Shown here one piece after another: positions 1-20,000 of a stretch of 20,000 bases of DNA. The DNA lies in IMG/VR virus record IMGVR_UViG_2806310790_000002. The stretch is one strand, 5' to 3'. The position numbers were made by a program, and so were the translations under genes. The notes under the pieces were generated by a model. That model made no database searches. It was not told the origin of the DNA and saw nothing but the letters and a program-made list of their open reading frames with translations. The number at the start of each line of letters is the position of its first letter. Positions within the stretch are counted from its first letter, which is position 1. Source of the stretch: an uncultured virus (IMG/VR IMGVR_UViG_2806310790_000002). Lineage: Duplodnaviria; Heunggongvirae; Uroviricota; Caudoviricetes.

Positions 1-46
1 TATTTTTAGGGCAGTATTTACAGTTTATTTCCATAATGATGTAATA

Positions 47-388
47 TTAATCTTTTGATGAAAATTCATATTTGATCTCTTTATCGTCAAGTATGTATTT
101 CTTGAATAACTCATTTACATCTATTCCGTTATGTTCCAGATATAAGATGTATGTATAGAAAAGAGCAGCTGCACTTCCTTCTGTCAAATACATATTCGTT
201 TGGGTAGCGCGTCCGGAACTTTGAGGATTTTCTACCGATAGCAGGTAGGCATCTTCTTCTGTATGCGCAACGGTAACAAGACGGTGATCTGAAAATTCGC
301 ACCGGACCATATCTGTGATTGCTACTTTTCTTGCAGATTCATTATCAAATCCAATGGTAATTTCACCAATGTTTTTATTTTCTTCCAT
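47..388 (-). CDS. Hypothetical phage protein
   Basis: 113-aa ORF co-oriented and tightly packed in the nin-like cluster; no motif recognised. Confidence 0.75.
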   Translation of the reverse strand: MEENKNIGEITIGFDNESARKVAITDMVRCEFSDHRLVTVAHTEEDAYLLSVENPQSSGRATQTNMYLTEGSAAALFYTYILYLEHNGIDVNELFKKYILDDKEIKYEFSSKD

Positions 389-396
389 AAGAGGTA

Positions 397-945
397 CTAT
401 GCTTTTATAGAGTCGTTAATGTATAATACCAACATTTCTCCTAATGGATGAAAACACTTAAGACCATTAAAAACAAGTCCTGCACTCATGCCGCTGTGAC
501 CTTGCTTGGAGAACAAAGACCGGCATATTTCAAATCTTTCCAGTTCTTTTTTAGAGGTATCATTCAATACTGCAACCAATTCTAACCAGCAGTCAAGTTC
601 CATGCCATGATAGAGATCATTCAACCTGATAGGAACAATTTCATTCCATAATTCCAAATATCCTTCCGGAATAATGCCTATTGCACGTTTTCTGTAATCT
701 TCGGTTAATTGCGGAATTTTAGCCTTAAACTCCGCTTCTTTACGGTCATACTCTTCGTGTATCTTACGGATATATTCATCGTGTTCCGCTTTTGACTTAC
801 CGGTCACTTTAACAAACACTTCATCGAGAGAATCAGTAGAATACAACGTTTTCTCGTTAAATTCACCATAACATGGTGCATTGTCCTGCAATTCTTGATA
901 TGCTTTATCAAGATTGATTCCTGGGTAAAATTCAATTTTCTTCAT
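397..945 (-). CDS. Hypothetical phage protein with GHSGMS motif
   Basis: ORF 397..969; the MKKIEF start at 945 avoids overlap with the MTase gene; C-terminal QGHSGMSAG motif. Confidence 0.75.
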   Translation of the reverse strand: MKKIEFYPGINLDKAYQELQDNAPCYGEFNEKTLYSTDSLDEVFVKVTGKSKAEHDEYIRKIHEEYDRKEAEFKAKIPQLTEDYRKRAIGIIPEGYLELWNEIVPIRLNDLYHGMELDCWLELVAVLNDTSKKELERFEICRSLFSKQGHSGMSAGLVFNGLKCFHPLGEMLVLYINDSIKA

Positions 946-958
946 TGTTATATTAATA

Positions 959-1711
959 TTATAAGTCAAATAGACTTGTTTGTACTAAAGTTCCTTTTTC
1001 TGTTTTTATTTCTCCGTGACATTCATAACGGAAACGAGAATTACCTTCTTTAAAATGAAACTTGTCTTTTTCACATCCCCAATAGTCGAATCTTAGCTTG
1101 TAAGCTGCAATCCGGCTACTTTGACTACCCATGTGAGCATCACCGATCTTATAACCGGGGTTGGCATATTGATTGAGTAACCATGCGTATAAAATTACAG
1201 GTTTTTGGCAGGGGTGAATCCGCTTTTCATTCAACTTTTTGTTTCCTTGCTGTATAATTGCCTTAGATAAATCCTTTCCGCAATAGGTTCCCTGAATCAT
1301 GCCTCGCCACATGCAATATACAAGGTCAGTTCTGTTATTCATACTGCAGTATGCTATTTCACAATCGTATTGGTCAGTATCACCATTTAGCTTATCCCAA
1401 ACAATGCGTCCACCAGTAAAGTCGTAATTAAAGTAGTTTACTCCCCATATTATCTGATTTCGGCTGACCCTTTTTACTTCATCGAAATATTCTGGAGGGG
1501 GAACTCGTGAATCCCAGTCTGATTTCGGATAAACGGATTGTTTAACATACAGTATATTACCATTACTTTGTTTTACAGTATTGGGCTTGATCGAAGGATT
1601 ATCCGCTCCAATTCCGTATGGTGGATCATCTATGAACAAGTCAAAGAAGTTATCTGGGAATTTCTTTAAGAAATCCATTCGGTCTATATTATATACTTCG
1701 CTTATTGGCAT
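959..1711 (-). CDS. Orphan DNA amino-methyltransferase (N6A/N4C, beta class)
   Basis: N-terminal catalytic DPPY, IHPCQKP, C-terminal SAM-binding-like DAHMGSQSS..G.E; no partner restriction enzyme nearby. Confidence 0.9.
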   Translation of the reverse strand: MPISEVYNIDRMDFLKKFPDNFFDLFIDDPPYGIGADNPSIKPNTVKQSNGNILYVKQSVYPKSDWDSRVPPPEYFDEVKRVSRNQIIWGVNYFNYDFTGGRIVWDKLNGDTDQYDCEIAYCSMNNRTDLVYCMWRGMIQGTYCGKDLSKAIIQQGNKKLNEKRIHPCQKPVILYAWLLNQYANPGYKIGDAHMGSQSSRIAAYKLRFDYWGCEKDKFHFKEGNSRFRYECHGEIKTEKGTLVQTSLFDL

Positions 1712-1713
1712 GG

Positions 1714-2049
1714 CTATTCCTTCTTCTTTAATTCTTCAATAAGAGCATCAGCAAATATAACTGCGGCACGTGCAATATTAGTTTGAATTTGTCTTTGACC
1801 ATGCTCTGCTCCCTCACATAAAACCTGATGATAGAAATCTTCATTTGACATTATTGCAGTAACTGTTTCCTTTGCTATTTCATAACGTTTCTGTTCCCAA
1901 TCAATATTATCAGACATTTCTTGAAGTATTTCAACATCATCAAAACTTAATTCAATAGGATTACCGTAACTATCACACTTATCAAGTGTGACACGTGCGT
2001 AATCAGCAATATTGATAATTTCTCCAGTTTCTTTTACTCTTACTTTCAT
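1714..2049 (-). CDS. Hypothetical phage protein (DWEQ.RYEIAK...A...ADALI.EL type)
   Basis: 111-aa ORF with 2-bp spacing to neighbours; recurrent phage nin-region motif. Confidence 0.8.
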   Translation of the reverse strand: MKVRVKETGEIINIADYARVTLDKCDSYGNPIELSFDDVEILQEMSDNIDWEQKRYEIAKETVTAIMSNEDFYHQVLCEGAEHGQRQIQTNIARAAVIFADALIEELKKKE

Positions 2050-2051
2050 AA

Positions 2052-2468
2052 CTATTCTTTAGTTTTAATATATCCGTTTTCAATACACCAGCAAAGCATC
2101 TCGTAGGCTGCGTCAATTAATGAATCTGATTTAAACTCTTTATAGTAATCAAATTCATCAGACATTGAATAGTATATAGACCATACATCACAATCATAAG
2201 TGGATATTGTAAGATAATAAGTATCTGTAACTATATTAATTTCTTTCGGCAGTAATTCTATTATGTCCTGAAAGGTATAAGTAGGGACTATTTCCCAAAA
2301 TGTACTATCTCTTTTTTGATTAATTACATCTTCATATATTTCAAGTTCCCATTCTTCCTTTATATTGCCATAAAAACAGCAATAACACATACTTGCATCA
2401 CTTGTGTCCAATCTAAGTTCCTGTAAATGTTTCATCTGTTCGACTGATAATACCTGTTTTGATTTCAT
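2052..2468 (-). CDS. Hypothetical phage protein
   Basis: 138-aa ORF; LIDAAYEMLCWCIENGYI C-terminus typical of Bacteroides phage nin-region proteins. Confidence 0.8.
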   Translation of the reverse strand: MKSKQVLSVEQMKHLQELRLDTSDASMCYCCFYGNIKEEWELEIYEDVINQKRDSTFWEIVPTYTFQDIIELLPKEINIVTDTYYLTISTYDCDVWSIYYSMSDEFDYYKEFKSDSLIDAAYEMLCWCIENGYIKTKE

Positions 2469-2491
2469 AATTCATCCTCCAATTTTCACTG

Positions 2492-2677
2492 TTATTTGAT
2501 TTTTAAAAATATCATTATCCTATCCCACAATAGTAGATAGCCCTCCCAATAGTCACTAAATCTAAAGTAGTACCAGCTCATTTGTATATACCATATTGGC
2601 AGGTAAACAAAAAATAAGGCTAACCATAAAGGGGTAAGCAACAATCTGATTATTAATCTAAGTTTAGCCATAATCAA
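2492..2677 (-). CDS. Small hydrophobic membrane protein
   Basis: 61 aa, aromatic/hydrophobic segment; 4-bp overlap with the upstream gene. Confidence 0.6.
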   Translation of the reverse strand: MIMAKLRLIIRLLLTPLWLALFFVYLPIWYIQMSWYYFRFSDYWEGYLLLWDRIMIFLKIK

Positions 2678-3123
2678 TCTCCTTTCTCTTTAATCCGTTC
2701 TAGTACATCTCTGTTGGCTTCAAGTATTTCATCGAAAGACGGAATTGGCATCCAACATATAACCTTAATATCATCTTTCTCGACACTTTTTCCTAAATAT
2801 GATATATCACTATCAGTAGTCCATATACCATTTTCATACGTGAATACATCTATATACTTACGTGATTCAGCTTCTCTATCATCGTATTTATAGTAATATA
2901 AAAATCCGACTAAAACACGCTGACCTTTATCCGGTAATCGTTCCTCAATACTTATCCAAGGAGATTGCTTTGCCTGCCATTCTGCACCAAATTGAAAATC
3001 TTCCATACAATCAGATTTCCGACTAACATAGTTATCTGGATCAACCTCCTTTAAAACCTCTTTTCTAAACTTTGTTTTATTAGTAGCATAGTCGTATGCT
3101 GCTTCTTCTAATGTCTGTTTCAT
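2674..3123 (-). CDS. DUF551-domain phage protein
   Basis: PWISIEERLP...VLV...VICWMPIP signature. Confidence 0.8.
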   Translation of the reverse strand: MKQTLEEAAYDYATNKTKFRKEVLKEVDPDNYVSRKSDCMEDFQFGAEWQAKQSPWISIEERLPDKGQRVLVGFLYYYKYDDREAESRKYIDVFTYENGIWTTDSDISYLGKSVEKDDIKVICWMPIPSFDEILEANRDVLERIKEKGD

Positions 3124-3124
3124 A

Positions 3125-3319
3125 TTACTCTGTTTTACGATTTTCTCTTAATTTTTCTTCACTGACGGTAGTATTAGAAATTGTATTTGTATTATTGGGT
3201 TTGCAATACAAACACATTTGGGTAAAAGGTGAATATACCCTGCCACACTTCGGACAAATCCAACCTTGCTGCCCGAACACTCCGTTATACGGATTAACTG
3301 CGCTTGATTCTTGTTTCAT
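3125..3319 (-). CDS. Small zinc-ribbon phage protein
   Basis: GWICPKCGRVYSP...CLYC (two CxxC). Confidence 0.75.
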   Translation of the reverse strand: MKQESSAVNPYNGVFGQQGWICPKCGRVYSPFTQMCLYCKPNNTNTISNTTVSEEKLRENRKTE

Positions 3320-3334
3320 AATTTGATATTTTAG

Positions 3335-3556
3335 TTATTTCTTATGGTTAAGTCGTTTAATAGCGTCCTTTTTGGAATATGCCATAACTTTCTGTCCTTT
3401 TATGGTAAACTCTCTTAACTCTTTAACTGATGACTTAACTTTATAGTTAGGATTAAAAGTCATTCCTTCTTTACGATTCACAGAGTATGGATCGTTACTT
3501 TGTGCTGCTGCGCACATAGCTGCTGTTGCCAGTAACATTTGCTTTAATTTGCTCAT
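3335..3556 (-). CDS. Small basic hypothetical protein
   Basis: 73 aa, MAYSKKDAIKRL C-terminus; ATGA overlap with the upstream ORF. Confidence 0.7.
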   Translation of the reverse strand: MSKLKQMLLATAAMCAAAQSNDPYSVNRKEGMTFNPNYKVKSSVKELREFTIKGQKVMAYSKKDAIKRLNHKK

Positions 3557-3747
3557 ACCATTCTATTATTGCATTGTAAATAAATTGTCGTTCCATCAGT
3601 ACTGATACAGCCTACTTCAAATTGCGTCCAAGAGTTATCCCAACATTTTGTCCCGGGTGGCACCTGTATGGAGATATAAATATCTTCGTTTCTATCGCAT
3701 TGATCTAGTGCTTCTTCAAACTTTTCTAAGAATTCATCTAAGCTCAT
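3553..3747 (-). CDS. Hypothetical phage protein
   Basis: 64-aa acidic ORF in operon packing. Confidence 0.65.
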   Translation of the reverse strand: MSLDEFLEKFEEALDQCDRNEDIYISIQVPPGTKCWDNSWTQFEVGCISTDGTTIYLQCNNRMV

Positions 3748-3757
3748 ATTACCAATG

Positions 3758-4225
3758 TTATTTAGAGGTGGGGAGTAATAATTCTGCTATATCTTCTTTC
3801 ATCAAGCCATGTTCGTCCAGCTTGGCTACGATTTGAGATGCAAATAGTAAATCATATCTTTGTTTCATCTCGTCACCAAACTTTTTAGCTAATTCCGTAA
3901 TTTTTGCATTAGCATTATGATAGCCACAATTTGCATTAAATTGGCTTTTAATCCAATTTTCAATAGATATTTCTTTGTCAGAATAAGAGCTTTCTCTTAT
4001 CATTCCTGTTGAAATAACGTCAGCGACAAGTGCTTGTATTTGCTCTCTAAGTGTATCTGATACTTGCTGCTTAACGACATTAGTAATCTCGTTTTCAATA
4101 TGCGTAAGCATCATTTTTTTTATCTGTTGACAGACATCTATCTTGATTGAGTTTTTTAATTCTTCCTCAAACCCGTTAGAATCTTCGTCTAACCAAAACT
4201 CGTCAATTTCTACTGTAAATTTCAT
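3758..4225 (-). CDS. Hypothetical phage protein
   Basis: 155-aa helical ORF, first gene of the left cluster. Confidence 0.8.
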   Translation of the reverse strand: MKFTVEIDEFWLDEDSNGFEEELKNSIKIDVCQQIKKMMLTHIENEITNVVKQQVSDTLREQIQALVADVISTGMIRESSYSDKEISIENWIKSQFNANCGYHNANAKITELAKKFGDEMKQRYDLLFASQIVAKLDEHGLMKEDIAELLLPTSK

Positions 4226-4350
4226 ATTACTATTATTTATGTTGTTAATAAAATCGTTTTGTACACTATTTTTTTACTCTATATTACCTTGAATAATCAA
4301 GGATAATAGTTGTTATTTCAAATCGCATGATTCGCTTAGAACCACTTAAA

Positions 4351-4396
4351 ATCGATAAAACAGTGACAACCATTTTCAGATTGTCACTGTGTCGAT
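4351..4396 (-). terminator. Intrinsic terminator (leftward)
   Basis: Perfect 10-bp stem ACAGTGACAA (4360-4369)/TTGTCACTGT (4381-4390), followed by a T-run on the minus strand. Confidence 0.6.
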
Positions 4397-4445
4397 TGGC
4401 ATCAACTTAATGTGTGGGACGAATCCCCTGACACTACTTTCCTAC

Positions 4446-4646
4446 TTAGTTAGCTCCCATTCGACTAGCGTAATCAAAGTGCTCGACCTGATTACGGGAA
4501 GAACGAGAAACATTTAAGCTATTCGATAGCTCGATTTTCAACTTTTCGTTTTCAGCTTTTAACCGATAACACTCCGCTCTGTATTGAGAGCATTCTGTGA
4601 ATGACTTTAACATTGCGAGGTATTGGCTTATTTCTACTTCAATCAT
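4446..4646 (-). CDS. Small coiled-coil hypothetical protein
   Basis: 66 aa, RLKAENEKLK heptads. Confidence 0.7.
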   Translation of the reverse strand: MIEVEISQYLAMLKSFTECSQYRAECYRLKAENEKLKIELSNSLNVSRSSRNQVEHFDYASRMGAN

Positions 4647-4665
4647 TACTTTATAGTTTATATTA

Positions 4666-5070
4666 TTATCTCATTATACTTCCATTTAGACGCTGTGTAG
4701 TTCTTATATAGTCATCCAGTAGTTCATGAAGGATGAAATCCGGATAGACGTTTACAACACCAAAACGGTCTATGTTTACCTTATTAACCGGATATCCCCT
4801 TTTCTTACATAGGCGTGTGGCATCATTGCCGAGTTTCGCAATGTCACTTACATAAATAGGAAGTTTATGCCTCTGTACGTATGCAGACATAGTGGAACAT
4901 CCATAATTACCGATACACTTTGAAGACAATTTCTTCATCTCTTCTTCAAGTACGCTTAATCTTAGTTCTGTCGACTTAAGCCTTTTTTCTTGTTCGACAT
5001 TGGTCTTGGCTAACTGAAATATCAGTTCCGCCTGACTCATTTCAACGGTTGAGTTCAAAATATTGTCCAT
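4666..5070 (-). CDS. Standalone antirepressor C-terminal-like domain protein
   Basis: N-terminal coiled coil (VEQEKRL) then LG..ATRLCKKRGY....V..DRFG.V.VYP, resembling the C-terminal region of Rha/BRO-type phage antirepressors. Confidence 0.6.
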   Translation of the reverse strand: MDNILNSTVEMSQAELIFQLAKTNVEQEKRLKSTELRLSVLEEEMKKLSSKCIGNYGCSTMSAYVQRHKLPIYVSDIAKLGNDATRLCKKRGYPVNKVNIDRFGVVNVYPDFILHELLDDYIRTTQRLNGSIMR

Positions 5071-5093
5071 TACTCTAAATTTTAATGTTCTGA

Positions 5094-5246
5094 TTACTCG
5101 GTTATCTCTTTAATTGAAAGTTCAGGGAATCTATCACCTTTAGCGTGCATTGACATTACATACATATAGCAGAAATCAGCTGCCTGTTCGTATGTTTCGA
5201 ACTTGAATGTTACGCTTGAACCTTTCTTAGAAACTTCGTATTTCAT
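5094..5246 (-). CDS. Small hypothetical protein (50 aa, not in ORF track)
   Basis: Hand-translated MKYEVSKKGSSVTFKFETYEQAADFCYMYVMSMHAKGDRFPELSIKEITE*; fills the gap in the operon, AT-rich leader. Confidence 0.7.
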   Translation of the reverse strand: MKYEVSKKGSSVTFKFETYEQAADFCYMYVMSMHAKGDRFPELSIKEITE

Positions 5247-5276
5247 TGTTTTATATTTTAAAGTGTTAGTTATATC

Positions 5277-5588
5277 TTAATCACCTACGTAGCGTGAACC
5301 GAATCTACCAGTACTATTCACATTGTAATAAGCCGATGCAGGAATGTTCTTGTTATTGTAGCCTTCGTGCATTGTAGCCTTAGCAGCTTTGCTCATCGCT
5401 TCTTCTCTTTCTGCCAAGAATTTATCAGTTCTTTCCTTTACCGCTTCTACTGTGAAGTTAGCTTGGAGTTTTGCAAGTCTCCATGCTGACTTTAAACATT
5501 CACCAAAGGTCTTACCTTGCTTCTTACCTGAATACTTGTAGTTTCTGTGAGCGTTCTTGAATATTTCTGATAAATTGTAGCGTTTCAT
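5277..5588 (-). CDS. Phage protein (YNLSEIF..AH...F.ECLK.AW..AK type)
   Basis: Probable start MKRYNL at 5588; the longer 5750 start runs through the divergent promoter region. Confidence 0.8.
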   Translation of the reverse strand: MKRYNLSEIFKNAHRNYKYSGKKQGKTFGECLKSAWRLAKLQANFTVEAVKERTDKFLAEREEAMSKAAKATMHEGYNNKNIPASAYYNVNSTGRFGSRYVGD

Positions 5589-5634
5589 ATATTTAGGAGT
5601 TAAATTGTTATTAGTTCTTTTATTTGACGTAAAG

Positions 5635-5718
5635 ATACAGTATTTACTGTATATTACCAAACAAAATAACCATAATATACTATTTCTTTTGCATAAATTA
5701 ATATAGTATATACTGTAT
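5635..5718. promoter_or_regulatory. Paired operators ATACAGTA-NN-TACTGTAT between divergent genes
   Basis: Perfect palindrome at 5635-5652 and a 1-mismatch copy at 5701-5718; rightward -7 element TATATTTG at 5736-5743. Confidence 0.75.
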
Positions 5719-5760
5719 ACTTCATAAATAATCTGTATATTTGAAATCAAAAAGATAATT

Positions 5761-6039
5761 ATGAGAATAAAGGAACTTTTAAAAGAGAAACATTACACAC
5801 AACAAGAACTGGCAGATAAAATGAATGTAAGCCTATCTGCTGTTAGACAAATGGTTGCAGCAGAATCATTGACAACTGCTACACTTGAAAAGATCGCTAC
5901 CGCCCTCAACGTTCCCATGTGGCAGCTATTCGCGTCCCCGGAAGAGGTGCAGCTTCCCTCAAACGCCCATTCTATCAAATGCCCACACTGCGGGAACGAG
6001 TTCCCGGTTAGTGTGAATGTTGAACTTAAAACCAAATAG
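5761..6039 (+). CDS. XRE-family HTH regulator with C-terminal CPHCG zinc knuckle
   Basis: RIKELLKEK..TQQELADKMNVS.SAV...TLEKIATALNV..WQLF; IKCPHCG. Confidence 0.92.
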   Translation: MRIKELLKEKHYTQQELADKMNVSLSAVRQMVAAESLTTATLEKIATALNVPMWQLFASPEEVQLPSNAHSIKCPHCGNEFPVSVNVELKTK

Positions 6040-6040
6040 T

Positions 6041-6703
6041 ATGAAAGAGACCCTAATCGTATTAATGTTTATTGTACCACTCTTTGCAAATGCGCAAGAA
6101 TATGGCAATTTGGCATCCAAAGATTCACTGAATATAAACACGGATTCTTTACAGTCTGTTGTTGATTCTATTATGGAAGTCAAATTAAAAAAAGAGCAAA
6201 TAACAACTATTGGTGGAATACCTTTTGGAATTTCCAGAGAAAAAGCCCTACCTGTATTAAGAAACAAATATGGGACAGAAGATTATCTTTCCGACAATAA
6301 ACACATAGTCTTTAAAAGCATAAAATATGCAGGTGTAGATTTTAACTCCGTATATTTCCTTTTTCAATCAGACGGTATTAATAGCTATTTTAATGCTTGC
6401 ATATTTATCCTAAATGCAAAAACGAAAAAAGAAGCCATTGACAAACAAGAAGAGATGAGAAATCTTTTATCTAAAAAATACGATTTATCTTCTTTTAAGG
6501 ATGACCATGGATTCGACTTATACGTTGGAGGTGTATCCCCATTATGGAACGGTCGTTGGAAATCGTTTTTAGAAGGGGGATATGAAGGGGCTGTCCATAT
6601 AGACATTATAAATTATGACGAAGAATTAGCAAAAAATGCTGGATTTGAATATTCTGTCCGTATAATTTATGGCCCTTTCAATTATGTAAAAGAGGAATTT
6701 TGA
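6041..6703 (+). CDS. Exported protein of unknown function (moron)
   Basis: Start MKETLIVLMFIVPLFANA|QE gives a signal peptide with ANA-Q cleavage; begins 1 bp after the XRE stop. Confidence 0.8.
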   Translation: MKETLIVLMFIVPLFANAQEYGNLASKDSLNINTDSLQSVVDSIMEVKLKKEQITTIGGIPFGISREKALPVLRNKYGTEDYLSDNKHIVFKSIKYAGVDFNSVYFLFQSDGINSYFNACIFILNAKTKKEAIDKQEEMRNLLSKKYDLSSFKDDHGFDLYVGGVSPLWNGRWKSFLEGGYEGAVHIDIINYDEELAKNAGFEYSVRIIYGPFNYVKEEF

Positions 6704-6795
6704 GCCTGAATGTCTTAGAAATAACAGCCGAGATACTTTCTCTTATCGTTTCTGTTATTGCCTTATTTATAAGCTGTACCGCAATGTATAGATGA
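6700..6795 (+). CDS. Possible 31-aa single-TM peptide
   Basis: TTG start overlapping the upstream TGA; MSLNVLEITAEILSLIVSVIALFISCTAMYR*. Confidence 0.4.
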   Translation: MSLNVLEITAEILSLIVSVIALFISCTAMYR

Positions 6796-6799
6796 ATAT

Positions 6800-6826
6800 A
6801 AGGGATGCATTTGGCACCCCTTTATT
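6800..6826. terminator. Terminator between convergent genes
   Basis: AAGGGATGC-ATTTG-GCACCCCTT hairpin followed by TATTT. Confidence 0.6.
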
Positions 6827-6854
6827 TATATCAACTACCCAATATCCCTATATT

Positions 6855-7514
6855 TTAGATGGGAAGAACATTAGGATATTTCCGGTAATACAATTTAGTC
6901 AATGTGGATTTAAGGCTATTATAGTCTTTGATAAAACCTAAATCTATCCATTGGGCTATCTGTAATTCCAACTCATACAATTCACGAATTTTAGCTTCAT
7001 CGCCAATTTTATTACGCATTTCTGATTCATGCTTACCGTAGACTATGATGTTTAGAGACTTGGCCAAGTCCTTGACTTTTTGTTTGAATAGGTCATCTGG
7101 CAAAATAGAACTGACCGCTTTACACATGGATGGGTATGCATCACCAGCAAGATTGCGGAATTTTATCATTTCATCATAGACAAATTTGAGAACATCATAT
7201 TTAAAAGACGGATTTATCCACATTGCAAAATCAATAAAAAGTAGTGGATGCATCCAGGTACCCGCATTATCCCCCTTATTTGCCCTTGATTTATGATAGG
7301 GGTAATTACCCCTATCATAATTTTCTCTTTCCATTATAGTGTAAATGAACTCTTTAGTGGAAGCTAAGCCGAAGTAGTCATTAACTTCCTTCTTCATACC
7401 TTTCAATTGATTCCACTGTTTCAATAAATTTGTAGCATTGAAAAACGCATCTTTAGTTCTCTGAATTACTTTAAAATCACCCATTGGGCGAATCATAATT
7501 TGGTTCGTTTTCAT
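6855..7514 (-). CDS. KilA-N domain protein
   Basis: Start MKTNQIMIR at 7514; QRTKD.FFNAT.LLKQW and GTWMHPLLFIDFAMWINP.F motifs. Confidence 0.9.
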   Translation of the reverse strand: MKTNQIMIRPMGDFKVIQRTKDAFFNATNLLKQWNQLKGMKKEVNDYFGLASTKEFIYTIMERENYDRGNYPYHKSRANKGDNAGTWMHPLLFIDFAMWINPSFKYDVLKFVYDEMIKFRNLAGDAYPSMCKAVSSILPDDLFKQKVKDLAKSLNIIVYGKHESEMRNKIGDEAKIRELYELELQIAQWIDLGFIKDYNSLKSTLTKLYYRKYPNVLPI

Positions 7515-7532
7515 AATAAAGTCTTTTCGTTC

Positions 7533-7623
7533 GAGGACGTACCGCACTTCTTCATGCGGAGATAAAAAGGCGAAAGCCATGCAGGGGGTTATGACCTACA
7601 CAGCTTTCTATATCTTAATCCTC
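7533..7623 (-). ncRNA. Structured leader / C4- or CI-like regulatory RNA upstream of KilA-N
   Basis: Closing stem, long bulged hairpin and minor hairpin; all five non-Watson-Crick oppositions are G-U on the minus strand. Confidence 0.55.
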
Positions 7624-7663
7624 TGATTAATTCTAATTTTAATAAGTATAACCCAACGCATTG

Positions 7664-7671
7664 CAAATATA
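7664..7671 (-). promoter_or_regulatory. Bacteroidetes -7 promoter element for the KilA-N unit
   Basis: TATATTTG followed by CA on the minus strand (consensus TAnnTTTG). Confidence 0.65.
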
Positions 7672-7756
7672 ATAATAATTTTTAAAAGTGATTATACGAT
7701 CAACAATCAACGTATTCTTTTAACTATTTTGTGATTTGATTCTCAAATGAAATTGT

Positions 7757-7795
7757 TAACTTTGCATTAGAATGCATATATTTGAATACGCATTC
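7757..7795 (+). promoter_or_regulatory. Promoter and palindrome for the TA operon
   Basis: TAACTTTG at 7757-7764 and TATATTTG at 7777-7784; imperfect palindrome GAATGCATAT...ATACGCATTC at 7770-7795. Confidence 0.6.
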
Positions 7796-7827
7796 ACATA
7801 AATAAGTAACCAAGAACCCTAAACAAA

Positions 7828-8355
7828 ATGACAAAATTTGAACAACAAAGAATTATAGAAATAGTGCTTTATATCCTTAATAAAACTGGGGGTATGGACT
7901 ATTATCATCTGTTCAAGATATTATATTTTGCCAATCAACGAAGTTTGGTTGACTGGGGACAACTGATGATAGCGGATAAATTTTGTGCTCTTCCCCATGG
8001 ACCAGTACCAACAATCTTGTATAGTACAATACAGGGGCAAAAAAGTGTTCTTTCAAAAATGAAAGACGATGTTTATGTCGTAGATTACTATCTATTATCC
8101 AAACGTGAACCGGATATGGATTATCTTTCACAATATGATAAAGATACGTTAGATTTATGCATCTCCAAATACGGGAAAATGAGTTTTAAGGAGTTGGAAA
8201 GAACTTCTCATACAACTTGTTGGCAAAAAGCGAGAGACAAAAAGGGGAATCATGTTATTGATCCGGGGGATATTGCCCTTGACGGAGGAGCTAATGATGA
8301 ACTTGTAAAATATATTAATGATTCAATAGCATTTGATGAAACCTTCGGAAATTAA
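7828..8355 (+). CDS. Panacea (DUF4065/SocA-like) antitoxin
   Basis: KILYFA, FCALPHGPVP and LERTSH..CW motifs characteristic of the Panacea domain. Confidence 0.9.
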   Translation: MTKFEQQRIIEIVLYILNKTGGMDYYHLFKILYFANQRSLVDWGQLMIADKFCALPHGPVPTILYSTIQGQKSVLSKMKDDVYVVDYYLLSKREPDMDYLSQYDKDTLDLCISKYGKMSFKELERTSHTTCWQKARDKKGNHVIDPGDIALDGGANDELVKYINDSIAFDETFGN

Positions 8356-8752
8356 GATAGGAGATGTATTTTACGTTACGATGAACAAGGCCAATGGAGT
8401 AGTACCAAAACCTGGAGATACCAGCCGTGATAAATTTTTTGTAGTACTTGGTTTTGATAACGATGGAAACGTTTATGGTGGTGTCATTTTTAACTCCTTT
8501 ATTAATATGAATCTGCCACCTAATGTACAAGCAATGCAGCATCTTATAAAAGGGGAAAGTTATAAATTCCTTTCATATGACAGCTACATAGATTGCTCTT
8601 CAATTAAAATAGTGAAAAAGAACAAGCTTCTTAAAAGTACTAGTTTAGGCACATTGGATGAGGAAGATATTACCCTTGTTTGTGATAAGATAAAGAGTAA
8701 TTCTCGAATCAATAAAGCCGAATTAAAAAGATTCGGACTAATTGATAAATAA
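8333..8752 (+). CDS. Putative PemK/MazF-fold toxin
   Basis: KIGDVFYV...RDKFFVVL...SYIDCSSI...LGTL pattern; overlaps the Panacea gene by 23 bp. Confidence 0.7.
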   Translation: MMKPSEIKIGDVFYVTMNKANGVVPKPGDTSRDKFFVVLGFDNDGNVYGGVIFNSFINMNLPPNVQAMQHLIKGESYKFLSYDSYIDCSSIKIVKKNKLLKSTSLGTLDEEDITLVCDKIKSNSRINKAELKRFGLIDK

Positions 8753-8781
8753 AGCCAGACATTACATCTGGCTTTATTTAT
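8745..8781. terminator. Bidirectional intrinsic terminator
   Basis: Perfect 15-bp inverted repeat ATAAATAAAGCCAGA / TCTGGCTTTATTTAT with a 7-nt loop, between convergent units. Confidence 0.8.
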
Positions 8782-8821
8782 TCCAATGCAGTAATAAGGC
8801 AGATTAAAAGCTGAAAACAAA

Positions 8822-8833
8822 ATGTCAAAGAAC
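8822..8833 (-). promoter_or_regulatory. boxA-like antitermination element
   Basis: GTTCTTTGACAT on the minus strand, similar to rrn/lambda boxA (GCTCTTTAACA), 40 nt before the terminator. Confidence 0.5.
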
Positions 8834-8871
8834 GATTTGCCGAATAGGAGTTGAGCCAATCAGCACAGGGT

Positions 8872-9024
8872 TTATTTTTCAAAATCAATTTGCGCAGACA
8901 ATATTTCTAACAAAGCCTGCAATTGTCCAACGATGTAAGGCTTTATATCCTCACTACAATTACTTGTAAATGCAACAAGCTTTTCTGATAGATTATGCCA
9001 TTCTTGCAACTCATTTGGTTTCAT
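8872..9024 (-). CDS. Small hypothetical protein (50 aa, not in ORF track)
   Basis: Hand-translated MKPNELQEWHNLSEKLVAFTSNCSEDIKPYIVGQLQALLEILSAQIDFEK*. Confidence 0.6.
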   Translation of the reverse strand: MKPNELQEWHNLSEKLVAFTSNCSEDIKPYIVGQLQALLEILSAQIDFEK

Positions 9025-9060
9025 AGGTGTCAATCTTTAAAGTTTGTGAAACAGACATAA

Positions 9061-9468
9061 CTACATGTTATTCAAATAATCAGTTACCACTTTAATGAAA
9101 TCGTCAAGAGAACGACAGACAACATATTTATAGCCGTCAGCAGTTATCTTAGCTTCCCATTCTTTTTGAGATTCACGCTGAACTCCCTTTTTAGTCTTGG
9201 TTTCGATTAGCAGTGCTCCATAAAACCGGTTGCTTTTCAAGAGTATTAGGTCAGACACTCCTGGAAGCACTCCTTCGGCTTTTAACTTTGCTCCAGTAAC
9301 AGCGTCTCTTCTTCCACCATTTGGAACGGAGAAAAGATTATGGCGCATGGATGGATATTGTAGTCGGAACCAATTGACCATCGAAACTTGTATCTTATGC
9401 TCTTCATCTTTGGGCTTTCTGCGAATATTGGTTCCACAATATTTAGCTTTCATTTCTTCGTATGTCAT
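9061..9468 (-). CDS. VRR-NUC domain nuclease
   Basis: EH.IQ, VPNGG.R, GV.PGVSDL, IETKTKKG....Q, PD-(D/E)xK core. Confidence 0.9.
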   Translation of the reverse strand: MTYEEMKAKYCGTNIRRKPKDEEHKIQVSMVNWFRLQYPSMRHNLFSVPNGGRRDAVTGAKLKAEGVLPGVSDLILLKSNRFYGALLIETKTKKGVQRESQKEWEAKITADGYKYVVCRSLDDFIKVVTDYLNNM

Positions 9469-10286
9469 AATACCCTAGCAAGTTTAAAATCAAGCAACAT
9501 CAATAACTCATTGAATTTCTCTTTATACCAAAGAGGCTGTGTTTCTTTTGGATTATTAGGGTTGACTTGGTTCTCACCATACGACCGACCGGATTCGGTT
9601 ATTGATTTGAAATGCTTATCTTTGCCTTTTGATGATTTCCTTTTAATATCACATAAGATACCTTTCTGAATCGCTCTTTGATTAAACGCTTGTGCGCTGA
9701 TGGATAAACCCGTTTCTTTGAGCAATTCAGTAGCGGATTTAAGTATCCCATGTGACAGAGTATAATCAGGTGTCGGAAGTCCAAGAGGTGCAGCTACTTT
9801 ACTAATTAAAGACAATTTAGAAGAATCATTTAGATTAAGCACTTCACTTACGCCTTTTACCCATTCAAGGCCAACGCGGACTTTAGTTGTTAGTGATGGT
9901 TCACGTTTGGGTTTGTTCTGGTTTTCGATTACTTTCCGGACGCTTTGGTGGAACACTTGACGATAAACCTCAAACACAGGACGGACTTTTCTCGCGATGA
10001 AGAACTCCATGCAGGAAACTGTAAGTTTGTACTCATTTGTCGGTCTGCCGCCTTTTGGGTTTCCCCCATTTTTGGGGGAAACTTGATAATCAACACCTTC
10101 AATAAACTGACCACCATCTATCAACTCTCTAACGGCATGGTCTTTTCTTGGATAAACCAACATCCAAACTTCATCGAGATTGATTGGAAACTCATTGTCA
10201 GATTTTGACAGTTCAAGAACTGCGTTAAAATAACGCTTGATTTCGCTTTCGCTACTCTCTTTAGATAAGATTAAATTCGTTGCCAT
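9465..10286 (-). CDS. Phage antirepressor (AntA/AntB-like N-terminus, KilAC-like C-terminus)
   Basis: F.EGVDY...GGRPTNEYKLT N-terminal region; SATELL...SAQAFN...ITE.G..YGEN...ETQPLWY C-terminal region. Confidence 0.85.
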   Translation of the reverse strand: MATNLILSKESSESEIKRYFNAVLELSKSDNEFPINLDEVWMLVYPRKDHAVRELIDGGQFIEGVDYQVSPKNGGNPKGGRPTNEYKLTVSCMEFFIARKVRPVFEVYRQVFHQSVRKVIENQNKPKREPSLTTKVRVGLEWVKGVSEVLNLNDSSKLSLISKVAAPLGLPTPDYTLSHGILKSATELLKETGLSISAQAFNQRAIQKGILCDIKRKSSKGKDKHFKSITESGRSYGENQVNPNNPKETQPLWYKEKFNELLMLLDFKLARVL

Positions 10287-10304
10287 ATATTTTAACTTTG
10301 GCTA

Positions 10305-10679
10305 TTATTTATTTCTGGACGCTTCCAAAACTGGAAGGTTTGTTTCCGTTGGTATGTATATCACAGTTTTATCATTCAGATTGCTTTGCTGACGTACCCA
10401 CAAATATTGAATATATGCAGGGGTAATACTTCCATTCTCAATTTTAATCGCTTCGGCAGCACCTTTGGCGCGTTCGATTTCTGCTTGAGCGTTCAGTTTT
10501 TCAGCTTCCAGATTAGCTTTAGCTTCTTCAATCTTTATTTTACGGTTTTGTTCAGCTTTAGCAAATTCTGCCTTTCCAGACATTTCTTGTTGCCAAACGT
10601 TATAATAAGGGATGGCAACAAAACATCCCGCAACAATTGCGGCAAATATGATAGCCGCCAGAATTCCAAATTTATTCAT
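10305..10679 (-). CDS. Membrane-anchored short SPFH/band-7-like coiled-coil protein
   Basis: N-terminal TM helix, AEAE-rich coiled coil, YIQYLWV..VIYIPTE.NLP tail. Confidence 0.7.
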   Translation of the reverse strand: MNKFGILAAIIFAAIVAGCFVAIPYYNVWQQEMSGKAEFAKAEQNRKIKIEEAKANLEAEKLNAQAEIERAKGAAEAIKIENGSITPAYIQYLWVRQQSNLNDKTVIYIPTETNLPVLEASRNK

Positions 10680-10844
10680 AATTTCTAATATTGGGTTTTA
10701 TAGAGCCGCCCAAGGCTCATTTCTGTATTGTAGTTAATTTGTAGTAGATAGCTTATCACATAGAGAGGAACAAATAACACTCACCGTTCCTCTCTTTTAA
10801 ACTAATCTTCAATTATCGCCCAATCTGGCAAATATTCTTCACTG

Positions 10845-11456
10845 TTAATCATCTCCATTTGTATCTGATTTATTGTTAGGGATTACTTTTGTTTTACCTC
10901 CAGTTTTATCAACGATAACCGGTTTGCCACCTACTGTAGTTTCGGTACATTGCCCTTCAGGGAACTTATCAATAAAGCGAACTACTTCTTTATCTTCTGT
11001 TATATTACTTCCCTCTTTGGCTTCAAAAGGGAATACGTCTACAATAGGGGTTTCAGCTACCATGCCGATCTGATAATCTGCCATGGTTCCTTTCATGCCC
11101 TCATCCAGCTTTTTCACAGCATCACGCAAGTCGGCAGCTTGTACCAATACTTGAGTGGAAGTCTTTTTCTCAGCACCGCTTTTTTCATCGAGGGTGATAA
11201 ATACTAATTTGCATTTAAACCAACGGTCTGCTGATTCCTCTTCACTGGGAAATAGCTCGCTGTAATTGGCACGTTTAATGTCTGATACTGTAAATTCTCC
11301 TGTTATAAATGGAGTCATCTCCTCGATAATACGTGCTTCTGCTTCTGTAAAGCTGAGTGCATCTACCAGATAAGGTTCTGTTATTTTTTTCTGCATTCCG
11401 TTTTCCATTACTTTCTCGTAACGGATTTTACATTCAAACCATGTGTGCATTCCCAT
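10845..11456 (-). CDS. DUF4494-domain protein
   Basis: WFECKIRYEK.MENG..KK..E.YLVDALSFTEAEARIIEEM signature of the Bacteroidetes family. Confidence 0.85.
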   Translation of the reverse strand: MGMHTWFECKIRYEKVMENGMQKKITEPYLVDALSFTEAEARIIEEMTPFITGEFTVSDIKRANYSELFPSEEESADRWFKCKLVFITLDEKSGAEKKTSTQVLVQAADLRDAVKKLDEGMKGTMADYQIGMVAETPIVDVFPFEAKEGSNITEDKEVVRFIDKFPEGQCTETTVGGKPVIVDKTGGKTKVIPNNKSDTNGDD

Positions 11457-11458
11457 AA

Positions 11459-11833
11459 TTATTTATCTTTTTTAGGTTCGTCAATATATTTATCCGCAAA
11501 ACGGTCAAGCACCTTGATATACTTGTCCGGAAGCTTCTTTGCCGTATCATTGACCCTGATATAGTCAATCGTACCACCGATACCATAGATATAAAGCAGC
11601 TCCTTGGTCGTCGGAATAAAAATACTCGCCATCACTGCTATTACACCACAGACAACAAAGCGCTTTAACCATTTGAAGAATGTGAGTGCGTCGTTCTTAT
11701 CCTCGATTACATCATCTCCTGATATCAACAAAACAAACAGCATGACTAAGACAATTACCAAAGCTACAATCCATACGAGTGTCAATACAGTGGACAGGTT
11801 ACCAATTACGGTCATCCAATAAATTCCATTCAT
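11459..11833 (-). CDS. Phage membrane protein (2 TM)
   Basis: Probable start MNGIYW at 11833; two hydrophobic helices and a FIPTTKE motif. Confidence 0.8.
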   Translation of the reverse strand: MNGIYWMTVIGNLSTVLTLVWIVALVIVLVMLFVLLISGDDVIEDKNDALTFFKWLKRFVVCGVIAVMASIFIPTTKELLYIYGIGGTIDYIRVNDTAKKLPDKYIKVLDRFADKYIDEPKKDK

Positions 11834-11943
11834 AATGTAAAAAATTAAATTATTAATACTTTCGTCATATATATTTCTTTCTATTCTATTTTGTACCAAT
11901 CCTTGAATTTTCTTCAAGGATTGGCAAAGATTTATTGCTAAAT

Positions 11944-12816
11944 TTATCTCCCAAACACTTCTTTAAACTTACGATCTAAAGCATCCAATATTCGCATCCT
12001 CACAGCAGGATCAGCGGAAAGATTATCAATTGAGTAAATCCTTGAAATCAATTTATCACGAGAACCACAGAAACAACCACATGTATAAAACGGAGCAACA
12101 TTGGGATAATTATGTTTGTACCATAAGTGATTTGTACCCTTGATAGCCACATAGGTCTCTGTGATTATAAACTCCTCATTGGATGATGTATACCCCGGAG
12201 TGTTGGGATTACCCGCGGCACTACTGCGGACAGCCCAGTCGCTATCTTTCGACAACTCGACAAGGGTGTCAGCCGGAGTGTTGGGATTACCCGCGGCACT
12301 ACTGCGGACAGACAGCCAGTCGCTATCTTTCGACAACTCGACAAGGGTGTCAGCCGGAGTGTTGGGATTACCCGCGGCACTTCTGCGGACAGCCCAGTGG
12401 CTATCTTTCGACAACTCGACAAGGGTGTCAGCCGGAGTGTTGGGATTACCCGCGGCACTACTGCGGACATCACAGTGGCTATCTTTCGACAACTCGACAA
12501 GGGTGTCAGCCGGAGTGTTGGGATTACCCGCGGCACTACTGCGGACATCACAGTGGCTATCTTTCGACAACTCGACAAGGGTGTCAGCCGGAGTGTTGGG
12601 ATTACCCGCGGCATTTCTGCGGACATCACAGTCGCTATCTTTCGACAACTCGACAAGGGTGTCAGCCGGAGTGTTGGGATTACCCGCGGCATTTCTGCGG
12701 ACATCACAGTCGCTATCTTTCGACAACTCGACAAGGGTGTCAGCCGGAGTGTTGGGATTACCCGCGGCACTTCTGCGGACAGCCCAGTGGCTATTTAAAA
12801 TTTCATTCTTTTCCAT
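11944..12816 (-). CDS. HEAT-like/LRV repeat protein with C-terminal CGCFxG domain
   Basis: About 7.7 copies of 26-aa DSxxxVRxxAAGNPNTPADTLVELSK followed by a unique domain containing YTCGCFCGS. Confidence 0.9.
   Translation of the reverse strand: MEKNEILNSHWAVRRSAAGNPNTPADTLVELSKDSDCDVRRNAAGNPNTPADTLVELSKDSDCDVRRNAAGNPNTPADTLVELSKDSHCDVRSSAAGNPNTPADTLVELSKDSHCDVRSSAAGNPNTPADTLVELSKDSHWAVRRSAAGNPNTPADTLVELSKDSDWLSVRSSAAGNPNTPADTLVELSKDSDWAVRSSAAGNPNTPGYTSSNEEFIITETYVAIKGTNHLWYKHNYPNVAPFYTCGCFCGSRDKLISRIYSIDNLSADPAVRMRILDALDRKFKEVFGR
12195..12794. repeat. 78-bp coding tandem repeat, about 7.7 copies (one unit 81 bp)
   Basis: Period measured directly (AAGGGTGTC at 12421 and 12499); unit is 44/78 GC, well above the AT-rich flanks. 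Confidence 0.97.
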
Positions 12817-12967
12817 TGTATATTTTATTTTTTAATTTTTTACTTAGTTTTTTAGATTGTCTTGCTTTATCAAATTCGCAAGGCTTCTTACAATATTTAT
12901 CAATTAGCTCTGCACTCTTATCAAGGAGCCGAATAATAGTCTGTACATCTGTTTTGCATACTTCCAT
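12803..12967 (-). CDS. Small basic hypothetical protein (54 aa)
   Basis: Probable start MEVCKTD at 12967 within ORF 12803..13132. Confidence 0.65.
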   Translation of the reverse strand: MEVCKTDVQTIIRLLDKSAELIDKYCKKPCEFDKARQSKKLSKKLKNKIYNGKE

Positions 12968-13238
12968 TGTCTTTAAGTATATGTTTGCGAATCCAAGAGA
13001 AACCACCATATATCCATTTATTTTGTTTACACAATAATATCCTATCAGCTTTGGGATAGAATATAACCCACCCAAATCCTTTTTTAGAAACAATGAATTC
13101 GAATCCAAAATCATTTCGTTGAATAACGTCATATCCTAAAGATTTGATAGCGGGAAGGATTGTGTTTACAAACTGACTATAACGTTCTTCTCTTCTCTGT
13201 TTTACAAATTGTCCGTATTCTTTTCCAGCTTCACTCAT
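12921..13238 (-). CDS. Hypothetical phage protein
   Basis: 105 aa; ATGA overlap with the DUF1351 gene stop. Confidence 0.7.
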   Translation of the reverse strand: MSEAGKEYGQFVKQRREERYSQFVNTILPAIKSLGYDVIQRNDFGFEFIVSKKGFGWVIFYPKADRILLCKQNKWIYGGFSWIRKHILKDNGSMQNRCTDYYSAP

Positions 13239-14152
13239 GCTAATTCTATTTTGTCAAAATCAATACCTTTTGCATTCATAAAATCACCAAGAGCAATGAT
13301 GTTTTCACGAGTAGTGGTAACCTTGAATGCTCTCGTTAATAATTCAGGTTGTTGCGATATGGATTGACTAAAAGGTACTTGTTCGTCAGCTTTTTGATTT
13401 GCTATTGCAAATGGATTGATCGGACGTGATTTGACTTGCTCTACTTCAACAGCTTTACGAGCTTCTTCCGCTTGTTGCTTTTCTTGTTCCGCTTTAATCT
13501 TAGCTTCTTCTGCTACCTTAGCTCGTTCGCGTTGTTCTTTCAGGCGGTTTGCGTATTGAATAGTAGAAGTGATATTAAGCGTGTCCATATAATAAGTGCG
13601 GAGAACATCATAGTCTTCACCAAAACCTTTCAGCGTAGATAGCTCGTTTTCAACCTTAGCAAATATGGCATCAATATCCGAACAAACAGACTTCATGCTC
13701 GCGGATTTGTTGAGCCACTCTGATTTAAATACCTTGTTGAAGTCTACAAGGTTTGCGTTCATTCCATCAAAGTAAGTCTTGATAGTAGATTTCTTCCTGT
13801 CCTTGTATTGCTGCTCGTTTTGTTTGACCACTGTGTCAATCTTGGCAGAACATTCACCTATGAGCTTTACCGTTTCGTTTACTACCTCCTTGAATTCTCC
13901 AAAAGGTTTCATAAACTCCTTCTCTATTTCAAGACGTTTGGAGTTAAGATCTTTAGCAGCTTTGTTGAGAGAGGCTTTATCTCTCTTTGCCTGATCGATA
14001 TTGTCATCCGTATAATTGGATATATCATACTTTGGCAAATTCGCCATTACAATATCTCGGATTTGCTTTGCGTTGGTAGTAAGACTACCTAACGTCTTTT
14101 CACTTACAACCAGTTCTAGGTCTCTTTCTTGGATTGCTAATTGTGTATTCAT
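13235..14152 (-). CDS. DUF1351-family phage protein
   Basis: AKRDKASLNK.AKDL..KRLEIEKEFMKPF.EF coiled coil; usual position next to recombination genes. Confidence 0.8.
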   Translation of the reverse strand: MNTQLAIQERDLELVVSEKTLGSLTTNAKQIRDIVMANLPKYDISNYTDDNIDQAKRDKASLNKAAKDLNSKRLEIEKEFMKPFGEFKEVVNETVKLIGECSAKIDTVVKQNEQQYKDRKKSTIKTYFDGMNANLVDFNKVFKSEWLNKSASMKSVCSDIDAIFAKVENELSTLKGFGEDYDVLRTYYMDTLNITSTIQYANRLKEQRERAKVAEEAKIKAEQEKQQAEEARKAVEVEQVKSRPINPFAIANQKADEQVPFSQSISQQPELLTRAFKVTTTRENIIALGDFMNAKGIDFDKIELA

Positions 14153-14156
14153 TGCT

Positions 14157-14624
14157 CTACATTTTTAAGTTTCTACTAAATTTGTCAGCTATGCGTTCTA
14201 TGGTATCTGCATTTTCTTCGGAAAGCCATTCTTTAGCGACATTCCAAGCTATACTTTTAGATGCTTTGAAATTGTCAATGCGTGTAGAATGATGCGACAA
14301 ACGCCCTTCGGTAGGCTTCAATCCTCTGTCGTGAAGTTCGCATAAGCCATTGTGAAAGAACGAACAATAATCATCGCCCGATGCAATTTGGATCATAGGA
14401 ACTGGGAAATTAATAACTCCCATTATCATTCCGGCTCCCCAAAGAGTGGGGAGTAACCGGTCTGAATAACCTGCATCTATTAATTTTTCAATATCCTGCG
14501 GAGTTCCTAAACATGGAGTATGGCATTGCATTTTACATAATGAACATTTACATTCACATGGCTTTCTACCTGTCTTTCGTATAATTCGCTGGAGTTGAGT
14601 CTCTTTTATTAACAGGTCATTCAT
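14157..14624 (-). CDS. Cys-rich metal-binding protein (YkgJ-like)
   Basis: CECKCSLCKMQCHTPC...CSFF.NGLCELH..GLKP.EG. Confidence 0.7.
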   Translation of the reverse strand: MNDLLIKETQLQRIIRKTGRKPCECKCSLCKMQCHTPCLGTPQDIEKLIDAGYSDRLLPTLWGAGMIMGVINFPVPMIQIASGDDYCSFFHNGLCELHDRGLKPTEGRLSHHSTRIDNFKASKSIAWNVAKEWLSEENADTIERIADKFSRNLKM

Positions 14625-15295
14625 TATTCTATATCAGCTATTTGGTTAATAATGTCGTCCGCCATTCTAATACGATTCTCCATTTCTGCAAAGACCCTTT
14701 CATCAGGTAGTATGTGTACAATATGAATAGGATCTATTTGAAAAGGATTATAAACTACAAAATCAGTACCTTGAGCTCCGGTGCACATCATGTGAGCACA
14801 ACATTGGTAGAAGTATTTAGGATTCATTTCTAACAATGAGTCATTGTCATGAACATCAGATTTGTATCTCATAAATTTGCCTTGATCAAGACATTTGATT
14901 TCCAAACATAATTTGATTTGGCTATCTTCATCATAAAAGAAACCATCAGGACTACTTGCGAAATTAGGAATAGTAGGATGTTTACATGAACCGACTTCTA
15001 TAATATGCAAGCCAGTTTTTTTAGCATAAAGATTACGAGCATATTCCTCTTGCTCATTACCCCACTGCATTGCTTTGGAGTTTACATTTACTTGTTGCAA
15101 GTATATCTCGAATGTATAATCATCATTTATAATATCGGGATCCATAAATCTTTCACCTGCAATTTGATAAATATAAGTTTTGGCGGCATCTGAAAAGCAG
15201 CCATTACGACCACTCTTCATTAATACTCCGCATTCACTTCCTGTGATACATCCTAATCTTTTTCTGTACCATTCAATTGTATGTTGTGCTTCCAT
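14624..15295 (-). CDS. YqaJ/lambda-exonuclease family nuclease
   Basis: EWYRKRLG.ITGS, MQWG.EQE..AR, SSPDG, LEIKC, YFYQ motifs. Confidence 0.93.
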   Translation of the reverse strand: MEAQHTIEWYRKRLGCITGSECGVLMKSGRNGCFSDAAKTYIYQIAGERFMDPDIINDDYTFEIYLQQVNVNSKAMQWGNEQEEYARNLYAKKTGLHIIEVGSCKHPTIPNFASSPDGFFYDEDSQIKLCLEIKCLDQGKFMRYKSDVHDNDSLLEMNPKYFYQCCAHMMCTGAQGTDFVVYNPFQIDPIHIVHILPDERVFAEMENRIRMADDIINQIADIE

Positions 15296-16062
15296 TATAA
15301 TAATGTTTTTTGAGCCGGTTTGTCATTCGTGTTATTTTGAGGCTGATTTACTGGTTGCTCCGTTTTTGGTTGTTCTTCTACTCCTGCATTCTTAAGAGCA
15401 ATTTCCGCAAGTTTGTTGGCTTTAGATTCTTTGTCTGTGACATCTTCATATTCAGCAAACTTAACTTCTTGTTCTTCTTGCGTGTACATTGCACCAAGTT
15501 GGGCTGGAAAAGCTTCACGTAATGCTTGGACTTTAGCAATCTTGGAAATCATGGTGGATTTTTTTTCATTCCATATAGATTGCTTTTTGTCGTATTCGGC
15601 AAGATTGACTTTCGCTATAATCGGAAATCTGCGGTCAGACCGGTAAACTTCGCACCACCCACCTACAAGTATATCAGTCTTTTCATTATAAAAACAGCCT
15701 TCCACCTCTACAATTTTGTTGTCTCTAATAATAATGATACCCGCCTTGAAACCTTCATATTTTTCACTAGCGTCAGCACGTTTAAAAAATGCTTCCTTGC
15801 TAACAATCATCTGTGCCGGCTGTTGTCCGAATTTAACAAGAAATGCTTCGTTCAGGAATGGATTAAGCTGGTTAAATTTACAAATACTAATAAACTGAAC
15901 AATATCTTGATCGGATACCTGTCCGTTACCTTTAGTTAGATAGTTACGTACAATATCAAAAGATAATGCCACGTCGTTACCTGCAACTTGATAAATAGTT
16001 TTGCCTTTACCAAATATTGCCAATGCATCATTTTCCTGTTTTGTTAATTTGTTTTCCTCCAT
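15295..16062 (-). CDS. bet: Phage single-strand annealing recombinase (Bet/RecT family)
   Basis: F...CK...LNPF..EA.LVKF, GGWCEVYR.DR, W......MI.K.A.VQALREAFP; coupled to the exonuclease gene. Confidence 0.92.
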   Translation of the reverse strand: MEENKLTKQENDALAIFGKGKTIYQVAGNDVALSFDIVRNYLTKGNGQVSDQDIVQFISICKFNQLNPFLNEAFLVKFGQQPAQMIVSKEAFFKRADASEKYEGFKAGIIIIRDNKIVEVEGCFYNEKTDILVGGWCEVYRSDRRFPIIAKVNLAEYDKKQSIWNEKKSTMISKIAKVQALREAFPAQLGAMYTQEEQEVKFAEYEDVTDKESKANKLAEIALKNAGVEEQPKTEQPVNQPQNNTNDKPAQKTLL

Positions 16063-16081
16063 TGCTCAAATATTTTAAAGT

Positions 16082-16342
16082 TTAACAATATCTCGCCAAC
16101 CCTTGCATTATGCAAAGGTCAGTTCTCTCTTCTTCTAAGCTTTTTTCTGTATATCCTGATGAAATGCCTGAAGCATGCAATTTTAACCTATTGTTGATTT
16201 CTTTTTTGACATCGGATATATCTTCCTTTATAAGCTGGATTATTTCTTCTTTCGGTGAATATCCATATTCAGGAAGATATTCAAGGTTACTATATTCCAC
16301 CTTTTTTAACTCAGATTCTAATTGCTGTAATTCATCATTCAT
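16082..16342 (-). CDS. Hypothetical phage protein
   Basis: Probable start MNDELQ at 16342; LC..QGL.RY C-terminus. Confidence 0.7.
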   Translation of the reverse strand: MNDELQQLESELKKVEYSNLEYLPEYGYSPKEEIIQLIKEDISDVKKEINNRLKLHASGISSGYTEKSLEEERTDLCIMQGLARYC

Positions 16343-16529
16343 GGAATTCTGATTTGAAAGTTTCATACGTGATACCGATAGCATCAAGTATTTCTCTTAA
16401 TCTTCTGTTTTCTTTTTCCTTATTTTCAAGAAGACATTGTTCATACATAATTTTATATGTAAGTGAAGCTAAGTCTTCATGACTCATTGATAGTAATTCT
16501 TCTTTTGTTTTCATTGCTCTTATGTACAC
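16335..16529 (-). CDS. Small coiled-coil hypothetical protein
   Basis: MKTKEELLSMSHEDLA...; operon packing. Confidence 0.7.
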   Translation of the reverse strand: MYIRAMKTKEELLSMSHEDLASLTYKIMYEQCLLENKEKENRRLREILDAIGITYETFKSEFHE

Positions 16530-16530
16530 T

Positions 16531-16728
16531 TTATATGTACTTTACTTTTAGTTTCACATCTATCGGTTTATCTTTCATAGAAGAGAAAGCATTGAGTATT
16601 TTGTCTTTCGTCAATCTGATCGGAATGTCTATAATCCTCTTATCTACAATTGTAAGAGGAAGTTTTCTTCCGCTATATGTTATCAGAATAATTTCTTGAA
16701 TTATATACGGAGATTTACTCGTCTTCAT
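16531..16728 (-). CDS. Small hypothetical protein (65 aa)
   Basis: Probable start MKTSKSP at 16728 within ORF 16531..16824. Confidence 0.6.
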   Translation of the reverse strand: MKTSKSPYIIQEIILITYSGRKLPLTIVDKRIIDIPIRLTKDKILNAFSSMKDKPIDVKLKVKYI

Positions 16729-16882
16729 GCTCGAATCTTTTATTGTGTTTTTCGATATACACCGAGAGATATCCGAAAATTCCCAATGAAATCCAAAAGG
16801 AAATATTATATGGATTTTCCGCAAGTACCACTATCGCTATAAATGACAGAACCCAAAGTGTTAAAACTGCATCTTTTTTCAT
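16715..16882 (-). CDS. Small two-TM membrane protein (55 aa, not in ORF track)
   Basis: Hand-translated MKKDAVLTLWVLSFIAIVVLAENPYNISFWISLGIFGYLSVYIEKHNKRFEHEDE*. Confidence 0.65.
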   Translation of the reverse strand: MKKDAVLTLWVLSFIAIVVLAENPYNISFWISLGIFGYLSVYIEKHNKRFEHEDE

Positions 16883-16997
16883 AACTAATTGATTATCTTT
16901 TAATTACTATGTAAAACTACTTTATTTTTTACTTTAAAACAAATAATTGACTTGTAAAATATTTGTCTTTAACTTGATATAACTTTTTGATTATCAG

Positions 16998-17204
16998 TTA
17001 TTTTAAAGTTGCATTTTTTATAACATCATAGGCATTGCAATACCATCTACCATTTTGTCGATTAGGAGGTATTTTTTCTGCACGAATATCACCAGACCCC
17101 ACTAATCTGAATAACCGACCTCTCCCCCCAACTATATCAGCCGCTTCTCGCTGTCCGAAGGTTTTGTCATTTAGTACAATTTTCAAAACGTCCTCATTAA
17201 TCAT
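16998..17204 (-). CDS. Excisionase-like winged-HTH DNA-binding protein
   Basis: TFGQREAADIVGGRGRL.RLV..G.IRAEK...GRW.C...DV pattern; third gene of the early operon. Confidence 0.7.
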   Translation of the reverse strand: MINEDVLKIVLNDKTFGQREAADIVGGRGRLFRLVGSGDIRAEKIPPNRQNGRWYCNAYDVIKNATLK

Positions 17205-17209
17205 ATTGT

Positions 17210-17764
17210 CTAATCTTTAAAAAGGTTGTTCTTGTGCGCGTATTGAATAAATTCTGATTTCTCATGAATACCAAGTTTGATATATACAGACTTGATATGA
17301 TTCTTTACAGTATGAGGAGAAAGGTAAAGTTTGTCTGCTATCTCTTCGTTATTAGCTCCTTGGTATACCATTTGCATCACTCTCATTTCTGCATCTGATA
17401 TACGGCTGTAAAATTGTGGACAGCATATAATACCTTCGTACTTACATTCTCCACGCATAGGACATTTTACGCGTTCGAAGTTGAATCCTCCCTTTTTATC
17501 AATATCACGACTTGTGTTATCCAATTCTCCAAAATTACATTTGCAAAAACGTCTAACTATAAGGTACTGGAAGTATGGAATGTTTTGAGAACTCTTTTTA
17601 TAACATTCCATCAATGAATTATAAGCATCCGAGTAACATTCACGTATACGATCTAATATACTTTTTATTAATCCTATATCTTTATCTGTTACAGGTTTAT
17701 TGCTTCCGTCAGGGAACAAACACCAAAGTTCATCTTCAAATATGTAGAACTCTAAATCTTTCAT
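17210..17764 (-). CDS. LuxR-type HTH regulator with Cys-rich linker
   Basis: ISDAEMRVM..VYQG..NEEIADKLYLSPHTVKNH...VY.KLG; CP.RGEC.YEG..CCP upstream. Confidence 0.88.
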   Translation of the reverse strand: MKDLEFYIFEDELWCLFPDGSNKPVTDKDIGLIKSILDRIRECYSDAYNSLMECYKKSSQNIPYFQYLIVRRFCKCNFGELDNTSRDIDKKGGFNFERVKCPMRGECKYEGIICCPQFYSRISDAEMRVMQMVYQGANNEEIADKLYLSPHTVKNHIKSVYIKLGIHEKSEFIQYAHKNNLFKD

Positions 17765-17767
17765 TGC

Positions 17768-18031
17768 TTAATCATTTTGTTTAGACCATAATTCTTCGGG
17801 AGGTATCCCTGTTATTTCGGAAAGTATTGAAACATGAGAGGGCTTATTAGGTTTCATACCATAAATAACCCAGTTTCTAACAGCAGTGAAAGATACTCCA
17901 GTCCGTTTCATTATCTCGTTGATAAATTCTGTTTTGGGATGAGTAGATTCCGGTAGATTTTGATAATAACCTTTTAAGGTCATTTTATGACCTTCATTAG
18001 GAAAAACTCTTGTTTTTAATTCATCTTTCAT
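17768..18031 (-). CDS. Cro-like HTH protein
   Basis: TGVSFTAVRNW..YG.KP...LSEITGIP.EELW; divergent from the repressor; alternative start at 17983. Confidence 0.85.
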   Translation of the reverse strand: MKDELKTRVFPNEGHKMTLKGYYQNLPESTHPKTEFINEIMKRTGVSFTAVRNWVIYGMKPNKPSHVSILSEITGIPPEELWSKQND

Positions 18032-18127
18032 TATCTTTGCAGTGTTATATAATTAATAGTAATGCAAATATATCCATTTTATGGATAAAAAGGATGTTTA
18101 TACGCTTAAATATCCTTAAAATGGATA
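18032..18127. promoter_or_regulatory. Lysis/lysogeny switch: face-to-face promoters and two operators
   Basis: Rightward TATCTTTG at 18032-18039; leftward TATATTTG at 18072-18065; operators TATCCATTTTATGGATA (18071-18087) and TATCCTTAAAATGGATA (18111-18127). Confidence 0.7.
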
Positions 18128-18141
18128 ATAATTTTATTCGT

Positions 18142-18678
18142 ATGGATAAAGAGCAAGAAAGCAGGCTGAAGCAGTTCAGGATTTACATGAATATGACGCA
18201 ACAGCAAATGGCTGATTTACTGAATGTTGGTCAGAATACTTATTCAAGAATAGAAAATGGTATCACAGCTTTCAAAGATGTATACAAGAAAATAATAGAG
18301 GATAAGTATCACTTGACAACAGGATGGCTATCTGGTGCCGATGTACCTATGTTAAAAAAATACGATGCTGTGGCCGGTATTATAGGGAAAAGTATTCCTG
18401 AAAGTAACAGAGACCAATTAAAAGAGCAGATATTGGAAGAACTTGTAACACAAAGGCTAGAGGGTAAAAATGAATCTATTTCTATGAGTCGAGAGGTGTT
18501 TGAGCAAATATCAAGATTGACAGAAACGGTGTTGTCTCAACAAAAAACAATTGAATCTATGCAAGAGCAAAATAGAAAATTTCTTGTCCAGCAGAGGGAG
18601 GATGTAAGATGTGCTCATGTAAGTGGGTCGGATATTTCAACAAACGACATAAAGAACCAAAATATAAATAAGGAATGA
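18142..18678 (+). CDS. CI-like XRE repressor lacking an S24 peptidase domain
   Basis: RLKQFR....MTQQQMADLLNVGQNTYSRIENG...WL.G..PM; C-terminal coiled coil (LTETVLSQQKTIE); start at 18142 or 18121. Confidence 0.88.
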   Translation: MDKEQESRLKQFRIYMNMTQQQMADLLNVGQNTYSRIENGITAFKDVYKKIIEDKYHLTTGWLSGADVPMLKKYDAVAGIIGKSIPESNRDQLKEQILEELVTQRLEGKNESISMSREVFEQISRLTETVLSQQKTIESMQEQNRKFLVQQREDVRCAHVSGSDISTNDIKNQNINKE

Positions 18679-18932
18679 AAATATCAGAAGAGGGGATAGC
18701 TATAAGTCAACGTTTCTTTAAAGCAATAGCAATATTAAAGGAGCAAAAAAAGATTAGAGGATTACAGACTTTCACAAGAAAGCACAATCTGAATCGTTGG
18801 AACGTAAACCAAGTTAAATTCTATCCAAATAGAAGCGTATTAAAACCCGAATGGATTGTTTACTTACACGAAGATTATAATATATCTGTTGAGTGGATCA
18901 TACTTGGAAAAGGTAATATGTTTGATGAGTAA
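18675..18932 (+). CDS. Small HTH-like protein coupled to the repressor
   Basis: ATGA overlap with the cI stop; YNISVEWIILGKG.M ending typical of XRE-like domains. Confidence 0.75.
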   Translation: MKISEEGIAISQRFFKAIAILKEQKKIRGLQTFTRKHNLNRWNVNQVKFYPNRSVLKPEWIVYLHEDYNISVEWIILGKGNMFDE

Positions 18933-19015
18933 ATGTTCAAAAACTTATCCTTAACATTAATTCATTTCAAGTTAACTATTTTATTATCAAACCGTTATTC
19001 TATATTTTGGAGAGA

Positions 19016-19060
19016 CATTCGTAACGCGTAGGTCGCCAGTTCAAGTCTGGCTAGCGGCTC
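19016..19060 (+). pseudogene. 3' half of tRNA-Thr(CGT), prophage att core
   Basis: Anticodon loop TTCGTAA (19018-19024), T-arm GCCAG-TTCAAGT-CTGGC and acceptor strand present; D-arm and 5' acceptor strand absent. Confidence 0.88.
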
Positions 19061-19068
19061 TTGATAAT

Positions 19069-19103
19069 AAAGCGTTAACTATCATCATAGTTAACGCTTT
19101 TTT
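19069..19103 (+). terminator. Intrinsic terminator of the original tRNA gene
   Basis: Perfect 14-bp stem AAAGCGTTAACTAT/ATAGTTAACGCTTT with a 4-nt loop and T6 run. Confidence 0.9.
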
Positions 19104-19124
19104 CATAATATTGAACTGCATCTG

Positions 19125-20000
19125 ATGAAACGAAATCAAAACAGGAAATTATTCAAAAAGAAATCACGTTCTAATTATAAATTAGGATGTATTATCGCTA
19201 TTGTTATACTTATACCTGTTCTTTATGGTGTCTATTTGTATTGCCAACAGTTTAATACCCAAACGCAAAAAAGCAACGAACCACAAGTTAATACATCTTC
19301 TCAAATTCCTTCCGGCAGAAATTTGGAGATCCCTGTCTCATTAGCTCCCAAACAAGAGCAAATCATTCGACATACAGGATATACCGTTTCTTATAATAAA
19401 GATTTAAAACTTCCGAATTGGGTATCCTATGAACTTACCCGACAAGAAACCAAAGGAAAAGAAAAAAGAAGTAACCGTTTCATTGCCGATCCATTAGCAA
19501 TAGGGACTATTGCAACAAATGCGGATTATACACGTTCAGGATATGATAAAGGACACATGGCGCCGGCTGCAGATATGAAATGGAGTCCGAAAGCGATGAA
19601 AGAGTCGTTCTATTTTAGCAATATGTGCCCACAACATCCGCAATTAAATAGAAGAGGCTGGAAAAATCTGGAAGAAAAGATCCGGGACTGGGCTATTGCA
19701 GACAGCGCTGTCATCGTTATTTGCGGACCTATCATAGAAAGAGAATCGAAAACAATCGGAAAAAATAAAGTTGCAGTACCCCAACAGTTTTTCAAAGTAG
19801 TCCTCTCTCCCTTTGTCAAACCCATGCGAGCCATTGGTTTCTTATTCAATAATGAACAAGCAACAGATCCTCTTCACTCATATGTAGTTACCATAGACAG
19901 TATCGAACGACTTACACACATGGATTTCTTTGCAACTCTACCTGATGAAATTGAAAACAAAATAGAAGCCGAAGCCAATTATCACCAGTGGCCGAATTAA
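19125..20000 (+). CDS. DNA/RNA non-specific endonuclease (NucA/EndA His-Me finger), membrane-anchored; host gene
   Basis: YTVSYN...PNWVSYEL, GYDKGHMAPAAD, SNMCPQ.PQLNR..W..LE, VP..FFKV; N-terminal TM helix. Confidence 0.95.
   Translation: MKRNQNRKLFKKKSRSNYKLGCIIAIVILIPVLYGVYLYCQQFNTQTQKSNEPQVNTSSQIPSGRNLEIPVSLAPKQEQIIRHTGYTVSYNKDLKLPNWVSYELTRQETKGKEKRSNRFIADPLAIGTIATNADYTRSGYDKGHMAPAADMKWSPKAMKESFYFSNMCPQHPQLNRRGWKNLEEKIRDWAIADSAVIVICGPIIERESKTIGKNKVAVPQQFFKVVLSPFVKPMRAIGFLFNNEQATDPLHSYVVTIDSIERLTHMDFFATLPDEIENKIEAEANYHQWPN

Follow-up and report, generated by a model that had tools for sequence, protein, structure and literature searches.

The LRV gene and its tandem array

The window (the whole 20,000-nt stretch of DNA analyzed) carries on its minus strand an ORF, P0001 (11944..12816), that encodes a 290-aa protein made of a 9-aa N-terminal cap, eight 26-aa LRV repeats, and an 84-aa C-terminal domain. 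The repeats are encoded by a single tandem array, placed by Tandem Repeats Finder at 12195-12794 (period 78, 7.7 copies, 96% matches). In the codon table, units 1 to 6 lie on the minus strand at 12789-12712, 12711-12634, 12633-12556, 12555-12478, 12477-12400, and 12399-12322, respectively; unit 7 occupies 12321-12241 (81 nt, with the cassette DWLS) and the first 15 codons of unit 8 lie at 12240-12196, both on the same strand. Each unit begins with a cassette of seven codons (eight in unit 7) in which codons 4 and 5 (VR) are fixed and codons 1, 2, 3, 6, and 7 (x1, x2, x3, x6, and x7) are variable; the hypervariable 21-nt cassette of unit 2 (DCDVRRN; 12691..12711, minus strand) is an example.

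Five nucleotide sites vary in the window array, one in each of cassette codons 1 (CAC/GAC), 2 (TGG/TGT), 3 (GCT/GAT), 6 (AGA/AGT), and 7 (AGT/AAT), and unit 7 carries an in-frame indel (GCT->CTG TCT, net +3 nt). The 21 remaining columns showed no difference over 28 unit pairs, and no column had synonymous codon alternatives. The sequence-only reading of this stretch had described eight 78-bp units free of synonymous difference, with the cassettes HWAVRRS, DCDVRRN, DCDVRRN, HCDVRSS, HCDVRSS, HWAVRRS, DWLSVRSS, and DWAVRSS; both statements are exact. The four combinations of D/H with W/CD that it reported are likewise present (x1/x2: HW, DC, HC, and DW), and all four combinations also occur for x1/x6 and x2/x6. 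The location of all five sites inside the pre-named 21 of 78 nt had P = 0.0014 (P ≤ 0.08 after correction for any 21-nt window), and this clustering, in the window taken alone, is only suggestive.

Variation across homologous arrays

Family data, comprising 70 distinct arrays with 283 units and 784 within-array unit pairs, made the clustering of variation in the cassette decisive. Nonsynonymous pair differences reached 0.50, 0.50, 0.64, 0.56, and 0.32 in columns 1, 2, 3, 6, and 7, respectively, and at most 0.21 in every other column. Synonymous pair differences in the same five columns were no higher than 0.006, two of the columns offering little synonymous opportunity (Trp has one codon). By the Nei-Gojobori method, pN/pS was 4.7 in the cassette (pN = 0.270, pS = 0.058) and 0.39 in the scaffold (pN = 0.029, pS = 0.075); long arrays dominate these pair counts, and the per-array means agree with the pooled result. 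Cassette pN exceeded scaffold pS in 35 of the 41 arrays with at least three units. The survey of homologues outlined in the sequence-only reading thus returned the same five variable codons, together with variation in copy number: from 2 to 15 repeats were found in 30 complete ORFs, half of which (15/30) had just 2-4.

The scaffold evolves in concert, its nucleotide identity being 0.96 within arrays vs. 0.73 between arrays, and it is perfectly identical within 9 of 41 arrays. Adjacent cassettes were identical in 31 of 157 cases (permuted mean 19.1, maximum 31, 2000 permutations), and such runs indicate unit duplication. We counted 117 distinct cassettes among the 283 units, 72 of them confined to one array, and alternative cassette codons were mostly single-nucleotide neighbors. 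The two halves of the cassette reassort almost freely across the 10-nt spacer, a pattern explained by recurrent point substitution under selection as well as by unit exchange. The earlier description of the array as "shuffled" is right only in part. Position x2 is almost binary (W 133 and C 113 of 283 units) and tightly coupled to x3 (mutual information 0.84 vs. a shuffle maximum of 0.26), the main pairs being C-D (77), W-G (37), W-A (30), and W-S (28). Of 213 anchor spacings, the one in the DWLS unit is the only one of 27 aa. In distant relatives that share the C-terminal domain (P0134, P0135, and P0139), the LRV repeats are ordinary and mutually diverged.

The gene is sporadic: the 401 genomes of the family contained two solid matches (G001 and G714) and two further weak, stop-codon-broken ones. 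The exact 57-nt scaffold had no match in either metagenome_contigs or viral_contigs, and the exact window and G001 proteins were absent from the cluster collection. A megablast of 11000-14200 against phage records matched only a DUF4494 neighbor in Bacteroides phage BKO1-TP3, and a full-text literature search found no paper on phage LRV or HEAT-like arrays like these.

Pace of change and reliability of the assemblies

We compared 11 phage pairs with ~99-100% identical downstream DNA. Cassette codons differed at 101 of 555 nt (18.2%), a figure for which units were taken as homologous by their position from the C-terminal end and which any shuffling of units inflates, scaffolds at 40 of 1968 nt (2.0%), and downstream DNA at 87 of 17,449 nt (0.5%), the pairs being partly dependent as two loci were used twice. 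Cassettes thus change much faster than their flanks. Between L033 and L034 (12 units each) there were 38 codon differences, all of them nonsynonymous (38/38) and 30 of them in the five cassette columns. The window matched the complete, one-contig genome G001 without a mismatch over 12,190 + 7,200 (19,390) flanking nt, and the two arrays are different: that of G001 has nine units in the window's type order with other run lengths, shares the four other cassette types, and has no DWLS unit. At least three events are needed to interconvert the two. Arrays can also be stable, since an identical array of nine units was recovered from two different metagenomes (L024/L026), and arrays were identical in L001/L025 and in L015/L016 as well.

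Array order and copy number rest on assemblies, and some of the apparent differences in order or count between phages may have arisen in assembly; the identity of a cassette, at 21 nt, is more reliable than either. In 42 of 71 viral loci the contig ended inside the array. Contigs from four isolate runs (four studies) ended at 12224 and restarted at 12765, and no array-spanning piece was present among the Logan contig pieces listed for these runs. Since short-read contigs break at both array borders, the exact unit order and count given for the window are provisional. Over the DWLS bin (12311-12357), coverage was zero in X2 and X6 and confined to the edges in X12 and X16, which is not evidence that the unit is absent. 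Unitig depths hint at copy numbers unlike those of either assembly (window or G001), depth not being copy number. For annotation, the locus is a warning that short-read assemblies break or miscount here and that array sequences in databases need caution.

Predicted fold and binding face

P0001 matched the Pfam LRV profile (PF01816) over seven stretches, scoring 165.1 bits (cut-off 21.6; E = 4.5e-50). Its AF2 model (mean pLDDT 87.8) has regular helix pairs, such as H11-19 and H25-31, in which 9- and 7-residue helices alternate. The top Foldseek matches included the alphaReps 4zv6_A (E = 1.2e-7, TMq = 0.56) and 6bzx_A (TMq = 0.57), and 1lrv (E = 4.6e-7, TMq = 0.46, 28% identity, rmsd 5.1 over 200 columns). 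The profile match and the predicted helix-pair solenoid, which resembles 1lrv, place the protein in the LRV family, and the modeled fold is of the LRV/HEAT-like alpha-solenoid class, as had been proposed from the sequence alone. With that family (PF01816; Azotobacter vinelandii LRV protein, 1lrv) P0001 shares profile and fold, but its units are near-identical in DNA, its cassettes are hypervariable, and its C-terminal domain is family-specific.

According to PMC3754942, the alphaRep variable positions 18, 19, 22, 23, and 26 are on the concave binding face. Columns 2, 3, 6, 7, and 10 of the phage repeat have the same spacing (i, i+1, i+4, i+5, and i+8) as those positions, which agrees with the earlier assignment of the residues on either side of VR to a binding surface; the first four of these columns are hypervariable, whereas column 10 varies in a subset of arrays. 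The artificial alphaReps (PDB 4zv6, 6bzx, 3ltm, and 4jw2) resemble the modeled phage protein in being built as solenoids of helix pairs around a conserved V-R and A-A core, in having two adjacent pairs of variable positions plus one more on a single helix (PMC3754942), and in their variable number of internal repeats. They are, however, man-made, with 31-aa repeats and a library generated in vitro, whereas the phage repeats are 26 aa long and their diversity arose in phage populations. The phage array also has an extra variable cap position (x1) and a natural C-terminal domain, and identity in the structural alignments is 23-26%. Helical periodicity, the conservation pattern, and the alphaRep analogy suggest that the cassette residues are solvent-exposed, and the binding face chosen in alphaRep design seems to be one at which nature arrived as well.

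The 84-aa C-terminal domain (11947..12198, minus strand; pI 8.6) is conserved in alignment A3 and is predicted to consist of five beta-strands followed by two helices (model pLDDT 83.1), with the conserved motifs GT..WYKHN and PFYTCGCFCGSR. It is rare, with only 22 representative proteins among 1.84 billion. Searches returned no Pfam family at E ≤ 10, a single match to a PDB sequence profile (E = 0.58), no PDB structure by Foldseek at E ≤ 0.001, ESM Atlas scores of at most 0.78, and no tblastn match in 50,697 phage records. In the wide VIA search the best Z was 5.6, and polo-box domains scored Z = 5.0-5.2, in the range of common arrangements. No enzymatic motif or fold was recognized by Pfam, Foldseek, or VIA. 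A Cys/His zinc site was considered and rejected: the H/C columns are invariant in close homologues, but conservation of the third Cys and the His does not extend to distant members.

Operon context and recombination genes

The LRV gene belongs to a co-directional early operon on the strand opposite a repressor-like gene, from which we infer early expression. The 109-aa ORF immediately upstream (12803..13132, minus strand) shares its last 14 nt with the start of the LRV gene, an arrangement suggestive of translational coupling within the operon; this ORF had no PHROG or Pfam family and a weak PADLOC match (PDC-S63, E = 0.0015). Past the LRV stop codon, in the space before the next gene, lies an inverted repeat (11896..11924) with perfect 12-bp arms and a loop of 5 nt, and no terminator-like site was found on the minus strand beside the LRV gene. 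A sigma-70 promoter scan gave 36 sites, not above shuffled sequences (29.6 ± 4.2), the consensus being unfit for Bacteroidales. PADLOC (library of 2023) assigned P0001 to no defense-protein family at E ≤ 0.01, a result that speaks neither for nor against the host-defense or takeover targets suggested in the sequence-only reading.

Farther upstream in the operon, and in agreement with the early-operon location given in the sequence-only reading, are genes for a YqaJ-type exonuclease (14624-15295, minus strand; PHROGs; Pfam YqaJ, E = 1.3e-21) and RecT (15295-16062, minus strand; PHROGs; Pfam RecT, E = 2.2e-41). The further suggestion that this pair drives diversification is not supported by a comparison of loci. 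A RecT homologue was present in the flanks of only 3 of 27 loci with at least 4 kb of upstream sequence, an ERF-family annealing protein was nearby instead in 4 of 6 other annotated loci, and nothing causal follows from such co-occurrence. Annealing proteins are ordinary in the early regions of temperate phages.

No retroelement and, in G001, no store of donor cassettes was found that would account for the variation. None of the 31 window ORFs encodes a reverse transcriptase, G001 has a single RVT_1 match, 625 kb from the LRV locus, and none was found in five related viral records, four of which are at least 90% complete. The variable sites (C/G, G/T, C/A, A/T, and G/A) are not adenine-specific, and the scaffold adenines are invariant. 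With a reverse transcriptase missing from the window, from the surroundings of the prophage, and from the five related viral contigs, no template copy in G001, and a non-adenine spectrum, the system is not a diversity-generating retroelement (DGR), as had been argued before. A six-frame search of G001 with P0001 matched the LRV locus only and found no second copy; silent donor cassettes, as in pilin- or vls-type conversion, were rejected on this result.

Interpretation

Our preferred reading, to which we give a probability of roughly 0.55, is that the protein is a binder of the alpha-solenoid type, cytoplasmic and produced early in the lytic program, with arrays under diversifying selection. 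Each 26-aa LRV repeat would be a helix pair with x2, x3, V, R, x6, x7, A, A, and G on the first helix; V, A, and A would pack the core together with the two Leu of the second helix, and one solvent face would consist of the helix-cap residue x1 together with x2, x3, x6, x7, and in some cases column 10. Along the solenoid this variable face would become a continuous recognition stripe, as with the randomized positions of alphaRep, and the constant, basic C-terminal domain may be a separate module for anchoring, oligomerization, or effector docking. Whole 78-bp units would be gained, lost, and converted in frame by slippage or unequal recombination between identical scaffolds, and this would homogenize the scaffold and alter array length. 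The five cassette codons would change by recurrent single-nucleotide substitution with some very short-tract exchange, strong positive selection maintaining cassette novelty and purifying selection maintaining the scaffold. What drives this selection is probably a variable target protein belonging to the host or to rival phages; the ligand is presumably protein rather than nucleic acid, and the LRV protein would have its role in an arms race. The observation from which the analysis started is confirmed, and the interpretation then attached to it is partly supported.

Two alternatives turn on how real and how fast the array differences are. It is possible, though doubtful, that the eight-unit order of the window, DWLS unit included, is an assembly or consensus product, in which case the hypervariability of the family still stands; an assembly chimera was among the refuting conditions named in the sequence-only reading. 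Runs of identical 78-bp units are longer than short reads, the contigs of the four isolate runs break at 12224/12765, G001 has nine units in other run lengths and lacks DWLS between identical flanks, and DWLS is the only 27-aa spacing among 213; set against this, DWLS arises from an in-frame change, G001 shares the four other cassette types, and long arrays were assembled reproducibly elsewhere (L024/L026). In the other alternative, the array would be a contingency locus, changing within one lysogen or phage population on laboratory time-scales through the phage's own annealing protein and exonuclease or through replication slippage; every burst would then hold a whole library of different binders, making the locus the equivalent of a DGR but with no retroelement. 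We judge this view quite unlikely. In its favor, at least three events separate the window and G001 arrays with 0 mismatches in 19,390 flanking nt, identical adjacent units are in excess, contigs end inside the array in 42 of 71 viral loci (which the repeat alone would also cause), and the window, like 4 of 6 other annotated loci, has RecT or ERF within a few kilobases. However, the window/G001 difference may equally well be an assembly error, the same nine-unit array came from two metagenomes (L024/L026), RecT homologues are found in only 3 of 27 loci and annealing proteins are common in temperate-phage early regions, and unit exchange makes no new cassettes, yet 72 of 117 are found in a single array. 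More broadly, retroelement-independent diversification of binders in temperate Bacteroidales phages, with turnover within lysogen or phage populations, possibly aided by annealing protein and exonuclease, and sampling of specificities, seems to us unlikely. If true, a single prophage lineage would continually sample new specificities against host-defense or rival-phage proteins, the locus would be an alphaRep library of natural origin, and phages would have, in addition to DGRs, a second way to hypervary proteins in a programmed manner.

Other alternatives concern what is recognized. Repeat sensors under diversifying selection are the rule among immune receptors, and the LRV array could be a prophage immune sensor that recognizes a protein of superinfecting phages, its C-terminal domain triggering exclusion or abortive infection. 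In that case the diversifying selection would be acting on an immune receptor rather than on a counter-defense. A variable repeat array joined to a small constant domain fits such a sensor, as does the sporadic gene (2 solid and 2 weak, stop-broken matches in 401 genomes). Against it stand the missing PADLOC match of P0001, a C-terminal domain with no recognizable enzymatic motif or fold, and the place of the gene in a co-directional early lytic operon, opposite in strand to the repressor-like gene, overlapping its upstream ORF, and with no adjacent terminator-like site; we think both the sensor and this origin of the selection improbable. TAL effectors are built of tandem repeats that are nearly identical in DNA and differ at fixed specificity positions; they gain, lose, and recombine repeats, assemble poorly from short reads, and use a small code of two variable residues. 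The LRV array resembles them in its near-identical repeats, fixed variable positions, gain and loss, and short-read trouble, and it differs in its fold and repeat length, in having five to six variable residues, and in being acidic. A reader of linear polymers of the TALE, PUF, or designed-armadillo kind, with one repeat per residue or base and cassettes as code words, would profit from the first two of these likenesses, from the almost binary x2 tightly coupled to x3, and from the cassette residues D, N, H, R, S, and W, which are typical of base or backbone reading. Even so, 117 cassettes in 283 units go far beyond a small TALE-type code, 2-4 repeats (15 of 30 complete ORFs) are too few for a specific nucleic-acid site, the repeat part of P0001 is acidic (pI 4.71), and the nearest structures are protein binders. 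That the array reads a polymer is very improbable, and so is the corollary that array length sets target length.

To our knowledge, DGRs account for almost all known cases of targeted protein hypervariation in phages. The gut-phage DGRs and the LRV array have in common that they are phage-borne, occur in Bacteroidales phages, and confine nonsynonymous hypervariation to particular sites of a (here putative) ligand-binding protein; a DGR has one C-terminal variable region, whereas the LRV array has variable sites in every tandem unit. The LRV family reaches a comparable outcome without reverse transcriptase, with nonsynonymous change at a few putative surface positions ~36 times denser than change in flanking DNA and a helical-repeat scaffold kept uniform by concerted evolution. 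It also supplies, on a repeat as short as 26 aa, cassette combinations in the hundreds that natural selection has shaped. The gene, an early-operon accessory gene, probably lies at the interface of phage-host or phage-phage conflict in gut Bacteroidales, and it offers a concrete locus at which the rate of repeat-array change can be measured in a lysogen.

Variation within the array

The LRV gene (11944–12816, minus strand) encodes a 290-residue protein by ORF call and translation, and it carries the only tandem array found in the whole window (12195–12794, period 78, 7.7 copies, 96% matches; Tandem Repeats Finder). We cut the gene at each cassette (codons x1–x3, Val-Arg, and x6–x7), which gave eight units opening, from N to C terminus, with HWAVRRS, DCDVRRN, DCDVRRN, HCDVRSS, HCDVRSS, HWAVRRS, DWLSVRSS, and DWAVRSS (seven or eight residues), exactly the series reported in the sequence-only reading. 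In DNA, the units differ by single-nucleotide substitutions, one per codon, at five codons (CAC/GAC at codon 1, TGG/TGT at 2, GCT/GAT at 3, AGA/AGT at 6, and AGT/AAT at 7) and by one indel in unit 7, a net 3-nt insertion (GCT to CTG TCT). The earlier statement that every substitution lies in five codons beside VR holds, and the absence of synonymous differences between units was confirmed, no column having one residue encoded by two codons. Across all 28 unit pairs, the 21 scaffold columns are invariant. All four combinations, previously noted for D/H with W-type/CD, are present for x1 with x2/x3, for x1 with x6, and for x2 with x6, so that recombination or recurrent mutation is required at least twice within 21 nt. 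The probability that the variable sites cluster by chance is 0.0014 for the 21-nt stretch named beforehand and at most 0.08 for any such stretch, i.e., judged on the window alone the clustering is moderately improbable, no more. Four long open frames also overlie the array (12161–12835, 12183–13037, and 12397–12798 on the plus strand, 12165–12770 on the minus strand); they are by-products of the repeat and not genes, because the 78-nt unit has no stop codon in those frames.

We extended the comparison to 90 fetched homologous loci plus the window, 76 of which had an ORF with the repeat as well as the C-terminal motif, yielding 70 distinct arrays and 283 units. Complete ORFs contained 2 to 15 repeats (n = 30), and homologues of 159, 185, and 211 residues in the protein search differ by 26-residue steps, in agreement with copy-number variation. 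Arrays can also be stable: identical nine-unit arrays occurred in L024 and L026, two loci from different metagenomes, and identical arrays were shared by L001/L025 and L015/L016. In 784 within-array unit pairs, nonsynonymous differences at columns 1, 2, 3, 6, and 7 affected 0.50, 0.50, 0.64, 0.56, and 0.32 of pairs, respectively, with synonymous differences in at most 0.006; the corresponding maxima in the remaining columns were 0.21 and 0.15. Variation is therefore not spread evenly over synonymous and nonsynonymous sites. By the Nei-Gojobori method, pN/pS was 4.7 for the five cassette codons (pN = 0.270, pS = 0.058) vs. 0.39 for the scaffold (pN = 0.029, pS = 0.075), and cassette pN exceeded scaffold pS in 35 of the 41 arrays with at least three units. 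Scaffold DNA identity was 96% within arrays vs. 73% between arrays, and scaffolds were perfectly identical in nine of the 41 arrays, the window's included. Identical neighboring cassettes were in excess (31/157, permuted mean 19.1, maximum 31, 2000 permutations), which indicates unit duplication.

The 283 units contain 117 distinct cassettes, 72 of them from one array only. Position x2 is near-binary (W 133, C 113; the Trp and Cys codons are one nucleotide apart), and the x2–x3 pairs C-D (77), W-G (37), W-A (30), and W-S (28) predominate, with mutual information of 0.84 (maximum after shuffling, 0.26), a coupling suggestive of two structural "states" in each repeat. Between its N- and C-terminal halves, the cassette shows only weak association (e.g., x3–x6, 0.33 vs. 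a maximum of 0.25). Across all arrays x2 sets x3, Asp, Ile, or Tyr following Cys and Gly, Ala, or Ser following Trp. Most alternative codons are one nucleotide apart (GAC/AAC/CAC/TAC, TGG/TGT, GAT/GGT/GCT/GTT, CGT/AGT/TGT/TAT, and AGC/AAC).

Rate of change and assembly

We compared eleven phage pairs with ∼99–100% identity over 1.5–1.8 kb downstream, matching units from the anchored C-terminal end. Differences amounted to 18.2% in cassette codons (101/555 nt, a figure to which unit shuffling adds), 2.0% in the scaffold (40/1968 nt), and 0.5% in downstream DNA (87/17,449 nt), two loci being used twice. Between L033 and L034, viral loci of 12 units each, 38 codons differ, all 38 nonsynonymously: 30 in the five cassette columns, six in column 10, and two elsewhere. 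In some arrays column 10 (Gly after Ala-Ala) varies as well, as a sixth site, and it is Trp or Glu in several units of these two loci.

The complete one-contig 4.57-Mb genome G001 contains 100% of the window's sampled words and is identical to it outside the array at 12,190 + 7200 compared positions. Its array has nine units (HWA-RS, DCD-RN ×3, HCD-SS ×1, HWA-RS, DWA-SS ×3) against the window's eight (HWA-RS, DCD-RN ×2, HCD-SS ×2, HWA-RS, DWLS-SS, DWA-SS); the order of types is the same, run lengths differ, one unit is unique to the window, and the two arrays are at least three events apart. Either no part of the prophage changes faster than the array, or one of the two assemblies is wrong within it. 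The latter is a live explanation: contigs from four isolate runs (four studies) all stop at 12224 and restart at 12765, and none of the contig pieces listed from these runs spans the array. Assemblies of gut viromes also break systematically at the array: 42 of 71 gene-bearing viral contigs (among the best 80 of 136 IMG/VR contigs) end within it. Unit order and number from short-read assemblies are consequently not trustworthy; cassette identities, being contained within 21 nt, are.

Concerted evolution together with selection is the best-supported mode of change. Identical 57-nt scaffolds would allow slippage or unequal recombination to duplicate, delete, or convert whole units, and this turnover would yield a uniform scaffold and in-frame length change, with point substitutions, perhaps also very short-tract exchanges, in five codons kept by positive selection. 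A diversity-generating retroelement (DGR) was excluded, in line with the sequence-only reading. There was no reverse transcriptase among the 31 window ORFs or on five related viral records (four at least 90% complete), G001 has a single RVT_1 match, 625 kb from the locus, and no second repeat copy was found in that genome; substitutions in the window are not confined to adenines, and the scaffold adenines are all invariant. The protein resembles DGR targets in outcome and differs from them in mechanism; in mode of evolution it resembles TAL effectors.

Protein fold and putative binding face

The product matched Pfam LRV (PF01816) in seven stretches (165.1 bits, cut-off 21.6, E = 4.5e-50), and the LRV_2, HEAT_2, and HEAT profiles also exceeded their own cut-offs; these profile matches firmly place it in the LRV repeat family. 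An AlphaFold2 model (38 sequences, mean pLDDT 87.8, pTM 0.74) consists of eight regular helix pairs and, after them, a small domain with five strands and two helices. The top Foldseek matches in PDB included two artificial binders of the alphaRep type, 4zv6_A (E = 1.2e-7, TMq 0.56) and 6bzx_A (TMq 0.57), together with 1lrv, the founding LRV structure (E = 4.6e-7, TMq 0.46), and the PP2A A subunit, in keeping with the HEAT/LRV assignment made earlier.

In each modeled repeat helix 1 extends from x2 to the AAG glycine, and helix 2 covers the L..L segment. Variable columns 2, 3, 6, 7, and 10 are spaced as residues on a single helix face (i, i+1, i+4, i+5, i+8), as are alphaRep positions 18, 19, 22, 23, and 26 (column 10 being equivalent to 26), which are randomized, lie on the concave binding face, and make contacts in solved complexes, as described within PMC3754942. 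By this analogy the cassette residues may form a continuous recognition stripe, and the protein would work as alphaReps do. The predicted target is more likely protein than nucleic acid, because the repeat part is acidic, 15 of the 30 complete ORFs have only two to four repeats, the cassette repertoire far exceeds a code, and the closest structures are protein binders. Sequence comparisons strongly support LRV arrays as a real hypervariable family of putative binders; the full-text literature searched, most subscription journals lying outside it, yielded no account of comparable LRV or HEAT-like arrays in phages.

The last 84 residues form a family-wide conserved domain with invariant columns GT, W-Y, P-F-Y, G-C-F, G-S-R, and R-I-L. 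This constant module is basic (pI 8.6), the repeat part acidic (pI 4.7). It had no match in Pfam, no significant match in PDB by sequence, and none by Foldseek at E ≤ 0.001; an exhaustive structural scan gave a best Z of 5.6, with polo-box domains at 5.0–5.2, the tool's range for common arrangements. Its profile found 22 representative proteins among 1.84 billion, nearly all with preceding LRV repeats, which in the most distant relatives (P0134, P0135, and P0139) are ordinary and mutually diverged. A zinc site is not claimed, because these three proteins lack the third Cys and the His. One representative (P0124, 220 aa) has the domain after an unrelated N-terminal part without LRV repeats; it may be a genuine fusion, or its gene call may be frameshifted or chimeric.

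Distribution and genomic neighborhood

The gene family is sporadic. Relatives were encoded by 136 IMG/VR contigs and by none of 50,697 deposited phage genomes; the matches listed included six reference-genome loci, from Parabacteroides, Bacteroides, and Paraprevotella. Evenly drawn genomes gave two matches in 401 at the order level (one weak) and four in 401 at the family level (two weak and stop-interrupted).

The window is a temperate phage's early region. A long minus-strand operon faces a repressor-like HTH gene (18010–18678, plus strand) and comprises a LuxR-type regulator, RecT (15295–16062), YqaJ exonuclease (14624–15295), DUF1351, a 109-aa ORF (its end sharing 14 nt with the start of the next gene), the LRV gene, a small membrane protein, DUF4494, a VRR-NUC nuclease, and a DNA methyltransferase; the LRV gene had previously been placed in an early operon with a Bet/Exo pair, and RecT and YqaJ are indeed in its operon. 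No terminator-like site was found beside the LRV gene on its own strand. Of 27 loci having 4 kb or more of upstream sequence, three are flanked by a RecT homologue and nine by YqaJ; four of the six other annotated loci have an ERF-family annealing protein, and these loci also carry PD-(D/E)XK nucleases, methyltransferases, DnaB helicase, or integrase. The neighborhood is mosaic, its constant element being an early recombination/replication module and not RecT.

The gap of ∼110 nt between the LRV stop codon and the next gene's likely start holds a perfect 12-bp inverted repeat (CCAATCCTTGAA/TTCAAGGATTGG, 5-nt loop, 11896–11924). It is not a classical intrinsic terminator, because no T-run follows on either strand, and may act in RNA processing or attenuation. 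The downstream ORF (11459–11833, minus strand, 124 aa, phrog_3878) probably starts at ATG 11833 and not at the listed TTG 11917; in the long form, residue 32 is the first one covered by the PHROG match. Its long hydrophobic N-terminal stretch therefore marks a small membrane protein.

Farther along, a Panacea/SocA antitoxin-domain gene (7828–8355, plus strand), transcribed against the operon, adjoins a KilA-N domain gene (6855–7580, minus strand), and this region (6855–8355) may be a toxin-antitoxin or accessory island in the prophage. An unannotated ORF of 228 aa lies at 6017–6703 (plus strand). At the other end, a gene for a DNA/RNA non-specific endonuclease (Endonuclease_NS, E = 6.2e-59; 19125–20000, plus strand, running past the window end) adjoins the repressor-side genes.
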